Shown piece after piece: positions 1 through 64,000 of a stretch of 64,000 nt of DNA. The translations under genes were made by a program, and so were the position numbers. This stretch comes from a virus, in IMG/VR virus record IMGVR_UViG_3300044613_003178, one strand, 5' to 3'. Below the pieces are notes generated by a model, which did not search any database, was not told where the DNA came from, and saw nothing but the letters and a program-made list of their open reading frames with translations. The first letter of the stretch is position 1, and the number at the start of each line of letters is the position of its first letter.

Positions 1-2797
1 CCGGTGAATATGTTGGTGCTGCAGTGTTGACAAATCCTGCTTTTTTTCCGTGATAGTAACCAATTTTAAATGATTGAGTACCAGATAAAGTAGCAACATA
101 TACAGAAATTGTAAGATATTTACCTTCAGTTTCTGTTGCGTTCCAATTTGTGCTTGTACCGGGTTTACAAAAATTTGCAAAAATACCATTATTTAAATTT
201 GAAGTTAATGATGAATTATTTACGAAAGTTACTTTTGTTCCTGTGGTTGAAGTTATTATACCATCAGTAAATGTAATCGAACTTTCTGTTTCTTTTCCTG
301 CAATATTTGTTGTAGCAGCACCAATTGAAGAATCTGCTGCTTGTCCATCTCTATATCTAAGCCAAGTTATTGAAGTCATTACATTACTATTCAAGAAATA
401 GTTGCTATATGTGACTGTTGATGTACCATTTGATTCTATTGTTTCACCAGTATCAGCAATATAAACTTTACTAAATGCTGAACCATATTTATTTGTTATC
501 TTGATTGATGGAATACCAGAAATAATATCTGCTACAGTATTATTTACTGCAAGTTCAATGCCATCTCCCTCTTGAAGACCAATCAGAGCACCATTTATAG
601 AATTTGTAGTTGTAAATCTAAACGCTGGTATTTCATAATCTTGTGTTGTTCCTATAGTTGTAGCGTTTCTTGGTATTCGTACTATACCAAAATTTCTTGT
701 AGGTGTTATACCAAAGTTATTTTGTTTTGCTGTCGGATAACCAGTATCAAAACCTGTTTTAGCAAATTTGTCTTGTAATAATGTTGTTGGTGTATCCCAC
801 GAAATTACACCAGAAGAATTTGCACTTAAAATTGAATTATTAGTTGTAACTTGTAAAGTTGGTGTTCCGCTAGAATTACCAATCAAAACAGAATTTGGAT
901 TAAATGTTGCAAGCTTTGTTATTGTTATGCTACCGTTTGAAACACTTGCTACAGATTGACCTGTTGCCTCTATTAATAAACCACCACCGACTCCAAGATA
1001 TTCTCTAATTCCTATACCGGTTCCTGCATAAATTTGAAGATTGTCATCATAAGTTGCAGTTTTACTACCAGGAATGTCATTTGTACTACTATCACCAATC
1101 CAAGAAACTGTTCTAAAATACTTACCTTTAATTGTGATCTTGTCGCCGTTTGTATCTACTTTATTATCTGCAACTACCTCTATACCACCACCATTACCTG
1201 TTAATAGAAGAGTTTCACTTGGATAAAACGCTGAAACACTTCCTCCGCTATCTGTAGAAATAGTTGAATATGTTGGTTGATTACCAAGTGTAGAGGCACT
1301 TATCACTATTTTATTTGATCCAGGAACTGTTTGTAATGTAATACCTGAACCTGCATCTATTGTAAATACATCATTTGGTGCGTCTGCTGTCACTTCAGCA
1401 CCACTTACTAAAGTACCACCGCTTGAAGCAACTGCATTGAATCTTCCAAAAGAAAGTCCTTGAGCACTAACTGGGAAGAATATACCACCAGTTGTACTTG
1501 TTGCAACAAATACTGGCTTTACTATGCCACTTGCTGGTTTTGTTAGAGTATAATTTGGTGAACCACTTGTTAAATAATAAACTGCACCAACATCAAGATT
1601 TGAATAAGATCCTGGGATATTACTTAGTACGAACTCACCATGAGTTACTACCCAAATTTTACCACCACTTATTCTTTCAACAATACCAATAGAATATGCT
1701 TCTGATTCTTCTGATGAAGAAGTTAATGAACATTTAACTACTGTTGCTTGATTGTTTGTATCGTTGTATATTTTTACAACATTACCAACTTCCAATCCTG
1801 CAGAATAATTAGAAGTTATATAACGGTTTGTCCACTTAGAATCTAGAATACCATTTGAGTTACTAATTGGAATTATACTTGTTGAGTAATCTGTAACTGT
1901 CTTGAAATTGGTTGTTGAACCTAAAACATTACCAATTTGGATTTTATCTGTTACAACGAATGTACTTGTAACTGGATTTGTAGTTTCTACTGTTGCATAG
2001 AATACTCTAGTTTCGGTATCAGTATTTGTATAATCTTTGTATATAAAATTAAGAGCTCTATCAACATTTCTTGCTTCAATTATCCAAGATTTATCATCAT
2101 TATTTGTGCTATCAACACCCATGAACATTTCAAGTGCAACATCATATTGTGTTGATCCACTTGTTGTATACTTGAATTCTGCTCTTCTTCCTGTACCATT
2201 TGTCAAGAAAGCATAGCCATCTTGTAAACCTATATTTCTATTTGAGAACCAAGCAGACTTGGTTGTATTATATGTGAATTTTACTTTTGAACTTGATGTT
2301 GTATCAAGAATCAAACCAGAATCATTATCTGTTGTGGCATCATCATATTGTAATCTAAGAGCATTGTCTTTAACATTTAGTGCATTTACAGTTATAGTTC
2401 CAGTAAATTCATGATTACCGGATAGGGTTGGTGGTAGAATATTGGAAGCGAGAACCTTAAAAAGATCATTACTTGGTTCTGTTCCTGGCTTTTCTATTAC
2501 AAAATAATCTAAATTTGAAACAGAGGATTCTGATGTAAGATTTTCAATATCTAATGTTAGAGCACCAATAGCATCATTGGGATATGCTTTAAGACCTTTA
2601 CCAGTTTCAACATCGAGTATTACATTTCCACCGGAACGAGTCTCATTAAGACCTTTTCTTGGAGTAATATCGTAAATATTTAATGGATTGATAGCATCAA
2701 TTATTTGGTTAGTTGTTGTAAACCAAGTATAAAAATTATCACTTAATGCTAATTTTGTTATGTCTTGTACTAGATCGCTTCCGTCTGTATTACTCAT
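1..2797 (-). CDS. Large virion structural / tail-fibre-like protein, partial (runs off the window start)
   Basis: ATG at 2797 overlaps the upstream stop (ATGA). N-terminus MSNTDGSDLVQDITKLALSDNFYTWFTTTNQII resembles the DTF-x-W-x-x-x-TN start of T4-like fibre proteins. Ser/Thr/Gly-rich. Frame checked by hand only at both ends; absent from the ORF track, presumably because it has no stop in the window. Confidence 0.7.
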   Translation of the reverse strand, partial: MSNTDGSDLVQDITKLALSDNFYTWFTTTNQIIDAINPLNIYDITPRKGLNETRSGGNVILDVETGKGLKAYPNDAIGALTLDIENLTSESSVSNLDYFVIEKPGTEPSNDLFKVLASNILPPTLSGNHEFTGTITVNALNVKDNALRLQYDDATTDNDSGLILDTTSSSKVKFTYNTTKSAWFSNRNIGLQDGYAFLTNGTGRRAEFKYTTSGSTQYDVALEMFMGVDSTNNDDKSWIIEARNVDRALNFIYKDYTNTDTETRVFYATVETTNPVTSTFVVTDKIQIGNVLGSTTNFKTVTDYSTSIIPISNSNGILDSKWTNRYITSNYSAGLEVGNVVKIYNDTNNQATVVKCSLTSSSEESEAYSIGIVERISGGKIWVVTHGEFVLSNIPGSYSNLDVGAVYYLTSGSPNYTLTKPASGIVKPVFVATSTTGGIFFPVSAQGLSFGRFNAVASSGGTLVSGAEVTADAPNDVFTIDAGSGITLQTVPGSNKIVISASTLGNQPTYSTISTDSGGSVSAFYPSETLLLTGNGGGIEVVADNKVDTNGDKITIKGKYFRTVSWIGDSSTNDIPGSKTATYDDNLQIYAGTGIGIREYLGVGGGLLIEATGQSVASVSNGSITITKLATFNPNSVLIGNSSGTPTLQVTTNNSILSANSSGVISWDTPTTLLQDKFAKTGFDTGYPTAKQNNFGITPTRNFGIVRIPRNATTIGTTQDYEIPAFRFTTTNSINGALIGLQEGDGIELAVNNTVADIISGIPSIKITNKYGSAFSKVYIADTGETIESNGTSTVTYSNYFLNSNVMTSITWLRYRDGQAADSSIGAATTNIAGKETESSITFTDGIITSTTGTKVTFVNNSSLTSNLNNGIFANFCKPGTSTNWNATETEGKYLTISVYVATLSGTQSFKIGYYHGKKAGFVNTAAPTYSP

Positions 2798-3015
2798 TTC
2801 TTAATTTCCCGTATTAGATTGTTTAACAAATCTTTCAATTCGGTTATATCCTGCTTTAGTGATCCTACTGTTTCTTCTAAACCGCTTAATCTTTCTCTTT
2901 CTTTTCTTCTATTTTTAGCCGTAATAACTTCATTGACATTAGTATTCAAAAGTGCTCTTGAATATTTATCACGGCATAAATTGGGTTGTCCTTCAACTCT
3001 TATTTTTTGGTTCAT
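2794..3015 (-). CDS. Conserved small T4-like phage protein
   Basis: VEGQPNLCRDKYSRALLNTN motif plus C-terminal coiled coil; translationally coupled to both neighbours. Confidence 0.65.
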   Translation of the reverse strand: MNQKIRVEGQPNLCRDKYSRALLNTNVNEVITAKNRRKERERLSGLEETVGSLKQDITELKDLLNNLIREIKK

Positions 3016-6000
3016 GTTGTAGAAATAATCCTCAATTCCTTAGCAATTGGAACTATTGACTCATCTGTGCTATATAGGACAATTTTTATATTAAATTTAG
3101 AGAATTCTTCACCAACTTGGTCAGCATTTATTGTATATTTTACTTCTCTAAAGTCATTTTCATCTGCAGAAACAAAGTTTTCAAATTCTGGTGTCATTGA
3201 TTCATAATATTCTTCTATAAACGCAGAATCAGTTCCTTGCTTTTGTCTCTTTATGTAAACATCCACTGCTGTTCCCTGTGGTTTGCATAATTTCATGAAC
3301 ACTGAACAATTAGTAGATTCTAAACCAGGCTCCAATGTTATTGTCTTAGTAATATAACGAGCCTTAGCAGTAGTTGCTATTGGTAATAATTCTTCACTTG
3401 TTCTAGATTGTGTCGTTATCATATTTCTAACACAGATCATACTGATCTTGTCTGTATCGATTACAGGTGTTATGATACCATCGGATGATAAATCTAGAGA
3501 CAATCTTACAGAACTGCTATTATATAGAATCTTCTTATTTACACCAAAATCAATATTTGTATTTGGTTTGATTGAAGCAGATACTCTAGTTGCTGCATTT
3601 TCATTTAATGTTTCTAATGTTATTCCATCTATGGTATTGTTTAAATCGACATAAGATATGTTAACATTTGCTACAGAGTAATTGTCCTTTGACTTTCTCG
3701 TGTTTGGTTCACTTAGAACTAAAAGACCATCTGTTTCAAAGTCACATCTATTAATGACAAACATTAAATCTGTTCCTTGGATTTCTGTCCAAATAGTGTT
3801 ATTATTTGTCTTATACATCTTACCGGAATATGGTTGTTCTGAGATTGGTATTCCAGTGTTAATTTGAACTTCACCAATTTCTGCTGAATATACAGAGTAT
3901 TCAGAACTATTACTATTCAATACCAATGCATGTTCTCCTGGCAACAAATGTATTGGAGCATCAAATGTAAATTTAGTTCCATTAGATGCAACTGAACCAT
4001 CTTTTGATCCTGGGGTTGGTGTTACACCATCTTGTATAATCGAACTTGTTGATGGGACTATAGTTTTTGATGCATATGGATATGCATATGAGCCTTCACC
4101 TATTAGTGGATAACCAGATACAACTGGTCTTACTTCTAAGGTTACTGGTATATTTTGAGTGTCAATTGAACGGAAGAACAACTCAACACTCTTAATATAA
4201 ACACCTTGTGGATAGTTATTACCATCTACGAAGAATGTTTGTGCTAATAGTGTTTTTGGTTTGTTAAGAGTATCGACAATTGCTGGTCTTGTATTTACAA
4301 AATAATCGTTTGTATTTGTATTTGCACCTGCTGCAACATATTTCGATTCTGCTATTGTTTGTGCTGCCTCTCTGTTACCAGATTGATTATCCATTACAGT
4401 TAGTAACTTCTCACCAACTTTAAATTTACCAGATGGTAAGTTGAATGTGAATGAAATTGAACCACTGGAATCTGTCTTATTATTAGAACCATTTACAAAA
4501 TCATTACTACCAATCTTACAATATGAATCGATTCTTATTCCATCAAAATATGGATATACTAATGTTTTTGGTTTCAATCCAGTAATACTTACTGAGATTG
4601 TTTTTTCTCTCATGAAAGGAATAATATCCTTGTCAACTACCTTTTCACCAACATTTACTTTGGTTGGTTTTGGTGTTTCTGAAACTGGTAGAGGAGCGGG
4701 GAAAATTAATTTTTCACCATTAATATTCTTATATCCTGCACCGAATCGATAACCACCACTTCCTCTTGTTGAACCAAATTTTCTTCTTGGAATTCCTTGC
4801 CAGAATGTTCTCCAAGAGTCATAATTTGTACCAAATGCTCCGGTATTATTATTCTTTACGCTTGGTTTTACATTTATAAATGAATCATTTTCACCTTCTT
4901 GATTTGAGAGAACTTGTGGAGTCTTTGTATCATCAAACCAAGAATCACTAGATGGTGAGAGATTCATTCTACCTGTCCATACAGTATCAGCAAATGCATT
5001 TATTGTAGTTAATGTGCTTGATAATGGCTGAATAATTAGTGGTGTCTCTGTGTAATCAAGAGTTACTAATCCTGTAGTATTATTGATATTGATATTTGTG
5101 CTAGTTGCTGTATTTACATCAAAACCAATAACAGTTGTTTTGAATGGTGGTCTTAACAAGTTGTTTCCAACATCTATAGAACAGTTATAATCAGAACTTA
5201 ATGTATCACCTGTTCCATGACCAGAGAATCCATCAACAAGAATTGAAGTTTTGATTAATTCTTCACCAGTTGTTGAATCTGGAATACTTTGCTCTTTAGC
5301 GGTCTTTTCCAAAAGATTCATTCTGGTTGTGTGCTCTAATTCACTAATTCTTCTTTCAAGATCTCTAATGTCACTCATTGTATATCTTTGATGATTATAT
5401 GGAGTGATCTTCAAATCACCAATATTTGAAAGATATGCAGGTGACTCTATAGTATAGAGAGTCATTGAATTTGGTTCATCTGGTGGTATAACCGGGGTTA
5501 GTGATGAAGGACTTGAAATTACTTTAAATTTTCTATCTCTAGTTAGAACCAATTTATAGTTCTTAGCCTGATAGTATGAATAATCAACAGTAAATGATTC
5601 TGTTATAACAGGTATACCATAGATACCATCCAATGTGCCAGATGAGTTTCTATATGGTCTAAAATCAATCACTGTATCAAGTTTATATTTTTCATTAGTA
5701 GAGGGACTTATATATTCCGGAATATCATTGTGTGATTCATAAGAGTTAACAACAATTGGTCCATTACCTTGATGTTCGAAATATGTGTATGTTATCAATA
5801 CCTGTTCATTTGACAGAATAAATACACCATTATTTTCTGGTTTCAATTTGAATGTTGCATAATCATAGATATTATCTGTTTGACCATTATTTAGTGTAAA
5901 ATATGTTAAATCATAAATTGCACCAGTTGTTGTTGTCATATAATCAACAGAAATTATATCTGATTGTGGTATTGTTAGAACACCACTTGAATTGAATGTT

Positions 6001-9000
6001 AGTACCTTTGTTGCTCTCTTCTTTACTTTGCTTCTAATACCAACACCTGTTTGTGTTGAACCACCAACAGACATGGTTGCGATTAATTTATAATCACCAT
6101 CTGGCAAAATTCTATTACCACCAGATTGCTTCATATAAAGTGTTAAGGTTGAAGAAGCTCCTTCACTTGTATTGTTTGTAATAATCTTATCAAAATATCT
6201 TGTATCTGATAGGTTATAAACTTTACCATTATCGGTATTTAAGAAGATATAGTGCTCTAGAAGATCTGCCATATCAACTTTACCAGTTTCTTCACCTGTT
6301 CCAGAAGCACCACCTATAAATCTTATATTTGCTGGTAAACCTGGCTCTATTAGTTTTGTTGTACTTGTAGTGTTTATTGTTACATTAATGTCTCTTTGAA
6401 TTCTATATTTAAAATCACTAACATTTTGAACAATGTCACCAACTGGTAAATCAAACAATAGTGTGTTTTGTTGTGGTGAATATATTGTTGAAACACCATT
6501 TGCAGTTTCTATAGCAAATAAATCATTTTCATTTGTATCTGCAATGTGTGTTGTAGAATTTAATGGATATTTTGATGTTGTAGAACCAATATTCAACATT
6601 GCAATGTCGAATAAGTGTACACTATATCTTTCCTCTGAAATTCTATGTAATTGTCTTAATTTTGCATTTCCTGTTACAGTTGTGGATACCAAACCACCTG
6701 TTGGAACCTTTGTACTATCAACAGCATATGTTACTGATGGAGATCTTCCTTTAATTGATAATGGACTAGATGATGGTGCTCCGATATTGAACGAGAATGG
6801 CAATGAAACACCATTTAGTGTGTTTGGTGTTAAGACAAATGTTGTTGTGCTTTCATCTTCGGTTGCTGCAGGATTATCAACATCACCAGCCTTAAAGAAT
6901 ACAACCTTTCCTTCACTAGTGATACCGCTATTTCTTTGTGTTATAATATCACCAATTCTGGCTTCCTTGCCTTTCTTAAAGTTTTGTTCTGCTGAAATTA
7001 TAATTTGTTTAGCAGAACCAAATGCATTATCTTCATCGAAATCTTTTCCACTAACATATGAATCAGAAACATGAACAAATACACCAGATGCTTTTTCTAT
7101 TTCTTCGAATGATGATACTGTGTTTTCATTGTGTTTTGCCAAATCCCAACCTCTACCACCATAATGAATACCTGTTCCTATTTCAAAAACCCAACCAGAT
7201 TCTTTATTAAATTTATTTTTCTCTTGTAGAATAATTAGTGTTCTTGTATTTGCATCCCATGATACAACAGTTCCTTTTGCTACACACTTCGATGAAACAA
7301 AATTTGTTGGTGGTGTTAAACTATCAATTGGTAAACTGTTTACATCAAATTGGAATACTCTGTTACCAGCAGTATATTCACCATAAATTGCAGATTCGGT
7401 AAATTTAATTGTTGTAAATTCACCACAAGTTGAGTTGTCTAAAACTACTACTCCCTTGATAGCATAGCAAGCACATGGTGCATATAACAAGCCAACATTA
7501 GAATAGAGTGCTGGATTTGGATTTACATTTGTAACAAAATCATCACTACCTTTCATTTCAACATAAATTTTATAATTACCAGCATCTGGACTTTCACTAA
7601 CTGCTAAAACTATACCTGTTGCTTCTCTTGTGCTTCCACCAACCGTATCATAAACTTGAGTTATGAGATCACCAATACGATATTTACCAAAACCATCAGT
7701 TGCAGTTGGTGGATTTGTTTGTGAACAATCCTCAACTCCTGTTGCCTTTGTTAGTGTTATTTGAACAATATTATTTTGTATTTGAACAGTTTCAATACTA
7801 CTTCCATAGGAAATATCACTACCAACTTCTGGATTAAATACTACACCAGATTCTTCTCCTACACCATCTGTAATATTTGATCCTGGTAATGAGAATCCTC
7901 TTGTTGCACCTGAACCGAATACTATATTTCCTGTTCCTTGTTTGATATATAATGCACTTCCACTAGTTACGCCTGAAGAACCAGCAGGAACCCATCTTCT
8001 AGTTTCTGCTTTCTTTACAGTAATATAATTTAAAATTTCTGCAGATGTTGGTTCATCTGGAATTGCATTTTTTATATTCTTATAGTCAACTTGATAGACA
8101 TAATTTTTTGTAGTATCTCTATATTCATCAGTGCCAAATTGATCATCAAGATCAGCATTACCATCTTGACCATATGCTGTTCTAAAATTACCGTGATATG
8201 GCTCAGTGAATACCAATCTGCTTATATTATTTTCAGTTGCAAATGATGATTTGTTTATATTGTAGTAAATACTATTTGTTGCAGATACTTTTTGTCCTAT
8301 AGTTTTCTTTCTAGTATCTGTTGTTTCTTCTGGTCTAATAAGACCATATGTAGTTGAACCTGTTGGCAATTCCTTTAATAATGCAAGACCACCTGCTTCG
8401 GAATTTGGTTCCAAGAACAATATACTTGAGTAATTTGTATGTTCTGAAGCAAACAAAGGTGACCAATATTTTACAGGTAATGATGCTTCTTGTTCTTCTA
8501 CCTTTGGTAAATTGATTTCAACAAATTGACCCTTCAACTTTACTGGTGGGAATTCATTTATGTTCAATGAAGAAGAATAATCATTAAATTTATACAAACC
8601 ATCTGCACCAAGAGTTGTTGTTGCGACGAAATAATTTCCAACATTTGCGTTTACTTCATAATTATTTAAAAATACAGTATCTCTTGGTTTATCTATTGAT
8701 ATATTTGTATTGTTAATATTTTCAAACTCATAACCATAAACATATGCTTTGCCTGGTTGTACTGATAAAACAAACTTATCTTCTGATCCTTTTGGTGTAT
8801 CTGTTAATGTATATGTTCCTGTTTCATCTTGATCAATTGTTACTATTGGAGTATCTTGTACATTGACTACTGCATAGAAAACGCCACCTTCAGGAACTGC
8901 ATTACCTTTTCTAAAAAGATAAAACTTTGTGTTCAATCCTATCGTCAATACATCATTTATGTCTGTTTCTTGATATTTTGCTGTAATTGTTGCGTATGGA

Positions 9001-10193
9001 CTATCTGAACTTGCGCTAACATTTACAATATCCAAAAGAGATGTTTTTGCAGTAGTTTCATCATAAACCTTTAATATATCATTTGGAAATGGTGGTAAAT
9101 TGCCAGTTTCTGAGGAATAACTAAATGTATCTTGAACTGATGATGATATTGGTTTTGTGATATCACCAAGATATCGTGAAACTACAAACTTAAATTTATC
9201 AGAACGAATATGATTTTTGAGTTCTAGACCAAATGGTTTAACTGTATAAGAACCAGATTCATCATAAGTTCTTCTAGCAAATATTTCAAGCAAATCGGAA
9301 TATGTTGGAGTTCTTCTTACGAAATCCAATTTACCATTTACTGTTCTTGCAAGTTCAATAAAATCTTCTGTTGAATATTCTTCTGGTTTTGTTTCTTTAT
9401 CATCAAAAACATATGATGTCAAATTCAACTCTATAACATATCTATCTGCTCCGGGTGCATTAAAATTATATGAACCATTTGCAGGATCTTTTAATGTTTC
9501 GTCTTCGGTTGCGTCTACAGTTATTCTATTTAATGAGAATCCAACTCTGTTTGTTGGTGTTGAAAAATCTCTAAATCCAGATGTTGAATCTAATTTATAA
9601 AGTGAAGTTGTTTGTTTTGTATTGTTTACGAAGAAACCATCAACATAAAATATACCTTCTTCAACAGAAACAAGACTTGCTGAACCAGAAACAGGAATTG
9701 AAGTATCAACTGTTGTTGATTTTACTGTTATGGATTGGACAGTAGAACCTATGAACAATCTTTGTGCATTGTTCAATTCATTTCCAGTTAGATACTGTAA
9801 GAATAAAATTGTATATTCGTCTGTTCCTATAACTTCTGGTAGAGTATAAACAATTTTTGCTTTACTTGCTGTTGTGGATCCAAGAACATCTGTGCTGCTG
9901 GTGTCTGATATGACCTTACCTCTTAGATCCTCATGATTTATATCAGTTTGTTTTACTCTGAGGAACTTACACTCAGTAAGTGTAGAAACACCACCATATA
10001 CAAGACTACCATTTTTAAATACATGGCTACCAAGTTTTGATACTTGATTTTGTAATAGTGTTTGTAATTGAGTTAGTTCTCTTGCTTGAACAGAATAGCC
10101 CGGTTTAAAAAGAATTCTTAAAAAATTCTTTGTATCGGCAAAATCGTCGTAATAAGGCGAACCGGAAAGTATATCTGTGTGTTTATATGCCAT
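3012..10193 (-). CDS. Large baseplate-associated virion protein (DUF4815 / VrlC-like)
   Basis: N-terminus PYYDDF..KNFLRILFKPGYSVQARELTQLQTLLQNQ, plus APGADRY, ARRTYDESGSYTV, RYTMSDIRDLERRI and LAQTFFVD motifs typical of this family; 2393 aa. Confidence 0.85.
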   Translation of the reverse strand: MAYKHTDILSGSPYYDDFADTKNFLRILFKPGYSVQARELTQLQTLLQNQVSKLGSHVFKNGSLVYGGVSTLTECKFLRVKQTDINHEDLRGKVISDTSSTDVLGSTTASKAKIVYTLPEVIGTDEYTILFLQYLTGNELNNAQRLFIGSTVQSITVKSTTVDTSIPVSGSASLVSVEEGIFYVDGFFVNNTKQTTSLYKLDSTSGFRDFSTPTNRVGFSLNRITVDATEDETLKDPANGSYNFNAPGADRYVIELNLTSYVFDDKETKPEEYSTEDFIELARTVNGKLDFVRRTPTYSDLLEIFARRTYDESGSYTVKPFGLELKNHIRSDKFKFVVSRYLGDITKPISSSVQDTFSYSSETGNLPPFPNDILKVYDETTAKTSLLDIVNVSASSDSPYATITAKYQETDINDVLTIGLNTKFYLFRKGNAVPEGGVFYAVVNVQDTPIVTIDQDETGTYTLTDTPKGSEDKFVLSVQPGKAYVYGYEFENINNTNISIDKPRDTVFLNNYEVNANVGNYFVATTTLGADGLYKFNDYSSSLNINEFPPVKLKGQFVEINLPKVEEQEASLPVKYWSPLFASEHTNYSSILFLEPNSEAGGLALLKELPTGSTTYGLIRPEETTDTRKKTIGQKVSATNSIYYNINKSSFATENNISRLVFTEPYHGNFRTAYGQDGNADLDDQFGTDEYRDTTKNYVYQVDYKNIKNAIPDEPTSAEILNYITVKKAETRRWVPAGSSGVTSGSALYIKQGTGNIVFGSGATRGFSLPGSNITDGVGEESGVVFNPEVGSDISYGSSIETVQIQNNIVQITLTKATGVEDCSQTNPPTATDGFGKYRIGDLITQVYDTVGGSTREATGIVLAVSESPDAGNYKIYVEMKGSDDFVTNVNPNPALYSNVGLLYAPCACYAIKGVVVLDNSTCGEFTTIKFTESAIYGEYTAGNRVFQFDVNSLPIDSLTPPTNFVSSKCVAKGTVVSWDANTRTLIILQEKNKFNKESGWVFEIGTGIHYGGRGWDLAKHNENTVSSFEEIEKASGVFVHVSDSYVSGKDFDEDNAFGSAKQIIISAEQNFKKGKEARIGDIITQRNSGITSEGKVVFFKAGDVDNPAATEDESTTTFVLTPNTLNGVSLPFSFNIGAPSSSPLSIKGRSPSVTYAVDSTKVPTGGLVSTTVTGNAKLRQLHRISEERYSVHLFDIAMLNIGSTTSKYPLNSTTHIADTNENDLFAIETANGVSTIYSPQQNTLLFDLPVGDIVQNVSDFKYRIQRDINVTINTTSTTKLIEPGLPANIRFIGGASGTGEETGKVDMADLLEHYIFLNTDNGKVYNLSDTRYFDKIITNNTSEGASSTLTLYMKQSGGNRILPDGDYKLIATMSVGGSTQTGVGIRSKVKKRATKVLTFNSSGVLTIPQSDIISVDYMTTTTGAIYDLTYFTLNNGQTDNIYDYATFKLKPENNGVFILSNEQVLITYTYFEHQGNGPIVVNSYESHNDIPEYISPSTNEKYKLDTVIDFRPYRNSSGTLDGIYGIPVITESFTVDYSYYQAKNYKLVLTRDRKFKVISSPSSLTPVIPPDEPNSMTLYTIESPAYLSNIGDLKITPYNHQRYTMSDIRDLERRISELEHTTRMNLLEKTAKEQSIPDSTTGEELIKTSILVDGFSGHGTGDTLSSDYNCSIDVGNNLLRPPFKTTVIGFDVNTATSTNININNTTGLVTLDYTETPLIIQPLSSTLTTINAFADTVWTGRMNLSPSSDSWFDDTKTPQVLSNQEGENDSFINVKPSVKNNNTGAFGTNYDSWRTFWQGIPRRKFGSTRGSGGYRFGAGYKNINGEKLIFPAPLPVSETPKPTKVNVGEKVVDKDIIPFMREKTISVSITGLKPKTLVYPYFDGIRIDSYCKIGSNDFVNGSNNKTDSSGSISFTFNLPSGKFKVGEKLLTVMDNQSGNREAAQTIAESKYVAAGANTNTNDYFVNTRPAIVDTLNKPKTLLAQTFFVDGNNYPQGVYIKSVELFFRSIDTQNIPVTLEVRPVVSGYPLIGEGSYAYPYASKTIVPSTSSIIQDGVTPTPGSKDGSVASNGTKFTFDAPIHLLPGEHALVLNSNSSEYSVYSAEIGEVQINTGIPISEQPYSGKMYKTNNNTIWTEIQGTDLMFVINRCDFETDGLLVLSEPNTRKSKDNYSVANVNISYVDLNNTIDGITLETLNENAATRVSASIKPNTNIDFGVNKKILYNSSSVRLSLDLSSDGIITPVIDTDKISMICVRNMITTQSRTSEELLPIATTAKARYITKTITLEPGLESTNCSVFMKLCKPQGTAVDVYIKRQKQGTDSAFIEEYYESMTPEFENFVSADENDFREVKYTINADQVGEEFSKFNIKIVLYSTDESIVPIAKELRIISTT

Positions 10194-10202
10194 TTAATTA
10201 CC

Positions 10203-12488
10203 TCAGAGTCCTATTATTATTTTAAATTCTTCCATTTGATCATCACCACGAACAACTGGTCTTATATTTTCTATGTATAACATTTTACCAGAATACCTAG
10301 AAACTTCTGGTAACTTGATATCGTAAATTCCAACATTAAAATCTTTATAAGTTGATGTATATGAACCACCTACCAATTTCAATATTCTTTGTCCTGATGT
10401 TGGGGTTGGATCAAAAGCACCATCAACTCCAGTCAGTAACAAAGTACCAGTGGTTTTATCATCTGAAAGTTTCCATGAAACTACAATACCAGTAGCACCA
10501 GATGTCTCTTGTTTTATAATATCATCTTCTGAAAAATCTGTTTCTGAAAAAGTATCTGTTATTGGATTGTTTACAGATCTTAATGTTAAAGCAGTTGTGG
10601 TTCTATAACTGGTTTTACCCTCTGTTAATCCTGCTTTTGAAATATTCTTAATAATACCAACTTTATTCTCATTAAATCCTGAAATACCAGATGTCATATT
10701 CACAGCAGAGAATGCTATTATTCTTTCTCCATTTATTAAATCTCCAGAATCATTATAATATGATTCATCAAAAGAACCATTTACATCTGTTACAACTAAT
10801 TTACCGTCAGTGCCAAAGAAAGTAGGTTTCCAATCAACTACAGTACCTGTTGTTTTTGAATCTTCTCCTAAAATAGTATCATCCAATTTGAATGTTAAAT
10901 CACTATAATAATTTAAAGGAGCACAATTTAAAACATTCACTGATGTATAATATGTGTCGGTTCCTGTTGTTGGATAATCCTCTATTACTAGTGGATATAC
11001 TGTAGATGATGGATAATTCATAAATTTACCATTTACAGTTTTTAGTATTAATGTTTCGGTTGTAGAATCAAAACTTAAATAAGTTCCTTGTGCTTGACTG
11101 ATGTTGTCATCGGATCCTTGTTTTACTATTAAGTTGGGATTGCTCTGTAAAACACTTACAAATGTTGAATAATTTCCACCCAATGTCAATGCTGTTGTTG
11201 CATTTAAATTTTCAATATCAAGAGTATATTTTTGTTTTGGGGTGATTTCATTTAATAATTCTATATCTTGTATCAAACCAACTTGTCTATAATCATTGTA
11301 AAAATTATTGTCTTGAATTTCTTCTTTATCAAAATATGATTTTATCATTAAATCTTTACAACCTAATTCAATAATAGAAGAATAACCATGACCATTAACT
11401 GGTGCTAATATTGCTCTTGCTTTTGTTAAATCAATATCATTAGTTCGTTTTGATTTTATTTCTACAATTGCTTTTCGATAATTTTCACCACCATTTAAGA
11501 TGGTTACACTTTCTATCATTTTTGTCAAAGGATTTAAAATTGGAATTGCAACTGCATTTCTACCGTCACCTATTATTTCTATTCTTGGTAAAATTTTATA
11601 ATATGAATCAGTTGTTATTTGTTCAGTAAATGCTTCACTAACAGTTGCAATACAAGATTCACCATTATATGCTGTTATTTTTCTAACTTGACCTGAACCA
11701 GTTCCAGAATAAATATAAACAACATAATCATTTTTATAAATATCATTAATTCTACTTATATCGGACAATGGGTTTAGTTTTATAGTAAAACTACCAACAT
11801 TAACAGTTTCTTGTACAACATGAAAAATTTGAGCTTCGGGATTTGTTACATAGTCAATAGCGAATGGATATGATGCACCAGTTTGAGTTACTTGTATCGA
11901 AGTGATTGCACCATTTTTATTTTGTTTTGCATCTTGTTGAACTGTTAATTGCAGAGATCGTTGATCGGTGTAAAATAGTTCGTCTAGCAATTCTACAGGA
12001 ATATATTCCTCCGTTATAAAATCTTCTAATTCTGGTCTAACAGAATACATATATTTCCAAATATAACCATCTTGGGTTATTATGTCATCAGTACTAGTTC
12101 CTGATGGTTCATATTGAGAGAACGAACCATTATTATTTGAAATACATTTATAAACATTTTTACCAGAAGTATAAACATAAAAATCATAATTATTTGTTTC
12201 GGAATACAATTCAATCACATCATCATATTGTGAAAAAACTTTATTATATTCCCAATTAATTCTTCTTATTACAAATGCAACATCATCAGAATTCAATGAC
12301 TTGCAAAGTAGCATGTTTCTCCATGCCTCTAGTTCTTCATTGAGAGAATCGTCTGCTGTTGGGGGAAGAGTTTCGTTATCCCATTCAGTAACTTTACCAA
12401 TAAAGAGATAATTTTTTATATTTGAAAATGCGGAAAATTTGTCATAAAAAGACTGTATTAATGAATTTTTTAAGTTGGTTTTTAGCAT
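10203..12488 (-). CDS. gp8: Baseplate wedge subunit gp8-like (extended)
   Basis: YLFIGK..W, RRINW, VYKCISNN, DGYIWKYMY, NDYRQVGLI and C-terminal YSGKMLYIENIRPVVR..DQMEEFKIII. Confidence 0.85.
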   Translation of the reverse strand: MLKTNLKNSLIQSFYDKFSAFSNIKNYLFIGKVTEWDNETLPPTADDSLNEELEAWRNMLLCKSLNSDDVAFVIRRINWEYNKVFSQYDDVIELYSETNNYDFYVYTSGKNVYKCISNNNGSFSQYEPSGTSTDDIITQDGYIWKYMYSVRPELEDFITEEYIPVELLDELFYTDQRSLQLTVQQDAKQNKNGAITSIQVTQTGASYPFAIDYVTNPEAQIFHVVQETVNVGSFTIKLNPLSDISRINDIYKNDYVVYIYSGTGSGQVRKITAYNGESCIATVSEAFTEQITTDSYYKILPRIEIIGDGRNAVAIPILNPLTKMIESVTILNGGENYRKAIVEIKSKRTNDIDLTKARAILAPVNGHGYSSIIELGCKDLMIKSYFDKEEIQDNNFYNDYRQVGLIQDIELLNEITPKQKYTLDIENLNATTALTLGGNYSTFVSVLQSNPNLIVKQGSDDNISQAQGTYLSFDSTTETLILKTVNGKFMNYPSSTVYPLVIEDYPTTGTDTYYTSVNVLNCAPLNYYSDLTFKLDDTILGEDSKTTGTVVDWKPTFFGTDGKLVVTDVNGSFDESYYNDSGDLINGERIIAFSAVNMTSGISGFNENKVGIIKNISKAGLTEGKTSYRTTTALTLRSVNNPITDTFSETDFSEDDIIKQETSGATGIVVSWKLSDDKTTGTLLLTGVDGAFDPTPTSGQRILKLVGGSYTSTYKDFNVGIYDIKLPEVSRYSGKMLYIENIRPVVRGDDQMEEFKIIIGL

Positions 12489-12489
12489 T

Positions 12490-14334
12490 TTAGTTAGTAC
12501 TTTGTGTTAAATCTGTTATTGGTATTTTTAAGAAATCTCTTATTACTATTTCTCCAACTGCGTTATCAGAATTATTTAGTAGTGTATTTGGATTTGGAAA
12601 AACAATCCAATACTCATTTATTTGATTTTTATCTGATACATCTGGTTTATAAATAAAAACCAAATCATTAACACCGGAATTTTTTCTTTCAATCCCTGCT
12701 AAATGTTCTTGTGTTGCTTCATCCTCATCAGGAATGGTTTGATTTGGATTAAATCCAGAAGGATACAAATCTGTCATACCCGATGGATAAAGAATAGGAT
12801 CGGCATTCGGATAAGAATCATTTCTTAAATTTTTTATAGTATTGAATGTATATGGTAGGTAATTACCTATAAATCCTTGATAATATAAATTTGTAGTTGT
12901 TGAACTACTTACATCGATCTGTTCATCTCTTTTAACAAGGTAACTACCAAATAACCCAACACCTGCTGGATGTACCAACCTCTTGACTATATCGGCATAA
13001 TTTATTATATTTTCTTCAACCTTTAACACATAAGAAAGTTCTTGGTACTTTCTATTATCGTGTAATTTGCCTCTAGAGGAGGGAGAAGATGATATTGTCT
13101 TATAATATCCAGGATATCTTGTCATGACTCCTATTTCATAAGTTCCTGATATTGGTGTGTAAGAGCCATTTTGATTTTTTTTGTGAAGTAAATGTGTACC
13201 TGAATAATTATAACCAGAATCAATTATTTGTAATCTTTTTACTTTACCTTTAAAATCTACTTCTTGTATTACTGCATAAAAACCAGTTCCACTTATAGAA
13301 TCTGTGGAGTCGAGCAAATAAACAGGATCACCAACTCGTAAAGCTTTACTTGTTATATCAACACTAGTAACAACTGGTAAAAGATCCATTGATACTTGTT
13401 TTCTCTTACCATCAATTAGCATATCACTATAAACTTGTTTATCTCCATCAAATTCACCAACAACATTTGCTACAAAAAGTTCAATTAAATCCATATTTGT
13501 TACTCTTTGTACACTAACTTCTACAACTCTTGCGGAAGCAGTTATATTTCCGCTGGCATCTAATTGATATATTAAAGAGTTTTTTAGTAAAAATGCAGTC
13601 TTTAATTCTATATTTTTTACTTTCATACCAACATTCTCTACCCACAAATTACCCGAACCCTTTATCAAATCGGTTCGTGGATAATAAAAATCAACATAAG
13701 TGTTATACAGTAATCTAAATAAAAATCTAAAGGACTTTTCAGAACCTTTAGATCTGTAAAATTGTTTTATATTTTTAATTATTGTTTTTATATTTTTATC
13801 ACCAGATGTCAATATATTATCTGGAAAATCGTTTAAATATTGTATTCTAAAATTTGATAAGAAAACTTCTGGAGTGGTATCTACATCAGCAAATTGTTCA
13901 GATGTGAATGGTGCAAAAATTGGATTATTAGATTTGTGTAGCCATTCGTAATATGCTTCTATAAATCTTGAAAATGTTTTATAATCTTCTTGTATAAATT
14001 GTGGTAGTTTTGTTTTAGCAAATGACCATGTTGGATTTTTTGATTCAAATTTTTCAGTAACTACATTAAATTTTACAGAGAAATCCGTTTCATCTATTTT
14101 TATGTTATTTTTATTTAATAGATATCCTTTTATTTCATATGTACCAGATTTGAGAGAATCAAAAGTGTATTCATTGCTTACAGTAGTTGTTATTTCTTCG
14201 GTATCATTTACTATGAAAACAATTTTACTGAGTTTATATTTTTCTAAATTGTTTAAAACTTTATAACGAAATTTTAATTCGTCACTATAAACAGTTGAAT
14301 CTTGTTGAGGATATATGATTTCTACTTGTAACAT
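12490..14334 (-). CDS. Baseplate wedge protein (gp7-like)
   Basis: LPQFIQEDY..F..FIEAYYEWL, IKNIKQFYRSKGSEKSFRFLFRLLY, YQELSYVLK, VKRLVHPAG; lies between gp6 and gp8. Confidence 0.75.
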   Translation of the reverse strand: MLQVEIIYPQQDSTVYSDELKFRYKVLNNLEKYKLSKIVFIVNDTEEITTTVSNEYTFDSLKSGTYEIKGYLLNKNNIKIDETDFSVKFNVVTEKFESKNPTWSFAKTKLPQFIQEDYKTFSRFIEAYYEWLHKSNNPIFAPFTSEQFADVDTTPEVFLSNFRIQYLNDFPDNILTSGDKNIKTIIKNIKQFYRSKGSEKSFRFLFRLLYNTYVDFYYPRTDLIKGSGNLWVENVGMKVKNIELKTAFLLKNSLIYQLDASGNITASARVVEVSVQRVTNMDLIELFVANVVGEFDGDKQVYSDMLIDGKRKQVSMDLLPVVTSVDITSKALRVGDPVYLLDSTDSISGTGFYAVIQEVDFKGKVKRLQIIDSGYNYSGTHLLHKKNQNGSYTPISGTYEIGVMTRYPGYYKTISSSPSSRGKLHDNRKYQELSYVLKVEENIINYADIVKRLVHPAGVGLFGSYLVKRDEQIDVSSSTTTNLYYQGFIGNYLPYTFNTIKNLRNDSYPNADPILYPSGMTDLYPSGFNPNQTIPDEDEATQEHLAGIERKNSGVNDLVFIYKPDVSDKNQINEYWIVFPNPNTLLNNSDNAVGEIVIRDFLKIPITDLTQSTN

Positions 14335-14336
14335 GT

Positions 14337-16238
14337 TTAACCAGATGTGTAATTAGAACTATTTCTAGTAGAATAAGATGCGTTGTTTAATGAGTTTTTG
14401 TAAACTGGCAGTAAGGTTATTGAAACATTTCTATTAATGGATGTATCAAAAGATAATATCGTGTCATAATCGGTAAATACATCTGCATCATTTGGTGTTG
14501 CAATGAAGTAAATATAGTTTTGTGCGTTAACGAATGATGAAACTGTTAAATCTGTTAGTGTTATTATTCCAGTTTTGTAATCAACTTTTCCTGCTTTATT
14601 GTTTATGTAAATTTTGTTGTTTTTATTATCTGTTGTATAAATTCTCATGTTTCCATCACCATCATCATCAAAATAACATATTTTTTCCACTAATGCTGAA
14701 TTTTGTATTACATACATCTTAAAGTATGAACTTTCGACAACTGGAACATCATAACATGCTCTTGGGTGATATAATTCATTTCCAAAATCAATTGTATGTG
14801 TAATTTTCTTTGTTAATTCTGGGTATATTCTTTTTTCCATAGTTACGCTTGTAGAAGCACCAACTATGCTTGGATGAAATTTTAATAGTTCTGGAATTAA
14901 ATCAGATGAATAATAATCATCATCAAATCCTTTAAAATTCTGTACAGCGTATTCTCTTATCTTAGTATTAATAACTTCTTTGATTTTTGTTTCAGAATCT
15001 CTTGTTGATGTTGGATCATATTTTGCATTAACTAAAAGATTTAAGTACAGGATATCTGGATCTAAAATTTCTAAAGTAATACCAGCCATAGATCTATTTC
15101 TTAGGATAGAATCTACTATTTGCTTCTTTTCTTGTATTGATAGTACGGAACTATTATATGGTTTTATTGAGGCAAAAACTTTTCCATATTGTGGTGGATT
15201 ATTTTGTTCACCACCCCAACATCGAATAGATTCAATATTGTTGTAATTTTTAAGAATCAAACTCTCGTAATCACTTGCAGTAACTGCTCTTTCTTCATTT
15301 GAATAGTTTTTTAGAGCATTTCTTCTTATGCTTTCAATATCTTCTTTATCAGAACCGCCACTGGATGGTTGAACTGTTTCTATTTCATATCCAGATAAAC
15401 TAAACGATGAAAAACTCACTGAATCTGAAGAACCTATATTATTTCCAGCACTTCCGGAAGAAACTAAAAATTCAAAGATTACTAAATTTCCTTGTTCTAA
15501 CTTCTTACCAAATACACCATCACCAAATGTTGCTTCATATGTTCCAGATGGAGATTCTTCAATAAAGAAAACTCTAGAATCTTTATTCACCATTGTTATA
15601 TCTGTAGCCAATTTCCATTCTTGTTCGATACCTTCTTGATTTGTAAATGATTGCAAAACAAATGCTCTTATTGTGGAGAGATCTACACCATCATATGGTA
15701 TCGAAATTTTTTGATTTGGATCTGCTATTATGGATGTGAATGTTGTATATGTACCTTGAATTAATGGAACATCGACTATTCCGTATTTGGTTGTTTCGCC
15801 TGTTGTGTCATCAAATTCTATTGGATCAAATGAATATGATTTTGTTGTTACGAATGTAAAGGTATTATTGTTGGAGTCTGTTGCGGTTAGTTGAGTATTT
15901 CTCGTAATTATATCATTTGTATAATTTTCTGGACTCAATTTTATGTTGATTACTGCTGTTGCTGCCTTTGTTGATTTTGGAACATAACCTAAATTTTTTG
16001 CTAGTGAAACAACAGATGATCTTTTTCCTGCTGTATCAATAAATGTTTCATTTACAACCATATTATTATAAAATGCATTATAATATGTGTTATATGCTAG
16101 TAAATCCATGAGAACATTAAAGGCAGAACCTTCAAACGAATAACCAGAAAATTCTGATTGTTTGTTTAAAAAGTCAATCAAATTTGATTTGATTGATACG
16201 AAATCTAAATTAGAAATATCGCCTCTTTTTTGTTCCAT
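14337..16238 (-). CDS. gp6: Baseplate wedge subunit gp6
   Basis: LDFVSIKSNL..FL..QSEFSGYSFEGS, LLAYNTYYNAFY, FGDGVFGKKL, RAVTASDY, WGGEQNNPPQYGKVF. Confidence 0.93.
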   Translation of the reverse strand: MEQKRGDISNLDFVSIKSNLIDFLNKQSEFSGYSFEGSAFNVLMDLLAYNTYYNAFYNNMVVNETFIDTAGKRSSVVSLAKNLGYVPKSTKAATAVINIKLSPENYTNDIITRNTQLTATDSNNNTFTFVTTKSYSFDPIEFDDTTGETTKYGIVDVPLIQGTYTTFTSIIADPNQKISIPYDGVDLSTIRAFVLQSFTNQEGIEQEWKLATDITMVNKDSRVFFIEESPSGTYEATFGDGVFGKKLEQGNLVIFEFLVSSGSAGNNIGSSDSVSFSSFSLSGYEIETVQPSSGGSDKEDIESIRRNALKNYSNEERAVTASDYESLILKNYNNIESIRCWGGEQNNPPQYGKVFASIKPYNSSVLSIQEKKQIVDSILRNRSMAGITLEILDPDILYLNLLVNAKYDPTSTRDSETKIKEVINTKIREYAVQNFKGFDDDYYSSDLIPELLKFHPSIVGASTSVTMEKRIYPELTKKITHTIDFGNELYHPRACYDVPVVESSYFKMYVIQNSALVEKICYFDDDGDGNMRIYTTDNKNNKIYINNKAGKVDYKTGIITLTDLTVSSFVNAQNYIYFIATPNDADVFTDYDTILSFDTSINRNVSITLLPVYKNSLNNASYSTRNSSNYTSG

Positions 16239-16239
16239 T

Positions 16240-16614
16240 TTATCTTGTTCTCTCTATTGAGAAACTTAAAGTTTCTTCTTTATTTCCCGTAAAATAATAT
16301 TCTACTGTAATATCTATTGAATTTTGATCAGGAGTAGCAGCAACTAATACACTTTTTAAAGATACTCTTGGTTCATATTTTTTTATAATTCTCATGATAT
16401 TATTTTTTAATTCAATGTCTCCATCTATTAGGTAATTTTCAAATAAAAATCCTCTAATATTTGCATTTAAATCCGTATTAAATGGTTTTTCATATAAACT
16501 TAACAAAAGAAGAGTTCTTAGAGATTGCTTAAGAGCATCTCCATCGGTTTTTTTATTTAAATCCCCAGTTATTGGATTTATATTAAAGTTTAAATCTATG
16601 TCTTTTGCTATCAT
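16240..16614 (-). CDS. gp25: Baseplate wedge subunit gp25
   Basis: DIDLNF..NPITGDL, EKPF, KKYEPRV; adjacent to gp6. Confidence 0.9.
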   Translation of the reverse strand: MIAKDIDLNFNINPITGDLNKKTDGDALKQSLRTLLLLSLYEKPFNTDLNANIRGFLFENYLIDGDIELKNNIMRIIKKYEPRVSLKSVLVAATPDQNSIDITVEYYFTGNKEETLSFSIERTR

Positions 16615-16620
16615 TTTAAA

Positions 16621-16628
16621 TATGTATA
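16621..16628 (-). promoter_or_regulatory. Putative late promoter variant TATACATA
   Basis: Occupies the short gap just upstream of gp25; the same octamer recurs at 57021 and 60481. Confidence 0.45.
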
Positions 16629-16638
16629 TTTCTTTTTA

Positions 16639-16926
16639 TTAATTTATAAAAACATTTGATGAACCGGATATTGGGTGTAAGCAAGTTGCTGGATCTCCTT
16701 GTCTTACTGCATTTTTATTATTTGCAAAAACATTTGGAGAAGCCACTATTAAACTAGCACTACAGTGCTCTTGACAGCCACAACCAACACCACAACAGCA
16801 GGGGGGATGTGGTGTAACCCTATCGCCTCTTTGTGCTATCATAATATTATTAACAAAAACATTACTAGAACCCAATGCTATCCCACCACCAACTCTATCT
16901 ACGAATTTTCTAGCAGCACCCGGCAT
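16639..16926 (-). CDS. PAAR-repeat spike tip protein (gp5.4-like)
   Basis: GSSNVFVN, AQRGD, AVRQGDPATCLH, GSSNVFIN; directly downstream of gp5. Confidence 0.9.
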   Translation of the reverse strand: MPGAARKFVDRVGGGIALGSSNVFVNNIMIAQRGDRVTPHPPCCCGVGCGCQEHCSASLIVASPNVFANNKNAVRQGDPATCLHPISGSSNVFIN

Positions 16927-18947
16927 TAACCACCTCCTGGTGCGTTAGCAACACCTATAGAGAAGTCTTCCGTACACAGTGCAAGAGATATACCACAGTT
17001 GCTTGGTCTACCACCAAGACCATTGAATATACTTGCTATTGCGTCTATTACGCTACCGATACCATCAACTATTCCACCTATGAAGTTACCAGCAGCGTCA
17101 AATACTTGACCAATTACATCTGCTATTGTCGATAATACTTCTGTTATTGCTTTTGTTGCAGCGTCTATAATCGTTCCTATAGCGTCCATAACCGATCCTA
17201 TAGCGTCCATTACTGCACCAATAGCATCTGACACTATTTTCCCAACAAAGTCTAAAGCACCGCCAATAGCGTCAATGATACCACATGCAATATCTGTTAT
17301 GGTGCTAAAAATATCACCAACAAATCCTACAACACCACCAAGACCCTCTTTTAGTCCTGTCAAGAAATCACCACCACTTCCAAATTTACTTAAACTATCA
17401 GCAGATCCCGGAACTAATGAACCTGAAACATTAGAAACATCATCAACAACTCCACCCATTCCACCAAGAACACCGTTTACATTTCCCGCAGTTCCTGATA
17501 CATTATTTGTTAATGATGCAGTGGAACTAGCAACAGAACTTAATTTACTAGGATCTGTTCCTGCGGTATTTAATTGCTCTCTAAGTCCACTGAGTTGATT
17601 TGTAGATTGACCTAATTGTTCTTTTGATATATTCAGCGTGTTTAATTGGTTATTCAATTTTGAAGTAGATTCATTTAAAATTGACGCTGGCGATTTTCCA
17701 TTTTCTGTTTTATTCCATTTACCCATTTCACCCGGTTTATAAAGAAATTGGTTTGTTGGTAAAGTTGCAGATTGTGCACTTCTTGCTCTTGTTGCTGCAG
17801 TTGCTTTTGGTGCTTTTGGACCGTTTAAATGTATTACACTGCCTGTTTGTAGTAAAGCACCAGAAGCATTAAGCCCCATTACAGCACCAGATGATAACTT
17901 CATAACACCGCTACTTAATATATCTACTGTTGAATTGCTGTTAATCTTTAATTGAGATGCAGAAAATATATCCATACCCGCACTAGTTGTAATTTTTCCA
18001 GATGTACCTACAACCACATCCATAGATGAATCAGTTGTTAATCTTAATGCGTTTCCGAAAGAACCATCAAATGTACCACTAGTTGAAACTGATATATTAC
18101 CATCTGTAAAAATATCAAAGTTACCAGGTGCTACTTTTATTTTTTTATCACCATCTACGGATAGTTCATCATGTTCTGTTATAAATTCTCTTCTGCCCTT
18201 TTCAACCTTTAGATGTGATTCTCCATGAACTAATTTATGATCATTCAGACCAACTTCTACTCTTCTATCTCCATTTTCTATTAGAGTTTCTGAATAACCA
18301 TCAGTAACATGTAAATTATCAAATTTACCATCTATTCTGGTGTCTCGACTGCCTCCTATTTCATTCACTAAATCTTTTCCAACAACCACATGCATATGAC
18401 CTGTTACTTCTAAATTATAATCACCATTTACATTGTGATTGAAGTTGCCATCCTTTTGGGTTAGATTGATATCACCATCTTGTAAAAGAATATTTGCATC
18501 GCCACTTTCTAGTTTTAGGTTGCAATTTCCCTTTTTTAGAATTAAATTGACATTTGAATTTTCACCAACTTCAATATCAAAATTTACATTCTTTGAGGGG
18601 GTACTCTCTGTGTTTTCGGCATTAACTACAATTTTTAAAGCTTTATCTATAGTAACATTACAGAAGCCATCAATATGAACATAATCATCTCTTAAAATAC
18701 TTGTATATCTGTCTCGAACTACCTTAACATTTTTGTCACCATTTGGATGGAATTCTTCAAAAGTACCGGAACGGTGAAATATGTTCAGTCTTTCAGAACC
18801 AGGAGTATCATCAACTTCTATAACATGCCCAGATTCAGATTCATACACCTTATTATAAGGATACATCTCCTCTACGGGTTCTCCCTTTACCTTACCGTAT
18901 GGTGTCTCTGGTTCGTTCCAATTACCTTGTGTTTCTGTTACTGACAT
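16926..18947 (-). CDS. gp5: gp5 C-terminal part (beta-helix spike) with long amphipathic helical extension
   Basis: WNEPETPY..YPYNKVYESESGHVIEVDDTPGSERLNIFHRSGTFEEFHPNG followed by beta-helix-like repeats ending at GSVIHLN. Confidence 0.85.
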   Translation of the reverse strand: MSVTETQGNWNEPETPYGKVKGEPVEEMYPYNKVYESESGHVIEVDDTPGSERLNIFHRSGTFEEFHPNGDKNVKVVRDRYTSILRDDYVHIDGFCNVTIDKALKIVVNAENTESTPSKNVNFDIEVGENSNVNLILKKGNCNLKLESGDANILLQDGDINLTQKDGNFNHNVNGDYNLEVTGHMHVVVGKDLVNEIGGSRDTRIDGKFDNLHVTDGYSETLIENGDRRVEVGLNDHKLVHGESHLKVEKGRREFITEHDELSVDGDKKIKVAPGNFDIFTDGNISVSTSGTFDGSFGNALRLTTDSSMDVVVGTSGKITTSAGMDIFSASQLKINSNSTVDILSSGVMKLSSGAVMGLNASGALLQTGSVIHLNGPKAPKATAATRARSAQSATLPTNQFLYKPGEMGKWNKTENGKSPASILNESTSKLNNQLNTLNISKEQLGQSTNQLSGLREQLNTAGTDPSKLSSVASSTASLTNNVSGTAGNVNGVLGGMGGVVDDVSNVSGSLVPGSADSLSKFGSGGDFLTGLKEGLGGVVGFVGDIFSTITDIACGIIDAIGGALDFVGKIVSDAIGAVMDAIGSVMDAIGTIIDAATKAITEVLSTIADVIGQVFDAAGNFIGGIVDGIGSVIDAIASIFNGLGGRPSNCGISLALCTEDFSIGVANAPGGG

Positions 18948-18963
18948 TGTTTATTTCTCTAAT

Positions 18964-20349
18964 TTATTTATTAAGTTTATCACAATCATTACAACCACAA
19001 TCACCACATTCATTATCTCTATCTGGATTATTTGCATCTGATTGATTTGTTATCTTCTTGGTAGCATCTACTACTGGAACTTTAACACCATTTAAGAGAA
19101 TATTTCCAAAATTATCTCTGGTTATAGCCATTCCGTTTATGCTTGTTTGATTTCCAAATCCACCACTAAGATCATTAGAACCAACTTGTTCTACTGGTGT
19201 CGTAGTGGTTTGCTTTTGATCTCCAAGTTTGTTATTATTTGCATCTTGTACATCATTTGGTGAAGTACTTGAACCTGTTGTTGTTGGTACATATGAACCA
19301 AAATCTCTAGATCTATTAACAAATCCGGTTGATGTTGTTTGTCTACCACCAGATGCTGTTGTGCTCAATGTTGTTCTTGCTTTTTGCTCTACATCATTTT
19401 TAATCTGTTGAGTTCCATTTCTGATATTATCCATGTTACTCTTATAGCAACCTGCAGCAGCAGAAATTGATACTGGTAAGAAATTATCAACTCCTACCCC
19501 ACCAGCACCGGAAGAATATACAGTTTTACCATTTGCATTTGTTGGTTGATCTTTGAATTGTTTATAATTTTGTTTTAATGACGGTTTTGATGAAGATTTC
19601 AATCCATTATAACCAGTTGCTAATGATTTATTTGTTCCTTTATTTGCTCCACTATTGTTTATAACTCCAGTTTCAAATGGTTCAAAATTTACATCTGCAA
19701 CGGGAACTGCTGTATCTCTAGTTCCTCCAGAATTTCTATCTGAATTTTTTACACCAACAGATGTTTGATCTAATCTATCATTATCATTAATACCTAATAT
19801 ATTTGTGTCTGGTGTTCCATCTGGATTATTGGTTGCAGTTGGTGAATAATTTGATTTTGGGTATGATGAATTTTTACTTGAAGTTTCTAATTGAGCACCA
19901 TGTTTATCACCATCTTTACCCTTGCCATTTGGATATTCTCTTTTTTCAAATCTATCATTTGGTGCTTTGCTTCTTTCTGATTCAGTTCTTAGATCAGCAA
20001 ATGCATTTCCAAAATATTCACCAAGTGTATTGATACTCTTGGAATTTAATCCTGCAATTGATCCGAGAATCATTGGTATTTGATATGAACCGGGATCTGC
20101 AAAAAACCCAAATACCCAAGTTCCTTCCACAAGACCAAGAGGAGTCCAACCCTTACCACTAACTGCTGCAGAAGTTACTCCTTGTATTGGTGTTGCCCAA
20201 GGTAATTTTGTTGTAGGTAGAACATTTTTATCATCATCATGATAACCCAGTATTCGTACTTTAACTCTTCCAATTTTTAATGGATCTTTTCTATCTTCAA
20301 CTACGCCGAAGAACCATGCAAAGCCATCTTTACCTAAAAATCCACTCAT
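18964..20349 (-). CDS. gp5: gp5 N-terminal OB-fold part (no lysozyme domain recognised)
   Basis: FAWFFGVVEDRKDPLKIGRVKVRILGYH..LPWA..GLVEGTWVFGFFAD..QIPMILGSI. Confidence 0.88.
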   Translation of the reverse strand: MSGFLGKDGFAWFFGVVEDRKDPLKIGRVKVRILGYHDDDKNVLPTTKLPWATPIQGVTSAAVSGKGWTPLGLVEGTWVFGFFADPGSYQIPMILGSIAGLNSKSINTLGEYFGNAFADLRTESERSKAPNDRFEKREYPNGKGKDGDKHGAQLETSSKNSSYPKSNYSPTATNNPDGTPDTNILGINDNDRLDQTSVGVKNSDRNSGGTRDTAVPVADVNFEPFETGVINNSGANKGTNKSLATGYNGLKSSSKPSLKQNYKQFKDQPTNANGKTVYSSGAGGVGVDNFLPVSISAAAGCYKSNMDNIRNGTQQIKNDVEQKARTTLSTTASGGRQTTSTGFVNRSRDFGSYVPTTTGSSTSPNDVQDANNNKLGDQKQTTTTPVEQVGSNDLSGGFGNQTSINGMAITRDNFGNILLNGVKVPVVDATKKITNQSDANNPDRDNECGDCGCNDCDKLNK

Positions 20350-21866
20350 CGTCCTACACTCCTAGGCAAATTAAAAGTATTTCTTACACTCGTAGTTAAA
20401 TTTGGATAGCACTGTGCGTCCGTACAAAGTTGTTCAACTTTACCCAAACCACCCAATTCTTCAACTGTAGTTGTTCCTTTTAATAGATTATCTAATTGAT
20501 CTGCTGCTGTATCTGCTGAATCAGAATATTCAGAATCTCTTCTTAGTGATAATGTTGTTTTCAAATCAAATCCTAGTGTATCTCCTCTATTGACTAGAGA
20601 ATGTTTAATTTTTGTTATTAGGAACTTACCAACAAAAAATGGATCTCTTCTATCTTTTGAACCAGTACTATCAACTTGTGGTCTACCAAAAAATACAACA
20701 TCTCCAAGATTCAAACCAACATTTCCTTTTATTTCAACATCAACGCCAAACTGATCCATTGCTTCCATAGAAGCAATTCTTTGTAACAACCACTTCTCTA
20801 CATTGTTTGCTGGATTATCTGGATTTCCTGGCTTTTCATTTTTATCGTATAATTTTGTAGCCTTTGGATAGTATTTTATTACTGTTTCAGGATTTTTATA
20901 CGCCTGATTAATTATACTTGCATCATCTGAAAAGTTTTTATCCACAAGTTGTCTGTCGTATAAGTGATCCTGTTTCTTAAATAATTCATCATAACGCATG
21001 GTTGTTTTTGCAAACTTTTTTCTGGTTATATCAAATGTTAAACATGTTGATGCATACATTCCGTCCTTTACATTGTTTAAAGGAGAAAAATCTTTAGCAA
21101 CATGCTGTAATGCCTCAAATGAAGTTCTTTTTGTTATTTCACCAGAAACAACATTATTATCTGGCATGATTCGTATTGTTATACCATCATCTTCTTTTGT
21201 GCCAATTACTGGTTCATTTTTCATCAATCTACCAATACTAGTAAAATGGTGGATATGATCTATATCTTCATAAAAAATAAAGTTATGATTTTGTTTATCT
21301 GTTGATCCACTGTATGCTCTACTAGTAAGCCACATTATTGCTTTCATTGGAGAGAAATTTGGAATTACAACTTTTTGTTTTGAATTTGTTTCTTCTTCAA
21401 CCGATACATCTATAGAAAGATAATTTTTTGCTATACTAGAAACAATACTGCTAATTTTATTATTATATGCTTTTCTTACTTTTTTAAATTCATTAGTAAA
21501 CATTCCTTTTGAACAAAAATGAAATGTTGTTGCCTGTTTAAATATTGCTTGTTCACCAGCAGATTCTAATGGTATCATTGATACCTTATAGATGTAATAT
21601 TTTTCTGCTTTTAATTTTTTATCTCTTGATACTGGTTTTGTTTTTGTTGAAAATGAAAACAAAACCTCTTCTCCCTTACCAACAATACCGCCTCTAAATT
21701 CTTTAGTTACTCTGCTACTAGGAACATCAACAATTGTTATATCTCCAGTTACAAATGGATCATATAGACTTTGATATAAGTTTATAGAAGTGACTACTGT
21801 TGTAACATCAACAGAAACATCTTCAGATTTTATTATTATACTTCCTAGTGTTTCTAAATTAATCAT
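20346..21866 (-). CDS. Baseplate hub protein (gp27-like)
   Basis: INLYQSLYDPFVTGDITIVD, VIPNFSPMKAIMWL, FIFYED, GKFLITKIKH; position next to gp5. Confidence 0.7.
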   Translation of the reverse strand: MINLETLGSIIIKSEDVSVDVTTVVTSINLYQSLYDPFVTGDITIVDVPSSRVTKEFRGGIVGKGEEVLFSFSTKTKPVSRDKKLKAEKYYIYKVSMIPLESAGEQAIFKQATTFHFCSKGMFTNEFKKVRKAYNNKISSIVSSIAKNYLSIDVSVEEETNSKQKVVIPNFSPMKAIMWLTSRAYSGSTDKQNHNFIFYEDIDHIHHFTSIGRLMKNEPVIGTKEDDGITIRIMPDNNVVSGEITKRTSFEALQHVAKDFSPLNNVKDGMYASTCLTFDITRKKFAKTTMRYDELFKKQDHLYDRQLVDKNFSDDASIINQAYKNPETVIKYYPKATKLYDKNEKPGNPDNPANNVEKWLLQRIASMEAMDQFGVDVEIKGNVGLNLGDVVFFGRPQVDSTGSKDRRDPFFVGKFLITKIKHSLVNRGDTLGFDLKTTLSLRRDSEYSDSADTAADQLDNLLKGTTTVEELGGLGKVEQLCTDAQCYPNLTTSVRNTFNLPRSVGR

Positions 21867-21867
21867 A

Positions 21868-22608
21868 TTAAACAGCCATAGAATTTGAATATTCTTGTTC
21901 TATTCTTGTTGCTACCTCTGGTAGTGGAATGTAAATATAACGCTTTTTATCGTTTTCTGTCATCTCATATTGATAGTTGGTTATCACTTCATTACTTACA
22001 CCATTTATGTATCCTTGTAAATAACCAAGTAATGGATCTAGATAAATTCCATTTGCCTCAAAATGATGCAAAGAATCTTGTTCATACAGGTTTACTCTAC
22101 CAATTTTTGCAATTGTTGGAGTTGTGTCTAAAAATCTGACAAATTCATTTTTTGTAAAAGTGCCATTCAATTGTCTTATAGTTAATTTACTCAACGATGG
22201 ATTCCAATCAACCACTTCTGCTGTTTTACTGGAACTAGTTGTTGATCTAATTACATCACCTTTTTTAATATTGTAATTATTGATACTATCAAGGTAAAAG
22301 AAAATTGAAGAAAGACCACCGTACTTATTTTTTACATAAGCATCAAATGCTGTAGATGAAAGTGGCCAATCAGTATAAATCCCTTTCATATTGTTTACTA
22401 ATAAAATTATCCAAGAATATGATTGTTTATTGTATATTTGTTTAGCAATTGATTCTGCAGTGTCACCTTCTCTTACATAATATGGAATTGAATATTGTGT
22501 ATTACGAAAAACTTCATATGTCTTTATGGTTGAAGTTATATCTGTTACGGTGATTTGGTTGCCGTTTTTATCTAATTGTGTTGTATATGGGTGCTTTGTA
22601 AAAAACAT
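21868..22608 (-). CDS. gp53: Baseplate wedge subunit gp53
   Basis: YYVREGDTAESIAKQIY..YSWIILLVNN..DWPLS, ITNYQYE..ENDKKRYI. Confidence 0.88.
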   Translation of the reverse strand: MFFTKHPYTTQLDKNGNQITVTDITSTIKTYEVFRNTQYSIPYYVREGDTAESIAKQIYNKQSYSWIILLVNNMKGIYTDWPLSSTAFDAYVKNKYGGLSSIFFYLDSINNYNIKKGDVIRSTTSSSKTAEVVDWNPSLSKLTIRQLNGTFTKNEFVRFLDTTPTIAKIGRVNLYEQDSLHHFEANGIYLDPLLGYLQGYINGVSNEVITNYQYEMTENDKKRYIYIPLPEVATRIEQEYSNSMAV

Positions 22609-22609
22609 T

Positions 22610-23419
22610 TTACATCTCTACAAAATTGTCTGGTGGTTTGGAAACAGTTGGTTGTTCTAAGTAATAAGGTACATCTGGTGGTGTACTGTTTAATAATGGA
22701 GGTGGATCTGGATCATAACGAACTGTTGGTTTAGCATAAACCACACCTTCAGAAACCATTCTATAATATGAGAATGATACAGATTGTTTTACATAGTTTG
22801 AATCTGGTTCCCACGAATATTCTATAGAACCTATATTTGTTGGATATGCACCAATAAATTGTGTATTGTACACTTTATTATTTTGTGTATCCAGTTGAGT
22901 TAAAACAATTAATGACGAATCTGTATAATTGTTATAATATTCCACTCCATTAACCGTATCGAAGATATATTCTTGCCAATTTAAAAAGAACTTTCTTTCT
23001 TTATAATTGTCTGTCATTCTAAAACTTAAAGTCAATTCATTACCGTAATCTATGGTGTATGGTAATCTCAATACTGGCAAATTGTTCAACTTATAATCTG
23101 ATGTAAACAATGATTGATTTGGTATACTGGCATTTTCACAAACAAATCTTAATCCATTCCTATCAGATAATGCTGAAAGTGTGTTATTTGTTAGTCTTGG
23201 TGGGAATACTGTTGCAAAAAACCTATTGGTTCTGTATAAGATTCCAGAAGTAAACAAAAAGTTAGCAAGTTCTGTTGCTGAATCACCAGTAACTGGGGAA
23301 AAAGAACCAACAGAGTCATATGGTTTAAATGACCCTGCGGAGATTCTATCCGTTAGTCCCTGAAATGATTTTATGCTGTTTGCGCCGTTTAATGGTCCAA
23401 ATGGTCCAAATGTGCTCAT
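22610..23419 (-). CDS. Baseplate tail-tube initiator (gp54-like, tube fold)
   Basis: G..RTNRF, CENASIP, LTLSF, ERKFFLNWQEYI, AYPTNIGSIEYSW, VSFSY. Confidence 0.7.
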   Translation of the reverse strand: MSTFGPFGPLNGANSIKSFQGLTDRISAGSFKPYDSVGSFSPVTGDSATELANFLFTSGILYRTNRFFATVFPPRLTNNTLSALSDRNGLRFVCENASIPNQSLFTSDYKLNNLPVLRLPYTIDYGNELTLSFRMTDNYKERKFFLNWQEYIFDTVNGVEYYNNYTDSSLIVLTQLDTQNNKVYNTQFIGAYPTNIGSIEYSWEPDSNYVKQSVSFSYYRMVSEGVVYAKPTVRYDPDPPPLLNSTPPDVPYYLEQPTVSKPPDNFVEM

Positions 23420-23860
23420 TTAGTTTGTTCCTAGTGTTTTTTCTGTTATTATTTTAAATTCCCAATTTTGTTTTTTAGCAAATTCCGAAGCAGCATTCCA
23501 CTTAGAATTATTTATTAACCAAGTTTTACTTTCTTTTATAAATGTTCTTTGCTTCTTGTTATCTGACTGTTTAGGTTGAATACATTGTCTAGATGGCTTG
23601 ATTTCTACAAGGTAAACCTTCTTTTCCCCTGTTTTTTCTTGCACTTCTATGACAAAATCAACAAAATACCTATGAACTCTGTTATCTATGGGCGAAATAT
23701 ATGGTATAGCAAGTTCTTCTGATGACCATTTCAAAACATTATCGTTTCTATCACAAAAAACCATAAATCTTCTCTCTAATAGAGAGCGATAAATGATGTT
23801 GTTTGAGTTACCAACATACTTTTCTGGGTTTTCTGGGTGATATTTACCTTTGTATGGCAT
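23420..23860 (-). CDS. gp4: Head completion nuclease gp4
   Basis: YKGKYHPENPEKYVG..IIYRSLLERRFM..WSSEE..YISPIDNRVHRYFVDF, VEIKP, KWNAA. Confidence 0.93.
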   Translation of the reverse strand: MPYKGKYHPENPEKYVGNSNNIIYRSLLERRFMVFCDRNDNVLKWSSEELAIPYISPIDNRVHRYFVDFVIEVQEKTGEKKVYLVEIKPSRQCIQPKQSDNKKQRTFIKESKTWLINNSKWNAASEFAKKQNWEFKIITEKTLGTN

Positions 23861-23867
23861 ATAAATA
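23860..23867 (+). promoter_or_regulatory. T4-type late promoter TATAAATA
   Basis: Exact gp55 consensus in the divergent gp4/gp48 gap. Confidence 0.7.
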
Positions 23868-23870
23868 AAA

Positions 23871-25166
23871 ATGAACAGAATTCTTTCCTATTTATCTAAA
23901 AAAATGTTAATTAAAAAAGAAAACATAGCAAACTACTCAAAACTAGGTTCTTGGACTCCTGAAGAAGTTTCAGATCCTAATCCACCAGTTTCAATACCAG
24001 ATTTGAACTCAGTACCAGCAAATTATGAATCTCTGATAGGAGATACTTTGGATGCTGCCGGTAGAGAAAAAACTCTATCAAATAAAGAAGCATTAAATTT
24101 TATTGAAAATAGAGCCAAAGCACTAGAACAAAAATTACCAACTGTAGATTCAGATATCATAAAACAATTATCATTTAGTGGTGATACTAGCAAATTAAGA
24201 GATTGCATGGTAATAGTTCTCTATTCACCATCAAGCAATGAAAATCCAAATTTAAGCAATTCGCCACAAGAATTAAACAGAAAGGGTGCGGAATTTGCAA
24301 CAGTTGGAATAGAAAAAATTGGTGGTTATATTGATGCAATACCAGAACAAAAAATAACAAATGAATCTACTGCACTTGATAAATTAGGAGTATTAACAAC
24401 AGGTCTTTTAAAGGGTGGTAAACAAGCTGTTGAAAATTTTAATAAAACAAAAGAATTTACAAGTAATAATATTGAATCATTAAATAAAAATTTTTATACT
24501 GAAGGTGATACCGATTCACCAAATAAAAAGAAAACAATATTTTTACCATTGCCAAAACAAATAAACGATATACACAGTCACAATGTTGATGGGTTTTCAA
24601 ACAATCCGATAATACCAATAGGAGGTGTAGTATCCGGTCTTTTAAATTTAATTACTGGACCACTATCAGGAACACCTAATTCCAGAGCAGGTATTGGTAA
24701 AGCTTCTACTAATGTTGCTGAATTTCTTGCTAATAATGCTCAATTAGCAACAAGGAAAACAATTAATCCCGCTACAGAAACTCTTTATAGAAGTCCAAAT
24801 TTAAGAAATTGGCAATGGAATATCGAATTCCAGCCAACAAGCAAAGAAGAAGCAGATCAGTTCTTAAAAATAGTAGAAATGTTAAAACAACACTCATACC
24901 CAACACAAGATCTAGGTGGTATTTTATATACTTTCCCAGGTACTGTAGACTTTTATTTTAGAATAAATGGAGAAGAATCTAAAGTTCTACCAAAAAGTCT
25001 CCAAAAATGTTTCTTAAAAAGTGTACAATTAGATTATACACAACAAGGATTTTATGCACACTTTAAAGACGGTAATCCAGTTGTAATTACATTGACTCTA
25101 GATATAGCAGAAACAAGACTACTTGATAGAAACGATTTGGAAAATGCATTTGGTAAACCCGATTAA
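23871..25166 (+). CDS. gp48: Baseplate tail-tube cap gp48-like
   Basis: IFLPLP, INPATETLYRSPNLRNWQWNIEFQPTSKEEA, CFLKSVQLDY, DGNPV..LTL..E. The true start may be the second Met. Confidence 0.75.
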   Translation: MNRILSYLSKKMLIKKENIANYSKLGSWTPEEVSDPNPPVSIPDLNSVPANYESLIGDTLDAAGREKTLSNKEALNFIENRAKALEQKLPTVDSDIIKQLSFSGDTSKLRDCMVIVLYSPSSNENPNLSNSPQELNRKGAEFATVGIEKIGGYIDAIPEQKITNESTALDKLGVLTTGLLKGGKQAVENFNKTKEFTSNNIESLNKNFYTEGDTDSPNKKKTIFLPLPKQINDIHSHNVDGFSNNPIIPIGGVVSGLLNLITGPLSGTPNSRAGIGKASTNVAEFLANNAQLATRKTINPATETLYRSPNLRNWQWNIEFQPTSKEEADQFLKIVEMLKQHSYPTQDLGGILYTFPGTVDFYFRINGEESKVLPKSLQKCFLKSVQLDYTQQGFYAHFKDGNPVVITLTLDIAETRLLDRNDLENAFGKPD

Positions 25167-25176
25167 GGAGTAGATT

Positions 25177-25893
25177 ATGATTGATTTGAAAAATTTAGTA
25201 TCACTTCCAACATACACAACAACAGTACCATCAACTGGTAAAAAGGTTTCATTTAGACCCTTTGTTGTAAAGGAAGAAAAAATATTATTGATTGCTTTGG
25301 AATCAAAGGATGATGAACAAATTATGGGAGCAATGAAAAGTATATTCAATACATGCTTTTCTGAAAAATTAAATATTGAAGAAATGCCATATTTTGATGT
25401 TGAATATCTCTTTATCCAATTAAGAATGAAATCGATGGGCGAAGTTGTAGAAATAATTGTTAAAGATTCAGAAACTAATGAAAAATTTGAAACAGAAATG
25501 AAACTTGAAAATGTAATAGTTAAAAATCTTCCAGAAAAAACATCAACTACTATAAAGTTGAATGATAATATGGGTGTTATTATGAAATATCCATCTATAA
25601 GTGAATTTATAGAGATAGAAAAAAATGAAAAATCAAGAACAGAAACCATGTTTAATTTGATAGTGTCTTGTATAGATAAAATTTTTACAAAAGATCAAGT
25701 AATAAGTACAAAAGAAAAAAGTAAACAAGAAGTTATAGATTTTTTAGAAAATCTACCAAAAGAAATGTTTTTAAAAATTACACATTTTTTTGATAAATTA
25801 CCAAGAGTGACATATGAAGAAGAATTTGTAACTCCAACAAAAGGAAATAAAATACCCATAATTATAAATGATTTTAAATCTTTTTTCGAATAA
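25177..25893 (+). CDS. gp26: Baseplate hub assembly protein gp26
   Basis: LPTY...PSTGKKVSFRPFVVKEEKILLIA, FDVEYLFIQLRMKSMGE, MKYPS; ends in FF. Confidence 0.9.
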   Translation: MIDLKNLVSLPTYTTTVPSTGKKVSFRPFVVKEEKILLIALESKDDEQIMGAMKSIFNTCFSEKLNIEEMPYFDVEYLFIQLRMKSMGEVVEIIVKDSETNEKFETEMKLENVIVKNLPEKTSTTIKLNDNMGVIMKYPSISEFIEIEKNEKSRTETMFNLIVSCIDKIFTKDQVISTKEKSKQEVIDFLENLPKEMFLKITHFFDKLPRVTYEEEFVTPTKGNKIPIIINDFKSFFE

Positions 25894-25919
25894 CGCTCTC
25901 GGTTGAAAGTTTGAAAATA

Positions 25920-26090
25920 ATGTACGAAACAAATTATGCATTAATCGAGAGCGAAAAGTTTAATTTAGAAGAAATAGAAAATATGTTGCCTTGGGAAAGA
26001 AGAGTATACATTGGATTGCATATAAAGAATATACAAGAACAAAAAGAAAGAATGGAACAAGTTAGAAGAAAAAATAAAATCAAAGGATAA
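25920..26090 (+). CDS. gp51: Baseplate hub assembly catalyst gp51-like (56 aa; possibly expressed as a -1 frameshift fusion to gp26)
   Basis: Hand translation: MYETNYALIESEKFNLEEIENMLPWERRVYIGLH. EIENM.PWER is the gp51 signature. Confidence 0.8.
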   Translation: MYETNYALIESEKFNLEEIENMLPWERRVYIGLHIKNIQEQKERMEQVRRKNKIKG

Positions 26091-26094
26091 CTAG

Positions 26095-28116
26095 ATGCCA
26101 TTAAAAGAAGATAGAGATAAAATTTTAGAAAGTGTAAGTAAAAAAGTTGACGGGATTTCTAAAGTTATGGAATCTCTATATGATATTACTAAAAAACAAA
26201 ATGAAGTAACATCAGATCAAGTTGCAAAACAAGAAGAAACTGAGTCAGAATCAAAAGTATTATTAAATGAAGATAAAAAATATAGAATTAAAACAACTAA
26301 GTTATTAGAGGAAATAAGAGATAAAGAAATAAATGTTTCAACGGAGTCTGGTTTGGGTTCTTTGATTAGTGGAATTACTGATTTATTGGGTGGATTGGGT
26401 ATTGCCGGATTGGCAGGATCATTAATTGGGTTAACTGCTGCAATAAATGAATTAAAAAATTGGTTTGATGGTAAAGAAACACCAGTAATTAATAAGCCAG
26501 GAATGGCTGCAGGAACATCATCAGCAGCAGATATTGGTGCATCTGGTGCTGCAACTAGAGCAACTGCAAAAACGGTTTCAACAAAAACTTTAAAAAATTT
26601 AATACAAGGAAAACCTTTATTTTCACCTTTACCTGAAAGAGAATTTTCTAGAATTGCAGGAGAAAAGGCAAAAACTGCTATTACAGGTAAAAAACCAATA
26701 AGTGGAATTGGACCACAACAAAAAGCAACTCCATTTGAGAGAGTAAAAGCAGGAACAAGTGCAGTAGGCAGAGCGACAGGTGCTGCAACTATGAGTGCAG
26801 TTTCTGCTGGTAGATCTGCATTTTTAGGAGGAACTGCTCTTGGTGTTTCCACTCTTTTTGATCCAAATTTACAAAATGTACCATTTGCAGATAGATTAAA
26901 ACAAGCAGGTGTTGCTTTTGGTAAAGGCTCGTTATCTGCTGGTTTAGTAGATCTTGGTATCTCAACCACAGCAAATGCTTTTTCTGCAGCTGGTTTACCA
27001 TCTTTAGCAAGAGCTGTTCCTATTGTTGGATTAATGTATGGTGCTAGTGAGGCATTATATAGAGCATACACAGCAAGTGATTGGTCTAGAGGCATTGCGG
27101 AAAGTGAAATGTTAGATCAGGGAAGAATGGATTTAGAAAATACTAATAAGCAAGTAGAAATTATGGGTCAAGAAGCATTGAAATTGGCAAATGAAGGAAA
27201 AATAAATGAAGCAAAGATCGTAGAAGAACGAGCAGTAAAGATGGTAGAAAATGCTCAAAAGAATTTTTTTGCTTTACATAATATTGTAAAAACACATGAA
27301 AAATTAAATAATGTAGTAGATATGGATCTCGCTTGGGGTAAAGGAGAAAAATATTCAATACAAGATGTTAATACAATTTTAGAAACATTTAAAGATGCAA
27401 GAAATATTAATAATTCCGATGATCTCTATAAATATTACCTCAAAAAAGGTGCGGATAAAAAAATAAATTCTGTTTTGAATAGAATTGGTTTTGATAATGT
27501 TTTTATGCTATTAAAAGAAGCACCAGAAATACTAAAAGATTATAATACAAATCTTTGGGCAAGACCAAAGGAATATTTTAACAAATATGGTTCAGAATTA
27601 ATTAGTGCTGCACAAAGAGAAGAACAAGAAAGAAAACACAGAGAAGCTGTTAACGAAGCATATGGTCAGTATGCTGGTATGATGGCAAATGAAGGAATCA
27701 TTGAAGGAAGTAGATTTGGTTCATTTATAGTTGCTGGTGAAAATAGAACATCAGAAGCAGTTGTATCAACTAAACCAAATGCAGTAACAGAAAGTATTGG
27801 TAATAACATCTACAAGATAATAAAAGAAAATGCGTTAAATGATATAACAGCAACCCAAAGACAAACTATGGTTTTGGGTACAGTGTTAGCAAATACTGTT
27901 CAAGAATATAATGATGCATATAAGATAGCACCTTTATTATCTGGTTCATCCAGTTCATCAAATCCAATCATAGTCAATAACATGATTGGTGGTATGAATA
28001 GTGGTAGACTATTAGAAACAAATGGACACTTCAATTCTGCTGGAACTATACCAGATAAACATGAAAGTGTACTTGAAAAAGTTTATATGGACTATTATAA
28101 AGCAGCTATGTTATAA
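26095..28116 (+). CDS. Tape-measure-like / gp29-like baseplate hub protein
   Basis: Ala/Gly-rich helical protein with hydrophobic segments and a C-terminal G-II..(V)AGE..EAVV motif; follows gp26/gp51. Confidence 0.6.
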   Translation: MPLKEDRDKILESVSKKVDGISKVMESLYDITKKQNEVTSDQVAKQEETESESKVLLNEDKKYRIKTTKLLEEIRDKEINVSTESGLGSLISGITDLLGGLGIAGLAGSLIGLTAAINELKNWFDGKETPVINKPGMAAGTSSAADIGASGAATRATAKTVSTKTLKNLIQGKPLFSPLPEREFSRIAGEKAKTAITGKKPISGIGPQQKATPFERVKAGTSAVGRATGAATMSAVSAGRSAFLGGTALGVSTLFDPNLQNVPFADRLKQAGVAFGKGSLSAGLVDLGISTTANAFSAAGLPSLARAVPIVGLMYGASEALYRAYTASDWSRGIAESEMLDQGRMDLENTNKQVEIMGQEALKLANEGKINEAKIVEERAVKMVENAQKNFFALHNIVKTHEKLNNVVDMDLAWGKGEKYSIQDVNTILETFKDARNINNSDDLYKYYLKKGADKKINSVLNRIGFDNVFMLLKEAPEILKDYNTNLWARPKEYFNKYGSELISAAQREEQERKHREAVNEAYGQYAGMMANEGIIEGSRFGSFIVAGENRTSEAVVSTKPNAVTESIGNNIYKIIKENALNDITATQRQTMVLGTVLANTVQEYNDAYKIAPLLSGSSSSSNPIIVNNMIGGMNSGRLLETNGHFNSAGTIPDKHESVLEKVYMDYYKAAML

Positions 28117-28148
28117 AAAGAAAAGAGCCAGATTTCTCTGGCTCTCTT
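28115..28148. terminator. Intrinsic terminator between convergent genes
   Basis: Stem AGAGCCAGA/TCTGGCTCT with a GAAA loop and U-tract on the minus strand. Confidence 0.8.
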
Positions 28149-28169
28149 CCACACCATCTTCACATTAAC

Positions 28170-29090
28170 TCACTCGTCATCACTAGTAAGCTTCTCGAAG
28201 TAGGACATTGCATCCTCTTCCTCGACATCCTCTTCAATCTTCTTCTCAGCCATCTTTGCTGGCTTTGCAGTCTTGGGAGTCGAATACTTCAGTTCAGTCT
28301 CTGGTTCGAAGTCATCATCTGACATCTCCTCAGCCTTACGCTTACCCTCTGGAGCAGACTTGAGGACACTATCCAACTTCTTGGACAGTTCATCATAAGA
28401 CTTGAAGTTCTCTGGCTTGAGGAACTCCTGCAACTTGTGCTGCTTAGCCCAGACACCTTCCAGTTGCTTATCATCACCACCAAGAAGCGGAGTAGAATCA
28501 TCGAACTCGCTCTTGTCGTAGTTAACATAACCAGCAACCTTACGAATCTTCAACTTGAAGTCTGCACCCTTCCAGAAGTCAAAGACATTGGTTGGAGTCT
28601 CATCAGCAAACTCAGGCTGCAACTTCTCCATGATCTTGTCAAAGATCTTCTTACCAAACTTGAAAAGGAACACCTTTCCATCATTTGAAGGATTCTTTGG
28701 ATCTGAAACGACCATGATGTTGGCAATGTAAGACAACTTACGCTTGCGATCACGGGCTACGGTCTTGTCGTCCTCAATACCGGAATTCCAAAGTTCACTG
28801 TTTGCTTCACAAACAGGGCACTTACCACCGATAGTGGTCGGGCAGTTCTCAATGAACCAACCACCCTTGCCTTGGAAACCGTGTGAGAACACACGAACCC
28901 AAGGAACATCCTCACCCTCAACAGGGGGAAGGAAACGGATGACAGCGAAACCATTGCTTGCTTGATCAAGCGTAGGCTTCCAGAAACGATCATCCTTGTA
29001 AGACTCTGCGCCCTTATTCATCTTCTCTAGTTCTTCAGTCAGACGCGAAATGTTTTCCTGAGAACGCTTCTTTAGATCCTTGAACGACAT
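28170..29090 (-). CDS. gp32: Single-stranded DNA-binding protein gp32
   Basis: DDRFWKP, NGFAVIRFLP, HGFQGKGGWFIENCPTT..CPVCE, RKRKLSY, FKFGKKIFDKI; acidic tail. Confidence 0.97.
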   Translation of the reverse strand: MSFKDLKKRSQENISRLTEELEKMNKGAESYKDDRFWKPTLDQASNGFAVIRFLPPVEGEDVPWVRVFSHGFQGKGGWFIENCPTTIGGKCPVCEANSELWNSGIEDDKTVARDRKRKLSYIANIMVVSDPKNPSNDGKVFLFKFGKKIFDKIMEKLQPEFADETPTNVFDFWKGADFKLKIRKVAGYVNYDKSEFDDSTPLLGGDDKQLEGVWAKQHKLQEFLKPENFKSYDELSKKLDSVLKSAPEGKRKAEEMSDDDFEPETELKYSTPKTAKPAKMAEKKIEEDVEEEDAMSYFEKLTSDDE

Positions 29091-29146
29091 ATACGATATC
29101 TCCTTTTGTATGTTTTAAGTGTACGACATGTACGACTTACACCAGT

Positions 29147-29185
29147 AGTATACTACAGATACTGGAGTAGTCAAGGGTATTTATA
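29147..29185 (-). promoter_or_regulatory. Tandem late (TATAAATA) and sigma70-like (TTGACT-N16-TATACT) promoters for gp32
   Basis: Both motifs read directly upstream of the AAGGAG RBS. Confidence 0.6.
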
Positions 29186-29402
29186 TGGGTAGACGAGAAG
29201 ATTTTGGGAGTAGATTTAATGATTCACCCTCTTCTCTTAATTTTTCTACAATTGGTTTTGGTAGATGTTTTGCAATATATTCTGGATCTAAAGAATAATT
29301 TTCACATACAAAAAGAATTGCATCAATATAAGAATCTCCAGTCCTAAGAACTCTTTTTTCAATTTCTTGCTGAAGATTTAATTCACTATTTTCAATTATC
29401 AT
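29181..29402 (-). CDS. gp33: Late transcription coactivator gp33
   Basis: SYIDAILFVCE...DPE.IAK...PIVEKLREEGESLNLLPKSSRLPI. Confidence 0.88.
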   Translation of the reverse strand: MIIENSELNLQQEIEKRVLRTGDSYIDAILFVCENYSLDPEYIAKHLPKPIVEKLREEGESLNLLPKSSRLPI

Positions 29403-30318
29403 ATTCTTTATTCTCCATGTATTTTTCTAAACTATATTTTGGTTCCCAATTTAATAGTTCTTTTGCTTTTGTTATGTCTGCAAGAGTATGTCGTGCTTCT
29501 CCGTTTCTTGCAGGTACATGAATATACTCTCCATTCATCATCTTTGCAATATCTAAAACTGAAAAAGATTTACCAGTTCCAATGTTTATTATATTTCCAT
29601 TTAATTTATGTTCACAATTCATTGCTGCTATATTTGCAGAAACAATATCAGAAACATGGATATAATCTCTTGTTTGTAAACCATCCCCAACAATAGTCAT
29701 TTTTTCATTGTTTTTCTTTTGTCTAGAAAATACACCAATTACTGGTGCATATGATCCACGAATAGGTTGTCTTGGTCCATAAACATTGAAATAACGGAAA
29801 CATATGCTATCAATACCATACATTTCAGAATATAATTTAAATAATCCTTCAGAAAACAATTTTGAATATGAATACATGTTCAGACAACTAGGACTTAATA
29901 CTTCTGTTTGTGGTAGTGTATCATTTAATCCATAAATTGCAGATGTGCTTGAAAACATTACTTTTTTTACATTAAACAATCTACATGCTTCTAGTATGTT
30001 TTGAGTTCCAACAGTATTTGTATTAAATGCTTTTGTTGGTTCATTTATACAATTTTGTATTCTTGCTTCTGCTGCTAAATGAAAAACATAGTCTGGTCTA
30101 TGTCTTTCAAATATACCATTTACTATATGTTTATTATTAATATCATCTTTATAATAAACAACATTTTTATTATAATAAAATTTATCATGGGCATCAGATG
30201 AAAGATTGTCAATAACTGTTACATTATAATTTTCTGATATGCAAAGTCTATCAACAATATTAGAACCAATAAATCCACAACCACCTGTAACTAACATGTT
30301 CATGAACTTAACCACCAA
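29392..30318 (-). CDS. NAD-dependent nucleotide-sugar epimerase/dehydratase
   Basis: LVTGGCGFIGS, VFHLAA, Y.YSK, RYFNVYGPRQ, GDGLQTRDYIHVSD. Confidence 0.92.
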   Translation of the reverse strand: MVVKFMNMLVTGGCGFIGSNIVDRLCISENYNVTVIDNLSSDAHDKFYYNKNVVYYKDDINNKHIVNGIFERHRPDYVFHLAAEARIQNCINEPTKAFNTNTVGTQNILEACRLFNVKKVMFSSTSAIYGLNDTLPQTEVLSPSCLNMYSYSKLFSEGLFKLYSEMYGIDSICFRYFNVYGPRQPIRGSYAPVIGVFSRQKKNNEKMTIVGDGLQTRDYIHVSDIVSANIAAMNCEHKLNGNIINIGTGKSFSVLDIAKMMNGEYIHVPARNGEARHTLADITKAKELLNWEPKYSLEKYMENKEYDN

Positions 30319-30803
30319 TCTTCATATATATGACCATCATTTTTAACATCTGGTTTATCTAATTTATAACCATAAGAAAATAAAATTTCTCTCATAGCAT
30401 TCTTTTTTGCAGAACCTTGTGAATATTCATCATGCTCAAGTGTAATAACTTTAAATTTATATTCTTTTAATGGTAATATTTTTAAACATCCTAATGTTGC
30501 TTCATCTATATCTAATGATAAATAATCTATTTCCGATGGAACATTTTTTTCCTCAAAACACTTTTTAAAATTAAAATTTAAAGCATCAGCCCATATAAAT
30601 TCATTTTTTCTAAAAGATGTCCATATGGAAGAAATATTATTGGCATCAAAGCTTAATCCACACCAACCCAATTCTTCCAATAATTTTGTGTTACTTATAT
30701 CTGTAGGGTGATATGCACCTATCTCAATATAATAGCCATCTTTTTTATTATTTAATTTTTCTAAAACATATAAATCTTGTTTGCATTGAGAATATGATTT
30801 CAT
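30300..30803 (-). CDS. FkbM-like methyltransferase
   Basis: YSQ..QD, GYYIEIGA, SNT.LLE..GW.G, IDYLSLDID, EDWW. Confidence 0.75.
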   Translation of the reverse strand: MKSYSQCKQDLYVLEKLNNKKDGYYIEIGAYHPTDISNTKLLEELGWCGLSFDANNISSIWTSFRKNEFIWADALNFNFKKCFEEKNVPSEIDYLSLDIDEATLGCLKILPLKEYKFKVITLEHDEYSQGSAKKNAMREILFSYGYKLDKPDVKNDGHIYEDWWLSS

Positions 30804-30806
30804 TTG

Positions 30807-31568
30807 TTAATCCTTTTTATAAAATAAAAGATTTGTATCTGTTGTTATTGGTTCTTCTTTTGTTACTACTATATTTCCATTTAACATTTGTAATAATTCT
30901 TCTTTATTATAAACATCATTTGATATAAAATTAACAACCATATAAAAATTTTTACTGTTATTGATTAAATTTTTAATATAAATGTCTTGTACACTCTTAT
31001 AACATTCAGAAAAAGCATAATTTGATATTAAAAAATCTGTTTTAATAGTTGGTATATTTGGATATGAATAAAATTCATATTTTTCTATATCCATATTATT
31101 TACTGTTAAAAACTTTTTTATAAGTTCTATAACTTCTGGTAAATCTATTATGATATATTTTTTTATATTATATAATAAATTTATTAACATAGATTGACCA
31201 CCATATCCTGCTCCTATTTCAACAACCGTTTTGCCATCTAAAGGTCCATATAATCTATGAATATCAGATGCAACAGAAATATATCTTAAAATTGTTGGTG
31301 ATAACTCATCTATTTTTTCAAATTTATATCTGTTAGGAAGCCCGTAATAATCTGTTTTTTTTAATTTTTTTATTAAATCATTTGTAAATTCTACTTTATT
31401 TTTTTCTACACAATGTTTATAATATTCCAATCCAGATTCATATGAAACATGTTCCAATATTCCCATATATTCATTATTTGAACGAAATGATTTAAAAAAT
31501 AAATCATCTTCAACTGCTTTGATACAAACATTTTTATATTTTTCGTAATCAGAAATACTACTTTTCAT
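30807..31568 (-). CDS. Putative sugar O-methyltransferase
   Basis: SPTILRY, VVEIGAGYGG, IIDLPEV, ISNYAFSE. Confidence 0.75.
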   Translation of the reverse strand: MKSSISDYEKYKNVCIKAVEDDLFFKSFRSNNEYMGILEHVSYESGLEYYKHCVEKNKVEFTNDLIKKLKKTDYYGLPNRYKFEKIDELSPTILRYISVASDIHRLYGPLDGKTVVEIGAGYGGQSMLINLLYNIKKYIIIDLPEVIELIKKFLTVNNMDIEKYEFYSYPNIPTIKTDFLISNYAFSECYKSVQDIYIKNLINNSKNFYMVVNFISNDVYNKEELLQMLNGNIVVTKEEPITTDTNLLFYKKD

Positions 31569-31577
31569 TTTAATCCT

Positions 31578-32330
31578 TTAACAATAAATTTTATTTTCAA
31601 TTAAATTATGTAATTTTTTCATACCAAGGGAATTGTGTCTCATATGAAAATGATAGTGTGATAAATCTTCTTTTGTTATACAATTTAGATCAATAAGATG
31701 GTGTCTATTTTCCGGTAAATCTCCTATATCTTTTCTTTTTGCCCCTGGATGAATATTTATTCCAAGTTTTTTAAAATGATATCCTATAGTAACATCATCT
31801 AATTTTATTTCTTCATCTATCATTTTATTTAAATTTTTAGATATAATTTTTAATACATCTTTACTGAAAAAGAATCCAGAGCCAGATGCAAAATTAAAAT
31901 GTTCACCTTTATGGTTATAGGATGTTGGTACACCACAATAAAAATTTTGTTTTGGTTTATTGGATAAAAAATTAACTAAATTTTCAACATTAATATAACT
32001 ACCACAACAACATCTAAAAATAAAATCATAATCGGTTTCTTTTTCAAAATAGGATAATGAATTTAAAACTTTTTTATTCATATTTTCATATGATTCTTCT
32101 ATACCATGTAATAACATGTCTTTATAAATTTTTGTTTCACCTAATTTTGGATTATTATCATAATTTGGTATAAACCCGTAATTAAAAAAAATATTGACAT
32201 TATCTGGTAATCTTTTTGCCCATGTTTCCTTTATAGTATCAACCAATTCATCATATGTTTTACCATTTGAATGAGCAATATCTTTACCACCACTTAGAAC
32301 TATTATTGCAATTTTCATCTTACATTCCAC
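31578..32330 (-). CDS. Glycosyltransferase (GT31/galactosyltransferase-like)
   Basis: IKETWA, YDFIFR...SYIN, FASGSGFFFSKD, DDVTIG. Confidence 0.6.
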   Translation of the reverse strand: MECKMKIAIIVLSGGKDIAHSNGKTYDELVDTIKETWAKRLPDNVNIFFNYGFIPNYDNNPKLGETKIYKDMLLHGIEESYENMNKKVLNSLSYFEKETDYDFIFRCCCGSYINVENLVNFLSNKPKQNFYCGVPTSYNHKGEHFNFASGSGFFFSKDVLKIISKNLNKMIDEEIKLDDVTIGYHFKKLGINIHPGAKRKDIGDLPENRHHLIDLNCITKEDLSHYHFHMRHNSLGMKKLHNLIENKIYC

Positions 32331-33094
32331 CCTTCACAATAAAGATCCTTCAAACAATTAGTCAGATTAATATCAGCAGATCTATATGGCAAAGTGTCCC
32401 CAAACCACTGTTTTGGAGCATATACCTTTTTGTCTTGTCTATTATTTAGCCATGCACCCCACCAACTAAATGAACTATTTGCTATTACTATGTTTTTAAC
32501 TTTAGTCATCATGTATAAGCAACAATGATGATCTAAATTTACATGAACATATTGATCTCCTATAAAATTTTCTTTACACCAATTTAAATCATCAGAAAAA
32601 ATTAAAATTTTTCCGGATGGTGAAATTTCATTTAAACAATTTATATAATATTCTCTTGAACAAATTGGGTGAGCATGTTGTATTGTTAGATAATCTGTTC
32701 TTCTTATATGAATTGCTGTATATTGATTTGTTATATTTTCAATATCAGAATAACCATTAGTCTTTACATTTTGTTTTACATATTCTTTAAATGAAAAATT
32801 TTTTAGTATTAAATCTTTACAATTTTTAAAATATTTTTCCGATTGAAAGTAACCATGTAAATGTGTATTATCTGTTAAATTTTCAAATTCTTCATTGTAA
32901 TTAAATTTTTTTTCTGAAAATACATTTGGAGCATTTGAAGAAGTGTATTGAATATCCGGTAATTCTAATACATTTATATTTGATTCATTTTTACAATAGT
33001 AAGCTTTTGTATTATTTTTATTTGCTAGTGATAAACATGTTGCTAATTGAAATAAATTATTACCAAGTCTTCCCATTAAATTTACTGTTATCAT
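32315..33094 (-). CDS. Alpha-1,2-fucosyltransferase (GT11)
   Basis: GRLGNNLFQ, GYFQSEKYF, IHIRRTDY, FSDD..WC, IANSSFSWWGAWL. Confidence 0.92.
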   Translation of the reverse strand: MITVNLMGRLGNNLFQLATCLSLANKNNTKAYYCKNESNINVLELPDIQYTSSNAPNVFSEKKFNYNEEFENLTDNTHLHGYFQSEKYFKNCKDLILKNFSFKEYVKQNVKTNGYSDIENITNQYTAIHIRRTDYLTIQHAHPICSREYYINCLNEISPSGKILIFSDDLNWCKENFIGDQYVHVNLDHHCCLYMMTKVKNIVIANSSFSWWGAWLNNRQDKKVYAPKQWFGDTLPYRSADINLTNCLKDLYCEGWNVR

Positions 33095-33101
33095 AATTTT
33101 T

Positions 33102-33842
33102 TCATTCCTGTTCTATTAAATTTTTCCAATAACTAAATTTTAATTTATTATAATTAAATGATTTATTTTTTAATTCATTTTTTTTATTTAATAAAAAATC
33201 TTCTGTGATTTCTTCGTATTTATCAATAAAAATAACAGGAAGATTGCTGTATAATTTTTTAAGAGAACCAATATTTTTTAAAATAGGAATTCTTCCAAGA
33301 TATAATATTTCCCATGTTCTATGACAATCTAACCCGTTTCCGGGTGGACTTAGAATAAATTCATGTTCTTTAATATTTGTATAATATGAATTTTGACCAC
33401 CAAATCCATCACAACTGTGTATAGTAATAAAATTATTAGTTTGAAACAAATTATAAGGAATTATTCTTTCGGCATGATTAGTACCAATATTGTGATTAAT
33501 ATATAACAATTTTTTAATAATTATGTTTTTATTACTATAGTCATGTAGCATATGTTTTTTTTGTATTGAATTTGGAACATAATCATTTTCCAGTCCTATT
33601 GGTATAGGTATAATTTTTTCATCATCAATAATTATATTTTGTCCAAACCAAAAATTAAATTTATCTTTAAGGGAGAGATATGATGCATCTACTGGTAAAT
33701 CTCCATTGTGTGTTACAATTTTATTTATTTTTGATGTTCTATTTAAAAAACTCCTAGCATCATCAATTTTTACAAAATTACAAGAAGATAAATTTTTAAA
33801 TTTGTCTCCCCAAATATATTCGTCGTAATTTATCATGTTCAT
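33102..33842 (-). CDS. Exostosin-like glycosyltransferase (GT47-like)
   Basis: PIPIGLEN, FILSPPGNGLDCHRTWEILYLGRIPI. Confidence 0.7.
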   Translation of the reverse strand: MNMINYDEYIWGDKFKNLSSCNFVKIDDARSFLNRTSKINKIVTHNGDLPVDASYLSLKDKFNFWFGQNIIIDDEKIIPIPIGLENDYVPNSIQKKHMLHDYSNKNIIIKKLLYINHNIGTNHAERIIPYNLFQTNNFITIHSCDGFGGQNSYYTNIKEHEFILSPPGNGLDCHRTWEILYLGRIPILKNIGSLKKLYSNLPVIFIDKYEEITEDFLLNKKNELKNKSFNYNKLKFSYWKNLIEQE

Positions 33843-34603
33843 TTATTTATTATTAAATTTACTAATTTATCAATAGATTCTTTATGTATTTTATATGGTC
33901 TTATACTATGACAATCATAATAATATTCATTTTTAACTTTATCATCAGACCAGTTCCATTCTAATCTATCTATTCTATGGCATCTGTGTCTACCACAATC
34001 TCTATGTAATCGAATTATTCTATTTTGATCATGATATTGGTTTATTTTTTTACTAGACCACATTTCATCTGCCCCCCAATGAGGTAAAGCATCAGATAGA
34101 CCATCAGGTTTATAATTATGTGTATTTTCTTTCCAAAATCCAGATGACATAAAATCTTTCCATGATGGTAAAATGCCTAATAGATCTGTAAATGTTTTCC
34201 CTTGTGCAACATTATAACAACAAGAATATAACAAATTTGGATATTTTTCTCTTGGATCTGAATTTAACGCAACAAATTTATCATCAGATATGTGATTTAT
34301 ATTATCAATAAAATATTGTCTAGAGATAGGTAACATATCAATATCAGATGTCATCCAGATAGTATCTGGTTCCGTAACTGGTATCCAATATCGAGATAAT
34401 TGACATTGAGTATTTACCGGAATATCTGGTAATATTTCCATATGAACAACAGTACCATATTCTGTAGATGGATTTTTTGTACCAAAATATAATAAAACTG
34501 GTTCTATATTAAATTTTAATTTCCAAATTTTAGATACAATTGGCCAAAAATCATAATAAAATTCCTTATCATCACATGCATGTATTACTTTTTGTATTTT
34601 CAT
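33839..34603 (-). CDS. Putative glycosyltransferase (DXD)
   Basis: YYDFWPIV..W, TSDIDMLP, W..DE, RIDR; located within the glycosylation cluster. Confidence 0.55.
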   Translation of the reverse strand: MKIQKVIHACDDKEFYYDFWPIVSKIWKLKFNIEPVLLYFGTKNPSTEYGTVVHMEILPDIPVNTQCQLSRYWIPVTEPDTIWMTSDIDMLPISRQYFIDNINHISDDKFVALNSDPREKYPNLLYSCCYNVAQGKTFTDLLGILPSWKDFMSSGFWKENTHNYKPDGLSDALPHWGADEMWSSKKINQYHDQNRIIRLHRDCGRHRCHRIDRLEWNWSDDKVKNEYYYDCHSIRPYKIHKESIDKLVNLIINK

Positions 34604-34611
34604 AAATATCC

Positions 34612-35358
34612 TTAATCTCTTTTTCTTGTATGTGCAACAAGTTGTGGCATATTTCTCTTAATAGGATCTCCCCATTGACTTATATCTTCCATAAATTCTA
34701 CATTATTTTTTTTACAAACAAGACTTAAAATAGATTGATCATGTCTATGTTCTTTAAAACTTGGATAATTTGGTGTTTTTGATGGAGAAATATATTCATC
34801 AGAAACCATATGAAAATCACTAATTTCATTATACCATTGTTCCACGACATTTATTGCAAAATCATTTTTTCTACAAAGAAAAAATGTACTCATTATCTGT
34901 TTGCTATCGGTAAATTCTGGGGTATCACAATTTAATTTTATAAAACAATCTCTTTTTGTCCAATCTTTTTCTATTTGAGCGAGATTAAATACTAAAACTT
35001 TTTCTTGTGTATCATTTAAACGGTTAAATAAAGGATTTAAATTATTAATAAAGTGACAACCAGAATCAGTATACATCAATAAATCATCATCATTCATTTT
35101 ATTTTTTAAATGATTTAAAATTATATAAGGTTTCCAAATCCAATAACCAGCCCCTCTGGTATGTGAAAAATGTTGATAATGTTTTGTTTTAAAATCTTCT
35201 GGTAAACTTTCTATTTTATAATTAATACTTTCATCGAATCCTGCAACAGTTTTTGCTGTTGAACTATTCAACATCTGAGCATTAAAATAACCACCATTTG
35301 GGTGGTTGTAATTGTGATTAGTTCCTAGTGCCGCATAATTTATGTGTATTTTTTTCAT
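34612..35358 (-). CDS. Putative glycosyltransferase
   Basis: RGAGYWIWKPYII, YTDSG, WTKRD, FKEHRHDQSILS. Confidence 0.65.
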   Translation of the reverse strand: MKKIHINYAALGTNHNYNHPNGGYFNAQMLNSSTAKTVAGFDESINYKIESLPEDFKTKHYQHFSHTRGAGYWIWKPYIILNHLKNKMNDDDLLMYTDSGCHFINNLNPLFNRLNDTQEKVLVFNLAQIEKDWTKRDCFIKLNCDTPEFTDSKQIMSTFFLCRKNDFAINVVEQWYNEISDFHMVSDEYISPSKTPNYPSFKEHRHDQSILSLVCKKNNVEFMEDISQWGDPIKRNMPQLVAHTRKRD

Positions 35359-36104
35359 AGTTGTTCCGTTATAAACTGTATACCATCTGAGGCTTTATAA
35401 TTATATTTATGGGCTAATTCAAAATTATTTTTAATTGAGTTTAATTTTGATATATAAATTTCTTCACTTATTTCAGGTATTGTGAAATCATCATTTAAAA
35501 ATATAATACCATTTTTATCAAAAACATCATTTATTTTTTTTGATCCCCAATATATTGGAATTGTTCCTGTTAAAAAACAATCTAATAGTTTTTCTGTATA
35601 ATAAATATCAGCCACACTATTTTCCATAGCAACAGAAAACATATAATCTTTTAGTCCTTCTATTTTTTTATCTAATTGATTTTTTCTACCAAATCCATAT
35701 AAATCCAAATTATTTTCATTAGCATCTGCTACTTGTTGTCTTATTGAATGACCTGAACATATATTTTTCTTAGATGCTACCATGCTTACTAATTTTGTTT
35801 TATTATAAATTTTTCTATCACACTCATCGATCCAAGATGGAAAACAAGGTGGTATAGTAATTTTTTTATTAAATGATGAATCTACTCTGTGAGTAGCAAT
35901 ATAATTGTTTGAATTTAAACAATTTTTATATACACTTGATATTATAGATTCTGGTTCGTATAACCAATTAATAGTTTTTTTATCATAAAATTTGTTTTTA
36001 TTAACGGATACAACTATATCACACTCATGAATATTTTTTGTTCTAGACCATGTGTTTATTGGTGATGGATCTATATCATAATGCCAATCTATATAAACTT
36101 TCAT
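35355..36104 (-). CDS. GT10 (alpha-1,3-fucosyltransferase-like) protein
   Basis: YMFSVAMENS..YYTEKLLDCFLTGTIPIYWG. Confidence 0.8.
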   Translation of the reverse strand: MKVYIDWHYDIDPSPINTWSRTKNIHECDIVVSVNKNKFYDKKTINWLYEPESIISSVYKNCLNSNNYIATHRVDSSFNKKITIPPCFPSWIDECDRKIYNKTKLVSMVASKKNICSGHSIRQQVADANENNLDLYGFGRKNQLDKKIEGLKDYMFSVAMENSVADIYYTEKLLDCFLTGTIPIYWGSKKINDVFDKNGIIFLNDDFTIPEISEEIYISKLNSIKNNFELAHKYNYKASDGIQFITEQL

Positions 36105-36105
36105 A

Positions 36106-36948
36106 TTATTTTAATCCATATATATTTTTATAATTTTTTTTACTATAATAATCTTTTATAGTATTAGCATCCATTCTGGAAATATCAGCATACAAATTTT
36201 TAGAATCTGTAGATGCTATTCTTCTATCTTCTGTGTGATGTTCTATATGATAGATATCACCATCTATCGAAGTTCCACTATAACCAAGTTTTTTTAATCT
36301 ATCTTTTCTTTCTATATCTTCTGGAGCATATCCATAAAAATCTTCATTCTCTAATCCAAAATCTATATAAACTTGTTTTTTTATAAAAAGACAACCGCCT
36401 GGAGGACATCCTCTAACTATACCTGGAATTTTACTGTAAATTTTTTTTGAATTTTCTTCATGTTTACAAGATGCTTTAATTTTATAATTTTCAAAATTAT
36501 AATCAGTTAATAGAGTTTCTCTATCATCCGGTAATAATTTTGAAATTTCAATATAATTCATATTAAAAGGAAAACAATAATCAAATCCTTGTTTTATGCT
36601 ATTTCTTGCTTCTACTAACTGACTTAATGGTATTAAAACATCAGCATCATATGGTATAACTATTTCATTTTTTATTTCTTGCATTCCTAAATTATATAAT
36701 TTAGTTTTATGAAAATTAAAATTATGACCACTATCATATTCTTTATAAATTAAAGAAATATTATTAAAATGTTTAGAATTTATTATATTTAAAGTATTGG
36801 TTAATATATTATTTTTTTGTTCAATAACTACAACATTTGTTTTTAAAAAAGTATTTAAATAACGCAATACATGTAGTAAATTATTTTCTCTATCTTTATT
36901 ACTATTTTTATATGGTATTAAAAATGTACAATCTGTAAAATCAAGCAT
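36106..36948 (-). CDS. GT2/GT7-like galactosyltransferase
   Basis: DRENNL, YDADV, GG, GLENEDFYGYAPEDIER, YHIEH. Confidence 0.75.
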   Translation of the reverse strand: MLDFTDCTFLIPYKNSNKDRENNLLHVLRYLNTFLKTNVVVIEQKNNILTNTLNIINSKHFNNISLIYKEYDSGHNFNFHKTKLYNLGMQEIKNEIVIPYDADVLIPLSQLVEARNSIKQGFDYCFPFNMNYIEISKLLPDDRETLLTDYNFENYKIKASCKHEENSKKIYSKIPGIVRGCPPGGCLFIKKQVYIDFGLENEDFYGYAPEDIERKDRLKKLGYSGTSIDGDIYHIEHHTEDRRIASTDSKNLYADISRMDANTIKDYYSKKNYKNIYGLK

Positions 36949-37621
36949 TTATATAATCCCTAATAAAATTTATTGTTCCGTCCTCATTATGGGAAGTCCA
37001 TTTATTATTATCCACATCAACAGTGGTATTAGTAGTTATCCAACATTTATCCCATTGATAGAATAATGATTTTTTTGGTGCATAAATTTTTAAATTTGGT
37101 AAAACTTCTTTAGCATAACCAATATCCAGAGGTACTTTTCTTTGTATCGTACTTCCAGAATTTTCTATAAATTTTTGTATGTTATTATTTAAAAAAATCA
37201 TAGCATGAGTTCCCAAACAATGTTTTAATCTTACCCATTTTTCATTATATGGTTTTGCACAAAAATCTACTCCTAAATTTTTCCAACAACCTGCAGTTGA
37301 AAATCCAATATAGATCACATCTGCACCATCTGGTACTTCTATTTTACCATCATTTACATATTCATCATACCATTTAGTTGGTTTTGCATCATCTTCCATC
37401 AAAAATAATGGTAATTCATTTTTATATTGATTCATCAAATCATGATGACTTTGACTACAACCATGATTAAAATCTCTTATTTTGGGCAATAGTCTTGCTG
37501 AAAACCTATCAATATTTGTATACTGTAATTCTTTAATTATATTTTCAAATTTATTTTTTCTATCAACATCACGATCAAGATTTATATAAACTTTTTTTAT
37601 ACTCTTTAAATCTATTATCAT
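36941..37621 (-). CDS. GT25-like glycosyltransferase
   Basis: VYINLD.D.DR, RFSA, GCSQSH, LMEDDA, THA. Confidence 0.7.
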   Translation of the reverse strand: MIIDLKSIKKVYINLDRDVDRKNKFENIIKELQYTNIDRFSARLLPKIRDFNHGCSQSHHDLMNQYKNELPLFLMEDDAKPTKWYDEYVNDGKIEVPDGADVIYIGFSTAGCWKNLGVDFCAKPYNEKWVRLKHCLGTHAMIFLNNNIQKFIENSGSTIQRKVPLDIGYAKEVLPNLKIYAPKKSLFYQWDKCWITTNTTVDVDNNKWTSHNEDGTINFIRDYINA

Positions 37622-38244
37622 CTTATATTTCCTTTTAACCGTCTACTTGCTTGTGTATGTTCTACAACTATTTCTTTCGGTTCTTCAAACCATTTACAAT
37701 CAAATACTTTGCAATACGCTTGATTGAAGAAGTATGTTTTTAAACCATCTCTATCGTATTTATCCCAAACTTTTTGAAGACTTTGTTGTTCCCATCTTGT
37801 TGGATTTGCTTGACTTTCTTTTTTCCAATCATCTATTAAATTAAAACACTTATCTGTATAATTAAAAAACATAGTGCCGCCTGCTAATGCTTCGTTACCT
37901 CTATCAAATCCCCAAGGTCTTAAATGTACATTTCTTGGTTGATTCCAAACATCAGGAATAAAATAAGCACCAAAATCACATTCATACAATTCATTTGAAT
38001 CAAATATATTTGGATGTGATTTATATCTGCCATCAGCATCTATCCACAAAACAGGGTGCTTGTGTAAATACAAAGCATCCTGAATTACTTCTGCTTTCAT
38101 TGTACAATTATGAACCCAAGAACCTTTACTTGGTTTTTCATATGAATAAAAAGGTAAATTAAATAATTTACAAGTTTCTTCTAATTTTCTTGCTTCTTCT
38201 TTATATTCAGGTGTATAAAATGTTATAGTTATAGGATATTTCAT
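37618..38244 (-). CDS. Nucleotide-diphospho-sugar transferase (GT-A); paralogue of 39212-39832
   Basis: FYT..Y, GSWVHNC.MK, LWIDAD, GGTMFF, WEQQSL. Confidence 0.65.
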   Translation of the reverse strand: MKYPITITFYTPEYKEEARKLEETCKLFNLPFYSYEKPSKGSWVHNCTMKAEVIQDALYLHKHPVLWIDADGRYKSHPNIFDSNELYECDFGAYFIPDVWNQPRNVHLRPWGFDRGNEALAGGTMFFNYTDKCFNLIDDWKKESQANPTRWEQQSLQKVWDKYDRDGLKTYFFNQAYCKVFDCKWFEEPKEIVVEHTQASRRLKGNIR

Positions 38245-39215
38245 TGTAATTCATTCAGCCAATAATTAATCATTTCATCCATCATTTGTTCAAAAGTATA
38301 TTTTGGTTTCCAATTTAAAACTTGTCTTATGTTTGTAGAATCACCTCTTAGATAATTTAATTCCTCTGGTCTTAAATACTTTTTATCAGTTTTAATATAT
38401 TTCCAAGGATCCAATTCTAATTTTGAAAAAACATATTCGATCATTTCTTTAACTGATCTAGTTTCACCAGTTGCAACAACAAAATCTTTTGGTGTTTCTT
38501 GTTGAAGCATCAACCACATTGCTTCTACATAATCTTTTGCATGACCCCAATCTCTTTTTGCTTCTAGATTACCAAGAACAAGTTTATCCGATAATCCTAA
38601 TTTTATTTTAACGGCTTCTAATACGGTTTTATTAGTTACGAAATTTATTCCTCTTCTTGGGGACTCATGGTTAAACAATATCCCAGAACAGACGAACATG
38701 TTATATGCTTGTCTATAGTTTCTACAAAGAGTATGTGCATATAATTTTGCACAACCATATGGACTCACTGGAACCATTGGTGTTGTTTCTCTTTGAAACC
38801 CATCAGAGTCACAAGAATTACCAAACATTTCTGATGTACCTGCATGATATACTTTTGAATGAGGAGAGAATCTTCTAACAGCCTCTAAAACTGCTAAAGT
38901 TCCACCAGAATTAACATCTAGTGTATATTTTGGTAAATCAAAAGAAACTTGAACATGTGATTGAGCACCAAGATGATATATTTCATCTGGTTGTGTTTGC
39001 TTTATTATAGAATCAACACTTATAGGATCTATCAAATCCATGTAATGTAATGTTATTTTATTTTCATCATGTAAGTGTTGTATTCTGGTTGTTTGTGATT
39101 CCGGAACAGAATTTCTACGAATCGTTCCATGAACTTTATAATTTTTATCTAATAAAAATTCTGCAAGATAAGATGCGTCTTGACCATTCGCTCCAATTAT
39201 TAATGCTGTTTTCAT
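38241..39215 (-). CDS. gmd: GDP-mannose 4,6-dehydratase
   Basis: GQDASYLAEFLL, AQSHVQVSF, SPYGCAK, GILFNHESPRRG, GNLEAKRDWGHAKDYV. Confidence 0.96.
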   Translation of the reverse strand: MKTALIIGANGQDASYLAEFLLDKNYKVHGTIRRNSVPESQTTRIQHLHDENKITLHYMDLIDPISVDSIIKQTQPDEIYHLGAQSHVQVSFDLPKYTLDVNSGGTLAVLEAVRRFSPHSKVYHAGTSEMFGNSCDSDGFQRETTPMVPVSPYGCAKLYAHTLCRNYRQAYNMFVCSGILFNHESPRRGINFVTNKTVLEAVKIKLGLSDKLVLGNLEAKRDWGHAKDYVEAMWLMLQQETPKDFVVATGETRSVKEMIEYVFSKLELDPWKYIKTDKKYLRPEELNYLRGDSTNIRQVLNWKPKYTFEQMMDEMINYWLNELQ

Positions 39216-39832
39216 TTTCTATCCACTCTCTGCATTACTGATGCTAAATCATGTAAAACCACTGCTTTGTCTCTTCCGTGTAATCTATCTATCTGACAAT
39301 AAGTTCGTGGAAACCATTCAGTAGTTGGTTGTACATCTGCCCACGCTTGCTGTAAACTCCATTGATCCCATGATCTTGTCATTGATTTAGATAGTTCCAA
39401 CCATCTCTCAACCATTCTTATTGTACTTTTACATTTACGAAACAGCATAGTACCAGAATTAAACCACATCAGTTCTGTTTGAACTGGCCAATTTTTTGGA
39501 AGTTCTATTTCTTCTCTTCCAACAGGAGTTTTCTTTCTTGCTCCCGGTTCTCCACGAACACCAAAATCCATAGGCGTGTCTAAAAACAAATATGGGTAAC
39601 TCATTATTTTTGCATCAGAGTCCACCCATATAACACAATCGACATCTTCATTTAATTTTTTTAATATAAATTCTGGTTTTATATTACAATTATCAACCCA
39701 GGAACCTCTGTCTTTATACTTTTCTATATCGCATTCTATACTGAATTTTTTGCAGGAATCTTTTAATCTTTTTGCCATATCAGCATAGATTCCATTATCT
39801 GTATAAAAACTTATAATTTTAAACTCATTCAT
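39212..39832 (-). CDS. Nucleotide-diphospho-sugar transferase (GT-A); paralogue of 37618-38244
   Basis: SFYT, GSWVDNCNIKP, IWVDSDA, NSGTMLF, WDQWSL. Confidence 0.65.
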   Translation of the reverse strand: MNEFKIISFYTDNGIYADMAKRLKDSCKKFSIECDIEKYKDRGSWVDNCNIKPEFILKKLNEDVDCVIWVDSDAKIMSYPYLFLDTPMDFGVRGEPGARKKTPVGREEIELPKNWPVQTELMWFNSGTMLFRKCKSTIRMVERWLELSKSMTRSWDQWSLQQAWADVQPTTEWFPRTYCQIDRLHGRDKAVVLHDLASVMQRVDRK

Positions 39833-40773
39833 TTTGGTGCTCGTAATTGTTTTTTCACATTCATTTCATTTTTTCTAATTTCTCTTCGTGAATGATTACC
39901 AGTCATGTTTGGAGTATATGGTGATGTTAAATACGCATCTTTATTGAAAGGTTTTGGTTGTTCTTTTTTCTGTGATGGTTGTTGTGGTTGTTGGTGTTGT
40001 TTTCTTAAAACTTGTATTTCATTTTTTTGTACTGGTTTTTCTATTTTGGGAGTAGGTTGATATGCTGGAATATCTACTGTTGGAAAGGTAATTGGAGCAT
40101 ACTGTCTTAGTTGCTCTTTCCCCTCGCTTTCCCACCAATTCAGGTCAAATTTTGGAACAAATGATTCAAAAACTTCACCACAATTCCAAGAAAACCATTT
40201 GAATCCTCTTTTTAATGCTATTGGGTGCCATTGTCTGAGTGCATCTGCTGTTTGATCCAAAGTCTTATCATAATTATAAGCCTTCTTCATATCAAACTCT
40301 TGAACCTCGTAACAATATTTCTCTTTCATACTATTTGCTTTTAAATCATTACCAACCCAAATTACATTTTTTACACCAATATAATGTAACCATTGGATGG
40401 CAAATGTTACGGATTTATGTGGTCCTCTTATAAATGGTTGTGCACCATTAAATAAAACAGACTCTACATCTGGCCAACGAGTATTTGTGTCATAATTACA
40501 CAAAACAACACTTTGAGCATTTGCTCCACTTGATACTTTGCCTTCTGGTAAAACTTTTATTATATCTGGATCAGAATAAGCATGTGATCCTTCTATTCCA
40601 TGCATCTCATTTAAATAGTCAGCAATAATCCAAAAATGTGGTTTTGTTATTTTTCTTATTGCTGTACTAACTGCAACAACAGGTAATCCCAAACTAAAAG
40701 GATCAATTGTGTTCAGAGATGGTCCCGAACACGCTAAAACACATGTATTTGCTGGAAAGTATTTGTCTGACAT
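39829..40773 (-). CDS. MptE/Maf/sialyltransferase-like Rossmann-fold protein with basic tail
   Basis: LACSGPSL...S..FAIQWL.YIG..NV..VG.D pattern. Confidence 0.5.
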   Translation of the reverse strand: MSDKYFPANTCVLACSGPSLNTIDPFSLGLPVVAVSTAIRKITKPHFWIIADYLNEMHGIEGSHAYSDPDIIKVLPEGKVSSGANAQSVVLCNYDTNTRWPDVESVLFNGAQPFIRGPHKSVTFAIQWLHYIGVKNVIWVGNDLKANSMKEKYCYEVQEFDMKKAYNYDKTLDQTADALRQWHPIALKRGFKWFSWNCGEVFESFVPKFDLNWWESEGKEQLRQYAPITFPTVDIPAYQPTPKIEKPVQKNEIQVLRKQHQQPQQPSQKKEQPKPFNKDAYLTSPYTPNMTGNHSRREIRKNEMNVKKQLRAPK

Positions 40774-40774
40774 C

Positions 40775-41425
40775 TCATGAATTATTTATCATGAATGATT
40801 CGATGGTTTCTTTAAGTAGTTTTGTATAATTCAAAGGATTTTCTTCAAATACAGTTATAGAACCATCTTCACAACTCATAAGGATAACAATGTTTTTTAC
40901 AGGTATACCAGTTTGTTCTTGGAACATAATTGCATATGCAGTTGCTTGCATAAAATATTCCTTGATACTGTCCTTGCCCTTTTCAGCAGAACAGGTCTTA
41001 AAATCGATTATAGACAAGTTGCCAGCGAACTCTGCAATACAGTCAACTCTACCTGCCAAACCCAACAGAGAGGATTGTAGTGCGGTTTCGAGTGCTCTAA
41101 TGTTGTCTATCTTATTCAGTTCTGACTTTAATTGTGAAAACAAATAATATTCACCCGGTGAATAATCATCAGGATTAATTGTTTCATTATTTAAATATGC
41201 TTCTATAATTGAGTGGAACTTATTTCCACGGCGAAGAACTCTTTTTGATTCTTCTGGATTCTTTCTTCGCCATTCAGCAAAGAACTCTCTCTTCTCCCAA
41301 CCTGTAACCGTAGTTACAGACGGATAAGAATTACCATCTTCTGTAACATAGTATCTTTTTCCGTCTATTTCTTTAGTTGTTAGTTTATTTTTTAGTTCAA
41401 CAGGTACATGATTAAATTTTTTCAC
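40775..41425 (-). CDS. PD-(D/E)XK exonuclease (Cas4-like, conserved in T4-like phages)
   Basis: GKRYY...YPSVTTV, RG..FH, LAGRVDCIAE..G.LSIIDFKT, YFMQATAYA. Confidence 0.88.
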   Translation of the reverse strand: MKKFNHVPVELKNKLTTKEIDGKRYYVTEDGNSYPSVTTVTGWEKREFFAEWRRKNPEESKRVLRRGNKFHSIIEAYLNNETINPDDYSPGEYYLFSQLKSELNKIDNIRALETALQSSLLGLAGRVDCIAEFAGNLSIIDFKTCSAEKGKDSIKEYFMQATAYAIMFQEQTGIPVKNIVILMSCEDGSITVFEENPLNYTKLLKETIESFMINNS

Positions 41426-41430
41426 TTACT

Positions 41431-42357
41431 TCATCCTTTTCTCATACGCTTCATAATATCTGCAATTCTACTTCTAAATTCACCAATTTCACTCTTACCG
41501 CTTTCGGGTGCTGCTGGAGCAGGTGCTACGGGTGGAGGAGTTAACTTCTTTGCCTTTCCTTGAACTGCTGCTGCCTTTGCTTTAACTTCACTTGAAAGTC
41601 TTCTCTTCTTTGCAACCTTCTTAGCAACTCGTTTTCTTCTCTCTGCTTGCTTTTGTGTTGTTTGTTCTACTGAACGACCAGTTTGAATTGCTCTTCTTGT
41701 TGCAGCACCACCAAAATGTGGTGAACTCAACATTCCTGTGTGTGCTACTATTCTATCATTTTTTTCGCCGGGTGCAACAATATGTACACCATTTCCTGTT
41801 GCTCTTAATTGAACTTTTTCACCCTTGTGAAATACATGTGGTTCTCCCATATGCATTCTTACTTCTAATTTATGTTCAATTTCTCTATGCTTTTGTGGTT
41901 GAAGTTGTGGTCCTTTTTTGCCAATAAAGGATACTTCATGTTGTTTACCTGTTTCTTTAACTCTATTTTTTAAAGTTTGTAATTTTTCTAAATCTGCGTT
42001 TGCATCCATTTTTGCAGTAAATGTCTTTGCAGATTTTTCTTCACCTGTCTTTGGATCTACTGTAACACGAGAAGCCATAGTCTCTTTTGGTGTTCTATAA
42101 GAATACTTTGAGAGGTATGCTTCTGCTAATCCTGCATAATTCTTTACTTCTGATTCTGGAACTCTCTTTACCTTTCCTTCTTTATCATAAACCAAAACCA
42201 TTTTTGGATTTAGTTTCTTTAAAGATCTAATTGATGGAAAGAATTTTCTCTTACTATCTTCGATAGGAAGATTCATTCTAGAACCGCCTTCCTCTAGGGA
42301 AAGACGGTTCTCAAGAATGACTAGTGCTAATTGCTCTACTAGGAGTTCGTAAATCAT
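41431..42357 (-). CDS. Hypothetical basic protein, possible head-internal protein
   Basis: Acidic N-terminal leader with L-x-E sites, then a Lys/Arg-rich body. Confidence 0.5.
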   Translation of the reverse strand: MIYELLVEQLALVILENRLSLEEGGSRMNLPIEDSKRKFFPSIRSLKKLNPKMVLVYDKEGKVKRVPESEVKNYAGLAEAYLSKYSYRTPKETMASRVTVDPKTGEEKSAKTFTAKMDANADLEKLQTLKNRVKETGKQHEVSFIGKKGPQLQPQKHREIEHKLEVRMHMGEPHVFHKGEKVQLRATGNGVHIVAPGEKNDRIVAHTGMLSSPHFGGAATRRAIQTGRSVEQTTQKQAERRKRVAKKVAKKRRLSSEVKAKAAAVQGKAKKLTPPPVAPAPAAPESGKSEIGEFRSRIADIMKRMRKG

Positions 42358-42360
42358 AGA

Positions 42361-42864
42361 TCAATACTTCTTCTTTTCTGCTTTTCTCTGTGCCCATTTG
42401 TCAAGTGCGTGCCATGCTCGTTTTTCTGCACCTTTAGTTTCACCTTTTGCATCAAGTTTTGCACCTAGTTTTATTCTATCTGCAAATGTGCGTTCGTCTT
42501 GAGTAGGGAATCCACTTTTTCCTATGTGTGCTTCTGTTACATTCTTCATCTTCTTGACCATACCCTCAACAACTAGAGATACGGTTTCGAGAATTGCTTC
42601 GATCTCTTCTTCTGTTAGATCTTCACCAACTGCTGCTTGTACATCTTCTAATAGAGATACCATAAAGTCTTCATTTGAGGTTTCTTCCTCTAATTCTTCA
42701 ACTTCTTCTGTTTGTTCTACTTGTGGTTCTGCTGATTCATTGCACTCTGTGCATTCTTCATTGAGAACTTCTTCTTTGGTTTCTGCTACTGGTTCAGAAA
42801 CTGGATTGTTCATATTTGTATATGTTGCCATTAATTGATCCAACCATTCCTTATTTGTGTCCAT
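42361..42864 (-). CDS. Hypothetical protein with acidic propeptide-like N-terminus, possible head-internal protein
   Basis: Glu-rich first ~110 aa ending VTE, then a basic C-terminus. Confidence 0.5.
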   Translation of the reverse strand: MDTNKEWLDQLMATYTNMNNPVSEPVAETKEEVLNEECTECNESAEPQVEQTEEVEELEEETSNEDFMVSLLEDVQAAVGEDLTEEEIEAILETVSLVVEGMVKKMKNVTEAHIGKSGFPTQDERTFADRIKLGAKLDAKGETKGAEKRAWHALDKWAQRKAEKKKY

Positions 42865-42907
42865 TTTTTGCTCCTATTAGAGATTACCTAGTATATATAA
42901 TGTACCC

Positions 42908-42942
42908 AAAAAAAGGAAGGGGCTTCTCACGAAACCCCTTCC
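42908..42942 (-). terminator. Intrinsic terminator
   Basis: GGAAGGGGTTTC-GTGA-GAAGCCCCTTCC followed by T7. Confidence 0.85.
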
Positions 42943-43032
42943 CCTATGAAGATCGAAAGGTAGCGAAGTTCCTTTTTAGCATGAATGGCGTAGTTCGCTT
43001 GAGGACTGTCTACGACCAACTCAGCCCGATCA
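42908..43032 (-). ncRNA. Candidate late small RNA of unknown family (~125 nt)
   Basis: Bounded by TATAAATA (43037-43044) and a terminator; internal stems; GC-richer than flanks; no ORF recognised on this strand. Confidence 0.6.
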
Positions 43033-43036
43033 CTAT

Positions 43037-43044
43037 TATTTATA
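43037..43044 (-). promoter_or_regulatory. Late promoter TATAAATA
   Basis: Exact consensus, intergenic. Confidence 0.7.
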
Positions 43045-43071
43045 TAAAATAATATTTGTGGATCTTATTTT

Positions 43072-43992
43072 TTACTTATTTAAGAACTTCATTACCGAAT
43101 TAAGTAAATCTGTCGATTCATAAGCACCCATAACCTGACCCGATTTTGCCTTAGTTCTTGCTATTCTTGCTCTTGCTGCAGCAAGTTTATTTGCTAATTC
43201 AGGATTACTTGCAATACTACCACTCTTGATAATATTACCTTTAGTCATTTCTTGATCTATATTGAAGGACTTAATATCTTTCTTGTCTACACCTTTTCTT
43301 AATTTGCCAGTTTTGGTTTGTAGTGCTGCTCTCTTTGTTTCTAATTCAACACCTTTTGCTGCGAGTTTTTCTTTTGCTGGATCCGTTCTTGCTGCACGGA
43401 AAGATGTATCATCATCAGGATTTGATTCAATTTTTCCTAGTCTACTCGTTACACCACCAACTGTTCTTGCAGCATCTCTTCTATCTTTCTTTTCTGCCTT
43501 TGTTAGTGTTTTAACTGGAGCAGGAACTGGTGCTGCTGGAGCAGGAACTGCTGGTGTTGGTGTTGCTGGTGGTACTGGAGCAGACCCTGTTGGTGATGGA
43601 ACCTTTGTTGGTGCTCCAGATGGTGGAGTTGTTGGTTTAGAACCAAGACCAGATGGTGGTAATTTTGTACCAGTTCCTTTTGGTGCTTTTGGTTTACCAG
43701 ATGGTTTACTTCCTACTCTTGCTTTTGCTAATTCCGCCTTCAATTGTTCAATTTTTTTACTTGAACCACCACCACGACGAGTTATACCATAACCACCATA
43801 ACCACCACCTCCGCCAACTCCAGATTTTAATCCACCAATTAGACCACTAGGAATTGCACCAAGTGCTTGTGCTCCATACTTAGCAGCACCAACTACACCT
43901 TTGCCAATACCTCTACCGATGGATTTTACTAAATCCTTAACGGTATCTAAAATACCTTCGTCTAATTGACTAAATTCTTTAAATGTCTTCAT
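43072..43992 (-). CDS. Probable head-internal protein (MKTFKEF capsid-targeting-like leader), Pro/Ala/Lys-rich
   Basis: MKTFKEFSQLDE resembles the T4 internal-protein leader MKTYQEFIAE; late promoter at 44017-44024. Confidence 0.6.
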   Translation of the reverse strand: MKTFKEFSQLDEGILDTVKDLVKSIGRGIGKGVVGAAKYGAQALGAIPSGLIGGLKSGVGGGGGYGGYGITRRGGGSSKKIEQLKAELAKARVGSKPSGKPKAPKGTGTKLPPSGLGSKPTTPPSGAPTKVPSPTGSAPVPPATPTPAVPAPAAPVPAPVKTLTKAEKKDRRDAARTVGGVTSRLGKIESNPDDDTSFRAARTDPAKEKLAAKGVELETKRAALQTKTGKLRKGVDKKDIKSFNIDQEMTKGNIIKSGSIASNPELANKLAAARARIARTKAKSGQVMGAYESTDLLNSVMKFLNK

Positions 43993-44016
43993 GGGGTTCC
44001 TTTTTATTAACTACAG

Positions 44017-44024
44017 TATTTATA
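44017..44024 (-). promoter_or_regulatory. Late promoter TATAAATA
   Basis: Exact consensus about 25 nt upstream of the 43992 start. Confidence 0.7.
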
Positions 44025-44174
44025 TTACCTCTTTTTTGTAGTTTTCTTCTTTTTTGTATTCAATGCTGCATTATAACCAGTTCTGTATCCCTTATCATAA
44101 AAGGTAAAACAAATTTGTGCTACAGAACAAACTAAAGCAGCAGACATACAAATAATAAATGTGTAATCAAGCAT
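44025..44174 (-). CDS. Small membrane protein (49 aa)
   Basis: Hand translation MLDYTFIICMSAALVCSVAQICFTFYDKGYRTGYNAALNTKKKKTTKKR; same layout as the upstream ORF. Confidence 0.5.
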   Translation of the reverse strand: MLDYTFIICMSAALVCSVAQICFTFYDKGYRTGYNAALNTKKKKTTKKR

Positions 44175-44361
44175 ATCCATATTCAACCTTCCTTTTATTT
44201 TTTATTTCTTGTGCTTTATACAATCCATGTGTAAAGCCAGAATGATGACCATGTGTATATCCACGAGAGTAAGCAAAATTGTAAAATTTGACCATACTAA
44301 TTACAAAAAATGTCACAAGACTTATGGCGAGACTAATTTGTGATATTAGTAGTAGATCCAT
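44167..44361 (-). CDS. Small membrane protein (TM helix + Y.RGY..G motif)
   Basis: GGAGG RBS; N-terminal hydrophobic helix. Confidence 0.55.
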   Translation of the reverse strand: MDLLLISQISLAISLVTFFVISMVKFYNFAYSRGYTHGHHSGFTHGLYKAQEIKNKRKVEYGYA

Positions 44362-44388
44362 ATTTCCTCCGTTTTGTGTATGTATAAG

Positions 44389-44462
44389 TCGGGGTGATAG
44401 GATTTGAACCTACGACTTTCTGCTCCCAAAGCAGACGCTCTACCAAGCTGAGCCACACCCCG
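44389..44462 (-). tRNA. tRNA-Pro(TGG)
   Basis: Cloverleaf; anticodon arm TCTGC-ttTGGga-GCAGA. Confidence 0.92.
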
Positions 44463-44479
44463 ATGAAGTATCTAGTGAA

Positions 44480-44567
44480 AGGGTAGAGAGGGATTCGAAC
44501 CCCCGGTAGGCTATTCACCTACTGTTGTTTTCAAGACAACCGCGTTAGACCACTCTGCCACCTACCC
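44480..44567 (-). tRNA. tRNA-Ser(TGA)
   Basis: GTTGT-ctTGAaa-ACAAC; long variable arm. Confidence 0.9.
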
Positions 44568-44573
44568 AAAATG

Positions 44574-44658
44574 CGGACAGAGAAGGATTCGAACCCTCGG
44601 AGGCATTCACCTCTGCAGTTTAGTAAACTGCTGCAATAGACCACTCTGCCATCTGTCC
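44574..44658 (-). tRNA. tRNA-Ser(ACT)
   Basis: GCAGT-ttACTaa-ACTGC; long variable arm; G73. Confidence 0.85.
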
Positions 44659-44661
44659 AAG

Positions 44662-44743
44662 TGCGCCGAGTAGGACTCGAACCTACGGAGTCTAAAGACA
44701 ACAGATTTACAGTCTGTCCCAGTTGCCGCTTTGGTATCGACGC
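44662..44743 (-). tRNA. tRNA-Tyr(GTA)
   Basis: ACAGA-ctGTAaa-TCTGT; variable arm present. Confidence 0.88.
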
Positions 44744-44747
44744 GAAG

Positions 44748-44820
44748 TGATCCCTGTAGGATTCGAACCTACAACTTTTACCGTGTAAAGGTAACACTCT
44801 AGCCGTTGAGTTAAGGGACC
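44748..44820 (-). tRNA. tRNA-Val(TAC)
   Basis: TTACC-ttTACac-GGTAA. Confidence 0.9.
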
Positions 44821-44825
44821 AAGAG

Positions 44826-44898
44826 TGGACAAAGTGGGACTCGAACCCGCAACATTCGCCTTGCAAAGGCGACGCTCTCCCAATTGAGCTATTTGCCC
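44826..44898 (-). tRNA. tRNA-Ala(TGC)
   Basis: TCGCC-ttTGCaa-GGCGA; G3:U70. Confidence 0.92.
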
Positions 44899-44922
44899 AG
44901 TACAGTAATCTATTTAGTTAAG

Positions 44923-44996
44923 TAGGACGGGTGGGACTCGAACCCACACTACACAGATTTTAAGTCTATTGACTCTGCCGATTGGTCTACCGTCCC
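44923..44996 (-). tRNA. tRNA-Leu(TAA), short variable loop
   Basis: ATAGA-ctTAAaa-TCTGT; about 5-nt variable region. Confidence 0.85.
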
Positions 44997-45021
44997 ATGT
45001 ATTAGTACTATACCATAAACT

Positions 45022-45318
45022 TCAATGATTGCAATTACAATCCCAAGATTTACCACTATTCTTTTCAGTCTGTTGAGTTTGTTGTGGTGTTTGTTGAACT
45101 ACAATTTGTTGAACTGGTGGCTGTTGAATAATATATGGCTGTGCATTTTTTGCACTATTAGGATCATCCAAATTAACATAATAATAATCATAATAATAAA
45201 TTGGATTTCCATACATGTCATAACCAACAACATAAGCAGGATAGTAAACTCTCTTTAGAGTACAACCAGAAAGTAAACAAAACATTAAAATGCAAAATTT
45301 AATTTTGAGGTTCTTCAT
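45022..45318 (-). CDS. Putative lipoprotein
   Basis: Basic N-terminus, hydrophobic core and LSGC lipobox; Tyr- and Gln-rich. Confidence 0.55.
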   Translation of the reverse strand: MKNLKIKFCILMFCLLSGCTLKRVYYPAYVVGYDMYGNPIYYYDYYYVNLDDPNSAKNAQPYIIQQPPVQQIVVQQTPQQTQQTEKNSGKSWDCNCNH

Positions 45319-45454
45319 TTTTTACTTCTTCCTTTGGAGAAAGAATATCTGTTACTACTCTTTCAATTGCAGAAATTCTTGAAAGTTGATGAGCAATATT
45401 TGCTCTAATATTTTTTAATTCATCACACATTGCAAGTAATTGTTCATTATTCAT
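45299..45454 (-). CDS. Small coiled-coil hypothetical protein (51 aa)
   Basis: GGAGG RBS; MNNEQLLAMCDELKNIRANIAHQLSRISAIERVV... Confidence 0.45.
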   Translation of the reverse strand: MNNEQLLAMCDELKNIRANIAHQLSRISAIERVVTDILSPKEEVKNEEPQN

Positions 45455-45465
45455 AAAGTCCTCCA

Positions 45466-45727
45466 AAATGATTTGCAATCATTTCTGACTGCAAATCGTG
45501 ATTCGTTCAGATGCGGGTGAATCATTCCCCACTGCTTCAAGCAGCCATTGCTAGTTCGTTAGCAATTATTGTTTACAACTATTTTTTAACGAGACTCGTT
45601 GCCTGTCCCGAATATCTCCCTTTTCCTTACTAAACACCAGTCGAATACCTGTACAGCCCCGTCAAGTGGAGCCGAGGGGAATCGAACCCCTGTCCTGATT
45701 GTCTTTCATTGAAGATCAACGATATCA
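45466..45727 (-). ncRNA. ssrA: Circularly permuted (two-piece) tmRNA, tag ANELAMAA
   Basis: The 3-prime tRNA-like half (CAGGGGTTCGATTCCCCTCGGCTCCA, ending 45667) precedes the 5-prime half (GGGGCTGTACAGGTATTCGAC, starting 45660). G3:U70 present; tag ORF at 45537-45563. Outer ends approximate. Confidence 0.88.
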
Positions 45728-45732
45728 AAGAT

Positions 45733-45740
45733 TATTTATA
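45733..45740 (-). promoter_or_regulatory. Late promoter TATAAATA upstream of tmRNA
   Basis: Exact consensus between tRNA-Gly and the tmRNA acceptor piece. Confidence 0.7.
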
Positions 45741-45741
45741 A

Positions 45742-45812
45742 AGCGTGTAGTGAGATTCGAACTCACGAGATAAGATTGGAAATCTAATATGTTACCACTA
45801 CATCATACACGC
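45742..45812 (-). tRNA. tRNA-Gly(TCC)
   Basis: TTAGA-ttTCCaa-TCTTA (one mismatch); U73. Confidence 0.82.
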
Positions 45813-45815
45813 GCA

Positions 45816-45889
45816 AGGTCGAGGTGGGATTTGAACCCACGAATCACGGATTTGCAATCCGTTCTCTTAAGCCACTTGAGTACCCGACC
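45816..45889 (-). tRNA. tRNA-Cys(GCA)
   Basis: ACGGA-ttGCAaa-TCCGT; U73. Confidence 0.9.
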
Positions 45890-45895
45890 AGTAAA

Positions 45896-46060
45896 TCAAA
45901 TACCCTTCTCAGCCTTGATCCAAGCAGGACAACGACCAATAGCATCCAACTTACGAAGAGTTTCCTTCTTTGCATTTAGAAGTTGCTCTTGCTTTCTACG
46001 ACGGCGAGATTCATACTTACGCTTGCGTCTACGACGGAGTTCATGCTTCTTATCGATCAT
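45896..46060 (-). CDS. Small highly basic protein (54 aa)
   Basis: MIDKKHELRRRRKRKYESRRRRKQEQLLNAKKETLRKLDAIGRCPAWIKAEKGI; ATGA overlap with the upstream gene. Confidence 0.6.
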   Translation of the reverse strand: MIDKKHELRRRRKRKYESRRRRKQEQLLNAKKETLRKLDAIGRCPAWIKAEKGI

Positions 46061-46383
46061 TTGTTTTTTCCTTTCTTCATTCTGTTCATATACTGACGAG
46101 TAGCACGCAGAAGTTCATCTGTTGGAATTAGATCAAGTTCTTCATATCGTGCTTTTCGATCTTTAAAATCTTGCTCAGTTGCGATTGGTGCATTCCAATA
46201 CTGTCTAACAACATAATCAACACTCTCAATTACTTCTGAAATAACACTGTGCATATATTGTGAATTTGGTGTTGCAAGTTCGACACCCTTTAGAAAATAA
46301 AGTGTTTTTTGCAAACTTTCAATTTCATGATCATCTAGAATGATCTTACGAACAAATGCATCTGGTTCAAATTTATCCTTCAT
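46057..46383 (-). CDS. Hypothetical protein
   Basis: Coupled ORF with GGAG RBS. Confidence 0.55.
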   Translation of the reverse strand: MKDKFEPDAFVRKIILDDHEIESLQKTLYFLKGVELATPNSQYMHSVISEVIESVDYVVRQYWNAPIATEQDFKDRKARYEELDLIPTDELLRATRQYMNRMKKGKNK

Positions 46384-46672
46384 AAGATTCTCCCATTTCT
46401 CTTGCTTTCATCCAGTGTTCACGACGATAGTTATCCATTGGTGGAAAATCAGACTTCTTCAAGATAGGGTGATTGAATGCTTCTCGCATCTTTACTAGAG
46501 ACTTATTCAACTCTTCAATACTATCACCATAAACACTTGACTGACTTACGGTATGATCAATTGGTTCCCCATCAAGATAATATACTTCATGAATAGCATA
46601 CCAAGCATCATGTGGATCTTCTGTAGTATCATCCATAATAATTCTATAGTTCCAAATTACTTTACCACTCAT
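46373..46672 (-). CDS. Conserved phage hypothetical protein (WNYR...IHEVYY)
   Basis: Motif commonly seen in small phage ORFs. Confidence 0.6.
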   Translation of the reverse strand: MSGKVIWNYRIIMDDTTEDPHDAWYAIHEVYYLDGEPIDHTVSQSSVYGDSIEELNKSLVKMREAFNHPILKKSDFPPMDNYRREHWMKAREMGESYEG

Positions 46673-47763
46673 ATTATTCCTTTCAGATTATTTGCTAACC
46701 ATTCAATTACATTCACGGTAACTGCATTTCCTAGTTGCTTATATCTTGTAGTATCTGCTTGTCCATCAGTCCAATTATCAGGAAATCCCTGTAGTCTCTC
46801 ACATTCCAAAGGTGTTAATCTTCGAATTGTTAGATTATAAGCAACTGCTTGACCATTTGCAAGATCTAATGTGTGAGAAACTTCTTCTGCAACACCATGA
46901 CCATTTGCTCCTGTTTGTGCTGTACGAACTGCCATTACCATAGCAGCATGAACTGCATTAGAAGCAGCAAGAGTGTGACACGGATCACCCGGTACTCTTG
47001 TTTGCTTATTGATAGGTGCTGTAATCTGGAATAAATCGTAAGGAATAGGCTCCAATACTGCAGACATTCTACGCTTATCCGGTTCTGCTTGTTGACGAAA
47101 TAAACTTGAAGATGTTAAGGTGTCTGAGAGTTGTCCACCATCCCACCACTTTGTCTCTTCAATGTTTCCTCCAATACTGGAGGTAAGTTCTTTCCTCTTG
47201 TCTTTGCTCTTCGTAGAATCCCCTGACATGCTTTCGGAGAGAGCCAATACTTGCTCGGCACCCCCGATTCGAGAACTTGCGACAATAAAGATGCGCTTGC
47301 GTCGTTGGGGCACTCCGAAGAATTGGCTGTCAAGAACTCTCCATGCGATTTCCTGACAATCCCACCCTTTGTCCATTTCAGCGAGGAGGACTGCGAAATC
47401 CCTTCCTTTATTGCTCGACAACAATCCTGGCACATTTTCGAGTATGACGAACTGGGGATTGATTCCCCGTACAAGTCGCATTGCTTCATAAAATAATCCT
47501 GACCTTTCTCCAGCAAGACCTTTACGCTTACCTGCTACCGATAAATCCTGACAAGGAAATCCACCACAGATGATATCAACCTTTTCAAGTTCTTCAACCT
47601 TTACTTGCTTGATATCTGAATAAATTTTAGCATTTGGAAAATGCTTTTGTAGAACTTTTCTACAATGTGGATCAATTTCGACTGACCAAGCAAGTTCAAA
47701 TCCTGCTCGTTCAAAACCGAGATCAAAACCACCAATACCTGCAAATAGTGATCCTACTTTCAT
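46669..47763 (-). CDS. dcm: DNA (cytosine-5)-methyltransferase
   Basis: Motif I FAGIGG, IV GGFPCQ, VI ENVPG, VIII PQRRKRIF, IX RRLTPLECERLQGFP, X YKQLGNAV. Confidence 0.95.
   Translation of the reverse strand: MKVGSLFAGIGGFDLGFERAGFELAWSVEIDPHCRKVLQKHFPNAKIYSDIKQVKVEELEKVDIICGGFPCQDLSVAGKRKGLAGERSGLFYEAMRLVRGINPQFVILENVPGLLSSNKGRDFAVLLAEMDKGWDCQEIAWRVLDSQFFGVPQRRKRIFIVASSRIGGAEQVLALSESMSGDSTKSKDKRKELTSSIGGNIEETKWWDGGQLSDTLTSSSLFRQQAEPDKRRMSAVLEPIPYDLFQITAPINKQTRVPGDPCHTLAASNAVHAAMVMAVRTAQTGANGHGVAEEVSHTLDLANGQAVAYNLTIRRLTPLECERLQGFPDNWTDGQADTTRYKQLGNAVTVNVIEWLANNLKGII
47115..47516 (-). CDS. Nested alternative-frame ORF within dcm (putative second methyltransferase polypeptide)
   Basis: 133-codon open frame containing LSQVLESGVPSKYWLSPKACQGILRRA. 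Start uncertain. Confidence 0.55.
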   Translation of the reverse strand: MLEKGQDYFMKQCDLYGESIPSSSYSKMCQDCCRAIKEGISQSSSLKWTKGGIVRKSHGEFLTANSSECPNDASASLLSQVLESGVPSKYWLSPKACQGILRRAKTRGKNLPPVLEETLKRQSGGMVDNSQTP

Positions 47764-48293
47764 TTATTTCTTTTTCCAAACAGTGCAGCAATTCCTGCAC
47801 ATCCAATCAACATAAAAGATGAAGGTGCAGGGACAGAAGCAACTTCAAAAGTTCCTGCGATAGCGACCTGATCACCAGGAGTTAAACGGAAATTCAATCG
47901 CAATTCAATAGAATCAGACGATGAGAGTGAACTTGTAAGATATTCCCAACCAAAACTATTGGTATATGAATTACCACTGCGAGCAGGAGCAGTCAGAGTA
48001 AACGGAGTATTAGGCATAGTTTTCACTAACACCGAGTTAACTTGTGCAAGGTAAAGACCGTCCGAGGAAAGCATTGCACCATCACGATTAAAATCACTAA
48101 GAGTAATACTAATTGAACCTCGCATATAGGCAGGGGTCGTTGAGGAACCCATTCCACTCCAAGCCGAAAAATCATAAGTTTGAGTGGTCAAGGTGTTGTT
48201 GGTCACAATTTGTGAAATCGAAACTAACGCGGCTTGTGAAACATTCGTTGCGGCAAGAGTAAGCACGGTAGAGACTAGTAATGAATTATGCAT
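47760..48293 (-). CDS. Secreted protein with PEP-CTERM-like sorting signal
   Basis: Signal peptide (..SQA/A); Ser/Thr-rich; C-terminal VPAPSS + TM + KRNK. Confidence 0.8.
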   Translation of the reverse strand: MHNSLLVSTVLTLAATNVSQAALVSISQIVTNNTLTTQTYDFSAWSGMGSSTTPAYMRGSISITLSDFNRDGAMLSSDGLYLAQVNSVLVKTMPNTPFTLTAPARSGNSYTNSFGWEYLTSSLSSSDSIELRLNFRLTPGDQVAIAGTFEVASVPAPSSFMLIGCAGIAALFGKRNK

Positions 48294-48747
48294 TGCGAGG
48301 GTTCTTTCGTAGAGAAAAAAATGTGTAACAAATCAAAATAGCAATAGACGCTGGTGATGGAATCGGTGGCGATGGCTCAGGTTCAGGAGTACCACGATAT
48401 GGGATAGCAGGAGTGAGTGGCACACCCATACAAAACCCTTCAACACGATCAAATGTCACTGGGAATGAAAATTGTTGATCACACATTTGATATATACCAA
48501 CTAATTGACCATCAAAATATAATCTATAAATCCAAAGACCAACTGCTTCTCCAGTAAACAAAGTACTATTATATTCTGCAAGGGCAACCGTATTCCCATT
48601 AATTGCATTTGAAAACTGTGTAGTCATGGAAAGTGAAGATTTATATTCTGGAGGATTTGTATATGCCTGTGTGACATAAGTAGATCCTTCATATGAGGTA
48701 GTGTATGGAAATTGACCTTGACCAAAAAATGTAGATGTAAATCCCAT
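48286..48747 (-). CDS. Protein with PEP-CTERM-like sorting signal
   Basis: C-terminal IPSPAS + TM + RKNPR; no obvious signal peptide. Confidence 0.65.
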   Translation of the reverse strand: MGFTSTFFGQGQFPYTTSYEGSTYVTQAYTNPPEYKSSLSMTTQFSNAINGNTVALAEYNSTLFTGEAVGLWIYRLYFDGQLVGIYQMCDQQFSFPVTFDRVEGFCMGVPLTPAIPYRGTPEPEPSPPIPSPASIAILICYTFFSLRKNPRNA

Positions 48748-48763
48748 AATTATAATCCTAAAG

Positions 48764-48836
48764 TGACCCCACCGGGACTCGAACCCGGATGACCGCCTTG
48801 AAAGGGCGGGAATTTAGCCAGTTAATCTATGGGGCC
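48764..48836 (-). tRNA. tRNA-Glu(TTC)
   Basis: CCGCC-ctTTCaa-GGCGG. Confidence 0.88.
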
Positions 48837-49387
48837 AAAACACCTGCTTCAACCTTGCGACAATAATCATACATTGCAACGGATGAAGCACAACCAACAT
48901 TCAAACTTCTAACAGATCCATACTGAGTAATATACAAAATATCATCACACCTGTCAAGAAGTTCTTGTGGAATTCCAACTTGTTCTTGACCAAAAACCAT
49001 AAGGACATGCTCATTAGTTGGCCAAGTATAATCTTCAATTGGACGAGCATTTCGAACATTATCAATACCAACGATACGAAGTGTACCGTGCTGACGAATC
49101 ATGTTCTCAATTTTCAATCCGAGTTGTTGCTCATCCCTACAATGAACAAAACGATTATAATTATGAGTACCAACGGTGCCGCGCCTATCATATTGCTTGC
49201 TTCCATATAGAATGATCTCCTTTGCAAGAAAGGCATTCGCATTTCTGATCACCGTTGCAATATTAAAATCATTGTACAAATTACTGCAAAGCACAGTAAA
49301 ATTATGCCTACGCTTATCTAGGTCCGCAAGAATTGCTTCGTGCTTCCAATAATGATAATGATCAATAATGTTTCGCGTTTCTGTCAT
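48827..49387 (-). CDS. SpoU/TrmH-family RNA 2-prime-O-methyltransferase
   Basis: N...FNIATVIRNANAF, VFGQEQVGI, GSVRSLNVGCA. Start moved to MTETRN because the upstream extension is a tRNA. Confidence 0.88.
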   Translation of the reverse strand: MTETRNIIDHYHYWKHEAILADLDKRRHNFTVLCSNLYNDFNIATVIRNANAFLAKEIILYGSKQYDRRGTVGTHNYNRFVHCRDEQQLGLKIENMIRQHGTLRIVGIDNVRNARPIEDYTWPTNEHVLMVFGQEQVGIPQELLDRCDDILYITQYGSVRSLNVGCASSVAMYDYCRKVEAGVLAP

Positions 49388-49390
49388 AAG

Positions 49391-49462
49391 TAGGATGCCA
49401 GAGACTCGAACTCTGCGGTAGGTCGTTATAAGCGACCCTGTGCCACCCGACACATGCATCCC
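49391..49462 (-). tRNA. tRNA-Ile(TAT), atypical D-arm
   Basis: GGTCG-ctTATaa-CGACC; T-arm CAGAG-TTCGAGT-CTCTG. Confidence 0.75.
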
Positions 49463-49478
49463 ATATCAGTAATATAAC

Positions 49479-49754
49479 TTATTCTTGGTCAGAGTCAACA
49501 GAATTCTCAGAAGTTTTGATAACAATCTTGCTCTTCTTATTATTTACATGACCATTTTCATTTTTTGAAAAATAATTAGACTTCTGACGATCATAATCAT
49601 TTCCAAGACGATAATTTACACTTTCAATATCATGAGACATTAGAAGTGCGTGAGATTGAAAATTATCAAATGCAAAATTAATAATTTCTTGAGAAATCTT
49701 AAGTGCTTTCTCTTCTGAAGCATTGATTGGAATATCAATATGAAGACGATACAT
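49479..49754 (-). CDS. Hypothetical protein
   Basis: Coupled ORF (TAATG overlap). Confidence 0.55.
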   Translation of the reverse strand: MYRLHIDIPINASEEKALKISQEIINFAFDNFQSHALLMSHDIESVNYRLGNDYDRQKSNYFSKNENGHVNNKKSKIVIKTSENSVDSDQE

Positions 49755-50131
49755 TAGTACTCCATTCTCACGACACCATCATCGGTCGTGTAATAAATTT
49801 CATGAAAAACTTCCTGACACCAAGGAGCACAATGCTCACATGGTTTTGACATTCGTAGTTTCCCAAACTTATTATACCTAACATTTACAAGAGTCAACTT
49901 CTTACTACGAAAATTATATGGAATTTTACGGAATGCATCAAGTTCAGAATGCATTTCATTAAACTGATATCCATATTCTTTTGCAAGAGGATGTGTTTTA
50001 AAAACATTTCTACCAACAGAAACAACACGATTCTTATAAAGAACAAAAGAAACATGCTTCTTCTGACGATTCATTTCCAAGCAAATTGGATATGCATCAG
50101 AAATTAATTCATCCAAAACAGACATGATCAA
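49754..50131 (-). CDS. Zinc-dependent deaminase (cytidine/dCMP/TadA superfamily)
   Basis: HSE and SKPCEHC motifs; G.N..KTHP. Confidence 0.8.
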   Translation of the reverse strand: MIMSVLDELISDAYPICLEMNRQKKHVSFVLYKNRVVSVGRNVFKTHPLAKEYGYQFNEMHSELDAFRKIPYNFRSKKLTLVNVRYNKFGKLRMSKPCEHCAPWCQEVFHEIYYTTDDGVVRMEY

Positions 50132-50364
50132 ATCTCTCCAACATCAATATTGGTGATTGTATTTTTCTTAACATTCTTTTTATCATGCCATTCAGTAAAA
50201 TATGAAGAAAGATAATCGCTATCTGAATTTTTCTTTCTAAGATGCTGAATTTCATTCAGAGCCATCTCTAATGTAGTTGAAATTAGTCTCTCTTTTTCAT
50301 CAGGACTCATACTTAACATCTCAATATCAACTTTAAGTCTTTCAACAATATCCATACTATTCAT
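50128..50364 (-). CDS. Hypothetical protein
   Basis: AAGGAG RBS before MNSMDIVERL; the longer ORF-track start overlaps tRNA-Arg. Confidence 0.55.
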   Translation of the reverse strand: MNSMDIVERLKVDIEMLSMSPDEKERLISTTLEMALNEIQHLRKKNSDSDYLSSYFTEWHDKKNVKKNTITNIDVGEI

Positions 50365-50379
50365 AATAAACTCCTTAAA

Positions 50380-50453
50380 CGCGCTCGGCAAGATTCGAAC
50401 CTGCGACCTGATGCTTAGAAGGCATCTGCTCTATCCAACTGAGCTACGAGCGC
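50380..50453 (-). tRNA. tRNA-Arg(TCT)
   Basis: GATGC-ctTCTaa-GCATC. Confidence 0.92.
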
Positions 50454-50459
50454 ATGATG

Positions 50460-50771
50460 TCATTCAACTAATGACAACTTTGGTGCTGATACTGTCTTAT
50501 CTGGAATGATTAGACCACTACCAAAATTTTCATTGTAATTATTTGCTAGTTCTGGTTGTGGAGTAAGAACAAAAAGAACACGCTCCTTATTGATCGTAAC
50601 TCCTGTTTGATCTACCGTAGTATACGGCAACCAAGGGGCTAATGCAAGTTCTCCTTTACCAACTGGAACAATAATTGCTGGATTTTTAATTGAATATACA
50701 TTTTCAATTAGTTCGATCTTTGCGATTATTTGTTCTCCGCTTACCAGTCCGATTAGTTGTACATTGCTCAT
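50460..50771 (-). CDS. Conserved T4-like protein, Sm-like fold
   Basis: V.LI.L.SGEQIIA...IKNPAII...LAPWLPY...EL.NNY...FGSGLIIP. Confidence 0.7.
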   Translation of the reverse strand: MSNVQLIGLVSGEQIIAKIELIENVYSIKNPAIIVPVGKGELALAPWLPYTTVDQTGVTINKERVLFVLTPQPELANNYNENFGSGLIIPDKTVSAPKLSLVE

Positions 50772-50883
50772 TTTTTAATTTACCTTTCTTTTTTCCAAAA
50801 ATATCATCCCAATTTTTTGAATATTGTTCCCAATCTACGGGTCTATATGTATCACCTTTACCTGCTGAATGTTTACCGCCCAT
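50704..50883 (-). CDS. Small conserved phage protein (GKGD.YRP...NWD.IF)
   Basis: Hand translation MGGKHSAGKGDTYRPVDWEQYSKNWDDIFGKKK...; GAGG RBS. Confidence 0.55.
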   Translation of the reverse strand: MGGKHSAGKGDTYRPVDWEQYSKNWDDIFGKKKGKLKNEQCTTNRTGKRRTNNRKDRTN

Positions 50884-51499
50884 CTTTATCCTCTTTCAAA
50901 TCATAATAATAACTGTCATCTTCTCCTTCAATAATCCATCTATCACTTGTTCCTTCACATCTAAAATTTTTATGATCAACTTTATAATCAGGATTTTGTG
51001 GAAATGGTTTTGTAACAAAAGACATATGTTTCCAATATATTCTATTATTTGGTTGTAAAGCGTAACAACCATTATCCAATTCAACCATATGTAAACATTT
51101 GTATTGTGTTGGTTCGTCACTATATGAATTATCATACCAATCAAATGTCATCATATAATTACCCCAAAGTTCTTTTTTATCTTTTAGAATTATTTTTGCT
51201 CTTGCACCTTTTAAATAGTCATAAACAATATTTGTGCAATTTATAGAAAAACAATCCCATAATTGTAAATAATCTAATTGAATATTAGGAGCATTTTCTT
51301 TGTGGCATAACATATGAATTGGAACTCTACTTCTAACTAACCCATCATCAGTCATCACATGAAAAAGTAATGCTCTATCTGGATTAGATTGTGCTCCAAA
51401 TACAGTAACTTTTACAAATTCACCAACATGATTTTTATGTTGATACATTTGTTCTTTTCTCATGTAACAATAAAAATGTGGAATATTAATATTTAACAT
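50873..51499 (-). CDS. Conserved phage hypothetical protein
   Basis: LN.NIP..YC..RKE, LQLWDCFS, Y.MTFDW, LDNG.YALQPNNRI. Confidence 0.7.
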   Translation of the reverse strand: MLNINIPHFYCYMRKEQMYQHKNHVGEFVKVTVFGAQSNPDRALLFHVMTDDGLVRSRVPIHMLCHKENAPNIQLDYLQLWDCFSINCTNIVYDYLKGARAKIILKDKKELWGNYMMTFDWYDNSYSDEPTQYKCLHMVELDNGCYALQPNNRIYWKHMSFVTKPFPQNPDYKVDHKNFRCEGTSDRWIIEGEDDSYYYDLKEDKDGR

Positions 51500-51503
51500 A
51501 CAA

Positions 51504-51575
51504 AGCCATGTATCGGATTCGAACCGATGACCTGTGCTTTACAAAAGCACTGCACTACCACTGTGCTAACATGGC
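51504..51575 (-). tRNA. tRNA-Thr(TGT)
   Basis: GTGCT-ttTGTaa-AGCAC. Confidence 0.92.
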
Positions 51576-51578
51576 AAA

Positions 51579-51651
51579 CTCTTGAAACTGGACTCGAACC
51601 AGTGACCCGTGAGTTAACAGCTCACTGCTCTACCAACTGAGCTATTCAAGA
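51579..51651 (-). tRNA. tRNA-Asn(GTT)
   Basis: GTGAG-ctGTTaa-CTCAC; G73. Confidence 0.92.
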
Positions 51652-51655
51652 ATAA

Positions 51656-51726
51656 TTCCTTTGCCTAGATTCGAACTAGGAAAAAGAGATCCAAAGTCTC
51701 CTGTGATACCGTTTCACCACAAAGGA
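51656..51726 (-). tRNA. tRNA-Gln(TTG)
   Basis: GGAGA-ctTTGga-TCTCT. Confidence 0.88.
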
Positions 51727-51727
51727 A

Positions 51728-52720
51728 TCAAATACTTTCCTTATCACCAGAGAAAGTAATTTCATGTAAATCCGAACCACTACTAAACATTAAAGTATCT
51801 TGAATATAAGCAGACATCATAGCAAAACTTGTACAATTCATGTATTCATTTCCATGAATGACCTTAAATTCTCCAACCTTCTTGAGAACATCACACTTAT
51901 TTATGATGAGTTCAGTACAACCCGATAAGACGATAGACTTCTTCAACTTATCAAGGTTCAACCAATTCACCAATCGTTTACGACCCGTAGTAGAACCAAA
52001 TTCTTGACCCTCCTCAATAATTCGATTCAGTACGGGATCATTCCATAATGTTTCGGGGAAGAGTGGATCTTTACCACTCTTTGTATCATATGCCTTTGCA
52101 ACACCAATCAATCTGCGAATCTTCTTCGGAGAGAAACCAAGAGAACATGCAGAGTATGGCATTGTTGAACTACTAGTTACGAATGGATAATCACCATGAT
52201 CAATATCAAGCCAAACACTTTGTGCTCCTTCACAAAGCACTCTACCTGATAGTTCACCATCCCACAACCACTCCGAAATAAAATATTCCTTTGCTCTCCT
52301 ACCTCTACGCAACATCTTATCTGAATAGCAAGGAGCAATTCCTTGAGAAGTTGTTCCTAAGTGACCAAGATTCTTCTTGTCCCACTCAATATGTTCTTCG
52401 GTGATAATATGTGCATTTGGATGAATTTTGATAAGAGAAGTATCAAATCCTGCTGCACGAAGTCCACGGATCTCTTCAAAGAATTTATCTGGGTTAATTA
52501 CACATCCCGGTCCAATTACACACTTCTTACCTGCAAAGATACCGGATGGAATAATATGAGTTTTAAATTTTTGTCCATTTACATAAACAGTGTGACCAGC
52601 ATTTGGTCCACCGTTCCAACGACAAACATAATCATATTTTGGAGCAAGAGCATTAGAAATCTTTCCCTTGCCTTCATCGCCCCATGCTAAACCATATATC
52701 ACATCTACATAATCAATCAT
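51728..52720 (-). CDS. purA: Adenylosuccinate synthetase (short form)
   Basis: WGDEGKGK, GGPNAGHT, IPSG, LGTT..GIAPCY.DK, EGAQ...LDIDHG.YPFVTSS, EFGSTTGRKR, NKCD. Confidence 0.93.
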   Translation of the reverse strand: MIDYVDVIYGLAWGDEGKGKISNALAPKYDYVCRWNGGPNAGHTVYVNGQKFKTHIIPSGIFAGKKCVIGPGCVINPDKFFEEIRGLRAAGFDTSLIKIHPNAHIITEEHIEWDKKNLGHLGTTSQGIAPCYSDKMLRRGRRAKEYFISEWLWDGELSGRVLCEGAQSVWLDIDHGDYPFVTSSSTMPYSACSLGFSPKKIRRLIGVAKAYDTKSGKDPLFPETLWNDPVLNRIIEEGQEFGSTTGRKRLVNWLNLDKLKKSIVLSGCTELIINKCDVLKKVGEFKVIHGNEYMNCTSFAMMSAYIQDTLMFSSGSDLHEITFSGDKESI

Positions 52721-52979
52721 TTAATCCCAACTCCTCATCAAGTTGTGCGAGTCTATCCATTGCTTCCTGAGACTTCTTGTATTTTTCTGCTTTGAAGTCT
52801 ATGATTGGTTCAGATTTACCGTCACCAAAAATAAACATTGCTCTCTCCTGTAATTTATTAGCAATCTCCATCAGTCGTTTGCCTTCAGGAAGAAAGTGAC
52901 CATCAATCATGTAATCATTCTGTGCAAGATATATCAGAAAGGTATGATCGTTCAGTTCATTATACGGATTGTCAATCAT
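52713..52979 (-). CDS. Hypothetical protein
   Basis: AGGAG RBS before MIDNPY; C-terminal AMDRLAQLDEELGL. Confidence 0.55.
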   Translation of the reverse strand: MIDNPYNELNDHTFLIYLAQNDYMIDGHFLPEGKRLMEIANKLQERAMFIFGDGKSEPIIDFKAEKYKKSQEAMDRLAQLDEELGLND

Positions 52980-52994
52980 TATTATTCTCCTGAG

Positions 52995-53067
52995 TAGGAC
53001 GGGTGGGATTCGAACCCACACTATGGACATTTTGAGTGTCCCGACTCTGCCGTTGGTCTACCATCCC
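52995..53067 (-). tRNA. tRNA-Leu(CAA), short variable loop
   Basis: GGACA-ctCAAaa-TGTCC; body nearly identical to tRNA-Leu(TAA). Confidence 0.85.
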
Positions 53068-53072
53068 AAAAG

Positions 53073-53145
53073 TGCCCCCTGTAGGAATTGAACCTACGAC
53101 CTATTGATTAAAAGTCAACTGCTCTACCAACTGAGCTAAGAGGGC
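53073..53145 (-). tRNA. tRNA-Lys(TTT)
   Basis: GTTGA-ctTTTaa-TCAAT. Confidence 0.92.
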
Positions 53146-53149
53146 ATAA

Positions 53150-53324
53150 AAGACGGTTTTGGTTGTATCCGGTAACTACTACTGCCTTACGGGCATTCAT
53201 CACCTTCGTATCAGGAACCGTAAACCAACCAGTGAAACGGTTTTGTAGTCGAGAGACTGCAGTGGTTTTCCGTAAACCATTTCTGTCTCGCTCGGATCTG
53301 CTCTCGGTGCATACCGACAAACCT
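53150..53324. ncRNA. Candidate structured RNA of unknown family
   Basis: GC-richer intergenic island with several hairpins and duplicated complementary motifs. Confidence 0.5.
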
Positions 53325-53522
53325 TATTTAATAATATAATACTATAAACAATAAAAGTAATTTTAATGTAACCACATAATATTATTATCAAAGTGCTTCA
53401 TAGTGTGTTTCCTTTGTTATTTTCTCTGACTCGTATAGTATACGACTTTTATCGGACTCCGCAAGGAAAAAAGTAAAGTTTTATAAGATTTTTTTTCAGG
53501 GTCAAATGCAAATATTCAAATT

Positions 53523-54581
53523 TTAATTTTCTTGAAATATGTTATTTAACTGACGATTGACACGAATAAAAGTTGTACACTTTGACAGATCCTTAAGTCT
53601 TGCTGCACCAACATATGTGCAAGCAGAACGGACACCACCAAGAATCTGTTGCATAATATTTGCAACTGGTCCAGTCTTTTTAACAAATACCTTCTTACCC
53701 TCTGCTGCACGATAAGTAGCAACACCACCGGAATGTTTTTCCATTGCTGTAGCAGATGACATACCATAGAACTCTTTACCGTTCTCTGTTTCTTGTCCTG
53801 CAGACTCATCAGTTCCTGCAAACATACCACCAATCATAATAAAGTCTGCACCAGCACCAAATGCCTTTGCTACATCACCCGGACAAGTACAACCACCATC
53901 TGATAGCACATAACCACCAAGCCCATGTGCTGCATCAGCACACTCCATGATGCAGGAGAGTTGAGGATAACCCACACCAGCAACCTTACGAGTGGTGCAG
54001 ACAGATCCTGGTCCAATTCCTGCCTTGATGATGTTTGCACCAGAAAGAATCAGTGCTTCAGTCATCTCACGGGTAACAACATTACCTGCAATAATAACAT
54101 GATCTGGAAATAAACCACGAATGGTTTTAACATAATTTACAAACTTTTCAGTATATCCATTTGCAACATCAAGACAAATAAACCGAACATGCTTATGTGC
54201 ATTTAATATCTTTTCTGCTTTTTGAATTTCTGTTAATGTTGTGGAATCGTTTCCCATTCCCATTGTATAAATCAATCCACAAAGACCAGAATGTTTTCTC
54301 AACCATGAACTTGCTTCACGACCCCAATCTTCTTCAGAGTAATACTTGTGAATAGCACACATAGCACCGTAATCTGCAAGAGAGTTTGCCATTTCAAATG
54401 TACCAACTGTATCCATATTAGCGGCTACAATAGGGACACCTCTCCATACAAATTCACCACTGGGTAGTTTAAATTTAAATGTGCGTTCGACATCAACCTT
54501 GCTACGACTATCAAGGTTACTTCGCTTTGGACGAATCAAAACATCTGCAAAATCAAGTTTTACATCATCTTCAATCTTCAC
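53523..54581 (-). CDS. guaC: GMP reductase
   Basis: [70 protein letters not shown]. Confidence 0.96.
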
Positions 54582-54593
54582 TTTAGTTTCCTT

Positions 54594-54767
54594 TCACTTG
54601 CCTTCTATTTTATCTTCCAAATCCATTGGGAGTAAATTTCGAAGTTGTTTCATTAATTTAGCCAAATCTTTTGAACTAATTTTGTCCTTAAGATATTTCT
54701 CATAACCAATCACACAGGATTCTGCTGAGTCTATTAAATCTTGAACCCATGTTTCTCTATGTTGCAT
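54594..54767 (-). CDS. Small hypothetical protein (57 aa)
   Basis: Hand translation MQHRETWVQDLIDSAESCVIGYEKYLKDKI...; GGAG RBS. Confidence 0.5.
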   Translation of the reverse strand: MQHRETWVQDLIDSAESCVIGYEKYLKDKISSKDLAKLMKQLRNLLPMDLEDKIEGK

Positions 54768-55040
54768 TTATGCTCCATCGTCTTCTGAATGAGGGTCATA
54801 CTGTGAAGCATTATTAATTTCATCAATCACTTCTCTAGTATCTATCTCATTTAGAATTTGAGTGAGCATATTTCTAATAGAAAGAATCTCATGATAATCA
54901 TAACCATCAATAGATTCTTCGTTATTAAAGTTTCTAAAACATGCAATATGTGCATCTGTTACTGGGTGTCTAATCAGATCAATAATTGGTTTGGAACCAT
55001 TGATGGTTCTAACGCCAGAAACTACAAAAGTATTATTCAT
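54768..55040 (-). CDS. Hypothetical protein
   Basis: GAGG RBS before MNNTF. Confidence 0.5.
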   Translation of the reverse strand: MNNTFVVSGVRTINGSKPIIDLIRHPVTDAHIACFRNFNNEESIDGYDYHEILSIRNMLTQILNEIDTREVIDEINNASQYDPHSEDDGA

Positions 55041-55350
55041 AATAATTTTCCTCATCGAACTTCTTGTTTAAAAGACCATCAATAAGTTTTTGAATTACAT
55101 CCATCATTTCTTCATGCATTTTAATACCACCCATAGACGATATCGTTTCAAGATCCATAATTGCTGTTACAGTGCTCGACATGTCTATGGGTTGTGTTAT
55201 TCCAAGATCCAAATAACCATACTCAAGTAGTTTACTCGGAGAATCAGATTTTGCAAGCACAACATTAGAATTGTTCAATGGATTTTTACCCAAAAGAACA
55301 TAAATCCCATCCTTCAAGTATTCTATTGTGTATTGTTTATTTTTTATCAT
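55033..55350 (-). CDS. Hypothetical protein
   Basis: Coupled ORF within the operon. Confidence 0.5.
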   Translation of the reverse strand: MIKNKQYTIEYLKDGIYVLLGKNPLNNSNVVLAKSDSPSKLLEYGYLDLGITQPIDMSSTVTAIMDLETISSMGGIKMHEEMMDVIQKLIDGLLNKKFDEENYYE

Positions 55351-55873
55351 TTTGATTCCAACTTTTTATTAAATAATGAATAAAAAGTTCTTCTCCAATT
55401 TCAATATTTTTCATTGCTTTAAATGATACTGTTTGTTCTGCCCAATTAAATTTTAAAGAAACATTTGGTGTTTCTGAATGGTTGTATAATGGAGCATATC
55501 CCATTGGCATGTATGCTATAGGACTATGAACTTTGCAGTCTCTACAATTACAACTTAAATTTGGCCAAATGTAACTTTTAATTATTGGATCGTGTTGGTA
55601 TTGCATTCTCCATTCTAATTTAAGAAGAGGAGCAATCTCAATAAGTTCACCTTCTAATATTTGTTCTTTTGCGAAAACACCTTGATTGTGAATTAAAGAT
55701 TGCTTTATTTCAATTTTAGTTGGTATAACAACATTTCCTCTACTAGTGGGAGTAGAAATTTTATTATCTTCCTGATTTGTTTGTTGTTCTTTAATTGGTT
55801 GATTGGGGAAAACTTGATTAGTTTTAACAAATGTTTCAAAGTCCATAGTATTCATCTGATCACTCATACCCAA
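55337..55873 (-). CDS. SET-domain protein (putative lysine methyltransferase)
   Basis: S.IH..GVFA..I..GELIE, LYNHSETPN, I..GEELFIHY. Confidence 0.88.
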   Translation of the reverse strand: MGMSDQMNTMDFETFVKTNQVFPNQPIKEQQTNQEDNKISTPTSRGNVVIPTKIEIKQSLIHNQGVFAKEQILEGELIEIAPLLKLEWRMQYQHDPIIKSYIWPNLSCNCRDCKVHSPIAYMPMGYAPLYNHSETPNVSLKFNWAEQTVSFKAMKNIEIGEELFIHYLIKSWNQNDKK

Positions 55874-55883
55874 TCTCCTTTAA

Positions 55884-56993
55884 TTATTTTTCGGTCGTTT
55901 GTGGTATTTTAACACCTTCTGAATATTTTGCAAGAGCATCTGAAAGATTTTTCATTCTTTTTCCAATACTATTTTCAGTATTCTCTCTATAATCATCGGC
56001 GTTCAAATATTCTTTACTTGCACCCTTCAAATCACCTTTACGGATTAGTGCAAGTGCCTTTGGTGATTTCTTTATCATACCTCTAAAATGCTCAGATGCA
56101 ATATGCATTCTTAAATTTGGATGCATACTATCAAATGTTTCATGACCAATAATATCTCTTACTTGATCATGTTTTTGTCTTGCTTGATGTGTTAGAAGTT
56201 CGTGTCCTTGAGCAGCGGTTAATTCCATATTTCCTGCTGCTACTTTTTGTCTCCACTCTTTGGATTGGTGTGGGAAGACTTTTTCCATTGTACCAACAAA
56301 ACTTCCATCAATCAATGCACCATGACCAACTGTAGGAAGTCCCTTACTATCCTTATATCTTCTTGCTCTCCATCCTTCCATTTCTTTTAAATGTGGGACG
56401 AGCAAATCACCAACTACATTTGTTGGTTTTTCTTCTTTTGCTTCTACTGGTTTTTCAGTTGATTTCTTTAAATCGTTTATTTTTAAAGTTTGTTTTTCTG
56501 GTGCTTTGCTTAAAGATACCTTACTTGATGTTGGATTATCTTTACTATCAATACTCTTTTCAAATGCTTTTCCACCAAGACCTATACCACCTGCAACCGA
56601 TAATGCTGCAAGAGTATTCATTGTTTTAGGTCCAAACATATTAAAAACTTTTTTTTCACTTAAAAAAGTAAGAACACTATTCAAAAATTCTTCATTTGCA
56701 GCAACTTGTTCTTCGTCTGGTTGTTGTTCTTGTTGTTCTGCTTCTTGTTGTGCTTGCATGTTTTGAATGAGTTGCAATCTCATTAAGAATTCTTCCATAC
56801 TTGTTGTTGGAATTCTTTTTAGAATAATTTTCTTTGCATCTCTTGGATATGAGGTTGGAAAGAGAGTTTCAGCAGCAGGACTGCTTTTCCCTGGGATCAT
56901 TGTTACAGAACCACCATCTCTGTCCTGAATGTCTTCTAAAAGAGTTAAATGGTACTCTTTTTGCTCTTCTTTTAGGGTTTTTAGTATATCCAT
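55884..56993 (-). CDS. Lysozyme (GH24-like) domain protein with acidic N-terminal pro-region and hydrophobic segment
   Basis: LKEMEG.R...YKDSKGLPTVGHG carries the E/D/T catalytic pattern. Confidence 0.75.
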   Translation of the reverse strand: MDILKTLKEEQKEYHLTLLEDIQDRDGGSVTMIPGKSSPAAETLFPTSYPRDAKKIILKRIPTTSMEEFLMRLQLIQNMQAQQEAEQQEQQPDEEQVAANEEFLNSVLTFLSEKKVFNMFGPKTMNTLAALSVAGGIGLGGKAFEKSIDSKDNPTSSKVSLSKAPEKQTLKINDLKKSTEKPVEAKEEKPTNVVGDLLVPHLKEMEGWRARRYKDSKGLPTVGHGALIDGSFVGTMEKVFPHQSKEWRQKVAAGNMELTAAQGHELLTHQARQKHDQVRDIIGHETFDSMHPNLRMHIASEHFRGMIKKSPKALALIRKGDLKGASKEYLNADDYRENTENSIGKRMKNLSDALAKYSEGVKIPQTTEK

Positions 56994-57020
56994 AATAGAT
57001 CTTTATTATCCTTGGCACAG

Positions 57021-57050
57021 TATGTATACAAGTCAAAGGTTTTATAAATA
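57021..57050. promoter_or_regulatory. Divergent late promoters (TATACATA on -, TATAAATA on +)
   Basis: Motifs at 57021-57028 and 57043-57050. Confidence 0.6.
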
Positions 57051-57071
57051 ACCTAAAAGGAAGATATACCC

Positions 57072-57947
57072 ATGTCAAATACAAATAATATTGATCAACT
57101 GATTGAATCTTTAAAAACAGAGAATGAAGCACTAATTTTAGTAATTGAAGAATTAGTTGCTCGTTTAGATGAAGCAAAGAAAGTAGCATTAGATCCAGTA
57201 GGTAAGGAAGATTCAGATGTAGATAATAACGGTATAGTTGATGATACTGATAAGTACCTCCTAAACCGTAGAAAAGCAATCGGTAAAGCAATTGCTAAAA
57301 AGAAAGTAAATGAAGATGTTGAAACTTTAGTTGGTATCAAAGTTCCAAAGAGATCAACCAGAAAACACATGGTTCAAGTTGCTAAGGCAATTGCAAATCT
57401 TCGTCCAGAGGAAAGACCAGCAGAGCACAAGAAGGCTGCAATGTATTTTTACAAATCAAATCCCAACTTCGATGCACAGAGATTTAGAAAAGCATCTGGT
57501 ATATCCGATGGAATGGAAAAATCTGATTATCAAAAAGAATCAGTAGAGCAAATTGATGAGATCAGTAAAGCAACAAAGGACGCATATGTTGCAAAGCGTG
57601 GTTCACAACTATCGTCCATGATGTACGGTTCTGGAAAGCACTACGCTTCGCTCACAGGCAAACAACAAGCAAATGCTGTCAAAGGTATCAAGCGAGCAAT
57701 GAATGTAAAAGAAGAAACATTATTAGAAAAATTCAAGAAGGTTTCTTCAGAGATTCGTCATCTCATAAAGGATAAGGGATATCCTCAAAAGAGAGCAGTT
57801 GCTGCTGCTCTTCAAATGAAGCGTGAAGGTAAACTATCAGAAGAAAAAACAAAAGATACTTATGATCCTCGTGCAGCACAAGCAATTGCAAATGCATATA
57901 GAGAGCGTAAACTAAAGAACAAGAAGAAAAAAGGAAACCAAAAATGA
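57072..57947 (+). CDS. Probable head-internal (poly)protein
   Basis: Late promoter; LDPVGKEDSDVDNNG.VD.TDKYL.NRRKAI motif; basic modules separated by L/I/V-x-E sites. Confidence 0.6.
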   Translation: MSNTNNIDQLIESLKTENEALILVIEELVARLDEAKKVALDPVGKEDSDVDNNGIVDDTDKYLLNRRKAIGKAIAKKKVNEDVETLVGIKVPKRSTRKHMVQVAKAIANLRPEERPAEHKKAAMYFYKSNPNFDAQRFRKASGISDGMEKSDYQKESVEQIDEISKATKDAYVAKRGSQLSSMMYGSGKHYASLTGKQQANAVKGIKRAMNVKEETLLEKFKKVSSEIRHLIKDKGYPQKRAVAAALQMKREGKLSEEKTKDTYDPRAAQAIANAYRERKLKNKKKKGNQK

Positions 57948-58159
57948 ATAAAGACGAACATGTTAAAATGTGGGAAAATGCTGCAAAGAGAGCAAATGAT
58001 GCTGAACTCGCAAGACTTCAAAGAAAGTCTGGTATTGATTTAGGTGTTCGTGACACACACCGTGAAGGTCAAGGAGTTACACCAGCAGGTGAAGCAGCAC
58101 AACAGAAAAGAATGAGAGATCAGGAAAAAAGTCAAGAAAAACTTAATAAAGGAAACTAA
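57944..58159 (+). CDS. Hypothetical protein
   Basis: AAGGA RBS; ATGA overlap. Confidence 0.5.
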   Translation: MNKDEHVKMWENAAKRANDAELARLQRKSGIDLGVRDTHREGQGVTPAGEAAQQKRMRDQEKSQEKLNKGN

Positions 58160-58161
58160 AA

Positions 58162-58560
58162 ATGAACAACCCATTAGCACAAAAGTATAATTACTACCTA
58201 AACGAATCACATAGACTTTCAGAGGAACTCCAAAACGAAACCGAATACTCAGAACTCCTAGAGAACATTCTAGTAGAACTAATCGGTGAAGAAGCATTCT
58301 ACGGATTGTTTGAGGATATGGCTCAAACACCAGAGCGTGCAACAGAAACTAACCAAGAAAAAAGAAATTTAAGAAATAAGTATATGAGAGCTTCAGCAGA
58401 TGCTTGGAGAGAAGGTGAAATGGGTTCTGCAGACAGTGCCGATGCCGCACATAATAAAGCAGCAAGAATTGCAGCACAAGAAATTAAATTAGCAAACACA
58501 ATTCGTAAGGAACGAAGCAGCAAGAAACTTTATGGCAAGGGTGGAAAAATTGTAAAATAA
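58162..58560 (+). CDS. MNNPLAQKY-leader protein, paralogue of 61340-61732
   Basis: Shared ~40-aa N-terminus; basic C-terminus. Confidence 0.65.
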   Translation: MNNPLAQKYNYYLNESHRLSEELQNETEYSELLENILVELIGEEAFYGLFEDMAQTPERATETNQEKRNLRNKYMRASADAWREGEMGSADSADAAHNKAARIAAQEIKLANTIRKERSSKKLYGKGGKIVK

Positions 58561-58583
58561 TAAACAATAACAGATTGTAAAAG

Positions 58584-58609
58584 AAAAACCCCGCGTAAGC
58601 GGGGTTTTT
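58584..58609. terminator. Bidirectional intrinsic terminator
   Basis: A5-CCCCGC-GTAA-GCGGGG-T5. Confidence 0.9.
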
Positions 58610-58635
58610 GCTTCGGAGTATATTGTTAGTTAAAC

Positions 58636-58776
58636 TCAGTTAAACCAACCAGCAACTCCCTTGGTGATCCAAGCAACGCCCTTCATGGCGTATGGTAGGA
58701 GTGCAAGGAAAGCGACTAGTTGAAGTGGGTTCTTCCAGCAGAAAGAACCAGTGATTGGACAAGTATTCTTGTTCAT
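58636..58776 (-). CDS. Small membrane protein (46 aa) downstream of the beta-barrel gene
   Basis: AAGGAG RBS; MNKNTCPITGSFCWKNPLQLVAFLALLPYAMKGVAWITKGVAGWFN. Confidence 0.65.
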   Translation of the reverse strand: MNKNTCPITGSFCWKNPLQLVAFLALLPYAMKGVAWITKGVAGWFN

Positions 58777-58799
58777 AGTAAATCTCCTTTAAAATAAAA

Positions 58800-59537
58800 T
58801 TAGAAATTGATTCCAAGACCTAAAGTAACATTCCAACTGTTTTCGTTGCCTGCAGCAACATTTTGCCAAACAGGAATACCAAATCCTGCGTTGACATCAA
58901 CATTGTTGGACACATTCCAAACAGCCTTAGGACCGAGGAATGCAACATCACTACCTTCGGTGTACCATTGATTTAGGTCAACACCGACTGAAAGTGTGTT
59001 CCACTTGTATGCAACAAATGATTCTGCGTTTACCAAGTAAGTAGCAGCATTGCCAAAAACTGGGCTATATGCTACATCACCGTTGAAACGATAATCAAAT
59101 GTTTGGGTGTAAACTACTGCACCCCAAGTCATGTCATAATTTGCACCGATGTGTGGGTTGACATTATCAGTACCATAACCAGCAGAGCCAGTTGGTAACC
59201 AAACACCACCCTCAACAGCGACATTAGTGACAGAACCAAGGAAATTGACCTTGCTTAGAACTGCGTAATCTAAACCAAGATCAATTGCACCGTAACCAGT
59301 ATAATCTTGTGAGTAAACTGGTACAGTGACATGCCAACCTGCCATGTCGAACAACTTACCCTTTACGGTTGAGTCTAGTTCGACAACTGTATCTACATTC
59401 TTCTTGCCCCAGAAGGTTAGACCTTCCTCGACAGAAATGTTTGATACAACTGGAGTTGGTGCAGGTGCAGGAGCAGCATTTTGTGCTGCTGCAACACCGC
59501 AAAGTGAAAGTGCTAAAGTAGCGATTAAGTTTCTCAT
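58800..59537 (-). CDS. Outer-membrane beta-barrel protein
   Basis: Signal peptide (AAA/Q), alternating amphipathic strands, LPTG motif, C-terminal LGLGINF. Confidence 0.8.
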   Translation of the reverse strand: MRNLIATLALSLCGVAAAQNAAPAPAPTPVVSNISVEEGLTFWGKKNVDTVVELDSTVKGKLFDMAGWHVTVPVYSQDYTGYGAIDLGLDYAVLSKVNFLGSVTNVAVEGGVWLPTGSAGYGTDNVNPHIGANYDMTWGAVVYTQTFDYRFNGDVAYSPVFGNAATYLVNAESFVAYKWNTLSVGVDLNQWYTEGSDVAFLGPKAVWNVSNNVDVNAGFGIPVWQNVAAGNENSWNVTLGLGINF

Positions 59538-59581
59538 TCTATCTCCTTATTTGTAAAATCCCTACTCCGAAGGGATGTAGT

Positions 59582-59622
59582 GGTATATAGCAAAACTCCC
59601 ACCGTGTCAAGTGGGAGTTTGC
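59582..59622 (-). promoter_or_regulatory. Sigma70-like promoter (TTGACA-N17-TATACC) embedded in a terminator-like hairpin
   Basis: The -35 box lies in the loop of AAACTCCCAC/GTGGGAGTTT. Confidence 0.55.
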
Positions 59623-59681
59623 GGGTTTAATATTTACAATATGTGATTTTGAGTTAAAAATTCATCATCTTCTTCTTTTTA

Positions 59682-60452
59682 TTATAAAAAACTTGCGATA
59701 CTCAACAACATAAATGCACCAGGTGAAGGAATATTTGATTCATTTTGTCCAAATACAAAAGGACTATCTTGAAATGGTAAAAGTTGATACTGTAATGATG
59801 GAATCTCTGGTGGTATATCCATCATAAACACTGAAAAATCATAAGTTGAGATGTTTGTAACTTTTGGTGGAGTGTAAATTGGTGGATCTACAATCAATTG
59901 AGTTGGTTTAGTGATCAAAGATGATACAACTGTGCTTTCTAAGGGTATCCAAGGTAAATTATTATCAGTTCTTGAGTCGGTTATAACAATATTTTGCTCA
60001 AAACCACCAAAATCAGTCAATTTTAGTAAAGAAGTTGGTTTAAATTCTGTAAAACTTACATCTTTAGACACTTTTTTTGGTTTTTCTGACTTTTCTTCAC
60101 TCGAATTGATACCAGTGATCTTGTCTTGGACACTTTTTACTTCCTCTACCTTTGCAAATATCTTATCAAATGCTTCTTGTCCGAGGATAGTAACACCCAC
60201 AACTGTAGCCAATTGAAAGGCTATTAGTTGTTTTTTCATTTTTTCAACTTTTTCTTCTGCTTCTAAAGCCGTTTTTTCTAATTCCGCCTTTTTTTCACGC
60301 TCTGCTGCATCTCTTGCCGCAGCGCAATTTTTTAAATCTTGCTTTAGTTTTTCTTTTTCTTCATTTTTTAAAGTTTCACAGGTTTCACATGATGCATGAT
60401 TATGCTTATGTTCTGCCATGCTTGATGACTTTCCGTAAGAAGGAATAGCCAT
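59682..60452 (-). CDS. Coiled-coil/TM protein with PEP-CTERM-like C-terminus (basic tail in the -1 frame)
   Basis: Ends IPSPGAFMLLSIASFL; the -1 frame continues FIIKRRR to a stop at 59665. Confidence 0.65.
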   Translation of the reverse strand: MAIPSYGKSSSMAEHKHNHASCETCETLKNEEKEKLKQDLKNCAAARDAAEREKKAELEKTALEAEEKVEKMKKQLIAFQLATVVGVTILGQEAFDKIFAKVEEVKSVQDKITGINSSEEKSEKPKKVSKDVSFTEFKPTSLLKLTDFGGFEQNIVITDSRTDNNLPWIPLESTVVSSLITKPTQLIVDPPIYTPPKVTNISTYDFSVFMMDIPPEIPSLQYQLLPFQDSPFVFGQNESNIPSPGAFMLLSIASFL

Positions 60453-60476
60453 AACCTAGATTTTCATTCATCACCG

Positions 60477-60488
60477 TATTTATACATA
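60477..60488. promoter_or_regulatory. Overlapping divergent late promoters (TATAAATA on -, TATACATA on +)
   Basis: Sequence TATTTATACATA between divergent genes. Confidence 0.55.
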
Positions 60489-60505
60489 AAGAAAAGGAGA
60501 TTATC

Positions 60506-60706
60506 ATGAGCAAAAGTGAAAATTTAGAGTTACAACTCAAGGCACAAGTAGAATACACCCAATTACTGGAAGCAATTTTAGAAAAAGCATTCGGTGAAGA
60601 GGGATTTAAGAATTTAATGGAAGAACTTGCAGAAGATGCTGCAAAGAACAACTTAGAAATCCCAAAAGCAAAAACTAAGAAATACAAGGAACGAGTCAAG
60701 AAATGA
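60506..60706 (+). CDS. Small protein related to the MNNPLAQKY leader
   Basis: EYTQLLEAILEKAFGEEGF aligns with EYSELLENILVELIGEEAF. Confidence 0.6.
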   Translation: MSKSENLELQLKAQVEYTQLLEAILEKAFGEEGFKNLMEELAEDAAKNNLEIPKAKTKKYKERVKK

Positions 60707-61086
60707 AGAATTTTAAAGAGTACTTGGATGAAGCATCAAACGACCACAATGTAGGTTCTTATATACCTGGTGTTTCAAAACATAAACTTGGTCGTTTAGA
60801 AAAAATTGCACATATTGCAAGAAGAGAAACAATGTCAAGCGGCAATACACCCAAGGTACAAAGAGCATTGCACCAATTAAAGTCTCATGGTGTTAATGTT
60901 CAACCCGGTGGTCTTCATCCAGATGCATGGGCTGATCATCCAGAACGCGGTGGATCACCTTCAAACTTAGGCGGTTTCGGTAAAGATAAATTAGTAGCAG
61001 ATCCTTCAATGACACCCGTAAGAAGAAACACTCAAAAAGGATTTCAAAGAGAATTGAGTGCTGAAAGAAGAAGAAACCAACAATGA
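60703..61086 (+). CDS. Probable head-internal protein (MKNFKEYLDE leader)
   Basis: Capsid-targeting-like leader; basic body. Confidence 0.6.
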   Translation: MKNFKEYLDEASNDHNVGSYIPGVSKHKLGRLEKIAHIARRETMSSGNTPKVQRALHQLKSHGVNVQPGGLHPDAWADHPERGGSPSNLGGFGKDKLVADPSMTPVRRNTQKGFQRELSAERRRNQQ

Positions 61087-61316
61087 AAACTTTTTTTGAA
61101 TTTAAAGATTTCTTAACACCAGGAAGAGAAAGAGTGCTCCAAGCAGCAGATATTCATGGTGATAAACTAAAAAGTTCACGAAAAAGTAAAGAATATGTGC
61201 AAGGTAATATAAAAAAAGAAAGAGCACTTGCTATTTTGAATCGTGCAGTTGAACCAACACAAAAAAACAAAGAAAATGCAAAGTTCTGGAGAGATCAAAC
61301 AAGATTTTGGAAGTAA
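61083..61316 (+). CDS. Small basic protein (MKTFFEF leader)
   Basis: Leader resembles the internal-protein motif. Confidence 0.5.
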   Translation: MKTFFEFKDFLTPGRERVLQAADIHGDKLKSSRKSKEYVQGNIKKERALAILNRAVEPTQKNKENAKFWRDQTRFWK

Positions 61317-61339
61317 TAAATACGATTAAAGGAAAACAA

Positions 61340-61732
61340 ATGAACAATCCATTAGCACAAAAATACAATTACTACCTAAACGAGTCACATAGACTCTCAG
61401 AAGAACTAAAGTCAGAACAAGAGTACTCAGAACTTCTAGAGAACATTTTAGTAGATCTTCTAGATGAAGAAGAGTTAACAGAAAATATCAAAAAGAAACT
61501 CGGAGCAGCACTCTTAGCAGCAGGTCTTGGTGCAGGTCTTGGTGGTGCAGCCGGTAGTGCAGCAGGATCAGTAGAGCACACATTCAAAGAACCCGAAAAG
61601 ACAATGGTAGGTAAAGTAGAAGCAGCAAAGAAAGCAACAGCAGCGGCAGCAGCAGGATTGAGTACTGGTGCTGGACTCGGTGCGGTAACTGGTGCTGGAG
61701 CAGCAGCAGCAAGAATGAAAAAGAAGAAATAG
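61340..61732 (+). CDS. MNNPLAQKY-leader protein with Gly/Ala-rich hydrophobic segments
   Basis: AAGGA RBS; ATAAATA just upstream; start chosen by paralogy with 58162. Confidence 0.65.
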   Translation: MNNPLAQKYNYYLNESHRLSEELKSEQEYSELLENILVDLLDEEELTENIKKKLGAALLAAGLGAGLGGAAGSAAGSVEHTFKEPEKTMVGKVEAAKKATAAAAAGLSTGAGLGAVTGAGAAAARMKKKK

Positions 61733-61761
61733 AGGAGAGTAAGTAATACTCTTTAAATTAT

Positions 61762-61795
61762 AAAAAAGAACCCCGCCGAAGCGGGGTTTTTTATT
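61762..61795. terminator. Bidirectional intrinsic terminator
   Basis: AACCCCGC-CGAA-GCGGGGTT flanked by A and T tracts. Confidence 0.9.
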
Positions 61796-61808
61796 TCTTT
61801 AAATGTCT

Positions 61809-62228
61809 TTATTTACCTTTAGTCTTTTTACTAATTGCTGCTGCAGCCTTCTTAATAACTCCAAGGTTTATACCTTTCTTAGAACCTCCAAATATAGCAT
61901 CATATCCATCGTATCCCTTTCCTTTCATTGGAGTTAGTGTAGGTTTTGAAGCAGGAACATCACGCGAATCCAAATCATCATACTTTTCAATTTCTCTTCT
62001 TTCTAATTCATCATCAGCGATACCATAGTGATAAGGACTTTTCTTCATAGTATTGTGAAGTTTAGTTAATGACTTTGTATGTGGTGAACTTGCTCCCAAT
62101 ACCTTTGTTGCTTTTTTGACATTTGCTCTACTTGCTGCTGCTGATGTAGGACTATCAAAAACATCTTCTAAAATGCTCTTTACGACATTATTTACATATT
62201 CTCTAAGGGATGATTCGTTAATATTCAT
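61809..62228 (-). CDS. Hypothetical basic protein, possible head-internal protein
   Basis: MNINESSLREYV...ILE leader; CTAAATA upstream at 62250-62256. Confidence 0.55.
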   Translation of the reverse strand: MNINESSLREYVNNVVKSILEDVFDSPTSAAASRANVKKATKVLGASSPHTKSLTKLHNTMKKSPYHYGIADDELERREIEKYDDLDSRDVPASKPTLTPMKGKGYDGYDAIFGGSKKGINLGVIKKAAAAISKKTKGK

Positions 62229-62269
62229 GGGTATAGTTCCTTTTATGTGTATTTAGTAAATTAGGGAGT

Positions 62270-62393
62270 GGGGGATCCTAATAGAAAGTATTTACAGTTT
62301 TGGGGGTGGGGGTGTGTTTTTTAAATTTGGATACGGGGGATCCTATTTGAAAAGTTTATAGGATTTGGGGGTAGGGGGGTATTTTTAAAATTG
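62270..62393 (+). repeat. Two imperfect ~60-bp direct repeats with G5-G6 tracts (period 65 bp)
   Basis: GGGGGATCCTA...TTTGGGGGT.GGGG...TTTTTAAA starting at 62270 and 62335. Confidence 0.75.
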
Positions 62394-62742
62394 AGGGGTT
62401 AAAGAGAAAGAGAGGATGGGTGCTTAATACGGCAGAGGCTCACCCCCCACCCATACGCCGAAACACTGTTTTTTTCAGTTTGAGACTCGCCCATATAAGC
62501 AGATAGCGAGCGAATACAGGGAAATTCAATATGTGAACTTGAACCCATTCCGCCATCTATAGATGTCCCAGGTATTCCTCTGGTGTCTCTGATGCTACCA
62601 AATGCTTCAAATATGCTTGATTTTCCTTTACAATTTGATAGAATAATTTGAGTTCTAATATTTGAAATGTATGGCTGCTCGATTTGGTCCTGGGCGTGCT
62701 CGAGCTGCTCGATCTGTGACAAGTGCATAAGTTCAAATAAAG

Positions 62743-62777
62743 AAAAACCCCACATATACGGTTAGGCATATGTGGGG
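62743..62777 (-). terminator. Intrinsic terminator of the GC-rich gene block
   Basis: Stem CCCCACATAT/ATATGTGGGG followed by T5 on the minus strand. Confidence 0.7.
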
Positions 62778-62798
62778 CAGACCCATGATTCGGGATTT

Positions 62799-63002
62799 TC
62801 AGATTTGGGGTTCTTCAGGTCGATCCAAAGGCTTCACATCCTTCGGAGGACCGTAGTCCTTTCGTCCCATCTGCTTCATGCGCTTCCATTGGTCACGCTT
62901 CTTGTTCTGTAGACGCTTGCGGCGCTTGTCTCGACCGGGTTTCTCAAACATCGGGATTTTCCTCGTCACCATCGTCCTCGGGATCGCTTCCAACGCTCTC
63001 AC
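62799..63002 (-). CDS. Small basic hypothetical protein (start uncertain)
   Basis: Arg/Lys-rich; ends just before the terminator. Confidence 0.5.
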   Translation of the reverse strand: MRALEAIPRTMVTRKIPMFEKPGRDKRRKRLQNKKRDQWKRMKQMGRKDYGPPKDVKPLDRPEEPQI

Positions 63003-63240
63003 GGAACAGAATCTCGTAACCCTCGGGCGACAAAGAACTTACGAGAAACTCACGATCCCCGTCGTTCAGGTAGGGAAACAGCGTCTTGCTGCTACCCTTT
63101 CCATGCACCCATGCGTCCCAATGATCGCGTTCCACGATCACGGAGAAATGCTTGGATGTCACGATACACCTACGGGAAATCGTGTAGGGATTCGTGAAAG
63201 TGGGCTTCGGATCAGGAACGACACGCTTTTCTGCTCTCAT
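62944..63240 (-). CDS. Hypothetical protein (FPYL...DREFL.S motif)
   Basis: GAGG RBS; ATGA overlap. Confidence 0.6.
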   Translation of the reverse strand: MRAEKRVVPDPKPTFTNPYTISRRCIVTSKHFSVIVERDHWDAWVHGKGSSKTLFPYLNDGDREFLVSSLSPEGYEILFRESVGSDPEDDGDEENPDV

Positions 63241-63497
63241 TCGATCACCTCGTGGGAGTTCTCGGGGACGATCATGGTCGAATCAGAAATCGACATTTCG
63301 ACCATTGGAATGATGCCTTCGATGGTGACGACACCACGCTCCAGCATGGCGAAGTCCTCATCGGTGATCGTGACCATCGACACATTGTGCTGTCGTGGAT
63401 CGACCCAAATAGCGGGATCGCCTGGATTCTTGGCTGCGAGAACGATCAGAGAGCGAAACTTCGGTTCAGTACGGGTCTTGAGTGAAGGAGTGGTCAT
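63237..63497 (-). CDS. Hypothetical protein
   Basis: Co-oriented and coupled to the next ORF. Confidence 0.5.
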   Translation of the reverse strand: MTTPSLKTRTEPKFRSLIVLAAKNPGDPAIWVDPRQHNVSMVTITDEDFAMLERGVVTIEGIIPMVEMSISDSTMIVPENSHEVIE

Positions 63498-63594
63498 CGG
63501 TCTTTCCGAAACAGGTTTTCAAGTGAACTGCTAGCCAGCACCATGCCGATCAGCAGAAGAAGTACGAGAGTGATTGCTTCATCCATTTGAAACG

Positions 63595-63620
63595 AGGAAA
63601 GGGGGGTCTTGCGACCCCCC
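63595..63620 (-). terminator. GC-rich hairpin (terminator-like)
   Basis: GGGGGGTC-GCAA-GACCCCCC followed by TTT on the minus strand. Confidence 0.55.
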
Positions 63621-63645
63621 TCGTATTCCTCACCTCATCGTGCGA

Positions 63646-63900
63646 TTAGGCGCGGCTGACGCTGATGTTCGCGTCGCTCATGCCGGTGCCGAGGCGGCTG
63701 TTCCAGCGGTCGATCACGATGGGCAGACCAGCATCCGTCACCTCGTAGGTGTAGGTGCCGCCGTCCGACTCAATCAGACGCACATTGCTACCGGCGATGC
63801 GAGCAGCAAAGGCATCGAACTTGCTGTCCGTGCTGTTCTCGTACAGATCAACGGTGACGGTGGCGACGAAAGACGGACGGAACTTGTTGCGATTCTTCAT
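63646..63900 (-). CDS. Hypothetical protein
   Basis: GGAG RBS; followed by the hairpin. Confidence 0.6.
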   Translation of the reverse strand: MKNRNKFRPSFVATVTVDLYENSTDSKFDAFAARIAGSNVRLIESDGGTYTYEVTDAGLPIVIDRWNSRLGTGMSDANISVSRA

Positions 63901-64000
63901 AGTGAAATCTCCAAAGTAACTGCTAGAGTCGCTCTAGCGGGCGTGGTGGTGGGTTAGTTCACCGAGACAACCCATTGGGAAAGGTTTGGGATGCGATTAG

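Follow-up and report, generated by a model that had tools for sequence, protein, structure and literature searches.

The tRNA gene region of an uncultured phage contains a minus-strand locus that reads, in rearranged order, like the parts of a tmRNA gene, raising the question of whether it encodes a working two-piece tmRNA (ssrA) and, if so, how such an RNA would be expressed, matured and used. The locus lies in a window of 64,000 nucleotides (the whole stretch of DNA that was analysed, whose coordinates are used here unless a contig is named), which is part of a 118,301-bp IMG/VR virus contig with an estimated completeness of ~65%, a G+C content of ~34% and 6.6% non-coding DNA. The contig represents a T4-like myovirus, as indicated by PHROG matches to baseplate wedge, hub and tail-tube-cap proteins, and the closest cultured relatives of this phage share only ~28-30% protein identity with it. 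The locus resides among the 17 tRNA genes of the phage, all on the same strand, with tRNA-Cys and tRNA-Gly directly upstream (minus strand, ARAGORN) across a gap of 2 nt. A blastn search with the locus returned no match among 50,697 records of isolate phages, and the only match of its 12-kb neighbourhood to the same records was tRNA-Pro.

Several other features were observed in this part of the genome. A C-5 cytosine DNA methyltransferase (46669-47763, minus; PF00145, E 3e-75) is encoded amid the tRNA genes, and a 330-aa protein (51728-52720, minus) matches PHROG 1211 (E 1e-68), the PurZ-type adenylosuccinate synthetase family from phages with 2-aminoadenine genomes; judging by this match, A may be replaced by Z in the DNA of this phage. 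A tRNA-Ser gene with the anticodon ACT (44573-44658, minus; ARAGORN, 53.8 bits with the Rfam tRNA model) is also present in the related contigs L092, L083 and L075; A34 is unusual for a Ser tRNA. Finally, a structured-looking non-coding stretch lies beside tRNA-Lys (53150-53330, minus) and proved unrelated, on comparison, to the spacer RNA described below.

The locus encodes a complete, circularly permuted tmRNA

The initial annotation had proposed a phage-encoded, circularly permuted and compact tmRNA, to be checked with ARAGORN and with permuted-tmRNA covariance models. ARAGORN called a permuted tmRNA (tmRNA*) at 45446-45760 on the minus strand, with the same tag, ANELAMAA, in the same frame. 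The Rfam model of permuted tmRNAs (RF04321, tmRNA_permuted) scored 87.6 bits against a gathering cut-off of 47 (E 1.9e-15), which is far above chance level, and the match was full-length, spanning model positions 1-213 of 213 (window 45537-45726, minus). The 5' end given by ARAGORN, 45760, is too long and overlaps tRNA-Gly; in the covariance model the RNA begins at 45726, as does its conserved outer helix.

The gene is circularly permuted, in that the T arm, the acceptor 3' strand and the discriminator are located upstream of the acceptor 5' strand and the tag frame (Table 1). The parts read in the initial annotation, namely TATAAATA, a 60-nt acceptor piece, CTTGAC, GGGGCTG, TTCGAC and the two helix-2 strands, were found where it had placed them, and an intact G3:U70, the unencoded CCA, ATAATT, the ANELAMAA frame and a 3' hairpin can all be read on the minus strand, as can the shortness of the spacer (6 nt) and of the tag. 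The determinants of alanine identity are in place: a 7-bp acceptor stem, formed by GGGGCUG and CGGCUCC, contains the wobble pair G45658:U45670 (G3:U70) and is accompanied by a discriminator A. The tag frame opens with the Ala resume codon GCU, and the tag closes with hydrophobic residues and AA. The 3' region folds with a z-score of -4.4, and its terminal hairpin is predicted to act as a 3' stabiliser or a weak intrinsic terminator; a simple terminator scan made no call for this hairpin.

Table 1. Elements of the permuted tmRNA locus (window coordinates) and copies of the spacer cargo RNA in other contigs (contig:coordinates)
Feature	Position	Strand	Remark
tRNA-Gly	45742-45812	minus	adjoins the 5' side of the tmRNA locus
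TATAAATA, candidate T4-type late-promoter box	45733-45740	minus	6 nt from its last A to G45726, where the outermost helix begins
Acceptor piece, 60 nt	45667-45726	minus	from the RF04321 alignment and pair counts on 14 relatives
Outer-helix strand GAUAU	45722-45726	minus	within the acceptor piece
Helix-2 strand AGACAATCAG	45695-45704	minus	in the acceptor piece; faces CTGGTGTTT
T arm AGGGG-TTCGATT-CCCCT	45675-45691	minus	canonical; in the acceptor piece
Acceptor 3' strand CGGCUCC	45668-45674	minus	U70 = 45670
Discriminator A	45667	minus	3' end of the acceptor piece
Spacer CUUGAC (CTTGAC), 6 nt	45661-45666	minus	empty allele of a polymorphic slot; no encoded CCA
Coding piece, ~195 nt	45465-45660	minus	from RF04321 and RF01850 alignments (the latter reaching 45469) and pair counts
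Acceptor 5' strand GGGGCUG	45654-45660	minus	G3 = 45658; followed by a D-loop analogue with UUCGAC
Helix-2 strand CTGGTGTTT	45632-45640	minus	in the coding piece; pairs back to the acceptor piece
Outer-helix strand AUAUU	45611-45615	minus	in the coding piece
Pseudoknot PK1	45575-45610	minus	stems 1 and 2; upstream of the tag frame
PK1 stem 1 CGGGAC/GUCUCG	45605-45610 with 45590-45595	minus	kept through two-sided changes
PK1 stem 2 GCAAC/GUUGU	45598-45602 with 45575-45579	minus	invariant in relatives
Tag frame GCT AAC GAA CTA GCA ATG GCT GCT TGA	45537-45563	minus	follows ATAATT; ANELAMAA and UGA stop; ARAGORN
Stop-codon hairpin CUGCU/AGCAG	45532-45544	minus	UGA in the loop; covaries
Second pseudoknot	45499-45530	minus	3' of the tag; aligns to the matching RF01850 element
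Second pseudoknot GGG/CCC	45528-45530 with 45515-45517	minus	first stem
Second pseudoknot UGAUUC/GAAUCA	45519-45524 with 45499-45504	minus	3 pairs with two-sided changes between groups
Terminal 12-bp hairpin and AUUUU	45465-45497 (hairpin 45470-45497)	minus	7 of 8 counted pairs covary
Cargo RNA copy	L091:2627-2736	plus	in a tmRNA spacer
Cargo RNA copy	L092:2110-2231	minus	in a tmRNA spacer
Cargo RNA copy	L079:739-848	minus	in a tmRNA spacer
Cargo RNA copy	L093:1257-1365	plus	in a tmRNA spacer
Cargo RNA copy	L094:955-1064	minus	in a tmRNA spacer
Cargo RNA copy	L095:10839-10947	minus	in a tmRNA spacer
Cargo RNA copy	L097:5717-5828	plus	free-standing, flanked by tRNA-Tyr and tRNA-Pro; a different permuted tmRNA follows just downstream
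Cargo RNA copy	L098:5901-6012	minus	directly 5' of a tmRNA 5' end

The RNA is conserved and under selection

Pattern scans recovered the same tmRNA gene from ~25 contigs (6 viral and 19 metagenome), which form two tag groups that are ~70% identical, one with the tag ANELAMAA, as in the window, and the other with ANRLAMAA or ANRMAMAA. Base pairs were counted over 14 distinct relatives in the outer helix, helix 2, the T arm, the acceptor stem, the PK1 stems, the stop-codon hairpin, both stems of the 3' pseudoknot and the terminal hairpin, and the 3' partners were slid by one to three columns as a control. Standard pairs made up 96.4% of the cells, compared to 40-47% in the slid controls, and two-sided changes were found in 17 pairs, compared to 1-5 in the controls. 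Most of these changes divide the two tag groups and thus reflect few events; the stop-codon hairpin covaries also within the ANELAMAA group. G3:U70 is invariant across the 14 relatives, and the tag frames of the two groups differ by synonymous changes in three codons and by one amino-acid change, E to R. With 96% of its pairs kept and 17 of them changed on both sides, the RNA is under selection and almost certainly has a function, and the proposal of the initial annotation is thereby borne out by covariation as well as by the detectors and the structure.

These observations bear on two other readings of the locus. The first takes it for a host ssrA gene in decay, or for a false positive called on a tRNA-Ala-like sequence, as might be supposed from an RNA that is shorter than bacterial two-piece tmRNAs and scores below the cut-off of the bacterial subtype model (RF01850, see below). 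Yet the RF04321 match is full-length at nearly twice the cut-off, every helix is kept in 14 distinct relatives from many samples, both pieces are complete, and no integrase context is seen in the phage. Pair conservation, the synonymous changes in the tag and the invariant G3:U70 all contradict a pseudogene or a detector artefact, a reading that we find hardly credible.

The second is that the tRNA-like domain serves as a decoy, binding host SmpB or AlaRS and damping host trans-translation, as reported for mycobacteriophage DS6A, whose tRNA-like-domain-only molecule inhibits tmRNA in E. coli (PMC4131195, PMC11915505). An smpB gene was not found on the contig (at ~65% completeness its absence is unproven), so that the RNA must compete for host SmpB, which would suit a decoy. 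However, a pure decoy would have no need of the tag frame, the resume-codon context, PK1 or the stop-codon hairpin, all of which are kept with covariation and synonymous changes, and we regard this role, drawn by analogy with DS6A, as quite improbable. Judged by its sequence, the locus is instead likely to be an ssrA gene for a working two-piece tmRNA, carried by a T4-like phage within its tRNA gene region.

A candidate late-type promoter box is kept at the 5' end of the gene

The initial annotation had also assigned the gene a late promoter, on account of the TATAAATA box. The raw count of this box in the AT-rich window is not enriched (10 found versus 10.5 expected), and only its position in the contig is informative. 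On the 118-kb contig, 9 of the 20 copies fall in non-coding DNA, which makes up 6.6% of the total, and nine copies precede a same-strand gene start by no more than 60 nt, six of these by 21-25 nt. In the relatives L075 and L083 the upstream flank differs, with ~300 nt of other sequence between tRNA-Gly and the tmRNA gene, and TATAAATA still stands 6 nt from the first helix; the ANRLAMAA group has CTAAATA instead, 5 nt from its helix. One or the other motif thus precedes the first helix by 5-6 nt in all members of the family, even where the upstream gene is different. Of the late-promoter claim, then, the box directly upstream, its retention with the gene and a fitting positional pattern hold up, while the raw count stays at chance, and TATAAATA is plausible as a candidate T4-type late promoter.

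A gene that is real but not specifically late would be co-transcribed with tRNA-Cys and tRNA-Gly as a tRNA operon, and its TATAAATA would be incidental. Read-through from tRNA genes so close by on the same strand is possible, the chance-level count of the box agrees with this reading, and the tmRNA of phage Melnitz was placed behind an early promoter (PMC9004378). It is harder to reconcile with a box-to-helix distance that is kept in L075 and L083 although the tRNA-Gly junction is replaced, with CTAAATA at the same place in the other tag group, or with the concentration of TATAAATA in non-coding DNA, and we consider co-transcription possible though doubtful.

Proposed maturation and function

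CCA is encoded by none of the 17 phage tRNA genes, seven of which share the N73-CUU end with the tmRNA, and this suggests one common 3' maturation route, in which RNase Z/BN or exonucleases would be followed by the host CCA-adding enzyme. In T4, tRNAs without an encoded CCA require RNase BN and the host enzyme. A gene for a CCA-adding enzyme was not found on the contig, where its absence is, as for smpB, unproven at ~65% completeness; nor was one for AlaRS found there.

With a late promoter at TATAAATA, transcription of the working tmRNA gene would start ~6 nt past the box, at about the first base of the outer helix, so that the primary 5' end would coincide with the first paired base and no trimming would be required at the 5' end of the acceptor piece. 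Transcription would end at the 3' hairpin, yielding a precursor of ~260 nt. Host RNase P would then cut before G45660, and the 6-nt trailer CUUGAC would be removed by RNase Z/BN or exonucleases, in the manner of the phage's own tRNAs. Once activated by the host CCA-adding enzyme, AlaRS and SmpB, the tmRNA would enter ribosomes stalled on broken messages and add ANELAMAA, freeing ribosomes at a late stage of infection, by which time the host has probably ceased to make RNA. A role against host RNase-based defences, which the initial annotation had raised, is speculation.

The spacer is polymorphic and can hold a tRNA-like RNA

Among the relatives, the spacer between the two pieces is 6, 12 or 122-134 nt long. 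The long form occurs in both tag groups: in L091 and L092, which are otherwise near-identical to the window, and in L079, L080, L088, L089, L093 and L095 of the ANR group. The long insert has no open frame and folds as a ~110-nt RNA that is cloverleaf-like (tRNA-like) and has a long extra arm. Its fold is closed by a 6-bp stem and comprises a hairpin resembling a D arm, with GG in its loop, another hairpin whose loop, UGACAAG, is invariant, a long arm in two parts and a T-arm-like hairpin that abuts the closing stem directly, and compensatory changes were found in 13 of its 31 pairs across eight copies. This cargo RNA matched no Rfam family and has no copy in the genome of the window phage or in isolate phages. 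It is reminiscent of RNA C and RNA D, unexplained stable RNAs from the tRNA cluster of T4.

Two of the eight copies lie outside a tmRNA spacer (L097 and L098, Table 1). In the free-standing copy of L097 all stems have changed, but the loops are retained, among them a canonical T loop. A further observation concerns L094 (950-1200, minus), in which the tag region and the spacer cargo are conserved and the tRNA-like domain is strongly diverged, with the T loop GGCAGTA in place of TTCGATT, the 5' strand GGGGGTG and an altered D-loop analogue; G3:U70 is still possible, and ARAGORN makes no call there.

CTTGAC and CTCGAC, the short spacers seen in the ANELAMAA group, look like the opening 7 nt of the long allele (CTTCAAC), and the window therefore most simply appears to carry a deletion of the cargo; insertion in the other contigs is the alternative. 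Extending this, the tmRNA spacer might be an exchangeable slot, emptied in the window and filled, in sister alleles of both tag groups, with a ~110-nt tRNA-like RNA that RNase P and RNase Z would set free in the course of tmRNA maturation, as a by-product. The late-expressed trimmed tmRNA, the tRNA array and the extra RNA might then act jointly as a kit for translation repair, directed against host defences that cleave tRNA or mRNA. We offer this scheme tentatively and think it unlikely to be correct. The natural alleles with and without the spacer RNA provide a handle both on the processing of permuted precursors and on whether the spacer cargo has any function.

The tmRNA fits the betaproteobacterial type best

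Within Rfam clan CL00001 (tRNA/tmRNA), the best model for the phage RNA was that of betaproteobacterial tmRNA, RF01850 (66.2 bits, E 7.6e-20, 45469-45774), whose alignment runs through both 3' elements. The gathering score of this model, 84 bits, was not reached, and the RNA is thus not filed as a member of the subtype. In plain alignments its identity to alpha-, beta- and cyano-type tmRNAs was ~44-54% for every subtype. The betaproteobacterial two-piece tmRNA itself was reportedly described by Sharkady and Williams in 2004 (cited in PMC9004378).

Bacterial genomes were scanned with one pattern that required this T arm and acceptor together with a short spacer, and the permuted tmRNAs so recovered came from Burkholderiales only, among them metagenome-assembled genomes and Pseudaquabacterium, which share the T arm and acceptor. 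Three additional matches, in Firmicutes, were rejected as false positives, being ordinary one-piece tmRNAs followed by GGGGCTG. A strong permuted tmRNA was found in just 4 of 151 sampled Burkholderiales. The tags of these strong permuted tmRNAs were ANDEHFAIAA, ANDERFALAA and ANDENFALAA, and their spacers were 27-45 nt long and formed a hairpin; ANELAMAA looks like a shortened ANDE(R/H/N)FALAA. As a best guess, given ~50% identity to all subtypes, the phage RNA was probably derived from a two-piece tmRNA of the betaproteobacterial type and then trimmed. The same ~50% identity to every subtype defeated an attempt to name a host or donor by sequence.

Comparison with known phage and bacterial tmRNAs

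Knowledge of phage tmRNAs goes back to the Bxz1-type mycobacteriophages (PMC4131195). Buchholz et al. (2022) identified 133 unique tmRNAs in 18,146 phage genomes, of which 53, all in cultured phages and including those of phiCbK, HTVC008M, S-CRM01 and Melnitz, were two-piece by ARAGORN, with 50 of the 53 coming from marine or aquatic phages; the proposed roles are upkeep of the hijacked translation machinery or tagging of host proteins (PMC9004378). The 2025 tmRNA database holds 79 unique phage sequences, and it is on record that permuted genes may carry a tRNA gene or a repeat in the intervening sequence and that tags may be as short as 2 residues (PMC11915505). Thus, the novelty that the initial annotation implied for a permuted phage tmRNA is overstated, since 53 of the 133 were already two-piece, and neither is its 8-residue tag 'minimal', nor its spacer unique, as spacers of 4-7 nt recur among other permuted phage tmRNAs in IMG/VR. 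What is new here is a family without a match in isolate phages, from an uncultured beta-like lineage, with a conserved late-type box at the 5' end, CCA-less 3' ends shared with the tRNAs, and a spacer that is either empty or filled with an RNA cargo.

Like the two-piece tmRNAs of aquatic myophages and siphophages (Methylophilales phage Melnitz, Pelagibacter phages HTVC008M and Mosig, Caulobacter phiCbK-like phages, and Synechococcus phages S-CRM01, S-CAM1 and S-SSM7; PMC9004378, Table S1), the window tmRNA comes from a permuted ssrA that is complete and belongs to a large lytic phage that also encodes tRNAs, and it has in common with them a T4-like context, the lack of a phage smpB and a proposed part in rescuing ribosomes or tagging proteins during infection. 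It differs from them in having a 6-nt spacer and an 8-residue tag, and it has no sequence match to any isolate phage. Moreover, Melnitz and the pelagiphages carry alpha-type tmRNAs, whereas the window tmRNA fits the beta-type model best, and while the Melnitz gene carries a glutamine riboswitch and was placed behind a proposed early promoter (PMC9004378), the window gene has a late-type box, and no glutamine riboswitch was detected in the window at the Rfam gathering level.

Compact cyanophage-type permuted tmRNAs of viral contigs (L013, L015 and L027, 74-105 bits with RF01851), together with those of L002 and L007, resemble the window tmRNA in having spacers of 4-7 nt and a place in or near tRNA arrays; all of them differ from it in subtype and in their longer cyanobacterial tags of the NNIVxFxR kind. 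In L002 (1465-1661, minus) and L007 (8126-8320, plus) we observed a tmRNA-like gene that is permuted and very compact, has a spacer of 5 nt and a tag of cyanobacterial appearance (...NNIVSFRRTAVAV), sits inside arrays of 26-30 tRNA genes and was missed by both ARAGORN and gathering-level Rfam searches.

Compared to betaproteobacterial tmRNA (RF01850), the order of the elements is the same, including two 3' hairpin elements, but the bacteria examined have a hairpin-forming spacer of 27-45 nt and a tag of 10 residues, in contrast to 6 nt and 8 residues in the window tmRNA, which also lacks an encoded CCA and lies in an AT-rich locus. The 6-nt spacer, the 8-residue tag and what appears to be a late-type promoter of its own indicate how far phages have trimmed this gene, and the window tmRNA adds to the known two-piece tmRNAs of phages a well-supported uncultured lineage rather than a new category.
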